Assembly: GCA_964016885.1 (NCBI GenBank)
Contig: CAXHJY010000154.1
Span: forward strand, 62,001 to 126,000
Length of the DNA stretch: 64,000 bases
From: Eledone cirrhosa
Lineage: Eukaryota
Direction of reading: 5' to 3'
A program made the translations under genes and the position numbers. The notes under the pieces are model-generated. The model worked only from the letters and a program-made list of their open reading frames with translations. It was not told the DNA's origin and made no database searches. Below are positions 1 to 64,000 of this stretch, piece after piece. Numbering within the stretch: the stretch's first letter is position 1; each line of letters starts with the position of its first letter.

Positions 1-281
<281 letters not shown>

Positions 282-577
282 GAAAGTAAGTCCAAAGAAT
301 CATTAGATAAAATATATACAGTATTTAACATCCCAATCAGTATAAATCAACCACACAAAAAATCATTTAAACGAGGCTATAAGTTTAAAATGTACTTATG
401 AAGAAACAATAGATAAATGATATAGCTCCTTATCCGCGACTTATAGCTACAAAAAATTTACCTAATATTTCTATTAGCCTGTAGAAATTGACTAGACATA
501 TAGTTAACTACACATAATTAGGTACAAAATTAAAGTTAGAAGAAAAAATGTACATAAACTTTACCAAAATCTTATTA

Positions 578-667
578 ATATCTCTACCACCCAGCAGTTT
601 CGTTCACTTTTTGGATATATCCGATCTTGGATAAATCAATGAGGTTTGGAACTCATCAGGAGTTAAC
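578..667 (-). ncRNA. Type I hammerhead ribozyme motif
   Basis: Minus strand: CTC-CTGATGA-GTTC[~43 nt loop]GAAC-GAAA-CTGC tgg GTG-GTA|GAG. Core is intact, stem II is GTTC/GAAC, stem III has G-U pairs, stem I is CTC/GAG; predicted cut between 585 and 584. Confidence 0.7.
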
Positions 668-2021
668 TCAATTTGACAAAGATTTTTCTATCATGATCCC
701 CGCCAGAAATGAATTCAAAATGGCTAAGAATCATCACGTGGCCAGTGGTCAAGGCAGAAAGTTTGTGATTGGTGCCTGTCGGCGAGTAGGCTGGTTGCTA
801 GAAAGCGCAACCGAATACTGCCTACCATTTTTACTGACAAGGAATTGGTCAACTTGAAGCTATAGTAGAAAACACTTTCCCAAGGTGCACACAGTGGGAC
901 TGATGTGTTCACCTAAGTAGGTAACAGAAGAAATATCACAAGGCATCTTATCTGATGTTTTTATCATTTAGCCATTTTTTGACCTCAGATTGGTTCTTCA
1001 GTTATTGACTCTGGAAGAATGAAAGGCAACATTCAACATGGCAGGATCTGAACTGAGGAAGCAAGGACTTGAACAAATACTGCAATCTTTCTACTAATTT
1101 GTTGAATTTATGAATAAGTAAAAAATTACTTTCAGGTTTAATTTAGAATAAGATTGATAGCAGAACCAGACTACTTTCTAATTCTGTAGTTTTATAAATG
1201 TCATAAATACAATATTAGTTATTCTTATCAGCTTCAACTTGGCTTATGAAAAAATGCTGCCTTAAACTTCTCAATTGATAAGCAAAGAAGAAAACTGAAA
1301 AGTTTCCAAAGAGGTCAAAATAGAAGGTGTGTTCTATTTTAGGGATGAATGTTAGTAAGTTTTAATTGGATATTTATTTTGTTTGATGGCCGCTAGCTAG
1401 ATTTCTTAATATTGGATGAAAGCCAGTTGCATTGCCAACAATTGGACTTTACAAGATTAGCAAGACTTTATTTATACTGAATTATCTATCACAAAGAAAA
1501 ATAAATTTAGAACAGCAATGAAAATGTCAATAATTCTATATTTTCAATTTATACATTTTTTGAATTCTCATAGAGATAGATAAATTAGATAATTAAGTGT
1601 TCTAATTCTGGGGTGAGACCAAAAATATGTTTGTCTATAGATATTGGCTGCTTTAATGTTTTCATTAATTTGTTAAGACAGAGTTTATAAAATTCCAAAA
1701 ATATTGTTATAAAGCAGCTTTTTCCCCACGAAACTCCATGGTTTCCTGTAAAACTAAACTGTTAAACTGTCGTTTTTATATCTTTGGAATGTATTGTAAT
1801 CTATTTATTTGATTAGTAAACTTTAAATTTTATAATTTCTATTATATATTATCAATGCAATTATCTAATTTTATTAGATGAAGGCATTTGCATACATTTC
1901 TGTTTATCTATATATCATCCATTTTATGTCTATTTTTCCATGCTAGCATGAGTTGGATGAGAATTTTGGGGTTAGATTCCCATCCTGACACATGGAATAT
2001 AAACAAATATCCCAGCATTGT

Positions 2022-2192
2022 ATGATTGGTACTATCGGTAGAGCATCAGACACCATGCTTTGCAGCATAGAGTCACGGCCTTTTACATTCTGAGTTCAAA
2101 TCCCACCGAGGTTAACTTATGGGTTGATAAAATAAAGCACCACTAATGCACTGGAGTAATTGATGGCTTTGTGCCAAAAGTAGAAACAATTA
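2022..2192 (+). mobile_element. tRNA-derived SINE, family A (degenerate copy)
   Basis: Box A-like TGGTACTATCGG and box B GAGTTCAAATCCC; 3' part GATAAAATAAAG...AAAGTAGAAACAATTAT matches the copies at 11036, 19636 and 56770. Confidence 0.8.
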
Positions 2193-3726
2193 TACGATTG
2201 AGATTTCATTTATTATTTGCCTTGACTTGCAAAACATGGAAACATTTCCCATCCAGCTTGCCTACAAAGATGTTTATTGCTCCTTGCTTTAAATGTTAGT
2301 AAAATAAGTATGAATCATGCAATACTACTGATTTTTTTTCATTTTATGAAATTAGTAGTCATTCAAGTATTTGTTAATCTGTTTTGGAGTAATATTTCTT
2401 ACATGAATGCTAAGTCTATCTAGTCAAGTTGAGTAAATTTAGGTCATAGTTAATGTCTTAGTTTTGATTAGTTTTATCCCCACCCTTATCTATGAGTGGC
2501 AATCCTGGACTCTGAGCTAAATCTCCCAACTTGTGTGATGTGATGACTTTGGTGAGTTGTTGGCAGAATAATGATAATAATATTATTATAGGTACAGGCA
2601 TGGCAGTATAGTTAAGAACCACACCGTTTCAGGTTAAATCCAGTGCATTACACCTTTGGAAAGTGTCTTCCAGTATTGCCTCTGAGCTGAACTTGGTACT
2701 TGGAAACTGTAAAGAGGTTCATCTTATATGTGTATGTTTGTATGTGTGAGTGTGCATTTGCCAATTGTTGTGAATGTCATATCAACACTGTTTATAAAGC
2801 CTATAGAGGTAGTTGTTTGTGTCATCCACAAACAATATATCAAGCAGTGTAGCATTTTGATAAAATATTAGCGACATACACCATACATAGAATAAGGTAT
2901 GGGTTGGCTTCAGGAAGGTCAACTGACCATAGAAGTTTTGCTAGAAAAGATCTCATCTTAACCATGCAAACAGCAGAAAACAAGAAATACTAAAGGATGT
3001 TGATGATGATGAAATATTGATTGTCTCGTGAAACCTCAGAATTTGTACACACTTTCAAAAAAACTGGTAAAGACATATCCCTTAGTTATCAAATGATATA
3101 TTGGCATATCAACTGAAAGAATACAATGAGGAATTTAGGTTAGAATTTGGGTGTAACAGAGATCAAGGTTTCCATTTGCTTTTGGTATTAAATTTCTCAC
3201 ATTTGTTTAATTTACCAGAAGTTGCCTCTGGTACAGTTCCAATTAAATGATGACCTTCTATAGCTGAACAATATTTGTTTTATTGTGTCATTGTAATAAC
3301 CAAAAGTGTTAAACACACTAATTATTTTGAAAATTTTGATTCAATATATTTTCTATTATATTTCTTCTATTTATATTTAACTTTGCTATACAAGAATATA
3401 TGGGTATACAACAGCATTTTACTTGTAGGTTTCATGACTAATTTCTCCCTGTTGCCCTATCGGCTGCATCCTCCCTCACCAATTCTTTGGCTTTTATTTC
3501 TCCCTTAATCATCTTTAGCCATGCCTTTCTTGGTCTTCCCCTTCTACATACATTTCCATCACTTCTTTCACCCAGTCACTTTTGTCCTTCCTCAGTACAT
3601 GACCCAGGCATCTCATTTCATTTCTCTTCACAACATTCATTAATTCTATTCCCATCATCCTCTCTGCAAATCATTGTATGTGTGTGTGTATATATATGTG
3701 TGTATATATATGTATTTATATATATG

Positions 3727-3776
<50 letters not shown>

Positions 3777-3789
3777 AGACATATAGTTT

Positions 3790-4200
3790 ATAGTGTTGAT
3801 CTAGAAAAAGCCTTTGATATTATCTGGTGCTCCTTAACGAAATTAGGTGTAGAGGAATGGCTTGTGAGAGCAGTGCAAGCCATGTACAGGGGAGCTGTCA
3901 GTAAAGTGAGAGTAGAAGGTGAGTTTAGTGAGGAATTCAAAGTACAGGTAGGAGTTTATCAAGGTTCAGTTCTTAGCCCACTGCTGTTCACCATAGTTCT
4001 CAGGCCATAACAGAGGAGTTTAAAATAGAGTAAGGATAGATGAAAAAAGTTTAGAGAGCTACTCCCATTGTTGACCACAAAAGGTTTCTCTCTACATACA
4101 AAAGGGTGACTGCATGATGCCCGTGTGCAAAGTACGATGCTGCATGGTAGTGAAACATGGGACATGGGTTGACTGGAGAGAAATGAAGTAACCATGCTTC
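3790..4200 (+). mobile_element. RTE LINE RT fragment, internally deleted
   Basis: Encodes VDLEKAFD...LGVEEWLVRAVQAMY...GVYQGSVLSPLLF, then jumps to the KKFRELLPLLTTKGFSL and LHGSETW region; homologous to 44880-45790. Confidence 0.9.
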
Positions 4201-5186
4201 GTTTAATGAGCTTGAAGGAGTATTTTAAGGCCAGCTTCCCTACTAAAGTCATGCCAAGATCAACTTTACCTTTCATAATCCCGAGGTCAATAAAGTATCA
4301 GTCCAATAATGAAGTTGATTCTTCCTCTAAAGCTGTTTCTCACTTTCTCTCTATCTTTCCTTGGAAGAAATTGGCTATTATCTAGAATGAAATTGGCATT
4401 ATTGCTCTACCATAGTTTAACGGTCAGAAATCTATGGAAGTCTTTTCCATTTCCTACTCTTTATTGCATTTCATCGCATTTAGAAATTCCTTGCCAGGTT
4501 TAACCCTATATTTACTATTGTATTTTCGCAGTAAAAGCTTTACCTCACATAATTATCTCACATTATATCGAATCTATGAGATTTTGATATCAAGCTGGAT
4601 ATGGCCAGTTATATGCTAAAGGGTTAAATACCTATGACATGCTGTATATCACCTTGGTGCCCTACAACTCAATCAGGAGTTTGGGCCCATGTACAATTAT
4701 ATATGGTTAGAAAAATTCTAAAAATAATACTTGGATTCCAATGGAAATGACACTGCAGGTCATGAAACTAAAGGTCAATAAGATTATTGATATTACACAA
4801 TCTTGACCTGTGTAAGTGTGTGTATATATATGTGACCATTACATGTGAGTGTATATATTTATGGGTGTATGTGTATCTCTAGTTTTTGCTGTAACACTGT
4901 GTATTTATATATGTGTATGTATAAGTGCCTGTGTGTGTGCATATTGGCATGATTATACTTCAGACATGTCTATGTGTGTACATTAGTATGAATATATGTA
5001 TGAATTTAATATCATTATTGACAGAATGTGCAAACTAGTTAAAATATAGTGATTGAAATAGAACATTTATATATGATGTGTATATATTCAGAATTTAAAG
5101 GAGGAGAATCAAGTAACATTCGAGATTTGAATATATTTTTCTACTTTTGATATATGTATATATATATGTGTGTGTGTGTGTGTGTT

Positions 5187-5227
<41 letters not shown>

Positions 5228-5229
5228 TG

Positions 5230-5345
5230 AAGATGCATGGCTGAGTGGCTAGAGAATTGGATTCACAACCGTGAGGTGAGTGCGATTCCTGGACCGGGCG
5301 ATGCGTTATGTCCTTGAGCAAGACACTTTATTTCATATTGCTCCT
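5230..5345 (+). mobile_element. SINE family B head and central domain
   Basis: TGGCTGAGTGG box A, then TCCTTGAGCAAGACACTTTATTTCA shared with the SINE at 20782. Confidence 0.7.
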
Positions 5346-6199
5346 TCTGACTGGATTTGCGACCAGTAGATAGCATTAGCAATTGGAAAGACCGATGTAA
5401 ACATTGTGTCCTCGGTTTGATTTGTTGGGCTCCACTCCATTCCTTAAGTGAGTGAGGTGTGGGATCTTGTTGATCGACTGTCGATATATATATGCGTGTA
5501 TGTGTGTAAATATATAGACAGATAGATATTAAATAGGCACAAACATGGCTGTGTGGTTAAGATGTTCACTTTGCAACCATGCATTTTTGAAATTAGTCCC
5601 TCTGCATAGAGAGATTTTGAAATATAACTTTTTCTTTATTAAGCTGGTGTTTGGGACATAAATTAACAAGTGTTCTTACATAAAATTGTGACAAGGTTTT
5701 AAGATGAATATAAATATTTAAAAACTAACAGTTTTGTTTTATAGAACCAATGGTGGTTTCAGGCAGTCTGGTATAAAAAAAAAATATATATATATATATG
5801 TTTGGATATCTTTGACTCTGTTAGACATTTTTATTTTATATTCAGAATATATGTAATAGAGTTGAGTTTTATTTAACTCTTTAGCATTTACATTACCCTA
5901 TATCTACTATTATAATTTTGTGGTAAAGGCTATACCTTACATAATTATCTCACATAATATTGAATCTATGAGATTTTGATATTATTTATTTGGTGTACAA
6001 TACCTTAACATTATTATGAGCAGCTAGTTACGGCCAGTTTGAGCAGAAAGAGGTGAGAGAATTATCACTGGATATGGCCGGTTTATATGTTAAAGGGTTA
6101 AAAGAATCTTTCGAAATTGTTATTATTCACATATATTATTTGATAGTTTTGTAACAGTTTGGACAAAGACTAAAAATACTGTAACTAAAATCGTTGAAG

Positions 6200-6381
6200 A
6201 GTGGTCGTAGTGGCGGTGGTGGTGGTGGTGATGGCGTTAGTAGTTGTCGAGGTGGTGGTGGTGGTGGTGGCAGCAATAGTAATGGTTGTATTAGTAATAG
6301 TAGCATCATTTATAGTAATAGTAGTAGTAAAGGTGGTGGTAGTAGTAGTGGTGTTATTGGTAGTAGTAGCAGTAGTTGTTG
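6200..6381. repeat. (GGT)n/(AGT)n low-complexity trinucleotide repeat
   Basis: Read directly from the sequence. Confidence 0.95.
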
Positions 6382-8035
6382 CTTTATTTTTTTTTACTTT
6401 CTCCTGATTATCTTCGAAATTATGTTGCTTCTGAACAAAATATAACATAGATATTTGTATAATGAATCTGATATGTCTAGTAGCAATGGTTTCTATACAT
6501 TACTATTACTTCTTACTAATGGTATTATTTCTCAAATTAAACTGACTTTTCCTTGCCCTTGCTTCTATCAAGATTAATATAACTATTTTGACTTCTGTAA
6601 TCCTTCTGATACCAAACCGCTTGAAACTGCTTCTCATTCTATGATACCAAGCTGTTTTAAAGTATTTATATTTATCTAAAAACCTTATATCATAATTTTA
6701 TGGAAGAACCTTTGTTAAGTTATATTTCAAACACCAGCTTAATAGTGAGGCAATTATCTGGACAAATCCCTCCAGATCTTGATTATTTTCAAATTGATTT
6801 GAAAATAATTCAGTGTCTTTTAGTAAGAAATTTGGTAAGCTCTGTCGAAAATAATATAAACAGACTGTTTAATCAACTTGTATTAGCATTAGAATTGATA
6901 TCTCAACAGATCTCATTATAAATATTATTGTTATTATTAACTACAAAAGTTTAAAATAATAAACTACAAATTCAAACCAGATGCAGTAGGTGCAGTACTT
7001 GTTTAAAAGACTGAAGAACTATCTAAACGTTGAAGACTATAAACCATTCCAGTAGTTTGCTGGAGGGTAATAAATATGTTTCTTACTTAGCTGGCCTAAT
7101 TGATACTGGTAAGAAAAGTTTGTGGATTGTGTAGTGTTTTTAGGGTGTGAGTTGGATAAGAGTTTGGTATGAGGGGTATAGCAATGAATGAAAGTGGAGA
7201 CTTGTGCAGTAAACCCAGAGGATTTGCAGTGAATGATGAGTATTACGTTGAGGTTGATCTCACAGATTGAGATGACTAAGAATTTTCAAAACAGAAGAGT
7301 TTCTGTATTTTATGCTTGCATATAGAAAGGAAGATCTTAAAATTATGTTGATGGTGATGAGGATAATGATGATGATGATGATGATGATGATGAAAAGCTT
7401 GGTATCATTTTCATCAGCCATTGCTGCTGTTATTATTAAGAAACAAATTTGAAATCAATCCCTTTAGTCTTAGTATAAATAATAATAATAATAATAATAA
7501 TGACAACTACATACATGCACACACACACATATATATGTATATACTAGATTGTAATCCTTAGTTGTAGTGGGTTATTTTTTCTATTTGTAGCAGTAAAACT
7601 ATTTCTTTTAAATGCTCTGTCAGCAGTTATAAATTAAATAATAATAGTCTGGTCAATTGTGACCAAACTGATTTAGTTTTAAAGGATGAGTTAAATGTTG
7701 TTACAGATGATGTTTACCAAATGATTTTGTTATGCATTGCTCTGACATAGTTGTAGTAAATATCAGTGTCACATGATCATGGTACTTATGGAATTTTTCA
7801 CTTTTTCTTAACTTCCTCTCTTTTAACATCTAAAGTATAACTGGGTAAAGAATGGGAACTCCTCTTTACCCCCCCCCCTCTCTCTCTCTCTCTAAAATGT
7901 TATCTTAAATACTCAGAAACTGTTAGGAACTTTATCGTGTTCACAGTAAATAAAACCTCTTAAACAGCCAGTAATCTTTGTCAACCATTTCATTGAGTTC
8001 TGATGATTCTGTCTGTCATTATTCAGTTTTTTTAC

Positions 8036-8286
8036 TTAACCATTTTGTTACCATATTTCTAATGAAAGACATTGCCTATGATTTTTAAATAATTGAGAAT
8101 TTGGAAGAATTTAGTGATATAATTAACTTAATTATTAAGTTGGTGTTTGGAATATAAAGGTTCTTATGTAACATTATGATGGTGAATTTTTAGATAAATG
8201 TAAACACTTTTAAATAAACAGTGTTATATCATAGAACTAGGGGCAGTTTCTGGCACTTTCAGACAGTTTGGTATCAAAAGGGTCAA
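8036..8286 (+). mobile_element. piggyBac-like TTAA MITE, family P1 (about 250 bp)
   Basis: TTAA-CCATTTTGTTACCA...TGGTATCAAAAGGG-TCAA; the same internal sequence recurs more than 10 times in the window. Confidence 0.75.
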
Positions 8287-8800
8287 TGTGTCACTTTGAA
8301 AAAAGACCAAATTAGCAGAGCCACTAGAACATCAAATAGGATGTTTTACAGCAAAGGTTCTCAACGGGGGGCATATGCACCCCCGGGGTCGTTTCGGAAC
8401 TCCAGAGGGGCGTTTAGGAGCAAGGGGGCGTTAGGGGGGCGTTTAGAGCTTTGAGGGGCGCTGGAAGGCTCTTTACTTTGGTAAGTTTTATAAGCCATAT
8501 TTGTATGTCTTTGAGACAGCCAGTGTAAATGCATTTGAATGAGCATGCAGACAGCATAACTATGGTCTGACCGCAGGTGTGTCTAGACATTAACCGGTAA
8601 TTGAGATCCTAAAAATGGAAAAACCCACAGTAAACTGGGTCAAGGACACTTTGAGCGCAGCCTGTTAGAATCTTGTCTTTCCTTCACAATGTATTTCATG
8701 TCTGAAGTTAATGACTCAACCGTAACGAGTTAACACTATGTAGATCTATTTTATTCCCTATTGTATAAATAATATTACAAATAAAAAAAGAAAAGAAAAA

Positions 8801-9207
8801 ACACAGAAGCGGGTAGCACACACATCTAGGACCACATACAACACATAATCAGAAAATACACACATCTAGGACCACCTACAACACATAAGGAGGTAATACA
8901 TACATCTAGCACTACATACAATACACAGGCAGGTAATACATACATCTAGGACCACATACAACACATAAGCAGGTAATACAAACATCTAGGACCATATACA
9001 ACAGATAATCAGGTAATACATACATCTAGGACCACATACAACACATAAGGAGGTAATACGCACATCTAGGACCACATACAACACACAAGCAGGTAATACA
9101 TACAGCTAGGACCACATGCAATACATAAGCAGGTAATACATACATCTAGGACTACATACAACACACAGGCAGGTAATACATACATCTAGGACCACATACA
9201 ACACACA
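8801..9207. repeat. 40-bp minisatellite, about 10 copies
   Basis: Unit TACATCTAGGACCACATACAACACATAAGCAGGTAATACA in exact 40-nt register (8821, 8861 ... 9181). Confidence 0.97.
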
Positions 9208-9209
9208 TT

Positions 9210-10269
9210 GTATCATGTTCTACGGACGGCGCAAGAGCAATGGTCGGCCAACATAAGGGTTCCGTCACTCTTCTGAAGAGAGAAAATCTATCTGTATTTG
9301 CTGTTCATTGTGTCATTCATTGACAACACTTGGCTGCGAAGAAACTCAGCGAGCCGCTGAGCAAGTCCTTGCAGGTGGCCATTGATGTCATCAATTCTAT
9401 CAAACGGCATTCCCTCAATGAACGAATTTTCCAGCAACTGTGCCAAGATAATGACGAAGAATTCGTCAAGTTGCTCCTTCATACTGAAGTGAGGTGGCTT
9501 TCAAAGGGCAAGTGCCTTACTCACTTCTTTGAACTCTTCGATTCTATCATTGAGTTTCTGCGAGGATGCAACACAGAACTGTACAAGAAAACCCTCGATG
9601 TGAGGCAAGACTGCGCCTACCTCACCGACATCTTCGACAAATGCAATAGCGTCATTTTGGCTTTGCAGGGGAAGATCACCTTGCTTAAAACAAGGAATGC
9701 TGTGAAAACATTCCTGGCCAAATTGAGTGTCATCGAAAAGAATCATTGTTGACGGGAATTCTATAATTTTCCTAGTGCCGCCAATGTTCAAAACATTGTA
9801 AGCAATGACCAACTCCAAATTTATACCACTCACCTCCGTGTGCTACAAGACAACATGAGAAAACGGTTTGTCGACCTTTTGCAGATGGACATCCCAATGT
9901 GGATAGCAGATCACTTCATAGCTACCGTCGATGATTTGAACGTTAAATTTCAGGAAGAATTCATTGAACTTCAAGCAGATGACATGATCAAAATTAGATT
10001 TCCCAAAATAGGTGAACCCCTTTTTGGGATGCAAGAGGAAATTCACCGTCGATTTCCACACCTACATGCAGACGCTAAGAGATTTTCTCCGCCTTTTCCA
10101 AGCTCATACTTAGTTGAGAGGGGGGTTTGGCACTGTTTCCAGACTGTACAGTAAGGCTTGCAACCGCTACAATGTAATTACGCGTGGAGATCTCCGGCTA
10201 CATCTTACGAAAATCCAGCCTGGCGTCAAAGAGTTAGCTAGACTTCATGAAGCTCAAGGGTCCCATTGA
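9210..10269 (+). pseudogene. Buster/ZBED5/SCAND3-like hAT transposase remnant (C-terminal part)
   Basis: CSTDGARAMVG, HCVIH*QHL, LLLHTEVRWLSKG, FPSSYLVERG and terminal HEAQGSH*; in-frame stops and a frameshift; N-terminus absent. Confidence 0.93.
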
Positions 10270-11035
10270 AATGAGGTCAAAGTTAAAGTAAGTTGATTTA
10301 TACGAAAACTTGGATATGCTATTGTTACAAAGCAAACTAACAATTTTTTTATTTGTAGTTGCAGTCTGACTGGACTGGAAACCATCTACTACAATTCACT
10401 TACTCATTTGTTGTATATATTTTACCATTTACTAATAAATATACCCTCTTACGTGGTCATGAAAACCCTCTTTCGGGGTCTCTAAGCTCACAAAGCAGAG
10501 GGGACATCAAGTTAGATATCAACATTTATCCTGTCCATTTCATTAAAGGGAACATTGGAAAGCTTTTAAATGATATAATTGCCACTTTCTTCTAGATAAG
10601 AGCACTCTTTGGATAGACAGAGTTGCTCTTGTATAAATGTTCAAAATAGCTGGTATTGCCTGGTGGGAATATAACAAATTCAACTGGTCCTTATTCATAA
10701 AAAAGAACATTTATGTTCCTTTTTTTGAAATTTATATATTTCCTTTCAAGGAATGTATTTATACTCTCAGCTGCCTGAATATTGTTAATCAATTTTTTAG
10801 TAATCTACTGATATCAAAATCAGTAGTATATTGAAAAATAGAAACATAGGGTAGGAGGGGGCGTTTCGTGATTTCGAGGGACAAAAGGGGGCGTTTGGCC
10901 TAAATGGGTTGAGAACCTGTGTTTTACAGCATTTGCTCTGACGTTTTGCACTATGATCATGAATCTTGGGTATTGAATACAAGCAACAGAAATGGGGTTC
11001 ACCAAAGGGTCTTTGGCATAACGTTACTCAATAAT

Positions 11036-11226
11036 TGTTTCTACTTTAGGCACAAGGCCAGCAATTACCCAGTGCATTACTGGTACTTTATTTTATCGAC
11101 CCCGTAAGGATGAAAGGCAAAGTTAACCTCGGCGGGATTTGAACTCAGTCCGTAAAGGGACGTAACTGTGCTGCAAAGCATGGCGTCCGACCCTCTACCG
11201 ATACTGCCAATCCACCTTGCCTTAAG
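11036..11226 (-). mobile_element. tRNA-derived SINE family A, complete with TSD
   Basis: Minus-strand box A TGGCAGTATCGG and box B GAGTTCAAATCCC; 13-bp TSD GTTACTCAATAAT at 11023-11035 and 11227-11239. Confidence 0.92.
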
Positions 11227-11827
11227 GTTACTCAATAATGTTTGTAGAGCAGAGAGTTGCTCCAGGTAGAGCTGCTACTTCTCTGACTTCAGAAATCACA
11301 GCCCTGATATTAAGGGCATGTGGTTAGAATGTCTTAGGAAATCGCTGCACAGATTTTACGGGCTAAACTGCCAAGGTTAACTTTGCCTTTCAGCCTTTCG
11401 AGGTTGATGAATAAAGTACCAGTCCAATACTAGGGTTGCTCCTTCCTACCTCTTTCTTTTTATTTCTTTGGAAGAAATTGACCATGTTCTGACCTGGAAA
11501 GAGATGGGCTTTGCGAGGTTTCAAATGCCCTTACGACTTCATCAAGAGTTAAGGGCTTATGGATGGAATGTGTCACTTGGATTAGTTTGAATTATTCATC
11601 ATTCCACCATAATATGTTCTGCTTCTTTCCATATTGTATTGCATTCGAAATATTCCTCTTTCATTTCCTTTTAATGTCCTGAACTGCACAAAACCACATT
11701 AGCAAAACATTCTTGAAAAGTATGAAACAGCACTAAAACAGTTACAATATGGAAGTTATTTTAGCTACTTAAAACATAACAACAATTTTAACGTTACTAT
11801 ATATATATATAAATATATATATATGTA

Positions 11828-12250
11828 TCATTATCATCATCATCATCGTTTAAAGTCTATCTTCCACGCTAGCATGGGTTAAACAGGAATTGTCCCATTT
11901 GAAGTAAGATTGGTCGGGTGACTGTGTCTCGCTGCTCGTATAGGACTATCTGGCAGGTTTTCTATGGTTTGATGCCCTTCCTAACACCAACCACATTTAC
12001 CGTGTGGACTGGGAGCTTTTTATGTGTTACCTACACGACCACATTACAGCGTGGACTTTTTTTTTTCTTTTTTTTCCTTCTATCTTTCCTTCTTTTTTTT
12101 CCTTTTTTTTTCTTTTTTTTCCTTCTATCTTTCCTTCTTTTTTTTCCTTTTTTTTTCTTTCCTTCCTTTTTTTTTCTCTTCCCATTTTTTTTTTTTTTTT
12201 TTGTTGCTGCGACCTCATTAGTTTGGACTGGGTGTTGTGGTACCAACATT
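11828..12250 (-). mobile_element. RTE LINE 3' UTR fragment with (GAT)n tail and an internal T-rich expansion
   Basis: Reverse-complement match to 46230-46494; T-rich repeat at 12056-12203. Confidence 0.8.
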
Positions 12251-12329
12251 ATTATGTGTATATATATAACCTGGAATTTGCTGTTGAAAGTGCAAGAGCT
12301 CAGCTATTGGTCGCCAACTCTTTAATATA

Positions 12330-12369
<40 letters not shown>

Positions 12370-12380
12370 TACATACATAT

Positions 12381-12512
12381 ATCATTTATTTCTTGGTGCT
12401 TCAATTTTCATCACACTGTCTGCGACCCAGTTACTGACACAGTTCCATTGCAACGTGAGTGACCAGATCAGAGGCAGTGCAGAGAAAATTTTAACACCAA
12501 GAAATAAATGAT
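12381..12512. repeat. Foldback (MITE-like) inverted repeat
   Basis: ATCATTTATTTCTTGGTG versus CACCAAGAAATAAATGAT (18 bp perfect), extending imperfectly to arms of about 55 bp. Confidence 0.8.
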
Positions 12513-12901
12513 AAATAGAAAGTTAACAGCTTTTGTGTGTTTTAAATGACTACAATGGATCTTTTTTGCTGTAATTGCTTTAGTTTCATCACAGTCTCAT
12601 ATCAAGTCACATGTACAACTCTGAAATGAATATATTTATTTTTATACTAAAATCTATCATCACTAGTTTTATGTCAGCTTTTCCATGCTTGTATAGTTAA
12701 TTATATGAATGCTGATAACTGCTGTATTTCTTGGCATGGTATTCGTTTTTATCTTTTTCCAAAAGTAAGTCTGGAAAATTCACCCTTCGTCTTGGAAGCC
12801 AAAGATTATGTAAGTCATAGGTCTAAACTTAAATTTTCAAAATTTAGCAATTGCGTGTGTGTATCCATAACGTCAGAGCGTCTTTGGTGCTGGGAAATAT
12901 G

Positions 12902-12964
<63 letters not shown>

Positions 12965-13009
12965 ATATATAAATATTGTGTGTGTGTATATATATCATCT
13001 AAATCACAA

Positions 13010-13950
13010 TTTAACATCCATTTTTCCATGCTAGCATGGGTTGGACGAGTGGTCCTGTTGTGAGACATGCCAGATTAGATAACAGTGTCTTGCTCATACA
13101 GAACTGTTTCTGGCTTGGTTTCTATGGCTGGATACCCTTCCTAATGCCAACCACATATACAGTGTGGACTGGGTGCTTTTTGTCGTGACACCTACATGAC
13201 CACTTTACAGTGTGAACATGAGAAGGCGGGTCTTCTGTATTACTGCATAATGCCAAAGATCTTGATCCTCTGTCATTGTCTTTGAGAGGTGCAATTGTGC
13301 AAAGTTAGCTTTTATTACCTCATCCCAAGTCTTCCTATGTCTTTCTATGCCATTATTTCCATCAATTTTCATCCTTCATACGTATAACATGTCCATACCA
13401 ACACAATTTCCTCTCCTGCACACAGCATCCCTCTTATGCCTAGTTTCTCTCTCAATTCATATTTGCTTTGCCATTCATGTATGTTACTATTGCACATCCA
13501 TCGAAGCATAGAAGCTTCATTTCTTTCCAATCTTCGCAGGTCCTCTGCACTCAGTGCCCACATCTCATTACCATGCAACATTACTATTCATATACTCACA
13601 TCATACAGTCTGTCCTTCATTTTGAAGGGAAAACCTTTTGTGGTTAGCAGCAGTAGTAACTCCCTGAACTTTCTCCACCCCATTCTCACTTTAGCTACAG
13701 TACTTTCGGAACACCCACCTCCACTGCTAATTTGGATGCCCAAGTAACAGAAACTATCAACTACTTCTACTGAGCTTTCTGGGCATTTAAAAGAGCTAGT
13801 ATCCTGTGGGCTCTTGCTTCTCACTGTACCTGTGCAACGGCCCCATATAAAACCTGTGTTCTTTGCTAGTCTACCTGTACCCATAGTTTGCATTTGGGGC
13901 ATAGGATGGAATTTCGACCTACTTCTTTCCTGAACACTGAGCAACGCCAT
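13010..13950 (-). mobile_element. RTE LINE 3' fragment (PHD region to 3' UTR)
   Basis: VDSFCYLG, MGWRKFRELL, MLHGNEMWAL and LERNEASMLRWMC, followed by the 3' UTR module. Confidence 0.92.
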
Positions 13951-14235
13951 TTCCCTGACCATGGGATTCACACATTGAAAGTTCCCCTCTGAGGCAAGGT
14001 TATTTGTATAAGGCCAACAGTTGACCATACATACTGGTCCTCCCCCTCTCCACATCACTGATGTTGTCCAAGGGAAAAGCAAAGGCCGATACAGCTTGGC
14101 ATCAGCATCATCACAACTCACTTCTACTTCTGAGTAAGCTGGAGCAACATGAAACAAAGTGTCTTACTCAAGGACAACACATTACCTGGTCTGAGAATCA
14201 AACTCACAACCTCACAATTACAAGCCCAATACTCA
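13950..14235 (-). mobile_element. tRNA-derived SINE (family B-like head)
   Basis: CTGGAGCAACATGAAACAAAGTGTCTTACTCAAGGAC central domain and a box B-like reverse motif GAATCAAACTC. Confidence 0.7.
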
Positions 14236-14418
14236 ATAACAACTTTATATAATAACTAAATATTAAAACCAAACATAGCCTTTCTTACTTTATTTCTGAT
14301 AATTAGAAACAAATTTCTGAGAAGTATTTTATAATAAAACTTAAAATTTTTTGGGGGAGTTTCTATAGGAGTCTATACTATACAATCATGAGTTTATGTG
14401 TATTTGTTCATGTGAGTT

Positions 14419-14452
<34 letters not shown>

Positions 14453-14668
14453 AAGAGAGAGAAAGAGATTGATAGATACACACACATACATCCATACATG
14501 TACTCATACACACAAATATACACTCATTTTATATGTATTTATTGTGTATGTATCTGCATAATTTAACACTCATACAATGACTGGATCTGTCTGTGCACAT
14601 ACATATACATAAACATACATATATATGTATACTCACATGTATATACACACATATTGTGTATGTATTTA

Positions 14669-14870
14669 CGAGGGTTTGCTGAAAAGTTCATAGGCTAACT
14701 ATGAAAAATTGATGTTAGTGCTGTGAAATCTTGTGTGCATTAATTTCAACTCTTCATATTAATAACTGCATTGTTTCTTTCTAGGGACTACGTATATTGA
14801 AAAATAAACCTCATTTGGTCATTTCATGAGAGTATCTTGGTCAGGCTATGAACTTATCAGCCGAATCTCG
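14669..14870. mobile_element. mariner-derived MITE (about 200 bp)
   Basis: TA|CGAGGGTTTGCTGAAAAGTTCATAGGCT ... AGGCTATGAACTTATCAGCCGAATCTCG|TA; imperfect 28-bp TIR and TA TSD. Confidence 0.8.
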
Positions 14871-15946
14871 TATTTATATTTGTGTGTGTGTGAATTATTT
14901 CACACTCACACAATAACTGCTACTATGTAATTCTAAAGCATAGTGGTTGCTGAAGCAAGTGGTTGTAATCTTTAGAATTTCAGATATACAAACCTGATCT
15001 TTTAACCTTTTCATTACCATATTTTTAACAGAAGATAGTGCCTATGATTCTCAAATCATTTTGAAACTAATCAAGAATTTTTGTAATTTAGTAATATATT
15101 ATTAATCTGGTATTTGGAGCCTATCTTAACAAAAGTTCTTACATAAAATTATGATGGAAGGCTTTTTTAGATAAATATTGTTGAATCGAGGGTGGTATCA
15201 AAAATGTTAATAGTTGTGCACTTTTAGCTCTATTGGCTTTTTGATTATTTATAAAAAACACTATAGGTTAATTATCAAAACAATAGAAAAACAGTTTGAA
15301 GAGCATTATATTTTTCGGGGCTTTTGGCTATATTATTGAGTTCAATATATTGGCCTGGCAGTGCTATAAGGCTTAAATAACTTCTATAAATAAACCCTTT
15401 TCTCAGTGGTTTATTTATTCCTTCCTTTGTCCAATCTTAAGACCAGATGAAAGAAACTATTTCAATAGTTTTTCCATTGCTGATGCTACCTGCCAGTCAC
15501 AACTCCTGGCCGGAGGAGGTATGATTTGAACTCAGAACAGTGCCAGATCAGATACCAAAAAGCATCCTATCCAACTCTTTAACAATTCTGTTAATCTACT
15601 ACATCTGAACTGGTACTTTATTTATTGACCCTGAAAGAATGAGAGGTGAAGATGAACTCAGTGGGATTTGAACACAGAGTGCAGTGAATTGGAACAAATA
15701 CATAGTGATTTAATAGACATTTCAGCAGGGCAACTTTTACAATACCTCAAAATATGTATGAAGTAGATTTTTTGCTGAATATATTTTGTGATTTCTGGTG
15801 GTTTTTATCATCATTACCAACTGGGACTCATATCACTGTAGGTCTTAGATGTTCATAGTTTTGCAATGCAGCTTGATGAAATTATACCAACTCCTGAAAT
15901 GTGCTTTATAAATATGTTATCTAAATGGCAAGTGGAATTTTATTAA

Positions 15947-16093
15947 TTGAATTAGAAGATTTTGCCATAACTTTGACGAAATAAAATAATCTTATAATAA
16001 CAGGGTGTATAAGCCAACTGAACATTTGGTTTATACGCCTCATTATTAGACTGTTTTATTTAGTTAAAGTTATGGCAAAATCTTCTAATCCAA
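15947..16093. repeat. Long palindrome (arms about 70 bp, loop about 8 nt)
   Basis: ATTAGAAGATTTTGCCATAACTTT versus AAAGTTATGGCAAAATCTTCTAAT, with pairing continuing to the centre. Confidence 0.88.
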
Positions 16094-16149
16094 TTTTCAA
16101 ATATGTTATCTGTTTTGACAAGAGACTATTGATCTGTGATTGGAAAGTT

Positions 16150-16500
16150 TTGCATCACTCTTGCCAGTATAGCAACATCTGCTGTGACTGTATGTAGAGG
16201 CCCTTACATAAGTAATAGTTTAGGCTACAGTTACTGCATTTGAAGTCTCATGCTCTCCTTTCATCTTTTTAAATCTTTCTTTAGCTCTAACCTACATTGA
16301 GAGCACTCCCTTGCAATATTTTCTTGGGTTACTGTGTTCATGTTCAATGATGTTATATCTCTCTTGCAGACATTTTTGAAATAAAAAGGGGGTTACTCTT
16401 ATGCTACCTTGTTGGAGGCTCAGCTTATCATACAGCAGGTTTTTTTGGATCTCCCCACCTGGTATTCAGTGTATGGGGCCCAGCCAATGGAGATATTATC
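16150..16500 (-). mobile_element. Old BovB-like RTE C-terminal remnant
   Basis: Minus-strand translation across frameshifts gives KNLLYDKL...FKNVCKRDI...ENIARECSQ, resembling the RTE pattern PKxLLYGEL...FKDVCKRD...WExxAxDR. Confidence 0.6.
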
Positions 16501-17007
16501 TAGTTTACTTTCTTAATAGATTTCATCAAGTGGCAAACCTAACTTTCAGCATCATACCTTCAATATAATTAAGGAACATTCTAAACCCTTTTCTATGACT
16601 GGATGCCCTTCCAATCACCAACCACTTTATAGAGTATACCGGGTGTGTTTTATTGTCCCCAACACAAGTGTGGTTGTTGTACTCTAGACACAACTGAAGT
16701 GACCTCTTGACTCTTTTTGGCATGATTTGTACTATATTTTAGATGTGATTTCAGATACATTTTAGTGGGGTTTTGTTTGTATTATCTGTTTTGTGTGTGA
16801 ATATTAGGTTGAAATACTCTTACCTTTTTAACATACTTATTATTTATTTTGCTATGAGTCATGACTTTAGGAATTTTTCTCACAATTCATGTTGAACTAT
16901 TTCTTTATCTCTTTTCACTTGTTTTTTTTTTATTGTACAACAGCCATTCTAGTTTTCTTTTACAGATTGTTTTTAGAATTAGATTATTCTTAAGTGTTTT
17001 TCTTTTC

Positions 17008-17469
17008 TAACCCTTTCCTTATCATGTTTTAATGAAATAATGCTACAAATGATTTTCAAAACATTCTGAAAATAAATAATCAAGAATTTGGAAGGATTTA
17101 ATAATATAGATAACATTTCTCATTATTAAGCTGTTTTTTTTTTGGAGCATAACTTAACAAAGGTTTTTACATAAAGTTATGATGGAAGGTTTTTAGATAA
17201 ATATAAACACTTTAACCCTTTCATTACCATATTTCTAACAAGTGACACCATCTACAATTTTCAAATCATTTAAAAAATAATCAAGAATTTGGAAGCATTT
17301 AGTAATATAACTTGTTTATTAAGCTGGTGTTTGAAGCATAACTCAACAAAGGTTCTTGCATAAAATTACAATAGAAATATCTTTAGTTAAATATAAATGC
17401 AATAAAATACACAACATTGTATCATCAAAGCAGGAACAGTTTCAGGTGGTTTGGTATCAAAGAGATTAA
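17008..17469 (+). mobile_element. Two adjacent or nested P1 piggyBac-like MITEs
   Basis: Second copy 17216-17465 (TTAA-CCCTTTCATTACCA...TGGTATCAAAGAGA-TTAA) starts at an internal TTAA of the first copy. Confidence 0.78.
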
Positions 17470-17729
17470 GATGGTATGGAGCAATTTGAGAGAGATTTAG
17501 CTGCTAATTCTAACCGGCGGAATGCCTTCATAGAGGCTCCTTTATGAACCTATTCAATAAAATAATCACACTGTGTCATGCTGAATCCCCCTGAGAATTG
17601 TGATAAGACTATATGTATCTTTGGAATGTTCATTTACTAAATTTTACTAACTGGCTGCCTCATTGATCAAAGAACTAGAACACACATCATCATATCTGGT
17701 GGTGGCCCAGCACACACATATGGGTGTTC

Positions 17730-18008
17730 TAGTGGTTCAATCAATGGAACAGCCTGCTCATTAAATTATTACACAAGGAGTTGAACATTCCATAGACTTG
17801 TGTACTCTTAGTACAATTCCAAGGGAGATTCCACAAGACACTGTGTGTGACAGTGCTTATCCTTTGAATTACAGGTATAACTCATTTTGTTCAGTTGAGT
17901 GAACTGGAGCAATGTGAAATAAAAAAAGTTTTGCTTAAGGGCACAACATCCTACTAGAATCGAATTCATGACCTTATGATCATGAGTTGAACACTAAGCC
18001 ACATGCCT
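17730..18008 (-). mobile_element. SINE family C (second copy at about 41220-41500)
   Basis: Both loci share TCAATCAAT(A/G)GAACAGCCTGC...CTGGAG(C/T)AATGT...CACTAAGCCA. Confidence 0.75.
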
Positions 18009-18369
18009 TTACAGTCAAACCTGTATTTTGGGATAAACCCACATTGATATATAATGCCCTGGAATGAATGAAATCTTATAACTGCGATGACCTTTAGGGT
18101 AATTGAAAGAAGGCATAACTGGATTCAATATTGTTCATTTTTACCAATGCTATATTTTTTGTTTATCATTCAGTTAGCTTACATATTTAGTTGTATGTAA
18201 GATGGAGGTACAGGCTTGGCTGTGTGGTTAGGCAGTTTATTTTGCAGCCACATGATTACGGTTCAGTCATACTGTTTGGCACCTTGGGCAACTATCTTCT
18301 ATTATAGCCGCAATTTGATCAGTGTCTTGTGAGTGAAATTTTGTAGATGGAAACTGTGTGGAAACCCAT

Positions 18370-18429
<60 letters not shown>

Positions 18430-18544
18430 TACAGTATTCATTTGCAAGATTACTGTCTGGGAAAAAATAACACAATGTTTTTATTTTTTGAGATATATTT
18501 GCCAAACTTGGATCAGTTTGTCTTCATGACATGTTCTGTCGATC

Positions 18545-19440
18545 TTACTCAATGAACCTGCCTTTGGTTTTGGTGACAGTTTTGAGGCAGGCTCGGAACC
18601 ATCCACAGGCCTTCTTCACTGTCACCCAACATAGACCTCGGAAGGCTCTGGTGATCCTGGCGCTCAGCTTGTCCATCATGTTGCCGTTGGATTTGTTGGT
18701 CTCTCGTTCCATCGTGCCACACACAAAGACGTTGAGGGGAGTTGCAGTCAGGCGAGTTGGGAGGCCAAATGTCAGGTGCAGTGAGGTTGAAGAAGTTCTC
18801 CAACAATAAACCAGGGTTTTCCAGCTGGTATCGCAGGGTGCCAAGTCTTGTTGTCACACATACGGTTCCTTGCAGCTACCCAGTCAATCCAGGGTTTCAC
18901 CACCTCACTCAGAACACAGATGTAGCTGTCAGTGTTTAGCTTGAGGTCGTCAGGAAAGAAGTGGGGTGGCATGACATCACCTTTACTGCTGACGATACCA
19001 AAGACCATGATTGTTGCTGGAAACTTCATCTGCTTGACTCTGGGCACATCCTTGGGTGAGACAGCAAGCCACCTCTAGTTTGGGAATTGATTTTCTGGTC
19101 TTGGCAGAAGTTCTTCTTATCAGAGAAGAACCACAGCACGTCTGGCTCTAGTGGGTGATTCAACTTATTCATCAGTTTCTTGATGTGTTACTCACTTATC
19201 CTGCATCACCTTGGATAGAAATTGTCTCTTCCTTATCTTATATGAAAAGTAGCGAATGTCTTCATGCACCACCAGTCTGATGAGCTTTTCATCCACACCT
19301 TTCTCCCTTGCAATGGTACACATCGACTTGCTGGGATCATTGTTAATGATCTCCTGGACTTCAGTAATGAACTTTAGTGTTCTGATGGTGTCAGATTGTC
19401 AATCATAGGTTTTCTTCTCTGCTCACGTAGTCAAATCCTG
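18545..19440 (-). pseudogene. Tc1/mariner superfamily DD37D (maT) transposase remnant
   Basis: WFFSDKKNF, IMVFGIVSSKG, QQDLAPC and WPPNSPDCN(P)L(N). Correcting two frameshifts gives 37 residues between the 2nd and 3rd catalytic positions. Confidence 0.88.
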
Positions 19441-19635
19441 AATTTCAAGAACTCCATCATGGTTCTTCCACAAATTCAGGGGAGGGGGAGGTTAAAAATT
19501 GCCATAGCCTGCAAAAAAAAAAAAGCAAAAATGCCTATTTTTTTTTCAAGCCCCCGTATATATGTTTTTGTGTATATCATATAATATGTATGTGTGTGTA
19601 TGTATATGTAATATCATATTATATGATTTTGATGA

Positions 19636-20008
19636 TAATTGTTTCTACTTTTGGCACAAGGCCAGCAATTATCCCAGTGCATTACTGGTACTTTATTTTA
19701 ATTACCCCATAGGGATGAAAGGCAAAGTTAACCTCAGTGGGATATGAACTGAGACCGTAAAGGACCATAACTCTATGCTGCAAAGCATAGCGTCCGACCC
19801 TCTACCGATACTGCCAATCAACCGCCCTTAAATAATTGTTTCTACTTTAGGCACAAGGCCAGCAATTACCCAGTGCATTACTGGTACTTTATTTTATCGA
19901 CCCCGTAAGGATGAAAGGCAAAGTCCACCTCGGCGGGATTTGAACTCAGATCGTAAAGGGACGTAACTATGCTGGAAAGCATGGCGTCCGACTCTCTACC
20001 GCCCTTAA
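19636..20008 (-). mobile_element. Two head-to-tail SINE family A copies
   Basis: 19636-19830 and 19831-20008 each match 11036-11226. Confidence 0.9.
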
Positions 20009-20194
20009 ATAATGATGACATATATATGCACATGCATATGTCTGTCTGTGTATATGTGTGTCTGTGTTTGTCTGTCCTTTCTATTTTCTCTTTGCTTCCC
20101 ATTTGATAACTCTGGTGGAGGTGCAGATATTTGTTTCTGTAAGTCCTCCATAATCAGAAGTCCTGCTGTCACTGGTTAGCTATGTGATGATCTA

Positions 20195-21469
20195 TCTATA
20201 TATCTAAAACAGATTGCATTTGTGATAATATTTTACACGTTTTTATTGTATGTAAACTTCCCCCTTTGTATTTGTCCCCTTCTTTTGTGCCCCTGTGGCT
20301 AATAAAGAAACATATCTATATATCTAAAACAGAGAATGTCTGTCTGTCTGATCACGAAAACTCGAGAGCCACCCAACCGATTGTTTTCAAACTTTATACA
20401 TGAAATACTTATGGTCGTGTGAGTGTTTTGAGCAAAAAGATTTCAAATTTTCAATGCCGTACGGACTGCATTATGCGATTTAGCGATCTCTCTCTCTTAG
20501 TCTTTCTCTTTTTAGATAGCTATATAGATATATCGTTGCACCCTTATAATATCTGTCTGTATGCCTGGCTGTCTGCATTACAACATTATGACGTAGCTGT
20601 GTGTGTATATATGTATATATAGTGTGTGTATATATATATAGTGTGTAACGTTTTTCGAAATATTTACTTCTGCGTTCACCAATTGATTTTTTTAAAATTT
20701 TAGTTTCAGAAGATCCCGTTAAGGGTGAAAGCAGCGATTCTTTGCTTAAACTTTAATCTGTTATTTTAATATATATATATATGGAGGTCATGGCTTAGTG
20801 GTTAGAGCATTGGCCTTGCAATCGAAAGGTTGTGAGTTTAATTCTCAGACCAGGCGATGTGTTGTTTCCTTGAGCAAGACACTTTATTTCACATTGCTCC
20901 AGTTTACTCAGCTGTAGAAATGAGATGATAGGGACTGGGGACCCTATCATTCCACTGTAAGGTGGACGTGTAGGTGCCACGGCAAAAAAGCACCCAGCAC
21001 TCACTGGAAATGAAGTTGGTGTTAGGAAGGGCATCCAGCTGTAGAAATCAAGCCAGAATCAGTTCCCGTCCCACCCTTGCAAGCAGGGAAAAAGCGGACG
21101 TAAAATGAAATGATGATAATGATGATATATATATATATAATTATATATTCGTGTACAGATATTTTTGCATACACAATAACAAAATATAAATAAAAGTATT
21201 TATTTTGTGATAAAGTATTGATTTTCTTCGCACGGAAAAAACCCCTGGTAATCTGCAATTAATTTTTTTTATAAGCACAAAATGTAGACACCATCCCGAG
21301 GCCGAGGTATTCCGTACTTCTCTGTACTGTTATATATTCGTGTACAGATATTTTTGCATACACAATAACAAAATATAAACAAATGTATTTATTTCACAAG
21401 GCTTGATAAGGATAAATATATATCAAATATATATAGCAAATTCCGAGCAACGCCGGGTCATTCTGCTAG
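20195..21469 (+). mobile_element. Non-autonomous Helitron with nested insertions
   Basis: 5' A|TCTATATATCTAAAAC, (GTCT)n near the 5' end, 3' GC-rich CCGAGCAACGCCGGG followed by CTAG|T, no TSD. Confidence 0.82.
20782..21126 (+). mobile_element. SINE family B: tRNA head, central domain and RTE-type 3' tail
   Basis: TGGCTTAGTGG box A; tail GGTGTTAGGAAGGGCATCCAGCTGTAGAAA...GGACGTAAAA(TGA)n shared with the RTE 3' UTR. Confidence 0.9.
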
Positions 21470-22495
21470 TATCTTACTAAACAAGGGAAGGATTGGTGTT
21501 AGAAGTAGCAACCAGCCATAGGATGTTGCCTCCAAATGCCCTATCCATCCCATGCCAGCATGGAAAACCAATGTAACACCAATGATGATGATGATGGTGG
21601 TGATGTATTTCTTTCTATTACAAACTAATACTTAGAAACAATTACTTGACTGTGTGTCAAATAATGGAACATATGAGCTTGATGAAGTAGTTGTGACATA
21701 TTTGGTCACAGACTCTGATACCTATCCAAACTATACCAGTATCGAAAACTGACATAAAAATAAAATAATGACAATGGTATTTGATTCTCAGTCAACATAC
21801 AAAACACATATTCATAATACAACAACAAAAGTTAAGTATGCATTTAAAATTTTTAAATCTCTGACATCTGCCACTTGGCTTAAATAATTAAATTTACTTA
21901 GAAAACAAATATGTGTCCAATACTGGAAAACACAAACACTATTTGGTACTTCATCTCAAAAAGATACACTTTAATGTGAAACAATGCACCATTCTTGTAC
22001 AAGGAAATTAAATGAGAGATGCACAGTATATCATTATCACCATTTTACATCTGCCTTCCATATTGGTAGGGGTTGGACAGGATGTTATAGTCTGCGGTGA
22101 AAGTGGTGAGAGAGACCTACTCTTCTTCATATGTTCCGTAGGTGGCATGGTTTCTATGGCTCAATGCCCTTCCTAAAGCCAAGTATTTTGTATAGTGGAC
22201 TGGGTGCATTTTACCTTGGCACCAACACTACCACTTAGCGGAGTGTTTATATATATATATATATATATATATATCATGGCACCAGCATACACACAATATA
22301 CACGCACACATACACACGCATACATAAAATCAGTGATCGGACAGATCATGGCCGTGTAGCTAAGAAGTTTGCTCTGCAACCATATGGCTTCTGGTTTGAT
22401 ACTATTGTCTTTTACCGTGGCTTCAGACTGACCAATGCCTTGTGAGTGAAATTCAGTAGATAGAAATTGTGTGGAAGCCTGTCATATATGCACAC

Positions 22496-22501
22496 ACAGA
22501 A

Positions 22502-22534
<33 letters not shown>

Positions 22535-22550
22535 AATATACACGCACGCA

Positions 22551-22633
<83 letters not shown>
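22496..22633. repeat. (TA)n/(CA)n microsatellite
   Basis: Read directly from the sequence. Confidence 0.95.
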
Positions 22634-22635
<2 letters not shown>

Positions 22636-23099
22636 GTCTAACACATGCTAGCGTGGAAGAATGGACATAAAATGATGATGATGATGACACACACATCATC
22701 ATCATCATCGTTTTAACATCCACTTGCTCTGCTAGCAAGGGTTGGATGGGTATACATAGACCAAATTAGTACTGAAGCAGGGGTCTGCATCTCAATTATA
22801 CATATATATCATCATCATCATCATCATCAGACAGTCCATCTCCTCAGTCAACCTCTGGAATCACTAGTTTTGATGCATTAAGATTGATACTGTTCATTCC
22901 AAAACATGTAGAGACAAAGTCAGGCCAAGTTATGCTTTAAGGCGAATTACACAAATATAGATGAAAAAGTATCCCAAGTGTGTCAACTGACAAAGAAGGG
23001 AGAATACGGTAAGTGAGGGCTTAGCCAAAGGAGAACAAGAAATATAGAAAGGAGAGAAATAGTAAAACAGAAGAGAATAATATGGACTGCACAGAGAAA

Positions 23100-23135
<36 letters not shown>

Positions 23136-23213
23136 AAAGAGGGTGTGGTAAGATACCAGGTGGACCATAATGCACCAGAGTACACAGTACTTAGGGTAGT
23201 AGAGTGGGTAATA

Positions 23214-23298
23214 GGAAAAGAGTCAGGACCCTGACAGCTGTTCAGATCTAGCTGTTGAAACGGCCGGAGCTCAGCCATTGGGGTCCTGACTCTTTTCC
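23214..23298 (+). repeat. 18-bp perfect inverted repeat enclosing a degenerate hammerhead
   Basis: GGAAAAGAGTCAGGACCC / GGGTCCTGACTCTTTTCC around TGA-CAGCT..AGCTG-TT-GAAACGGCCGGA. Confidence 0.65.
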
Positions 23299-23358
23299 GA
23301 TATATATATATAATAAAATGTTATTGTTTGCTTGAGGTGTTGTTTATAATATACAATG

Positions 23359-23682
23359 TGGAAAGTGATGTATGTAAGAAGGCTAAAACAATGCAAAATG
23401 GACGATAGGGTGAAAGCTCGAAAAAGTTACCTGATAATCTTTGTTTTTTTGTTTTGTTTTTTTACGTCGTAATATTTTGAGACTTAAAATTCCCTTTGTC
23501 AGAATATAATAGACAGGAATGTTTTTCTCTGAGAGTTCTCTATACTCTGACGAAGAGAATTTTAAGTCCCGAAATATGACGAAAAAAACCCCCAAAGATT
23601 TCTAGGTAACTAACTTTTTTGTTGCCTTCATATTACTGTCCAGTTTGTGTTGTTTTAGCTTTCTTACATATATCACTTTCCA
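23359..23682. repeat. Imperfect inverted repeat with arms of about 150 bp (Penelope pLTR-like)
   Basis: TGGAAAGTGATGTATGTAAGAAGGCTAAAACAA versus TTGTTTTAGCTTTCTTACATATATCACTTTCCA; the inner arm carries CTGACGA...GAAA. Confidence 0.75.
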
Positions 23683-25691
23683 TGCTAGCGTGGAAGATGG
23701 ACGTTAAACAAAGATGATGATGATGATATATATATATGTGTGTGTGTGTGTACACATACATTGCTTGTGCATCCGGTGATGTTTGTTTGTGTTACGCATA
23801 AACAATATGTTCTGTAGGTCATCAGTTTATTGAATTGAAAACCAGCATCTTATATGGTTTCAAATAAGAGTTTGTGTCAGAAAGTGCACCCAGCTAGAAT
23901 AGAATATTGCCTCAAAAAAGTCTTGTCTAACCCGTACCAGCAGGAAAAAAAACAGACATAAAAATGAGGATAATGGTTGTGCAGGGTATGGGGATGATGA
24001 TTGTGATAGTTGTGGTGATGATGACCTATTAAATCATCAGACATCCCTGATAATTGCTCTTTAAGGTTGAGTCAGCTGTGGAGTTATATTCTCGTATTAC
24101 TTCTACAATGATCTCTTCCTCTTAACTTGTCTTATACTCTCATAACCTCCAGTCTTGTTTTAGAGATGACATATTGTCTTTACTTTATACCACCTTCAGA
24201 AATATATCCTTTCTGCTTCTGGTAATGACATCATCTCTAAAAACTAAACAAGCAATAATTTGAAATGTTGAAGGAATACTTTGAACTTTGATAGAAATTA
24301 TTTTCAATCTGTTAAAGTATATTTTTGTTGTTAATCATCAACAACACATCAAGTGTTTCAAGGCCATTTTCCTTGCTAAAGCAAGGATTAGTCTTGCATA
24401 TTTCATAACAAGCTTTTCATTTTGCTCTAGCTTCTGCCTCCTTCCTCGCCATTTTCTTCTCCATCTTATCTTTCATAATCTACCTCTTCCTCTATTTTCA
24501 CTATCTTTCCATCACTCCTCACACTCAGCCTTTTTCATTCTTCCTCAACTCATGACCTAGCCATCTCACTCTATTTCTCTTTCCAACATTAATCACTGAC
24601 TTTATTTCTATTTAATGAACCAAATGAGGCATTTCTAACCTATGTAAATTCATTAGTCTGTTTAGATTAAAAAAAACATTAACATAAGATATATATACAG
24701 CCATGATAATAATTTAAAATTTTCAAAAAAGATGCATATGTTGTTTAAATGGGATTAGACTGGTTAAATTGTCACAGATCTTTCAATGACTTGTTGTATA
24801 GTATGACATATTCTGGTAATAATTGCTTTTTAAGTTCTATGTTTCTAAAGAGATTAAGCATATACTTACATCCTTCAAAGTGGACAGCAATAGAGTTAAT
24901 ATCCGGAATATACACGATTTGATTTAGTAATTTACCCAAATAAATCTACTTTATTAAAAGGACAAGTGAGAAATATAATCACTTCCTGTAATGAATCAAA
25001 CTAATGCGACACAATACTTATTTTAACTTGACAATCAGTAAATGATTTACCAAATACTATTTTTATGAAAAAGATGTTTGGATTCAAATTATTTAAAAAA
25101 ATATATAATGCAATTATAATGACATTTAGTGTTCCACATTATAATGTGCAGGTATGGCTGTGTAGTTAAGACGTTCACTTCACAATCACCATGCCTTGTG
25201 AGTGAAATTGATACACAGAGACTATACAGTAGCCTGTCACACACACGCACACATATATATAGAGAGAGGAAAGAAAATGTACTTAGAGTTTTTAAGATGT
25301 ATTTATATTAACTAAACTGGTTTCACAATTTCATGATTTTCAAAACTAGTGTGAGATTGAGGAATATTGAGTTATGCCAGAGTTTGAAAATTCATTTGAT
25401 TTAAATAGAGAGAACATAACACAAATTGATATTTGTTTGATATTCAGTTTGATTGGCCGAGGATAGTCATGAGGTCAGACAGAATTTGATTAGTTCTTTA
25501 CAACATCCATGCTTTAACTTTTGAAAATCATGAAATAAACTGTTTAAGTTAATATAAATAAATTTTCTTAATTTTCAGCTTCTTTTCTTTATACTTCTAC
25601 TCATGTGTGAAATATTTTCATATATATATATATATATATATTTATACTTCTACTCATGTGTGTTTGTGTGTGTGAAATATTTTCATATATA

Positions 25692-26028
25692 TGGTGGCCC
25701 ATAGCTTAGTGGTTAGCGCATTGGCCTTACAATCGAAAGGTTGTGAGTTCAATTCTCAGACTGGGTGATGTGTTGTTTCCTTGAGCAAGACACTTTATTT
25801 CACATTGGTCCAGTTTATTCAGCTGTAGAAATGAGATGATAGCGACTGGGGTCCATATCATTCCACTGCAAAGTGGTCGTGGAGGTGCCATGGCAAAAAA
25901 GCACCCACCACTCACTGTAAATGAGGTTGGTGTTAGGAAGGGCATCCAACTGTAATCAAGCCAGAATCAGTTCCCATCCCACCCTTGCAAGCAGGGAAAA
26001 GCAGACGTAAAATGATGATGATGATGAT
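25692..26028 (+). mobile_element. SINE family B copy
   Basis: Colinear with 20782-21126; box B-like GAGTTCAATTCTC. Confidence 0.9.
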
Positions 26029-27096
26029 ATATATATATATATGTATGTATGCATGCATAGAAAGGGCATCGCAAAAGATCTTGTCCAGCCCATGCTGACA
26101 TGAAAAGGTGGATACAAAAATAGTGATGATGATGACAGACAAAAATTTTGGCTAACTGTTGTCTAGAAGCATTGTTGGGTAAATAAAATATTGGAATTAC
26201 AGTGATATGTTCTTTTCCAGTCACTAACAATGTATTACTGTATTAAGAAGGTGACTGGCTGGCTAGTATGACCTGTCCGTGCATGTTACTTTTTCAAAAA
26301 ACAGTCAGTCTTCACAACAAAGACTAGCTCATATGTACAGGAAGATCCAATTTTTCTTCATTATTCATTTGATAAAGAAGTTCTATCTAACTTTGAAATA
26401 ATATAAAATATAGGGCAAAAACTATTGTTTGTTTTATCATTCTTACTTCAGTTCCACCATTATATTTCCTATTCACAGTATACCAGCTTTCCCAATACAT
26501 TCTTAAGTAGATATCTCAATGTTTCATATAAACTATATTATTGTATGTTTGTACAAAGCACTGAAATCTGATTATTTAACTGAATATTAAGGAAGAACAG
26601 AACTATTAAGGAAGGAAGTCATACCAACAGTAAATAAACAGTAAATTGGGTTGTTTATAGCACAGAGATTAAATTATGTCAAAGAAGTGAAGTAACAGCA
26701 TTATAGATGAAAATCAAACATAAGCGATTTCCTTCAATCAATCAATTACATAAACACCAAGCATTTGGATTATTTGTGGATTATTTATGAGTAAATCTGG
26801 ATTTGTAGGTAACAAACATATTTTGAGTAGATTTCCTCATAATAAATGTATAATGAGTAGACATAGAAAAAACACACCACAGAAAAACAGAGAGGGTTTT
26901 ACTAGAAGACATCTACATCAGGAGTGGTAAACCTACGACATGCACACCTAAGCTGGTACACAAGAGATATAATTTTTTTGTTAGTGATTATCTATCTTAT
27001 ATCATCTCTCAGCCTGATCCATCCCTCAGCCAGTAAAATGCCTACCCCACCTAACCCATCATCCTTACCCACTCAGAAAAGCTTATAACTAAGATG

Positions 27097-27930
27097 TTTG
27101 CTTGCGATTAGTCTCGCAGAGGCACCTCTCCATCCCACCTCTTGCACACAGCACACATCCACATACCTTCTCTCCAGCATCTCCACTATTTCACCAGATC
27201 TACCTGTTAGAGTGCCAACATTAAGTGTGGCAACTCTGAGATGCTACATCTTCATATTCTTGTTCCTGTTGTGCGATTGCTTGATGATGGTCGGGGGGGT
27301 TCTCGCACATGGCCGCACCAGCCACCCCACTACCGTGCGCAGCCCTAACATGGTTAGTATTATTGCTGTTTACGCAGTTGTTGTTGTGCAATTAGTTGAT
27401 GATGGTCAGGAGGTTCGCGCATATGGCTGCACCAGCCACCCCACTACCGTGCGCAGCCCTAACATGGTTAGTGTTATTGCTGTTTACGCAGTTGTTGCAA
27501 TTCTCATTTGTTGTGCTCATAGTTTTTGGCATTAATACATACTGGTTGGATGCCCTTCCTAACACCAACACCACTTTACAGCATGGACTGGGTGCTTTTC
27601 TTCGTGCCACCAGCACTAGAGAGGTTGTCTTACTGGACTCGGGGGCCCTCTCTACCTCTCCATTTTACAGCATGGAGTAGGTGCTTTAATTTGTGCCACC
27701 AGCACTAGAGAGGTTGTTTTACTGGACTTAGGGGACTTCTCTATCCCACACCAATTTATTTGGAGTGGTAGCTTTCCTAGACAGGTTGCCTACGCTATGG
27801 CTTACGGAGCCTCTGTCCGCCCCGTGTCAGCACTGAGTGGCACTTGGTTTAACGTGTTATGTGCACGAGTGTTTAGCGTACAGTGCCAGGCATACCGGAA
27901 GGTGATAGATATAGGGAGGGTGGATGGGAT
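27097..27930 (-). mobile_element. 5' end of an RTE LINE: 5' UTR plus APE endonuclease N-terminus
   Basis: Minus strand 27240 to 27097 encodes VATLNVGTLTGRSGEIVEMLERRYVDVCCVQEVGWRGASAR; upstream lie a 115-bp tandem duplication and GGCAACCTGTCTAGGA. Confidence 0.82.
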
Positions 27931-28429
27931 GAATATATAAATAAACACCGAAAGAAGGAAATTGACAATTTTTCAACTTATCTTATCTTCTCTGTCAAAT
28001 AATCAGCCTAATGTAAAATTTTAAAAGATTTTGCATGTTTGTTTTGTGTTGCTAGGAAATGGCGATTTCCTAGCCTCTGTTATTTTAAACACGGCTATTC
28101 TATAAGATCAATTTTCCGTTACGAATATATGCACGTACACAACACACACATATATATTTTAACGTGTGTGTATATCATCATCTCCATTTAATGCCCATTT
28201 TCCCATGCTAGCATGGGTTAGACAAGTTGTCCTGTTGTGAGACAAGTCAGATCAAATGACAGTGTCTTGCTCATACAGAACTGTTTCTGGCTTGGTTTCT
28301 ATGACTGGATGCCCTTCCTAATGCCAACCACATTTACAGTGTGGACTTGTGGCTTTTTGTCATGTCCATTAGCCATAATTATTCATAATAGTCTTGAGCT
28401 CTTCTACTGTCTCCATCTCTGTGTCTTCT

Positions 28430-29720
28430 AGTAGAGCATCCACATGGGTTATTTTTTTCCCTGCCTCTACAGATTTTACCCTCAGTAGGTTGCCAGAACA
28501 CTAATTTGTTTGCCACCTCGTTATTGTGTCTCATGCACTGGCCTGTGAGTCACGTCCTACTTTATTGAACATTTAATGAAACTTTTGGAAGTTCATAATA
28601 AAGTTCTGCATTTGTTACATGGTTTCTCCATGACACATGGAATGCCATTCTCACCATTCTGGTGTAGCATCTATCTAATTGTATTTCTAAGGCTTTTATA
28701 AGTGTCCATATTTCTGCTCCACAAAGCAAAACAGATCCTACTGTAGCCAAGCCTTCTCAAGCCAAACCTACTCAAACCTTCAGTCTTCTTGATAGCTTGG
28801 AGCTCCATATCTTTCTTACTGAGAATTTTTCTGAACTTTGGTCCCAGGATCCTAGATATTTAAAGTTATCAACAACTTTCAATGTTTCTCCACATTTTAC
28901 CATTATATCAGCAGGTGCATTATGATTGAAGACTTGCAATTCCATTTTCTTCCTATTGCAATGCAATCCAGCCTTTGCTGGCTCCTGCTCTAATCTGCTT
29001 AACACTTCTTCTGCCTGATCTATCTCTTCAGTTAGCAAGGCCAGGTCATCTGCAAAGTCTAGATCTGTAACAGTAGTTGCAGGATGTGGTCTGCTTCTTT
29101 GTTTGTGTAGTATGAAGCCAAACTCTATTTCTGTCATCATATGTAGTCCAAAACAATTATAAAAAGGAAAGGGGCTCGAGTGTTGCCTTGCAGGACTCTT
29201 GCTATTATTTTAAAATAGTTGATTTCATCATCATGACTAATAACTCTTACTCTGGTGCCTTCATACATTTTGCTAATTGCTCCAAGTAATTCTTGTGTGA
29301 TTCCATAAGCTTTTAGAATTTTCATCATCTTTCCTCTGTGCACAGAGTGAAAAGCTTTCTTGAAGTCTACATAGATAATGATGATGATGATACTATAAAA
29401 TAGTTCTGCATCAAAATCACAGATAATGATGTCCTTTCTCTTGTGACTATTCACATCTTCAATCACTAACATGTGAAACAATTTTGATTTGGCCTAAGGA
29501 GGTCATCAATTGTGGGTTGGATCCTATTCAATATCATCTTATTTACTGTCTTGGCAACAATAGACGATAGGCTAATCCTTTGATAATTCCCAGTTTCACT
29601 TAGGGCTCCAGATTTGGGTAGGGAGAGCATGTCAATTTAGGACCATAGCTTGGGTTTCAGGTTCTCATTTAGAAGACTGTTAGTAAATTTGAGAATTATG
29701 CTATCTAGATGACTTAATTA
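28430..29720 (-). mobile_element. Degenerate RTE-clade LINE of a different family
   Basis: VDFKKAFHSVHR, VLQGNTRAPFLF, DLDFADDLALL, VDNFKYLGS, LLCGAEIW; no PHD insert. Confidence 0.9.
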
Positions 29721-29757
29721 GCAGCGGAGGAGTGTGCTCTGAGAGCATAATAGCTAG

Positions 29758-30245
29758 GATAAGGATAAGATGGAAGAAGTTTAGAGAGCTACTCCCACTG
29801 TTGACAACAAAAGGTTTCTCCCTAAGTACAAAAGGATGGCGGCATGATGCTTGTGTGTGAAGTGCAATGCAACATGGTGGTGAAACATGTGACTACAGAG
29901 GACATGCATAGGCTGGATAGAAATGAAGCAACCATCCTACGTTGGATGTGCAATGTAAATGTGAGAGAAAGGCAGAACTTGGATGAAATGAGGGAAACAT
30001 TTGGTTTAAGAGGAATCTGAAGTGATGTACAAGAAAGAAGATTGCTTTGGTACAGACATGTGGTGACTGATGGGTGAAGAAGTCCAAGGAAATCCCAGTG
30101 GAAGGAAGCCACAGTAGAGGTAGACCAAGGAAGACCTGGGCGGAAGGGATAAGAGCTGATCTCAAATTGGTGAGACTCGTAGAGGAGATGATGAAGGAAC
30201 GCAGCGAGTAGGGAGATGCTGTGCTGAAAAAGACTCATCCAACCC
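29758..30245 (+). mobile_element. RTE C-terminal fragment
   Basis: WKKFRELLPLLTTKGFS, LDRNEATILRWMC, GRPRKTW. Confidence 0.88.
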
Positions 30246-30277
30246 ATCTGAGAATAGAAAAATGAACATAAAAACGA

Positions 30278-30434
<157 letters not shown>

Positions 30435-31720
30435 AAATCCCAATCAAAAGAAGACCTGGACAGAATTAGCTGGTATTCTTTAAAGCACCAGCTCTAAAAA
30501 GGCTTGTTCAAAAAGATAACTAGATAGGTTTGTCAAAGATATTCATAATTATTACTGTTGTCATCATCATCATTGTTATCATTTTCCTCCTCTTCTTAAC
30601 TTACCCTTTTCAAATTCTTGATTATTTTCAAAATTATTTAGGAACCATAACAGTGTCCTTCATTAGAAATGTAGTAACAAAAGGGCTAGCCCTCTCTACC
30701 AATATTAGGTATACCATCCAAATATCAGTTTGGAAATTTATTTACCTTGGGTAAAATGTTGCCTTTTTAAAACTATTCACAATAATACATGCAGTCTTGA
30801 TATCTAAAAGTTAAAGCCTTTCTCATGCCTGGAGGTTCATCAGGCTGAAACTGTGAATCAGTCCCATGACCTTGCAATTATAAGCCCAACGCCCTAACCA
30901 CTAGGCCATGTACTTTCATTGTATTAGATATGCTGTTCTATATCTCACTTGTTATTCTGATACCTAGACAGATGATGATAGTACTATATGGTGCATTGTA
31001 GATGGTTTAATGTCAACAAAAGGTATCGATTTGGCAGAGTTATTAGATCGTTAAATAGAATGCTTTGTGGTATTTATTCTGGCTCTCTGTGTGTTGAGTT
31101 CAAAACCCACTGAAGACAACTTTGTCTTTCATCCTTTTGAGGCTGATAAAATAAGCACTAGTCCAGTACTGAAGCTAATTCTTTCTCTATAACCCATTCT
31201 TACTTCCTCTCTATCATTCTCTCTCTCCTTTTTTGGAAGAAATTAGCTGTGTTCAGATCTGGAGAGGAGATGGACTCTGCCAGGATTAAAATACCCATGA
31301 CATGCCATATATCACAATGGCACACCCATGACTCCATCAGTAGTTAGAGGTTCATATATACATACAATGTATACATATACTTGATATTGTCTTTGCACTA
31401 CAATAACCTGTATTTCCAATTAATATTTTTGTTAGTGAGATTATTTTCTTGCTTGCAAAACATACATAAACAACTTTTTTTCTTTTACATAAAGTAAACC
31501 TATCATGGTGGACACTTTTGCCGCTATTGGTCCCCTGGACCACCTTCCTGCTTACTGTTTATTATTTCACTATCCTCTAGGGTAGTGTTTTCTCTATCCT
31601 ATCTACTGGGACCATGATGCTGATTGAGCATGGGGTCTGCACACCAAAGAGTAATCTCTGACATTGTTCAGGCATATACTGTTGAGGTAGTGATAGTAGA
31701 GGTTGCTGATATTTATGCTT

Positions 31721-31754
<34 letters not shown>

Positions 31755-32728
31755 GTACATATAAATTCTTTGCTAATTTGGTTACTATATCTAACAACTG
31801 ATTTGTTGAACCCATTATTTATGAACTGATTACACACTATTGAAGTCCTGCCTAATGCATTCCTACATACTGTGAATGAGGGCAGTTTTCTGATTCTGCT
31901 GAAAATTAATGTTCTCTTGTTACTACTAACTACTTTCAGTTAAAACACACTTTGAATTGGCAGTGCCGTTAGAGCATCAGATTAAGCTTTGTTATTTGTT
32001 CCTGGTCTTTGTGTCCTGAGTTCAAATCCTGAGTGGAAAATACCTAACTTTAAAGCAGCAAGACTCGATGAAAAAGATACAAAGATATTCATAATCATCA
32101 TTGTTATCATCGTCGTCATCTTTTTCCTCTGACTCCTCCTTTTCCTCCACTTCCCCAACCCAATAAAGAGAAATTTAGTTATATTACTCAATCCCTCAAA
32201 TTTTTTGATTATTTTCTAAATTATTTGAAAACTATAATGACTGTCTTTCATTAGAAATATAGTCATGAAAGGGTTAATTGTATTTATCATATTTGCTTCT
32301 CTTCTTGCCCACAACATTTTTATCCAATACTTCCTCAATAGAAGTAGATATTTTCTTCAGCAACTTCTTCAACAATACAATCTATTCATTAATTTCACAA
32401 ATCTCCCACTCTCTATGTAGCCTAGATTGATTTGTAGGATTAGGCCTATTCATCAGTTTAACAACTTTCCCACTCTATGCTACATAGCTGTGTGGTACTA
32501 AATCTATTCATTAGTTTAACCCCCCCCCCCCCCCCACACACACACACACACACTCTATCCTCCAAAGATGTTTGGTACTAAAATCTATTCCTTAGTTTAA
32601 CAAACCTGCCACTCTATCATAGATATATTTTTGTGCTATTGAATCTATTCATTAACTATACAAGCACCCCACTCTATATTTTACGTAGATTTGTAGGACT
32701 AAATAGAGATCCATCCTTCTTTCTTCGA

Positions 32729-33358
32729 TTAACCCTTTTGATACCAAACTGCTTGAAACTGCCTGTGATTTTGATGCAGAACTATTTTATAGTATCATCA
32801 TCATCATCATCATTTTACGTCCGCTTTTCCCTGCTTGCAAGGGTGGGATGGGAACTGATTCTGGCTTGATACTACAACTGGATACTCTTCCTAACACCAA
32901 CCTCATTTACAGTGAGTGCTGGGTGCTTTTTTTCTGTGGCGCCTACACATCCACTTTACAGTGTGGGCTGGGTGCTTTTTTGCCGTGGCACCTCCACGAC
33001 CACTTTGCAGTGGAATGATAGGGACTCCAGTCCTATCATGTCATTTCTACAGCTGAGTAAACTGGAGCAATGTAAAATAAAGTGCCTTGCTCAAGGAAAC
33101 AACACATCACCCGGTCTGAGAATTGAACTCACAACTTTTCGATTGCAAGGTTCTAACCACTAAGCCATGTGCCTCCATGTATATTCATCTAAAACCCTTC
33201 CTTCATAATTTTATGTAAGAACCTTTCTTAAGTTAGATCCCAAACACCAGCTTTATAATGAGAATGTTAGTTATATTACCAAATCTCTCCAAATTCTTGA
33301 TAATTTTCAAAGCATTTTGGAAATCATAGACAGTGCCTTTTTAAAAAAAATATGGTAA
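32729..33358 (-). mobile_element. P1 MITE interrupted by a SINE family B copy (about 32793-33178, minus strand)
   Basis: TTAA-CCCTTTTGATACCA end; MITE sequence resumes after the SINE. Confidence 0.8.
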
Positions 33359-35539
33359 TTTGTAAACTAGTTTATGATAAAACTGATGGAGAAAATTTAG
33401 AAAAAAAAAAATCTAATATAGACTTTTTAAATAGAAAGAAATGTGTGGTTGACCCAATCCTGGTATATTTCTACTTGAATTAAAAAAAAATAAAGCACCA
33501 CCTGCATCAATTGCACTGCCTGCATCAACTGCTCTGCTTTCAATAGAAGCAATATATTCTAAAGGGCTTCAAAAACAGCTTTGTTAAAAATAGTATACAC
33601 CTGCTTAGCAAATGTAGTTATCTTGAAATTTGTAATGGGTCATTACTCCTTTGAATGAATGTCTTTCATTAGCAACATTAGTCTAAATTGTAGACTACTA
33701 TTTACAATTTAAAGCTCCGCTTGATCTATTGATAACTGAACTAAAGAAATATTATAACACTTGTATATCACTGATGAACTTCGTTTGTTTCTATTTAGAT
33801 TCTATTAATAATAAATAAATATTAGCTTTCCAGATAATCATGATGTTGCTTATAAATGTCAGATTCGTGTGAATCTGTCGATTTTAAAGTTAGGAACACT
33901 CTGGGGATTACTATACTCTTCAGCAGTTTCGTTAAACTTTCATAGGCCACAAATTAACAGTTGTTAAAATATAGGACAAAACACATTGCAGTATTATGGG
34001 TCTCTGTATCCTGAGTTCAGATCCAGCTGCAGTCAACTTTGCCTGCTCTCCTTTCAGAGTTGATAAAAAATGCACCAGTCCAGTGAGGTGGATTGGCAGA
34101 ATTGTTAGAATATCAAGTGGGCTGCCTTGTGGTATTTATTTTGGCTCTTAGCATTCTGAGTTCGAATCTTGCCGTGTCCAACTTTAGTTATAGACGTAAT
34201 CGGTCATTTGGTTTAACACTACCACCAGGCCCTTGAGTGTCTTTAGTAAAGTCTGCTCTGTTGCAATCATATAAAACAGGCCTCTGGTTTGAGGATACCT
34301 TCCTCTCTTCCTCCCACCTTTTTCTGAAGCCACGAAAAATGTCATGGGAACTGCCCTCCCTTTTCTGACTAAAGAGTACTAAAAGAAAAAAAAGTAAGTC
34401 TGCTCAATATTTTATGTTATTATCACTAAAAACATGTGAAACAATAGTAATGGTTAATCATCATTATCATCATAATCACTGGATCAGGTGGATTGGCAGT
34501 ATCGGTAGAGGGTCAGACGCCATGTAGAAACTTAAGGAAAAAAATTATATCTCAGAATTTAGCTGATCTTTTCATCCTGATATTTTTTATATACTGCTGG
34601 TGTCATGATAAAATGCACGCCAGTACACTCTGTAAAGTGGTTGGCGTTAGGAAGGGCATCCAGCTGTAGAAATCATGCCAAAAGGGTAGAGAGGACTCTT
34701 CATTTGTATTAAGGAGATGACAATCTCTCTAGATCTCATATTATGATAAAATGCACCTAGTATACCCTGTAAGGTAGTTGACATTAGGAAGGGCATCCAG
34801 CTATAGAAACCATCCCAAAATGGGTCATATCTGAGCATGATGTGGTTGTTTGACCTGTCAAGTAGGATAGTAGTCCTAATTAAGTTCTGGCATGAAATAT
34901 AATGACCTGTTCAACGCATGCCAGTATAGAAAAGCTGACTGATGATAAGGATTAAGGAAGGAGCATGTAAAACACTGCTTTCTCTCTTAGAGACTAAATT
35001 ATCTATGGTGATTATATTTTTGCTTTAATGACTCATATCAGTGTCTTAAGCTGCATTCTACTTCCATGGATTCGATTTCAAGCATATTCATTATCATTAT
35101 CATCATTGACTGCAGTAGCAGCTCTCATAATCAGTTGTCATCTCAAGATAATGTACTGTAGAGAGGACCCTTTAATACTGTTGAGATCATGACTACTTCT
35201 TTAGTGTTGGTGCCATGATAAAAGGCACTAGTACACTCTGTAAAGTGGTTGAAGATCAGACAGATACTGTATAGGGTACACAGGACTCTTCAATCTTGCC
35301 CAGTACCTGATAACTTTTCTAAGGCTGATACCATGATAAAATGCATCTAGCACACTCTGTAAAGTGGTTGACATTAGAGAGGGCAAACTGACATAGAAAC
35401 CATACCAAAAGGACAGATCCTGAACACTATAGATCTTACCTGAAATCAGACCTGGACACAATGCAGCAATGGATTACGGACTGGCAACTCAGCTGACTGT
35501 AGACAAGTGTACATTTTGGACATTGGGCTTTTCCTCCCA

Positions 35540-35760
35540 ACAACAACCCTGAGCACCTTTTTGAATTCCATGTGTCTAACACCTGTGGGCATGCCTACAA
35601 AGTCAGAAAACAGCACAGCTCCCATGACTTTCGGAAACATTTTTTCATGCTCAGAGTTGCTGAAGTATGGAACAAACTATCTGCATCAGCAGTTAGCTGC
35701 TGGGACACTGCATCTTTTAAAACCTCTATGCTTCCTGAAATTTGCCAACACTACACCTGA
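35540..35760 (+). mobile_element. CR1-clade LINE ORF2 C-terminal fragment
   Basis: GHAYKVRKQHSSHDFRKHFFMLRVAEVWNKL...ASFK fits the CR1 pattern RGH..K...R.HFFS.RVV..WN.LP...FK. Confidence 0.8.
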
Positions 35761-36735
35761 TATCCCCCCTCCATACACACGCACACATGTATATCATGAT
35801 TCATATGGTCTGAGTTCAAATCCCACCAAGGTTAATTTTGCCTTTCATCCTTACGGGGTCGATAAAATAAAGTACCAGTAATACACTGTGATAATTGCTG
35901 GCCTTGTGCCAATAGTAGAAACAATTATTCTATGTACTATACATGCACCTTTGATGAGTTGTAGTGCACCTGAGCACTGTACACAATAATTTCATTATAT
36001 TAAACATAGAATATATGAGCAAGACATAGTTCTCCAAGCAGTCTGGTCTCAGACTTTGATGACCTGTCCAATCCATGTTAGTGTGAGAAATGGCTATAAA
36101 ATGATGATTATGCCATTGTTGTTGCTGTTGTCGCCATTATGTGTTCAGATGATTAAACATGGTCATCTGTCGAATTTGCATATTAGCTGCATATTACTTG
36201 TAAACTCTATATAATTCTATTTTCTAATATTTATTTCATCCTAATTCCATCTGTTTACAATATTTTACAATTGATATTTCTTTATATCAGAAAGATAAGC
36301 TCTGCAGTAGTTCTTTGAGACAGAAAATGCTTCTTCTATATTCATAAGGAAAGCAAATTTGCCATTGTTGATGTCTGCAAAGCTTTAACTGTGTTTGGCA
36401 AGGAAATATCCAGCAAATTTTCTATAAATCATAATTATAACTTTAATCTGATGCTTGTTCTGGGCTGACATTTCTTAACATTTTCTAAACATCATCTCCA
36501 TCGAAGCATTGTTTGTGGAACTCTCTTCAGCTGTTTTAAAGTGTTTATGTTTATAAAAAACACCTTCCATCATAATTTTCTGTCATAACCTATGTTAAGT
36601 TATGTTCAAAACACTAGTTTAATAATGAGAAAATTATGTTACTAAGTCCTTCCAAATTCCTGATTATTTTCAGTTATTTGAAAATCATAGGCAGTGTCTG
36701 ATTAGAAATATGGTAATGAAAGGGTTAAAGATCTT

Positions 36736-37550
36736 TCATCATCATCATCATCATCATTTTACGTCTGCTCTTCCCTGCTTGCAAGGGTGGGACAGCATCT
36801 CTCAACTTGTCACGGTCCTTCGTCATCTCCACCGTGAGCTTCAACGATCTGAGGTCTGTTCTCACCACCTCCGCCCATGTTTTTCGTGGTCTACCTCTAC
36901 CACGTCTTCCTTCAACTGGCATTTCCTGGCACTTCTTCACCCATCGGTCATCCTCCATGCGCATCACATATCCATACCACCTCGGTCTCCTCTCCTGTAC
37001 ACTACATTCTATCCCTCTCAGACACATTTTCTCTCTCAACACATTCATGCTGGGTCGTTCACGCACATTGACACTGCACATCCAACGGAGCATGCTTGCC
37101 TCATTTCTCTCCAGCCGTCGCATATCCTCTGCAGTTGCTGCCCATGTCTCACTACCATGCAGCATCGCGCTCCTCACACAGGCATCATATAACCGGCCTT
37201 TCATACGCAGGGAGAAACCCTTCTTCGTCAGCAGAGGAAGCAGCTCCCTAAACTTCTTCCAATCCATCCTTATTCTAGATACTATGGCCTCGGAACACCC
37301 CCCTCCCATGCTAATCTGATCTCCTAGGTACCGGAAGCTATCCACCACTTCTATAGCACCCGCCTGCATTTGAAAAATGTGTCTATCAATGCGACTTCTA
37401 CTGTCTAAATTCCCTGTACATCTACTGCATACATATTTCTCCCTACCTGTTAGTTTGCCTGCTATCCCACTACATCTCTTGTGTACCCAGGATCTGTATT
37501 GTGTGCATTTTATAGAATTTATGCCAGTTCCTTTTCTGCATATCTTTGTA
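36736..37550 (-). mobile_element. 5'-truncated RTE copy (PHD finger plus RT C-terminus)
   Basis: Open ORF with WVHKRCSGI..CSRC, VDSFRYLG, LHGSETW and GRPRKTW; short 3' end with (GAT)n tail. Confidence 0.93.
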
Positions 37551-39119
37551 GTTAAATATAAATAATCTACTATACTCCACAAAACTGGCTTGTAACTGAG
37601 TAGTAATATTAATTTTCTTCATATATCTAAAGAACCACCCAGCTTCTATGATATAAATATTGTTTTAAATTGTTCATATTTGAATTTAAATAATCCCCCA
37701 ATTTTATGTAAGAATTTATTGTTGCATTCTAAACACAATTTCAATAATAAAATAGGTATTTTACTAAATTCTTGATTATATTCCAAATTAACTGAAACAC
37801 ATGGATATTATATTTCTTGAGAAATATAGTCATGTTAGATTAAGAAAGTAGTGAAAGCTTGTTTTTGTGATATGGAACTTCATTTGCTACTTTTCCACGT
37901 CAATTCTTTCTATGTAAATAGGAAGATGTTAAAAATCATCTGTCTTCTTATTGTTCACAATAAGATCCTTGATCTTTTTGCTGTTGATAGATTGTTTTTA
38001 GCTCATCACATCACTAGATCTGAAGTGGCACTGGTAAAAGTCAAGCATTCCATTGTGTTACCAACTGAAAACTTGATATTAATAGAATTGGGGTTAAGGA
38101 AGTCAGTAGAGAGCATATAGAGTAATAGACAGCTGTGTTTAACCCTTTCAATACCAACTCACTTAAGTCTGCCTGCATTAAAATATTCACCATCTTATGG
38201 GAAGATTTTAGAGAAGATTAAAAAAAAACTACAGCTATCACTTACAATTGAATATGACTTGGTAGTATATACCATACTTCCGCCAAGAGTTTTAGGTGCT
38301 ATGCAATTGTGAGTAGATACAAACACACAGTTAACTCTCCCTCCCTTGATCCTACAGAACATCAAGGATATGACACCTGGAAGGAGAATTGTTGCTCCAA
38401 TACTGAGCTGGTAGTTTCTTTATTGACCCCAAAAGGATGAAAGGTGAAGTGAATTATGATGGGATTTTAACTCAGAATGCAAAGACCAATAAGTTGTGTA
38501 TGGTGTGTTGAATATATACACAGGCCATGTGCAAGTAAGAATGTGACTCTGCATTAATAATATTCAGCTCTGTAAATGAAATAGCTGAGTGTTCAGATAG
38601 GGTCAATGTGAATTAATGTTTTCTTATGATTCTCTACTCTGAAATGATAGTGGACATGGGGTAGCAAAACACTATTTTATCATCATGAATTTAAGTGAAC
38701 ATTAGACAAATGAATTTTACATGCTATCTGAATATTTCTAATTCAAGTAAAAAAAAACATTCAGGAATGGCATTTTTTTTATTTATTTGGTCCAGGTGCT
38801 TCTACTAGGAAGGTATGTTGAGATAGATAAAGTTGATGATCTGTAGCATGGTGTGAGGCCTGTAGTAGTGTCATGTTACAGACATTGAGAGTATTTGCAA
38901 CTCTATAAATCCACTGCTGGTGTGGTCTTCCTCTGGCTCTAAAACCTTAGTACTTGGTGTTATAGGCTTCCAGAGCCAGTTGGTTAATTGGCATTCTAAT
39001 CAGGTAATCAATGATATATTGTTGAGCTATGAACTGGTTGATAGGTATGGCACCAACCATCTACTTCATGTCTTTGTTTCTGATCTGGCCCCTTCTTATT
39101 TTGCCAGCTGCTTGCCAGA

Positions 39120-39510
39120 GACATCGCATCTCACAAGTTGTATGTTTTCACTCCAGGGTGACACAAGTAGGTGTGTGTGGGAACTAAGATTGAGCTGACC
39201 AGTTTGGCTTTCGTCTCCAATGTATGCTTGGGTTCTTCAGAAGAGGTGCTGGTTGACAGCTGAGTTTGCCTTCTGGGCTTCATTTCTCTGTCCAACCTCC
39301 CAGCCTCAATAAAGATGCTCCCTAAGTATGTGATCCCTGTGGTTTGCTTGAGCAGTTGTCCATTGATGGTAATATCTAGCTCTTCAGAAGTATGCCCTAC
39401 TGACATCACTTCTGTGTTCTGTGCTAACCTTCATTCCATAGTATTCACAGCTGCTATTCAGACTGTCTGTATATTTTAATAACTGTTCCTTGTTTTCAAC
39501 CAGGATGAGC
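39120..39510 (-). mobile_element. Old RTE-like fragment
   Basis: ITINGQLLKQTTGITYLGSIF...KAKLVSSILVPT. Confidence 0.7.
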
Positions 39511-40646
39511 TATATGTTGACAGACTTATTCTTATCTATATTTCATACTAGATAAAATAGTTTCCTTATTTATTGAAGATTCATGTTTGTTGTTTCTTAC
39601 CTTACCAACACTCGATTTGAAGTTTAATAAATAAATCTAAAGAAAAATCAATATTGCTGTATTGACACTGAATTTTATACTTATAACACAGAACCAAGTG
39701 CAGTTTTTAGGCAGTTTATTATTAAAAGGGTCAATTTAACTCTTTTTAGAACAATGAAAACCAAGTCATTGCAGTCTATCTTGTATTTATGGGGAAGTGT
39801 AGGTCCCCAGCTCATCTGAAAGGTCAGTAGCTTTGCAGAAGTCAGTAGCTTTGCTTGAGTACTGACTAGGTCTGTGAAGACCCAGCCAACCTTTGTTAGC
39901 AGGGATGATGGATGTTAAATGATGATGATGATAATGACAGAAATAGATAAAACCTGATTTGTGTTCAATTTTCCACCCCTTTTTTCTTTGTATTTACATA
40001 AATGAACAAAAAATAGAATATCTTTAAATCTGCTGCTACATTAGTGTTTGGTCACTATTTTAACTTGAATTTTCTGTGTAACATTCTTGATTTTACAGTT
40101 TATGAAAGAAAATAGAAATAGAATGTTGATAACAAATACATTTATCTCATTGATTTTACATCTTAAAATTAAACTTTTAGAAGTTTTAATTACAAACTCT
40201 TTGTAATTAATTATTTTTCATAATTAATTTTCTACAAACACATTGGAAAACAAGATTCCTCTTTACAAATGAAAGGCAGACTATGATGCCTATGTGTGAT
40301 GTTAGTGAGACATGAGCAGTGGATGCAGAGGATATACAAAGGCTGGAGAGAAATGTAACCCATGCAAGCATGGAAAACAGATGTTATGATGATGATGATA
40401 TATTATTAGAATGTTTATTTAAAGCATTCAAACATTAACTGATTAAACACTCAATACTGATGGTTAGAGTGTAGAAATTATTTTGTAAGTAGAAAAATGA
40501 CAGTAACTTCGAAGTTTCAACTTGATTGCTTTATATATATATATATATAAAAGATATATGTATATATATAGAGAAAAAGAACCATCATAGGGAATACGAT
40601 GTAGACTGACGGACAGATACCCAATGTATTTTGAGATATATAGCTA

Positions 40647-40844
40647 TAGAAATGGTTCCACAAGAGTTAATTCACTATTTCCGAGAATAATTTGTTTCAC
40701 CTAAGACGGATCATCAACTCGGTTTAAATGAGATTATGCAGAAAGGGAAACAATAATAATCTCATTTAAAGAGCTGATGATGCGTCTTAGGTGAAACAAA
40801 TTGTCCTCGGAAATCGTGAATTAACTGTTGTGGAACTACTTCTA
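40647..40844. repeat. Inverted repeat with arms of about 90 bp, each arm carrying a hammerhead copy
   Basis: GTTCCACAAGAGTTAATTCAC..GTTTCACCTAAGACG versus CGTCTTAGGTGAAAC..GTGAATTAACTGTTGTGGAAC. Confidence 0.9.
40771..40810 (+). ncRNA. Minimal type I hammerhead ribozyme motif
   Basis: GAG-CTGATGA-tgcgtcttaggt-GAAAC-aaatt-GTC|CTC. The mirror copy (minus strand, 40681-40722) has the 5-bp stem I CCGAG/CTCGG but a mutated core. Confidence 0.68.
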
Positions 40845-42575
40845 CCAAACTCGTCCCATGGACTGAGTGCTCTACTACTATGGATATAACCTACCAGTGT
40901 TCTAGATATATATGTGTATAGGGAGGGAGTGAATTATTTAACATTCATTTTGTGTGTATGTGTTAGTTTACTGACAGTTTTTAAAGCAACTAATGACATT
41001 TGTTTATTTCCCAAGTAAACAAAATGCCCTGCAGTGTTGCATTTCAATGAAAATGGGTAATGTATATCATATTTAGGAAGGTGGTAGGCTGGCAATGCCA
41101 GGAATGCCATTTGGCCATAAACTACTGGCTTAAAAGATTCACATACAAACCATGCTAGCATGGAATTAAAAAATGTGCGTGCGCGCGCTGAGCCTCTGCT
41201 GGTTCAAACAATGAATATTCCAATTGATTCAATCAATAGAACAGCCTGCACAGGAAATTGATATGCAAGTGGCTGAACATTCCACAATCACATATACCAG
41301 TAACATAGATCTCAGGGAGATTCAGCATGACAAGACTGTTTCTTTTGACTTACAGGTACAGCTCATTTTTGCCAGCTGAGTTAACTGGAGTAATGTAAAA
41401 TAAAGTCTCCTGCTCCATGACACAATATGCTGTTAGGAATTGAACTCACAACCATATGATCATGAGCCGAACACCCTAACCACTAAGCCATGCACCTTCG
41501 TATACATATAGGAGAGTGATGAAAAAGAAAACTATGTAGAATAAAAAGAAAAATACATTTCAACAGCTTTAAGAAGCTCTAATTGTGAACTCATTTTATT
41601 CCATTTATTTTCCTTGCTGGCATTGGTTAGCTGAGATATTTGAAATAGTGCTTCTATGGCTTGACACCCTTCCCAATGACAACCCATATCTTATTTATAA
41701 GTATGGTATATATATACTACTTCTCTTCATTGACATTGTATACTGCAGGAGGAATTGTTCTTCTGGGACTTAAAAATATGTTACTATGAGCATTGTTGGT
41801 ATAGTTATTTTCCAAACACAAGCTAAATGATGAATAAATTATTTATTTCCTAAATCACTCAAATTCTTGCTTATTTTCAAAATGATTTGAAAATCATAGA
41901 CAGTGTCTTTCAATAGAAATACAATAATGAAAGGGTTCAACAATACCAAAACTATAATAACTTATTGAAATTCACATTACAATGAGATGAGCAAGGTGTG
42001 ATATCATAACAACTAATTAAGCTGAGGTAGTCAAGAAACTTCTCATATTGTCTTCATTTGTGATTCTAATTATTTAATGAGAATAGCTTGTTCTAATATA
42101 AAATTTGCTGTTTCAATTGAAGACATATATATTAAAGCTGTAACCTCCTTAGTATTTTGACATTAATATGTTTTTAAAGTGTAAATGTAATGTATAAGGC
42201 TCATTGTACTAGCTATGTATAAAACTTAATCATTTCATGTATTTTATAGAGTACACTGTGCAATTTGTAAAGCAAACTGAGAATGAATCTATTCTGAATG
42301 AATGGGAGTATTTCCTTAGATGAGTAACTCAAGGAAAGTTCTGAGTAAAAGAGTTGACAGTTCAGCTATTCACTTCATGTTACAGAATAAATTGCAGACC
42401 CTAAAGTGTGGGTTACTGAACTAGTGGGGAGAGGCGTAGGTGGTTCTAGACGGTCTTCTTATTCTTTTATTATTTTTGTTCATTTAATTATTTATTTATA
42501 AAATATACTGGATATCCATTACTACTGAAGATATGAAACATCTTCCTTCGTGTTAGCAGTAATATTTATCTACAT

Positions 42576-42838
42576 CAGAGCTCCCACGCAGCACCATTCC
42601 GCCCCCACGCACCACCATTGTTATTACGTGGACCAATCATAAGCCAGAGCTCCCACGCAGCACCATTCCGCCCCACGCACCACCATTGTTATTACGTGGA
42701 CCAATCATAAGCCAGAGCCCCCACGCAGCACCATTCCGCCCCCACGCACCACCATTGTTATTACGTGGACCAATCATAAGCCAGAGCCCCCCCCCCCCCC
42801 CCCAGCACCATTGTTATTACGCGGACCAATCATAAGCC
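42576..42838 (+). promoter_or_regulatory. 68-69-bp tandem monomers (three plus one degenerate) in the RTE 5' UTR; candidate internal promoter
   Basis: Units start at 42576, 42645, 42713 and 42782. Full units contain a GC box CCGCCC, TTACGTGG and CCAAT. The repeat is directly visible; the promoter role is inferred. Confidence 0.6.
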
Positions 42839-42951
42839 AAAGGCCTATACTATCGCTTGCCCGGTTGCCTTTCGATATATGATGGATGGATGGATGGACT
42901 GCGGAATCCTGGAGAGTGGAAGAGAGAGAAAAATCTGGACGCTCAGCGAGA

Positions 42952-45900
42952 ATGCCAAAGATAAAGACAAATTCACCTCGTGGACAAGAATGCGAGCACT
43001 CCTCTTTGTTTCGACCGCGGACGGCTAACATAACCCCATCTCCCCCAGCCCCCCACCGCCTCCACCCTCCAAACGCAATCCAAAACTTCAGAGTTGGTAC
43101 CATAAATGTAGGCACCCTAAAGGGTCGCGCTAACGAGGTTGTAGAAATGCTTGAACGTAAGGAGGTCGATGTTTGTTGTATTCAAGAGACCAGGTGGAGG
43201 GGTGGGTCTGCTAGATTCATTGAGGGTAAAAAACGATGTTATAAGCTTTTCTGGGTGGGAAACGACGATGGGCTGGGTGGAGTAGGAATCATGGTAGCAG
43301 AAAAGTGGGCAGATAAGATAATAGACGTAAATAGAGTGAACGACAGAATAATTAAAATAAGACTTGTCCTAAATAGAACTACGGTGACAGTAATATCTGC
43401 GTACGCACCCCAATCCGGACTGCCTGGCACTATAAAAGACAGATTCTATGAGACACTGATGCTCACTACCTCCCAAATATCCGACAGTGACTATATAATT
43501 ATTGCAGGCGACCTAAATGGTCACGTTGGACAACATTGTGACGGCTACGACGAAATCCATGGAGGCTATGGGTTTGGTACTAGAAATGAGGAAGGCTCCA
43601 GAATCCTGGAATTCTGTGACGCAAATAACCTAACTATCTGTAACACTAACTTCAAAAAACGTGACAATCACCTATAGATCTGGGGAACACACAAGCCAGG
43701 TAGATTATATCCTTACCAGAAGACGTGACAGAGTGTCTGTTGTAAACACTAAATCCCTCCCCCATGAAGAATGCACCTCCCAACATAGACTGATAATTAG
43801 CGACCTCATAGTCAGGACGAGACGTACTCGACAGCAGAAGAGGACTATCCTCAGGAGAAAAATATGGAAGCTAAAGGACCCCACAGCCAGAAATAAATTT
43901 CAAAGCATATTACTTGATGCTTTCGACAGTAAGGAAGAGCATTTAGAGTCGGACAATATAGAGGGACAGTGGGAATTTCTGAAAGCAAACTTGCTGATGG
44001 CGACAGGCGAAGTCTGTGGCTGGAGCAGGCCTGTAGGCAGGAGAAGAGTAACATGGTGGTGGAACAGTAAGGTGGAGGGGTCAATTAAGGCCAAAAAGCA
44101 GGCTTGGAAAGTATGGCGGGATGGGGGAAGTAGAGAAGACTATCAAGTGGCCAGGAGGGAAGCTAGGAGACAAGTGTACTTAGCAAGAAGGGAAGCAGAG
44201 GAAAGAAAGTTCAAGCATGTTCTACAACGCGAGGACCAAAAACGTGAGGTGTTCAGGATTGCTAGGCAATGCGTCAAGGAAAACCGTGATATTGTCGGGG
44301 AGAAGTGTGTACTTAATGATGACGGCGTACTTGCCATCACCGACGCTGATAAGAAGGTAGCTTGGAAGTGTCACTATGAAAGGCTACTAAATGAGGAGAA
44401 TAAATGGGAGAAAGACAGTCTCCCCCACATCGACCCAATAGAGGGACCAGCAGTGTTAGTCGAGGGGAGTATAATAAGTAAGGCAATCAAGGATATGAAG
44501 ACGGGTAAGGCGGCTGGGCCTTCGGAAATAGTTGCTGAGATGCTGAAGGCATCTGGCACGGTGGGACACACCATGGTCACCCGCATAGTTAACCAAGTCG
44601 TACAGAATGGGGTTGTTCCGAAGGACTGGCATAGCAGCATCATCGTTAACTGTTATAAGGGTAAAGGAGACGCCCTAGATAGGAGTAACTATAGAGGCAT
44701 TAAATTAATCGACCAGGTCATGAAGGTCACGGAAAAAGTAATAGCGCAACTAATCAGAGAGAGAATTGACCTAGATGAAATGCAGTTCGGGTTTGTGTCA
44801 GGCAAAAGTACCACAGACGCTCTTTTCATTGTACGACAACTACAGGAGAAGTACCTAGCTAAAGGTAAACCCCTCTACTTAGCTTTTGTCGACTTGGAGA
44901 AAACCTTCGACAGAGTCCCCCGCTCCATTATCTGGTGGGCTCTTAGAAAACTAGGTGTTGACAAATGGCTTGTGAGAGCTATACAAGCCATGTATAAAGA
45001 AACAGTCAGCAAGGTTAGAATTAACAACGAATATAGTGAAGAGTTTAGCGTAAAAGTTGGCGTCCATCATGTCTCTGTTCTCAGCCCCCTACTATTTATT
45101 ATTGCCCTTCAGGCTATAACAGAGGAGTTCAAGACCGGCTGCCCATGGGAACTCCTATACGCAGACGACCTGACACTCATAGCTGAATCAATGGCCGAGC
45201 TAGAGAAGAAATTCCAAACATGGAAGCATGGCCTAGAATCAAAAGGACTTAAAATTAACCTGGCTAAGACTAAAGTTTTAGTTTGTAGGAAAGAAAATAA
45301 GGCGGCGGTCCCTTCTGGGAAATGGTCATGCTCAGTGTGTAGGAAAGGCGTAGATAGAAACTCCATTTTATGTCCTAAATGCAAAGTATGGGTGCATAAA
45401 AGATGTAGTGGGATCACAGGTAAGCTAACTAAGAACATAGATTTTACATGTGGCCGATGCTCTGGTGTAATAAGTAGCAGCAAGTGACCACAAAATACTA
45501 GCTCTTTCAATTGCGCAGAGGGTTCTATAGAAATAGTGAACAGCTTCCGTTACCTGGGCGATAAAATCAGCAGTGGGGGAGGGTGCTCTGAAAGTACAGT
45601 AGCTAGAGTCAGAACTGGTTGGAAAAAGTTCAGAGAGCTTATACCACTATTACCTGCTAAAGGGTTCTCCCTAAAAATGAAAGGCAGGTTGTACGATGCC
45701 TGCATACGAACAGCAATGTTGCATGGCAGTGAGACCTGGGCATTGTGTGCAGAGGATATACGCAGACTAGAGAGGAACGAAGCTTGCATGCTCCGCTGGA
45801 TGTGTAACAGTAATATACGTGAACGGCAAAGCATAAACGAACTAAGGAAAAAATTAGAAATAAGAGGAATCAGATGTTGTTTACTCGAGAGAAGGCTACG

Positions 45901-46114
45901 TTGGTATGGACACGTGATGCGCATGAAAGTCGATAGCTGTATAACAAAGTGCAGGGCAATAAAGATAGACGGTAGCCACGGAATAGGCAGACCTAGAAAA
46001 ACCTGGGACGAGCTGATAAACTCCGACCTCACACACTTACACTTCTCCAAGACAATGTCACTGGACCGAGACCTTTGGCGGTACTCAGTAACAGAGAAGA
46101 CCCGCCTTACCTAA
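42952..46114 (+). pseudogene. RTE polyprotein: APE endonuclease, RT with PHD finger, C-terminal domain; one frameshift and one stop
   Basis: GTINVGTL, IQETRW, SAYAPQ, AGDLNGH, VDYIL, SQHR; NYRGIKL, QFGF, VDLEKTFD, LLYADD, FRYLG, GRPRKTW. Frameshift near 43670 and TGA at 45485-45487. Confidence 0.95.
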
Positions 46115-49100
46115 ATACATAGTAAAACCTACTACAGCCAGTAGGCATCTCTAACAAAATACACCCCCGTCCCACACCCCCACCCCATCCACACCACCCC
46201 GTTCTATGTAAAGTTATGTTGGTGCCGCGCCATCCAGGCCGAAACATGAGATCGTGTAGGTGTCACGACAAAAAAACACACAGTCCACGCTGTAATGTGG
46301 CCGTGTAGGCAACACGGTAAAAACCTCCCAGACCCACACTGTAAATGTGGTTGGTGTTAGGAAGGGCATCCAACTGTAGAAAACCTGCCAGACAGTCCTA
46401 TGCGAGCAAAACAATCACTCTTGCCTCAAGTGGGACTACCCCCGTCCAAACCCATGCAAGCGTGGAACACGGACGTTAAACGGTGATGATGATGATTACT
46501 ACTTTCAATGTGATTCATTTCCTTAATGTATGAATTAGTGAGGCTTATTTGAATTCATCATCATCACAATTATCACTACCTTTATAACCATCACACTCAC
46601 CATCACCACCATTCTTGTCTGCTTTGTGATATTGATAGTGGTGATGATGATGGTACTTCAGAGCACTTCAAACACCATTCTAGATTACTCCAAACATACC
46701 AAAGACAAGTGTCTTCTCTAAATTCTGGCCACTAGCCTACAGCTGCATAATTAATGTGAGTTCATTTAGCCATGTCGTTTTTGCCACTCTTACCCAGATT
46801 GTCATCATCATCATCATTTTACATTCCCTTTCCTTGCTGGCAAGGGTTGGACGGGTTATCATGTAACAAACGAACCATCTTGCTCATTACATTTCATATT
46901 TGGCATAGTTTCTATGGCTGGATGCATTTCCTAACATCAACCACCTTTGGGTAGTTTTTCATGACAACAACATTATTACTTTACAGGCTGGACCAGGTAC
47001 ATTTTATTGTGACACCAGCACTAAGAAAGGTTGTCACATGCTAGGCTAGAATAAAGAATCCTCTCAAACTCTATATTGTCTCTGTTCAATCACTAAACAC
47101 TGAAACCTCCGGTCTCTTACCACATTTACTTTTAGTGTCACAGTGCTTGTACTAGTTAGTATACAGGTCTTTTGTATTATGGCATATTGCCAGCCAGATT
47201 GGTTCACCATTCATAAAACTTACTGCAAGGCAGCACCCCCTCACTGTCTACCTATATATTCCTTCTCAGGTGTTAATCGAAGAAGTTGTTGAGGGGTTGC
47301 TCAGATCTCTGTCCTCAAACCTTTCAAATGTAACCACCATATCAGTTACTTCACCAAAACCATCAGACAGGAAAAGAACTTATTTTTTCCTTACCAAAGG
47401 AAGGTGATAGTTTGATCTTCACTAAAAAATAATGTGTCCAAAGGTGGAGATAAATTAATTAACCATCACCATTCTTAGTATGAAAATCTTGTAAAATAAT
47501 AAAGTGTTGATTTTACAGTTTATATTTTGAGGATCTTTTCAGAATACTATTTGTTGGATTTTTAAAAAATCATAGTTAGTTCTATATTTCACTTTTACTG
47601 CAAAATACCAATGGCTGAATGATTGAATTACAATCCATCTAACAGGCTTTCAAACAGTTTCTGTCTACACAATTTTACTCAGATATACAGAGTGGTTGAA
47701 CTCAGAACTTTGTGATTGTAAAGTGAAATTCTTAACCATTTGGCTATGCTGCATCTATATTAGAGATAAATTTCAGAAACCATCTATTTTTCTTCAGTTT
47801 GTTTTTACATCATATTTCTTCACAGATTTTTTTTTTCTTTATTCCTTATAATTTCTAATCATCTTTCCTTTTAATGTTCATTTATATTATATTATTACTG
47901 TAATTCACAAAATCATTGTGTAAATTACCTTCTCCATCTTCACAACAGCCTTTGATTTTAGGCACTCTCACTTGTAATACCCTTCATAGTCACTTTTACT
48001 ACTTTTATACAAACTTTATTGTAATATACTGACTGATATTAGAAAATTACATGCATCAAGGTTGATTTTCCATTCTGTGGAAGATTGGTGGCATGTTTCC
48101 ATATCATTAGCACTGCAAGTATTTCTGTAATCACATGCAGCACTAAACAATTTACATTCCTTTATCAACCTAATTACACAACCAAACTGATAAATGGTTC
48201 AAACCCATTCAGTAAAATTAAATTTAGTTCATAGTTAACTATATTGAGTACCTTATTGTGTATTCTGTTGACCTGAAGGACTATACTGGCAGGAGCCAAG
48301 CTAGTTGTAGGTTCTGCCAAGCCAGGCAGGCTGAAGTGTAGGAACCAGACAAAATCTTAATCATTTTAAGAGTAAATCTAAATGTCAACCCTGGAGTAAG
48401 TAGCAGTGCTCCAGATAGTTTACTATCAACAAACCAATATATTGGCTATATCTGTGCTGATAAATGGTGGAAGAACATACTATAATAATGTACAAAAGCA
48501 CTGGTCAATCAGTTTCTACAAATGAAACACTATGTTAATTAGAAGGACTTGGATGGCACTAACCATCATTACCATAATGGAGCAAGTGAAAGACGATTCA
48601 TCTGAGTTTGCTCGATTCGATAGATAGACAGATAGGCAGACACTTTTAACACTTAAAAGTCAGATAGATAGTTTGCTGTTTTTTTTTTTTCTTTTTCCAA
48701 GAATAAAATGCTTTGTAGTATTCATTCTAGTTCTCTGTGCTCCGAGTTCAAATTCTGGAGCCCAACTTTGTCTTTCATCTTTTGGGGTTAATAAATGAAT
48801 TCTTCTGCTTCTTAGAGAGAGACAGGGAGAGAGAGAGACTTTGGTACCAGATGGAACTTTATCTATCAACCTTGAAAGGATGAAAGACAAGGTTCACCTT
48901 GGAGGGATTTGAACACAGTCCAGTGAACTAGAACAAAATTTTAATCCAACACCCAACACTCTGCCAATTTGCTGCCTATCTTAATATGCAAATCTTTATA
49001 CTGTTTATATTAGAGAATTCTGTGATGTTAAAACCATTTACGGATGTTTCAAGCTAAATTTAGAAATTTTGAGAAATACAATTTAGAAAGTCATATATAC

Positions 49101-50121
49101 ATATACATGCACATGCAAAGTAAATAGATCTCACATCTGTGTCAATGATGAGTATTCCAGTTGTTTGATTATTCCACTCTAGATAATCCTATGTCAGAAT
49201 CAGTATATCATTGCATGAAATGAAATGTTACAGCTCACACATATATAGATTTAGCTGGTCTCCTAGGTTTCACAGTTGTTTTAATGATCTTCTTGTTACA
49301 GCTTATACTTATGTAAGTTCATCTGGTTTCTTATGTATTTTAACAATAGGAACTCCTGTTCTATCATGTTGTTGTTACAACTCACACTTATATAAGTTTG
49401 GGTTTCCTATGAGAGTCATCTCATAATAGGTTCTCAAATGTTTTAATGACAGAGGTTCCGATCCTATCATGTTGTTACTGTTCACACATATGTAGGTTTA
49501 GCTGACCTCCTATGAGGTTGCATTACAAAGGAGGTTTTTCGACTTTTTAATGCTAGGGATCTCATCCCTATGATGTTGTTGTTACAGTTTACATCTATGT
49601 AGAGTCCTCTTAACATTATCTCTGTTTGATTCTCAAATACTGTAGCCTCTGGTGTCTCACTAAGTCAGTTCTTGTACTTGTGAATGGGTTCTGTGTATTA
49701 TGGCATACCAAAAACTGTAAATTGTGTAAAATTAAGCTTATAACCTCGATGTTAAAATTTCAGTTGCTTATGTGGTCAGCCAGTTCACTTTGATTTGGAA
49801 AATGAGGACATGGCTTCATCCATTTCTTGGTTGCCACTGTTTGCCGATTCCTTAGATAAAGAAGCAATAATATCATTTTGCCCCTGAAATGGTTTCTAAT
49901 TTAGGCACAAGGCCAGCAACTTGAGGATGGTACTTTATTTTACCAATCCCAGAAGGATAAAAGGTAAAGTTAACCTTGGCGGGATTTGAACTCAGAACAT
50001 AAAGAGCTGGAACAAATACTGCAAAGCATTTGTCCAACTATAACAGTTCTATCAATCCACCACCTTTCCTCCTGAAATAAAAGAAAAATGACCATGCCTT
50101 TTGCAATTGTAACCAAAATAA

Positions 50122-50762
50122 TCCATTAAATAATAATAGCCAATGTGTATTTGTCTGTCATGCACTAGAGATGACTGAGGAAGGAAGGAGTGATGACAAA
50201 TTACAGAAAGCAGCGTCTAACATTCACACTTATGTGCGTATATGTATAGTGAATTAGCTACACACATTGGCTGTTATGTTTATGTGAGTGTTTGTGTGTG
50301 TGTATATATTGGCTACACACATTGGCTGTTATGTTTATGTGAGTGTTTGTGTGTGTGTATATATGTGCGTTTGTGAAAATTATATTTATATATAATATTT
50401 GCGTGAGTGTATATGTGTTTGTGTTTATTTATTTAGAAAGATATATAGACCATAGAATTACAAACATACATGCATCTACACATACATATATATATAAATA
50501 GACATACCTAGAAAAAACAATTATTACATACACATCTATGTGATGACTGACGAAGGAGGGGGTGGTGAGAAACTATAGAAGTCCAGCATTCTAAGATTCA
50601 TCACACTTGTATGTTGTAGCGAATTGGCTGCACACATTGGCTGTGTGTTTGCATTACTTGTGTGAGTTAGCTCGAAGGAACCAACCAACAAACATCTATT
50701 TTTTTATATGATGTATAGATATTACAATTAGCCATCATTTTTGACAGCACGGGACCAGCTAG
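50122..50762 (+). mobile_element. Non-autonomous Helitron-like element
   Basis: 5' A|TCCATTAAATAATAATAG..TGTCTGTC and 3' CAGCACGGGACCAG-CTAG|T; internal duplications. Confidence 0.6.
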
Positions 50763-51869
50763 TATCTTAATAATTACTTTGGTGAGCACATCTTACAGGG
50801 TCTTAGTAACTTAAGGTACAAGTTACATAGTAATATAGTTTCACAGCAATATTAATTACGTTTGATGGTAGTTGTAGTAATTGGTAACTTTTTGCCTTGA
50901 GGAACAGGTGTTATAGAAAACAGTATATCTAGATATAGTATGTCTGAGAGAAGAAAGTATATATATGAAAAGCTTGCTTTCCTTTAACATTCCTGTATTT
51001 TATAACATTAATCATATAGAAATAGTAGTCACTGTAGTGATTCTTTCACTTTCTACATATTCTGAGAATAAGAAAGGGCATAAACTACCACATGCATCTA
51101 AACCATCCTTCTATGCTAAATTGATACCTCCCACATATTACATGAGGGGGCTCAAGGTTTTCTTGGTCACCAATAGGCATTTCAAAATAAAGTCTATGTG
51201 CTATTGAAAATTTGGCACTGTGTCATAGCTGTTTGCTTCCAGCAAACATAACAGAATTTATCTGGTAGATTTTTGCATTTCCTATTTGCCATATTCTTAA
51301 AGGTTAACTCTATAAAACAATTTGAAAAAAAAAAAAAAAAAAAAAATCTATCATCTTAGATATGTAAAAATATGACTTTAGATATTTAAAAATATGATTT
51401 ATATATATATATATAAATATGATTTAGATATGTAATTGAAAGAGCTATTCAGTATAGTTTAAGTATCTCTTAAAAAATAAAATCAGAATTATGTGTAATT
51501 CTATAACAGTTGGTGATAGAGAAAACGTAATGACATTTTTGGAACCAGTGCCCTAAATTTAGTAACACAGTAAAAAAAATGAATATATAGCATAACAAAC
51601 ATCTATGCTAAATTTCTTACAAAGTGTATGTGTAACTAAATTACTAATTATATTTCCCTTATTTTTTTCTTCTATTCTTGTCTTTCTTTCTCCTACTTTA
51701 TTTCATCACTGCCTCTTCCTCTCCTTATTAGCTCCATCTTTAGTTGGAATGTAACTCTTTATATCATTGAGAACTGCTGATGTTAAATAACTTCAACCCC
51801 TTTTTTTACTGTATTTCTAAATCAATTAAATATACTACACATAGGCATGGCTATGTGGATAATCAATCA

Positions 51870-52430
51870 CATTCCCACAACTGGTGCAGCCAGTCATTGG
51901 GGTGCCTCTCTAGATGCTTTTGTACTTAGCTGTTGCCACTGGTCTCTATTCTCATACGTAGAAGGGTTTTGATGTTGTCAGACTAGGATTTTCTTTATCT
52001 GCCTCTTCTTCATCCTCCCTCGACTATGCCCTGTAGGATGGTTTTAGAAGGAATTATGACAGGATACATGACTATACCAGGCAAGCTTCCATCTTTTCAC
52101 CATTGCAAGGGGTGGTTCCTGTCTGCCAGCATATTTGTTATCTAGCTGCCTGACAAAGTTGTTTGTTTTGTACTCTCTGTATAGGATGTGTAGCATCCTT
52201 CTGAAGCACTTGTGCTTGAATGACTGGATTCTTTGTTTCATGTTAGCTGTGAGAGTCCAACTCTTACAACCATACAAAAGGATCAAAGTCACCAAGGACT
52301 TGTTTAATTTGAGCTTTGTTGGAAAACTGAAGGAATTGCTTTTCCATATGACATTCAACTTTTCTATGGCAGAAATGACTAGGACAGGTCTTGTCAGTAT
52401 CTCCTTTTGAGATTTGCCATCTTTGGTCAG
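51870..52430 (-). mobile_element. RTE-clade C-terminal fragment (third family)
   Basis: IWKSNSFSFPTKLKL..SLVTLILLYGCKSWTL..RIQSFKHKCFRRML..KLAWYSHV. Confidence 0.85.
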
Positions 52431-54215
52431 AGTGAATTCTAGGTGGATTTCCTGAGACCCACCAGACTAATTCAGTGGGAAGCCATAGACAGTGCTGTGT
52501 GCCATTTACAATCACCTTCACCCTGTAAAATAGTTGTGTAGGTGACACGACAAAAAGCACCCAGTACTCACTGTAAATGAGGTTAGCATCAGGAAGGGCA
52601 TCCTGCTGTAGAAACCAAGCCAAAATCACTTCTGCATGAGCAAGTCATGTTCACCTGACCTAGCATTGCCCACAATAGGACAACTCATCTAACCCATGCT
52701 AGCATGAAAAAATGGACGTAAAACAGTGATGATGATGACTGTAGCAGCTTCTGTGGATTGGGGAAATTCATATCTTATTTTACTGTCAATTATTTCTAGT
52801 TATAGCTTCTAACTGTGCAATGGACTGACATCCTGACTTGTACTCTCAGTTGCTTAACATCAATAGAACTGGGATGAGTTCTGGCCTGATGAGACTCCAG
52901 GCAAAGAGTAAGAAGAGTATTTCTACCTTCATTATATATTTCTAGTGAATAAATAAAGGTGTGTCATGACAGGGTGATAGCAAAAAGAAAAGCAAATATA
53001 AAAAAAAAAAATAATGTATATTTTAGAATGTATATATTTATCTAAAACTCTTCCATCACACTTTTATACTCTATGCTCCAAACACCAACTTAATAACGAG
53101 AAAGTTATATTACTAAATTATAGGCAGTGTCTTTCATTAGAATAATGATAATGAAAGGGTTAAAAAATTACCCTGAACCATTAATTCTTACTTTCTTGTA
53201 CCACATGTGACAGCGTTAGTAAGATATCCTTAAAAAGTATAAAACAGCACAATGATTGCATCACATGAAAAATTAAAGCATTAACCCTAATACTGCAAAT
53301 TTTCACAATGATCTGTCCATTTGTAAAGATACTAGAAACATTCGAATTAACAAACCTCTTGTTAGATATTTTTACAGAATGTTAAGATGACTTCTGTTAT
53401 ACATGACCTCTGTTAGTTTTGCAAATTGCATAATCCAACACGGGTCTGGAATCAAGGGTGCCAAAAAATCAGTGGTATATTTGTTATATTGATGGGATTG
53501 AAAGTGTGTGCATCCTGTAAGTTTGATTGGCTAATTTCTCCTTCATATTTTTTTCTGTCTTTCCTGCTTGCTTATCTTCATAGATTAACACTAGATAGTG
53601 TTAATCCATGAAGAACAAGGAGGAAAGCTGTGAAAATAGCAGAGTATAAGCAGCATGAATGATGTGTTTTGTATAAGTTATTATTTAGCTTTAAGTCAAC
53701 TCTGAATAAGTAGATCTTCAATGAAAGTCATTCTAGCCATGGCCATCCCATTCTTAAGGTTGTCTTGAACTGCTTTGTTAAATGCATTTTCCTTTTATTT
53801 AACCTTTTTGTTACCATATTTCTAATGAAGTACACTGACTATGAATTTTAAATCATTTTGAAAATAATCAAGCATCTGAAAGGATTCAGTAATATAACTT
53901 TTTCTTTGTTAAGCTGGTGTTTGGTACGTAACTTAGAAATGGTTAAACGGAAAAAATGAAACGTAATTTCATTTCTCACTCTTAGTACGGCTGTTACTTA
54001 AATATTAGTATGTATACGTACATACATATATGTATACAGACGTACAGTAGTATGTATATATATATATATACATACATCCACACATATATATATGTATGTA
54101 TGGATTCACCGAACATTTATTATAATGCTCGGTGTGTTTGTAAACAAACATCCCGAATTAAGCCGTACAGTGTCTCGCAACCATCGTTGCTCATTTGTTC
54201 AACTCTGACAAAGGA

Positions 54216-54258
54216 ACGCTGTACTAGTTTCAAGCTTATTAGCTATCGTCAGCAACGT
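54216..54258 (-). ncRNA. Minimal type I hammerhead ribozyme, copy 1
   Basis: ACGTTG-CTGACGA-tAGCT aata AGCTt-GAAAC-TA-GTA|CAGCGT: 6-bp stem I, 4-bp stem II, palindromic ACTAGT stem III; predicted cut between 54222 and 54221. Confidence 0.88.
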
Positions 54259-54644
54259 ATACCTTCCTGCCAGATGATTGAACGTCTGAAAGTATATACT
54301 TTCCTTATGCATATTAACAGCTGAGCAGCCTAATTTGCATATCGAGTGAGTTAATCGGCTGGGGTACCGAAAACGATAAACGGAAAAAATGAAACAAAAT
54401 TTCATTTCTCACTCTTAGTACGGTTGTTACTTAAATATAAGTATGTATACGTACATACATATATGTATACAGACGTACAGTAGTATGTATATATATATAC
54501 ATACATGCACACATATATATATGTACGTATGGATTCACCAAACATTTATTATAATGCTCGGTGTGTTTGTAAACAAACATCCCGAATTAAGCCGTACAGT
54601 GTCTAGCAACCATCGTTGCTCATTTGTTCAACCCTGACAAAGGA

Positions 54645-54687
54645 ACGCTGTACTAGTTTCAAGCTTATTAGCTATCGTCAGCAACGT
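54645..54687 (-). ncRNA. Minimal type I hammerhead ribozyme, copy 2 (identical to copy 1)
   Basis: Same 43-nt sequence; predicted cut between 54651 and 54650. Confidence 0.88.
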
Positions 54688-55194
54688 ATACCTTATACTT
54701 AAAAATGGTTGTTACATAGAATTATGAGGGAAGGTTTTTACATAAATATAAACAATTTAAAAAAAAAAAACACTTTAGTATCATAAAACCTGGTTTAGGC
54801 TATCAAAAGGGTTATGACAGTAGGTTATGATTTGAGGGGCATTTCACTGCTATTTTTGGCAAGTGGAGTAACCATGTAAAGGCTTCCTTGTTGAGTTGTG
54901 TGCACGTGAGTTTGGCATGTGTTGTGTAGAACACGAGGTTGCAGATGCTTTTTTTTTTTTTTGTGGATTTTCATAATTCTGATACTAGGATATAGATATA
55001 CTCTGAGCAGGGGGTAGAGATTTAATGTAATTGATGTAGTTAAGTGCATGGAAGATGGGGAAATTATAATGTTTCATCTATTAATAGGCAACATGAATGT
55101 GAGGTTCAGGAATAATGGCAATAAACTGCTGCAATGTATTCAATATTTTATTGTCTGTTTGGCAGAAATGCTGTATAAAGTGTGCATGATATGA

Positions 55195-55226
<32 letters not shown>

Positions 55227-55446
55227 GATAGAGAGGAGGAGAGAGAGAATGTTAATTATTGGGTAATAATTTCAACATAAACTGGCTTCATATAACTTAC
55301 ACTTAAATAGTGGCCACACACAAACAAGATCAATAGATACGAAGACAAAATATTTGTGTGATCCCCTATGACAATTACATTAGTGGTAGAATTGTGCTTA
55401 GGAATTTTTACTGGATTACAAGGAAAAATCAGTTCAGAATGTTGGC

Positions 55447-55635
55447 ATTATTTCTACTTTTGACACAAGGCCAGCAATTACCTCAGTGCATTACTGGTAC
55501 TTTATTTTATCGACCCCGCAAGGATGAAAGGTAAAGTTAACCTCGGCGGGATTTGAACTCAGAATGGCAAGGGCCGTAACTCTATGCGTCAAAGCATGGT
55601 GCCCGACCCTCTACCATTACTTCCAATCCACCGCA
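55447..55635 (-). mobile_element. SINE family A copy
   Basis: Colinear with 11036-11226. Confidence 0.88.
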
Positions 55636-56770
55636 TTATTAGTAATAATGATCACAAATGACTGACAGCATCAAATAATTTTCAATTAATTTTGAAAATA
55701 ATGAAGAATTTAGAGGTATTTAGTAATATAATAAACTTTCTCTAACAGGTTTTTACATAAAGTTATGATGGAAGGGTTTTATATATCTATAAACATTTTA
55801 AAACAGCTTTGAATTCTAGAATGAAGGGCAGTTTCAGGCAGTTTGGAATCAAAAGGGTTAAGTCTCTCTTCTTAGTGACAGCCATATGTTTTTCATAGAG
55901 AGAGATCTACCAGTTACTTTATCCCTGTCACACATTAGTGGCCTCTTTTCTCCCTTGGATTGGAAGTTTTATGTCATCAAATCCAAGAGATAGCTGGATG
56001 CTTGCAGCCTATATTGACAGGGATCTTCAACCAATATTCCATTAATTCTATTGTTCTCCAATATTTGGTTATACCTCCCACATTCTTCCTTCCATACTTT
56101 CTCCTTCTTTTTAGAGGGTCGTATCAGAAGCAGCCAGCTTCAAATGGTCCACCTGGATCATTGAAACCAACTGAACATGATTGTTATCCAACCATTGCCC
56201 TGGAAATCTGACCTGTGATTCTTTCCTTAGATATGCTTATTTTCAAATTTAATTGAAGTACATAGGCAGTGTATTCCATTAGAAATACGGTGAAAATGGG
56301 GTTAATGGTCTACTTACTGATACTTCTAATCATACATTTCTATTCAGATGATACCACCCTTCACCCTCCTTAAACATCCAATCTAAACATCTCTTATCAA
56401 ACTTGCACTGTTTCTATGAATAGTAACCTTGAAAAGATTCTTCAATGGAAGCACAATAACTTCTGCAACAACACTCAGACACAACTGCTATATACATTTG
56501 AAGAAACAATCTTGCACTACATTCTTTCTATACAGAAACAACATTGTTTTACTGCTCATGCATCTGGAAAGCTTCTATTGTTGCAAGACACACAAACAAC
56601 CTAGACCAAGGGTTCCCCACATTTGTCATCCTGCTTACACTCATAAAAACCTTTTGAAAGTAAATTCACCCCCAACTATGTTTTGTTCAGTAATTTGAAT
56701 TTTTATGCAACAAACAACAAAGTAGAAAATTTTTAAATACTATTTTTAGACATCATTATTTTAGGCTTAT

Positions 56771-56955
56771 AAGGTGGATTGCCAGTATCGGTAGAGGGTC
56801 GGACGTCATGCTTTGACGCATAGAGTTACAGCCCTTTCCATTCTGAGTTCAAATCTCGCCGAGGTCAACTTTGCCTTTCATCCTTACGGGGTCGATAAAA
56901 TAAAGTACCAGTAATGTACTGGGTAATTGCTGGCCTTGTGCCAAAAGTAGAAATA
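56771..56955 (+). mobile_element. SINE family A copy with TSD
   Basis: Box A and box B present; flanking direct repeat ATTATTTTAGGCTTATAAG on both sides. Confidence 0.9.
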
Positions 56956-57734
56956 ATTATTTTAGGCTTATAAGAGAATAGTTTGGCAGAATAATTAGAG
57001 TGTTGAGCAAAAGACTTTGCAGCATTTAGTTATGGCTCTTTAGATTCTGTGTTCAAATGACATCGAGGTCAACTTTGCTTCTCATCCTTTCACGGTCAAT
57101 AAAATAAGGTACTAGTCAAGTAGTGGAGTCAATATAATTAACTTTCCCCTTAAATTGCTAGTTTTCTTCTGTTAAAATGAAAAACTATTATTTTAGGTTA
57201 TTTTAGTGGTACAAAACAATGTTGCATCACTCACTTATGAATAACTAATGATAAACATACCTGTACTGGAACCACAGTCAATATAAAACAATTAATGAGA
57301 CTCACACACATCATTAAGTCCAAAATAGTAGAAAGAAAACTAATTAGTATTTTAATAAGCAAAATATGCCTACTTAAAATTTCTTCTCAACTTTAGAGTG
57401 TTTTAATTATAATTAGAAAAATATACACTTCCAGAATCAGCAAGTTTATCCTCTGGGGTTAAATTTACTTTGTTTTGATACCTTGGGTAAGACCAAAACA
57501 AAACAAAGACCATTTAGCTCTTGTCTCTACTTCTACTACTATTAGAGTGGCTTTTACTCCTCTAAACTATCAAGTTGCAAACCCACTCCACCCAAGCCTG
57601 CATGTTACACCCTTTTTGTCTAATGTCATCTCTACTGAGCTTTAGCCTAGATTCCACACTAAACATATTGCCTTAAAAAGGATCCCATGATGAATATGGA
57701 GTCTATCATGGGGCCTGTAAAGCTAACTTCTGCT

Positions 57735-57963
57735 TTAACCCTTTAGCATTCAAACCTGCCATATCCAACCAGAATTCTCTCACCTTTTTCTGTTCAAACT
57801 GGTCATAACTGGCCACTCATACTGATGTTATGGTATTCTTCTCAAAATAAATAATATCAAAATCTCATAGATTCGATATTATGTGAGATAATTATGTAAG
57901 ATAAAACCTTTACTGGGAAAATATGATAGTAGATATAGAATAATGTAAATGCTAAAGAGTTAA
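57735..57963 (+). mobile_element. piggyBac-like TTAA MITE, family P2
   Basis: TTAA-CCCTTTAGCATT...AATGCTAAAGAG-TTAA; related copies at about 4500-4627 and 5872-6101. Confidence 0.82.
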
Positions 57964-60748
57964 CAGGTAAAACACCTTAAAACACTTGTCATTGTGTTGA
58001 CTGTTGCTGAAGTTGACTCAAAAAAACAGAAGCCGGAACATGTTTTCCTTGCATTCATTGGCCTATAACTGTTCAAACTAAATATTAACTGCAGTAATAC
58101 CACTAGTCTGAGTAGGTCTCTTCTTCTTTAACTAACTAATGTACCAAGTTTGCAGAAAGTTTGTAGGTGGGAATTCAGATTTGCTTAATTGGTCCAAACG
58201 CAGGAATTGCAATGTAATGTCTAGAGTGGCAAAGCACCTGATGAACTATAGTAGCTATTAGTCTGAGCTTGCATAAACTGAAGGTCAAAGATAACACAAG
58301 TTCTACGCTGTAAGTACTGGAGGTGTGGTTAGTGATAACATAGCTAGAGGATGTGCAACAAACGATAACATAGTAGCTAGAGGAAGTGTTGCTAGAGGAA
58401 GTGGGGCTAGTGTTAACACAGTAGTAAGAATAACATAGTTGTAAGGAGATGGAATTTGAATGTATGGTGCATGTTGGTGTGTAAAATACTGAATTGGTGA
58501 ATGCCAAAAGATTGAGCTTCCCAGATGAAAAGAGACATGATGGGGGAAATAAAAAGAAAGGTGTTGATCATCAGATCTGACCAAAGAACCAATGTTTCCA
58601 TTAATATTTTCATTGCTGATACTACTACTGGTCACGACTCCTAGCAGACAGAGCAATGTGAATTAAAGTATTTTGCCCAAGAACACAATGTGCCATCTAG
58701 TCCAGGTATCGAACCTGCAACCAATTGAACTTAAGTCTAACATCCTAACCATTAGGCCATATGTCTTCACCTAGTGGTCAGGGTGTTGAACTCATGGTCA
58801 TAAGGTCATAAGGTTACATTGCTAGACTACCTGGGCTGTTGTGTTCTTGAACAAAATACTTTTATTTCATGTTGCTCCTGATAGAAAGAGCTGCAACTAG
58901 TAAGAGAGGCAGTAGTATCCGCAATGGAAAGTCCAATGAAAACATTATTTCCTTGTTGATCAGCTTCTTTCCTTTTTTCCATTATTGGAAGATAAGGGGA
59001 TGAAATGGAAATGACAGTGACAATGAGATATTTCTATTTCTTTCAGTATTTTTTCTTTTACTTTGTGTCTAGACATTTTTTTAACCATTATAACTGAAAT
59101 CACTACAATTTTGAGAACTATGTCACTTGATATGTAGGAAGGGAGGAGTAAAGAATTCATTTCTTTCTATTTAGTTCACAATAGGTGTATGGGATCTCTG
59201 GCAGATTGGCAAAGAACCAGAATCTCATATGTACTATCATTATCATCACCATCATCATTTAATGTCAGTTTTCCTTGCTAGCTAGGGTTGAACAAAGTCG
59301 GTACTTAATCAGAGATACTGACCTCTTGGACACAGTTTACCGTGACACCTGCACTAGGGTGGTCATCTTGTCTTTGACACAATTGAAGAGTCCTCTGTAC
59401 CATTTGTTTGGCAAGTTGTCTACAACTGGATGCCATTCTTATCACCAATCACTTTACAGAGTGTACTTACTGCATTTTATCATATCACCAACACTAGAGA
59501 GTTTTATCATGCCCTCTCAACATTTCAAACCATGTTAGTAAAGCATACTTGAAAAGTACAAGATAGCACTATGGCTACATTACATTAAAAATTGAAGTTT
59601 TTACTTTAATGTTGCAAATGTTCACAATGATCTGTCCACTAGCAGAGATACTACAAATATTAGAATTAACAAACCCATTAGATATTTTCTGCTAAATCAT
59701 TATAGGATGCTAAGAGTTAAACAGGGGGACATGGTAAGATGAACATGATCTCTTATCTTAAACAATATAGACTAGATGAGTATTAGGGACATTAGGTGAT
59801 ATATGTAGGAGGAAGAGAATCAACTGTATTGGTATGGAAACCCAATGTGATTGATTCCAGATTAAGATGGATTGCTCTATTTTTGAGTTCTATACTCCAC
59901 TCCTTTCATTTGTTTACACATTTATCTAAGTTTTGTATTCATAACAACACAATGTATTTACAATTGATATTTTCATTCTTATGCTAATTCCACTCTCACC
60001 TGTCAACTCACACCGCCACCACAACTACAATAACCCCCCCCCCCCCCCCCCATCGTTATCATCACTGCATTGCCCCGTACCAAACCATGTCATTTTTGGT
60101 TATATCAGTTTTAGAGAAACTTGAAATAAACCAAATTATAAGGTAGGATAAAATAATGTGGTTTTAATCAACATACCTCTTTAACCCTTTCATGACCAAA
60201 TCTCTAATGAAATACACTTTGTTTCAATTAATTAATGAAGAATTTTGAGATATTTACTCAACTTATTAAATATTTCATTACTTAGATAGTAACTTTACAT
60301 ATGGTTTCTATCTAAAGGTATGTTGGAAGATTTTAATTTAAATAGGAATTATTTAAAACGGATAACTTTGTTTCATAGAACCAGAGCCAGTTAAATTACT
60401 AAGTGAGAAAAAAAAAAGAAAAGAAAGGAAAAAACGAAATAAACAAGAGAAGCTGCCAAAATTTAAGTAAACATTATTTCCTGTTAAACTATCATTTTAG
60501 CTATTGGAATTTTGTGTCAAATATTTGCTCTCCATCTCATACAGTATATTTTAACAAAAATTACAAATATAAACTTTTTCATTTGAATGAACGGATTGGA
60601 GTCCTTCAGGGTAACATTTTTGCAATTCTGCTTGCTGTGTCTAGTGATAACATCCACCTGCAGTTTTGTACTTCAGTAAGACAGACAGGCCAAATGAAAG
60701 AACATGACAACCTTTCATTGGTTGATTTATTCTGTTACCATAAGTCAC

Positions 60749-60788
<40 letters not shown>

Positions 60789-60793
60789 TATAA

Positions 60794-61471
60794 TCATCAT
60801 CATCATTTAACGTCTATCTTCCACGTGCTAGCATGGGTTAGACAGGAGTTGTCCCAATTTGATGCAAGATTGGTCGGGTGACCGTGTCTCGCTTGTATAG
60901 GACTATCTGGCAGGTTTTCTATGGCTGGATGCCTTTCCTATCACCAACCACATTTACAGTGTGGACTGGGAACATTTTACAGTGTTACCTACACGGCCAT
61001 ATTACAGCGTGGACTTACACACTTACACCTCACCAAGACAATGTCACTGGACCGAGACCTTTGGCGGTACTCAGTAATAGAGAAGACCCGCCTTGCCAGT
61101 AGGCATCTCTAACAAAATACACCACGTCCCACCACCACAACCCCCACCCCATCCACACCACCCCGTTCTATGTAAAGTTATGTTGGTGCCGCGCCATCCA
61201 GGCCGAAACAAATGAGATCGTGTAGGTGTCACGACAAAAAAAACACAGTCCACGCTGTAATGTGGCCGTGTAGGCAACACGGTAAAAACCTCCCAGACTC
61301 ACACTGTAAATGTGGTTGGTGTTAGGAAGGGCATCCAACTGTAGAAAACCTGCCAGACAGTCCTATGCGAGCAAGAAAATCACTCTTGCCTCAAGTGGGA
61401 CTACCCCCGTCCAAACCCATGCAAACGTGGAACACGGACGTTAAACGTTGATGATGATGATGATGATGATG
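60794..61471. mobile_element. Two RTE 3' ends in opposite orientation
   Basis: 60794-61013 is a minus-strand 3' UTR; 61014-61471 is a plus-strand copy highly similar to 46030-46494. Confidence 0.88.
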
Positions 61472-61928
61472 ACTGTGTTTTTTTTGTCGTGACACCTACA
61501 CAATCTCGATCTCATCTCATTAATTTGGACTGGATGTTGTGGTACCAACTCTACAGAGAAGGGGTGGTGTTGGTGGGAGTGGGAGGATGGAATAGGGGTA
61601 GTGGGTTGGGGTGTATATTTGGTTAAGAGGTGCCTACTGACTGTAGGTTTCGCTTTGTACATAGGCAAGACGGGTCTTCTGTATTACTGCGTGGCGCCAA
61701 AGATCTCAGTCCATTGACATTGTCTTAGAGAGGTGTAAGTGTGTGAGGTCGGAATTTATCAAATCGTCCCAAGTTTTTCTGGGTCTACCTACTCCGTAAC
61801 TTCCATCAATTTTGATCATCCTGCATTTTTTTATACAACTGTCGTCTTTCATGCGTATCACGTGACCATACCAACGTAGTCTTCTCTCAAGTAAACAGCA
61901 TCTGATCCCTCTTATTCCTAATTTCTCA
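61472..61928 (-). mobile_element. RTE C-terminal and 3' UTR fragment
   Basis: EKLGIRGIRCCLLERRLRWYGHV...GRPRKTWDDLINSDL. Confidence 0.9.
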
Positions 61929-61932
61929 TGTA

Positions 61933-61998
<66 letters not shown>

Positions 61999-62001
<3 letters not shown>

Positions 62002-62290
62002 TCATCAACATCACCGTTTTATGTCGTTCTTCCATGGGTTAGACGGGGAACTGATTCTGGCTTGATTTCTGCAGCTGGATGCCCATCCTAACACCAACCT
62101 CATTTACAGTGAATGCTGGGTGCTTTTTTTCCGTGGCGCCTACACGTCCACTTTACAGTGTGCGATGGGAGCTTTTTTTTTGCCGTGGCACCTCCACGAC
62201 CACTTTGCAGTCCTATCATCTCATTTCTACAGCTGAGTAAACTGGAGCAATGGGAAATAAAGTGTCTTGCTCAAGGAAACAACACACCAC
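61999..62290 (-). mobile_element. SINE family B, 5'-truncated
   Basis: Reverse match to 20860-21126. Confidence 0.85.
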
Positions 62291-62404
62291 CCAGTCCGTA
62301 TATATATATAATGTTAAGTAATTCCGTAGAAAAGGTAAAGGAAAGAAGAGTGCTCTATGTATAGTACAGAGCTATTTAATTACATAATAAACAGCACAAT
62401 ATAA

Positions 62405-62480
62405 TTATTCAACTACCAAAGGTTTCAAGAAACTAGACATTCCTTACAGAAATGTCTAGCCCGTTCATCAGATGAAATAT
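62405..62480 (-). ncRNA. Type I hammerhead ribozyme motif with long stem II
   Basis: TTCAT-CTGATGA-acgg-GCTAGACATT..AATGTCTAGT-ttctt-GAAACC ttt GGTA|GTTGAA; stem I and the base of stem II are imperfect. Confidence 0.6.
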
Positions 62481-62509
62481 TTATATATATATATATATAT
62501 ATAGGTGAT

Positions 62510-63587
62510 CAGGTGTAGGTAGGAACTCCATTCTCTGCCCCAAATGCAAACAATGGGTACACAAGAGATGTAGCGGGATCTCAGGAAGCTTAATTAAGAA
62601 TGTAGGCTTCACATGCAGCAGCTGTGCTGAGACAGCAAGCAGCAAACAGCCACAAGAAACAAGTACCACCAATCTCTGGGAGGGCTCTGTAGAAACAGTA
62701 GACAGCTTCTGCTACCTAGGTGACCGAATTAGCAGTGGAGGTGGGTGTTCAGAAAGTACAATAACTAGGGTAAGAACGGGATGGAAGAAGTTTAGGGAAC
62801 TACTACCACTGCTAGCTGCAAAAGGCTTCTCCCTCAGAATGAAAGGTAGACTGTATGATGCGTGTATCCGAACAGCAATCTTCCATGGTAGTTAGACCTG
62901 GGCGCTGAAAGTGGAAGACTTACGTAGATTAGAGAGAAACGAAGCCTGCATGCTCCGATGGATGTGTAACAGTAATATACGTGAACGACGAAACATAAAT
63001 GAATTGAGAGAGAGACTGAGCATAAGAGGAATCAAATGCTGTGTGCAGGAGAGGCGGTTGCGCTGATATGGACATGTGATGTGTATGAAGGATGACAGCT
63101 GCATAAAAAGGTGCAGAGCACTTGAAGTTGATGGAAACCGCGAAGTGGGGAGACCCAAGATGACCTGGGATGAGGTGATAAAAGCCGACCTTACCCAATT
63201 ACACCTCTCAAAGGCAATGACACACGACCGTGACTTCTGGCGTCACGCAGTAATACAGAGTACCCGACATGGGTACAAGCTGAAGCATATAGACAATATG
63301 CCCCCCCCCCCCCCACCCACCGCAAGGTGGTCGTGGAGGAGCCACGGCAAAAAAGCACCCAGCCCACACTGTAAAGTGGACGTGTAGGCGCCACGAAAAA
63401 GCACCCAGCACTCACTGTAAATGAGGTTGGTGTTAGGAAGGGCATCCAGCTGTAGAAATCAAGCCAAATCAGTTCCTGTATGAGCAAGGCATGGTCAGCC
63501 GACCAGACACTGCCCACAACAGGACAACCCGTCTAACCCATGCTAGCGTGGAAGAACGGACGTAAAACGGTGATGATGATGATGATA
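62510..63587 (+). mobile_element. 5'-truncated RTE copy (PHD region to (GAT)n tail)
   Basis: NSILCPKCKQWVHKRCSGI, VDSFCYLG, GWKKFRELLPLL, GRPKMTW and 3' UTR; in-frame stops. Confidence 0.92.
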
Positions 63588-63699
63588 TATATAGTGGTAG
63601 AACACGAAGGTAATATCCGTAGTGGTAGAGCACTCAGTCCATGGGGCGAGTTAGGTAGAAGTAGTTACACAACAGTAGGTATTGTCATGAGAAGCACTC

Positions 63700-64000
63700 A
63701 TGTCTTCACTCATGTCCAGACTGAATCTTCCTGTGTGATGCTAACCTGTTTCGTGTCAAGCCAAAGAACATTGCAAAACTCACTCATTCTCACCAGTCAT
63801 TAAAATATGACCATACTCTGCTGCACCACATGGACCAAGAGAGAGAGACCCAGCCCACACTTCCGATGTTACTTCACTGGCCCCTCACTTCTGGCAAGAC
63901 TTCCCTTGCACTTCTGACTCTCTTGCCCCACTAGTATAACAGCACCATAATATGCTCCTATATGCAGCATGTCTGGGTTGCATTGTGTCCATTAATTTCC
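63700..64000 (-). mobile_element. Degenerate RTE C-terminal fragment
   Basis: Minus-strand translation gives EHIMVLLY*WGKRVRSAREVLPEV, resembling the LRWYGHV region of the other copies. Confidence 0.55.

Follow-up and report, generated by a model that had tools for sequence, protein, structure and literature searches.

A family of tandem hammerhead retrozymes in Eledone cirrhosa, very probably copied in trans by a Penelope-like enzyme

A 64,000-nt stretch of the Eledone cirrhosa genome (contig CAXHJY010000154.1, positions 62,001 to 126,000; hereafter the window) holds an insert of tandem non-coding units that each carry a hammerhead ribozyme motif. This raises the question of which enzyme copies such an element, and from which form of its RNA. 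For animal retrozymes in general, both the enzyme that spreads them and the circle as template have so far been proposed rather than shown. We conclude that the element is very probably a non-autonomous non-LTR retrozyme copied in trans by a Penelope-like (Neptune-type) enzyme that starts at two fixed internal sites.

The window insert spans approximately 751 nt (44 + 429 + 278), equal to 1.75 units, and 2 further bases lie at 54695-54696. A repeat search returned direct repeats in a 429-nt register (54054-54265 versus 54483-54694, 97%) and in a 433-nt register (53936-54101 versus 54369-54534, 90%). The two units are 9 substitutions and one 4-nt indel apart over approximately 275 compared positions. 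The features of the insert and its target, in window positions, are:

53799..53944, plus strand: left portion of the insertion target, a TTAA-flanked, piggyBac-like MITE of approximately 250 bp
53931..53944, plus strand: left copy of the 14-bp target site duplication (TSD), its last base common to the element end
53944..54004, minus strand: 61-nt "tail" that holds a hairpin and runs to monomer position 274, the long 3′ end; putative reverse transcription start for the window insertion
54005..54012, minus strand: short 3′ end site, at monomer position 213, of the terminal unit; the window copy has one substitution here
53945..54221, minus strand: 3′-terminal partial unit, monomer positions 1-274, with 4 additional nt within the TA-rich hairpin
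54216..54258, minus strand: hammerhead 2, type I, predicted cut at 54222/54221
54222..54650, minus strand: full 429-nt monomer from cut to cut, predicted to be strongly self-paired
54291..54300, minus strand: TATA-like motif 77 nt upstream of the cut, with a possible promoter role
54333..54340, minus strand: octamer ATGCAAAT, 119 nt upstream of the cut, a candidate promoter motif
54438..54530, minus strand: long TA-rich hairpin, then the full unit's own short 3′ end site at 54438-54445
54645..54687, minus strand: hammerhead 1, with no difference from hammerhead 2; cut predicted at 54651/54650
54651..54696, minus strand: 5′-truncated remnant (44 nt) of the preceding unit and 2 extra bases, at the 5′ junction
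54697..54710, plus strand: right copy of the TSD, with one mismatch to the left copy
54711..54815, plus strand: right part of the interrupted MITE

The host MITE, whose ends read TTAA/CC...GG/TTA, exists in many copies (1,894 candidates in the genome). The 14-mer at the insertion site is present once in 7 of 14 other MITE copies (L221, L223, L224, L225, L227, L228, and L232), the remaining 7 being diverged, interrupted, or mis-aligned at this site. Since copies that read through the site hold the 14-mer once, the 14-bp repeat is a true TSD. The window copy has one arm with a long end, inserted into an atypical, non-microsatellite target, and it has neither poly(A) nor an added 3′ repeat tail. 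No open reading frame combining a reverse transcriptase (RT), a CX2-5CxxC linker, and a GIY-YIG domain, as expected of an autonomous Neptune element, was found in the element or the 64-kb window, and no host exon was recognized near the insert among the 10 ORFs scanned.

Other repeats surround the insert. The TTAA-flanked MITE itself recurs across the window as at least 12 more diverged copies or fragments (70-88%), for example at 5613-5748, 17008-17354, 36534-36728, 53021-53163, and 55677-55860. A LINE-like remnant on the plus strand (42883-46114) encodes an APE endonuclease, an RT, and a PHD-like finger across frameshifted ORFs, and another RT fragment lies at 28775-29209. We also noted a frequent interspersed repeat of 150-200 bp, probably a SINE, at 55447-55641, near 2040, 11030, 19635-20000, 35810, 49890, and 56770-57107.

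A type I hammerhead descriptor matched twice in the whole window, both times on the minus strand (54681 and 54252). Each match consists of a 6-bp stem I, a CUGACGA core, a stem II of a U.U mismatch and 4 bp, GAAA, and a palindromic stem III, with predicted cleavage after GUA and the two cuts 429 nt apart. These results bear out the preliminary description of this locus, which had reported about 1.7 near-identical tandem monomers of approximately 430 bp, each with such a hammerhead, and a 14-bp repeat with one mismatch splitting a piggyBac-like MITE. Its classification of the hammerhead as minimal does not stand. The minimal motif of Penelope-like elements has a short helix I (4-5 bp) and lacks helix III and loop 3, whereas the canonical metazoan type I motif has a helix I of 6 bp, a helix II of 4 bp, and a short helix III with a palindromic loop (PMC4209133); by its predicted layout, the window hammerhead is of the canonical kind. 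A U.U mismatch likewise lies at the base of stem II in the axolotl hammerhead HHR_Amex2, which is active (PMC7229834). The Rfam check that had also been proposed returned no hammerhead family at E ≤ 5 for positions 52000-57000, which leaves the descriptor matches and covariation as the grounds for calling the motif a hammerhead. Rfam miRNA matches fell on the TA-rich hairpin under gathering scores and were discarded.

Further copies, which the preliminary description had proposed to seek, are plentiful. In the genome of 3.0 Gb, a 35-letter pattern of the hammerhead core has 22,909 exact matches, compared to 0 for a reversed-pattern control. The best 40 of 1,836 candidates share 97-100% identity with the unit, and older subfamilies at 77-89% identity have units of up to approximately 510 nt, giving a family range of 420-510 nt. 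The copies are dispersed, tandem non-coding type I hammerhead units without long terminal repeats around an internal region. Among 79 arms from loci taken in genome order, 61 contain one hammerhead and 18 contain two or more, with up to 7 per arm in head-to-tail non-coding units. The search pattern itself imposes part of the core conservation among copies; at a stem I pair that the pattern does not cover, 162 copies carry U.G (97), G.U (44), A-U (12), C-G (3), or other combinations (6). Around the cut, a longer closing helix of 18 predicted pairs was scored in 225 copies: 17 of the pairs are canonical in 90-99% of cases, one is poorly supported, and the alignment filter favors the outer pairs.

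In a second class of units, the octamer and TATA-like motifs lie 111 and 69 nt upstream of the cut, and the spacing between them is 42 nt in both classes. These motifs may form a promoter, an arrangement that we take to parallel the snRNA-type promoter of newt satellite 2. Retrozyme sequence is also present in contigs from four sequencing runs of four organisms, a result that is silent on ends, strand, and expression. At least three further hammerhead motifs belong to other repeat families (L040:1035, L053:7828, L066:2990; L041:25 / L063:2358; L061:6051), some of which may be separate retrozymes.

Folding predictions suggest how the ribozyme might work. The monomer at 54222..54650 folds with z = -8.6, partly owing to the TA-rich hairpin, and its predicted circular fold is 68% paired. 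Within the monomer, the active hammerhead fold is weak (-1.8 versus -14.2 kcal/mol for the best fold, both predicted), suggesting that cutting would need a dimer or a protein. The palindromic stem III could pair two copies, with a predicted dimer duplex of -6.8 kcal/mol, and dimer cleavage is therefore the mode that we infer for this hammerhead from the models.

The most informative feature of the family is its two fixed internal 3′ ends, together with the rule by which they are paired. In the hammerhead sense, arms end at one of two sites downstream of the cut, monomer positions 213 (short) and 274 (long), which are 61 nt apart and both finish in TTA directly after a hairpin. In the genome-order sample, 35 of 79 arms have the short end, 34 the long end, and 10 end elsewhere. 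Genome-wide, exact junctions into (TA)n number 2,989 for the long end and 3,711 for the short end, with 0 for the controls. (TA)n adjoins 42 of 45 long ends, the window copy being an exception. Counts of (TA)n at short ends in that set contained spurious internal matches and were left out. The same ends also occur on non-microsatellite targets (the window, L003, and L014), and the site is thus not set by TA pairing alone. The TSDs are 14 bp in the window and 13 bp in L003; at (TA)n targets, TSD length is unreadable.

Pairing was counted over 71 long-end and 100 short-end places, the first on contig C1 and reaching to 82.8 Mb. All 18 head-to-head pairs within 1.5 kb unite a long end with a short one, against an expected fraction of 0.49 (P = 2e-6). 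Opposite arms, present at 71 of 161 loci, resemble each other more than they do random copies (mean divergence 0.035 versus 0.076; median rank 0.05; rank <0.1 in 42 of 71), a likeness to which shared subfamily or age could contribute.

The 5′ ends, in contrast to the fixed 3′ ends, are variable. In a set of 80 loci selected for their 3′ end, 53 inserts run through one or more cut sites and 38 exceed one unit; approximately 22 of these 5′ ends are imprecise, lying in a self-complementary hairpin, and 2 lie beyond the fetched region. Not one of the 80 falls at the cut site (positions 1-7). Of the rest, 6 are found 39-60 nt upstream of the cut, and 43 of the 53 inserts that run past a cut continue beyond that distance. 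By this distribution, the template was not a linear monomer left by cleavage, and it shows no dominant fixed 5′ end. Two patterns did not survive. A clustering of 5′ ends near the predicted start site, seen in a first sample, was not upheld in the loci picked by 3′ end (the same 6 of 80). An "A internal, G terminal unit" pattern (10/73 versus 0/35) that hinted at a linear master template was dropped as selection bias, since it was seen only among loci ranked by similarity to an A-carrying query.

In the same genome, a GIY-YIG search scored the best 150 of 10,596 candidates, and we examined 40 loci. Several have RT and GIY-YIG in one frame with a CX4CX2C linker, the type that is a signature of Neptune/Nematis (PMC8557442). 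Two coding Neptune-type families reproduce the retrozyme pattern of ends. In the L051 family, two 3′ ends enter (TA)n approximately 63 nt apart, and 5 of 5 head-to-head pairs are long plus short. In the L054 family, two 3′ ends also enter (TA)n, 9 of 9 resolved pairs are long plus short with 1 unresolved, and 5,674 exact hammerheads share the design of the retrozyme (U.U at the base of stem II and a palindromic stem III). The order of promoter motifs, hammerhead, short end, tail, and long end in the retrozyme mirrors the Neptune pLTRs of this genome. That two Neptune-type families show the same end pattern is the basis for the Penelope-mobilized reading and makes Neptune the likely helper clade.

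Loci L051 (G000:C1:145868500-145876500), L052, L056, and L062 belong to a Neptune-type family with a 938-aa open frame. Read by eye, the hammerhead of this family seems to be a variant that has a U3-A8 core, stems I and II of 4 bp, a palindromic CCGG, and a GUA cut; U3-A8 covariation has been described for Schistosoma Cercyon elements (PMC4209133). Retrozyme and Neptune-type ends are often found in one (TA)n tract (L005, L029, L150, L171, L175, L202, and L214), suggesting that these microsatellites act as shared landing sites.

These similarities raise the question of whether the copies are merely severed pseudo-LTRs of a coding Penelope-like element that bears this terminal repeat. The shared layout speaks for this view, as does the resemblance of Xenopus retrozymes to pLTRs (bioRxiv 10.64898/2026.07.22.740005), yet we consider it quite improbable. 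Arms with as many as 7 hammerheads are built of head-to-tail non-coding units, and retrozyme sequence forms the element terminus at none of the 40 GIY-YIG loci, two of which carry separate insertions. Penelope sequence is present in 21 of 161 retrozyme loci, and coding sequence is joined directly to a retrozyme in one of them (L197). There, an old retrozyme arm (L197:629-1141; G000:C1:43094620-43096420) meets, with a 3-nt overlap, the endonuclease region and 3′ UTR of an L054/L064-family element that has its own, unrelated 3′ region. The remainder of the arm joined to this element was not found in the 7.6 kb searched downstream, and the join may be a template-switch chimera or a nested insertion. 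That just one of 161 loci shows such a join speaks against the possibility, named in the preliminary description, that all copies are pLTRs on a coding Penelope element, and, with no Penelope ORF in the window, makes the mobilization in trans proposed there most likely. Retrozyme copies beside GIY-YIG ORFs in L061 and L062 were considered as pLTRs and ruled out as separate (TA)n insertions, and a 21-nt match in L031/L038 lies within RT coding sequence and is due to chance. Mobilization by a LINE, or spread at the DNA level through satellite- or microsatellite-associated recombination with the hammerhead incidental, has in its favor the LINE APE and RT remnants in the window and long arrays with signs of DNA-level expansion. 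We regard this as the most improbable of the explanations: the window copy lacks the poly(A) or added 3′ repeat tail, and the two internal 3′ ends, their strict pairing, and the TSDs match Penelope-like families. Counting against the reading as a Penelope-mobilized retrozyme are the Rfam result, the weak active fold of the monomer, the 10 of 79 arms that end elsewhere, and the occurrence of the L197 join, otherwise a point in its favor, at only 1 of 161 loci. So does a comparison of the monomer with the 3′ regions of the 40 Penelope loci examined, which gave no convincing homology (best tail alignment z of approximately 3 in 160 comparisons).

For copying by a Neptune-type enzyme, we envisage the following sequence. 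Tandem units would be transcribed from the octamer and TATA motifs, and their hammerheads, paired as dimers via the palindromic stem III, would cut. A GIY-YIG nuclease would cut both strands of AT-rich DNA approximately 13-14 bp apart, each nick would prime cDNA at one of the two sites, 213 or 274, and the cDNA would continue across the cut-site junction into the preceding unit. Since the template shows no fixed 5′ end, it would be either a ligated circle or a long uncleaved multimer, which we consider about equally probable. The preliminary description had read the insert as a retrozyme footprint whose greater-than-unit length pointed to a circular template. The first part holds, in that a tandem hammerhead repeat was retrotransposed with a TSD; the length does not prove a circle, because partial tandems are a normal product of Penelope-like elements, which also favor (TA)n targets (PMC8557442), and RNA that is unprocessed serves as the main substrate of the anole Penelope-like element in vitro (PMC11167929). 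RNA reads joining 54222 to 54650 would not be diagnostic of circles either, because the identical junction exists in genomic tandem DNA.

The same element and enzyme could therefore work from uncleaved linear multimers transcribed from tandem arrays, with the hammerhead and any circles outside the copying cycle, and we give this account a little less than an even chance. Hammerhead mutants of the anole element inserted normally, and no reads ended at the cut (PMC11167929). The 18 of 79 arms with two or more hammerheads indicate that multimer sources exist. Locus L125 alternates unit variants as ABAB (spacing 420/422) with another variant in the terminal unit, and in one arm of L101, 6 of 7 internal units are of one variant; a dimeric circle or DNA-level duplication could produce such patterns, which are best explained by the latter. 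Against uncleaved multimers stand the conservation, with consistent changes, of the hammerhead and of the rod-closing helix at the cut, and the lack of a clear pile-up of 5′ ends at the predicted start. A circle is made plausible by this conserved ribozyme and closing helix, by the lack of a 5′ boundary, and by overlapping arms from like templates. RNA circles are known in coral, mussel, and axolotl (PMC7229834), which counts for a circular template; cleavage of only 1 of 9 Xenopus dimers in vitro (bioRxiv 10.64898/2026.07.22.740005) counts against it.

In its most specific form, which we offer tentatively and think somewhat doubtful as a whole, a Neptune-type dimer would act on one 429-nt ribozyme-made circle with two adjacent hairpin-UUA sites, cut both target strands, and have each subunit run rolling-circle reverse transcription from its own site. 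Head-to-head arms would then always be long plus short, would overlap the same RNA positions, and would be able to exceed unit length. The observations in favor are the 18 of 18 pairs, the likeness of arms within a locus, the 0 of 80 5′ ends at the cut, and the 38 of 80 longer than one unit. If this were true, with approximately 23,000 hammerheads in the genome, such circles could be plentiful RNAs in cephalopods. The retrozyme life cycle becomes directly testable through the family's thousands of insertion ends, which agree with those of Neptune-type elements in the same genome, and monomer positions 213 and 274 supply exact RNA sites for the existing in vitro Penelope assay. The one-long-one-short rule, which holds for the retrozyme and two coding families, places a quantitative constraint on inverted insertions of Penelope-like elements.

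The kind of element is already known, and its Penelope origin has been argued in a 2026 preprint (bioRxiv 10.64898/2026.07.22.740005). Our literature search found no paper on a cephalopod retrozyme, though the supplement of PMC7229834 may list cephalopod repeats. The giant squid genome paper gives only a count of 235 hammerhead hits (PMC6962438). Like the metazoan non-LTR retrozymes (PMC7229834), the Eledone family is present in thousands of copies, has a canonical type I hammerhead in AT-rich, non-coding tandem units of several hundred bp, has a monomer predicted to be self-paired, and is flanked by TSDs of more than 4 bp. The retrozymes of mussel (350-390 bp), axolotl (330/350 bp), and coral differ from it in unit length, here 420-510 nt, and in that most copies here are dispersed, 5′-truncated, and with one hammerhead (61 of 79 arms). 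Circles and cleavage have been shown for them (PMC7229834), whereas for the Eledone family they are predictions. Penelope-like helpers have been proposed for retrozymes without insertion-end data (PMC7229834).

As in vertebrates, the retrozyme co-occurs with Neptune/Poseidon elements and fits a non-autonomous model; the vertebrate study builds on co-distribution and on pLTR homology in Xenopus and samples no mollusc (bioRxiv 10.64898/2026.07.22.740005). Unlike in Xenopus, we did not find pLTR homology, and the link here is an insertion footprint common to Neptune-type families. That footprint has close precedents. The anole Poseidon element PAc cuts both strands at AT-rich DNA and has two internal RT starts that define a tail (PMC11167929), and Adineta Penelope elements carry a tail on one inverted pLTR (PMC3846280). 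The Eledone family differs from Penelope-like elements in having no ORF, a tail of 61 nt rather than 30-40 nt, and a canonical rather than minimal hammerhead. It shares with them two internal starts downstream of the hammerhead, a tail that one arm may carry, 5′ inversions in head-to-head orientation, 5′ truncation, partial tandems, AT-rich or (TA)n targets, and a TSD of approximately 8-14 bp.
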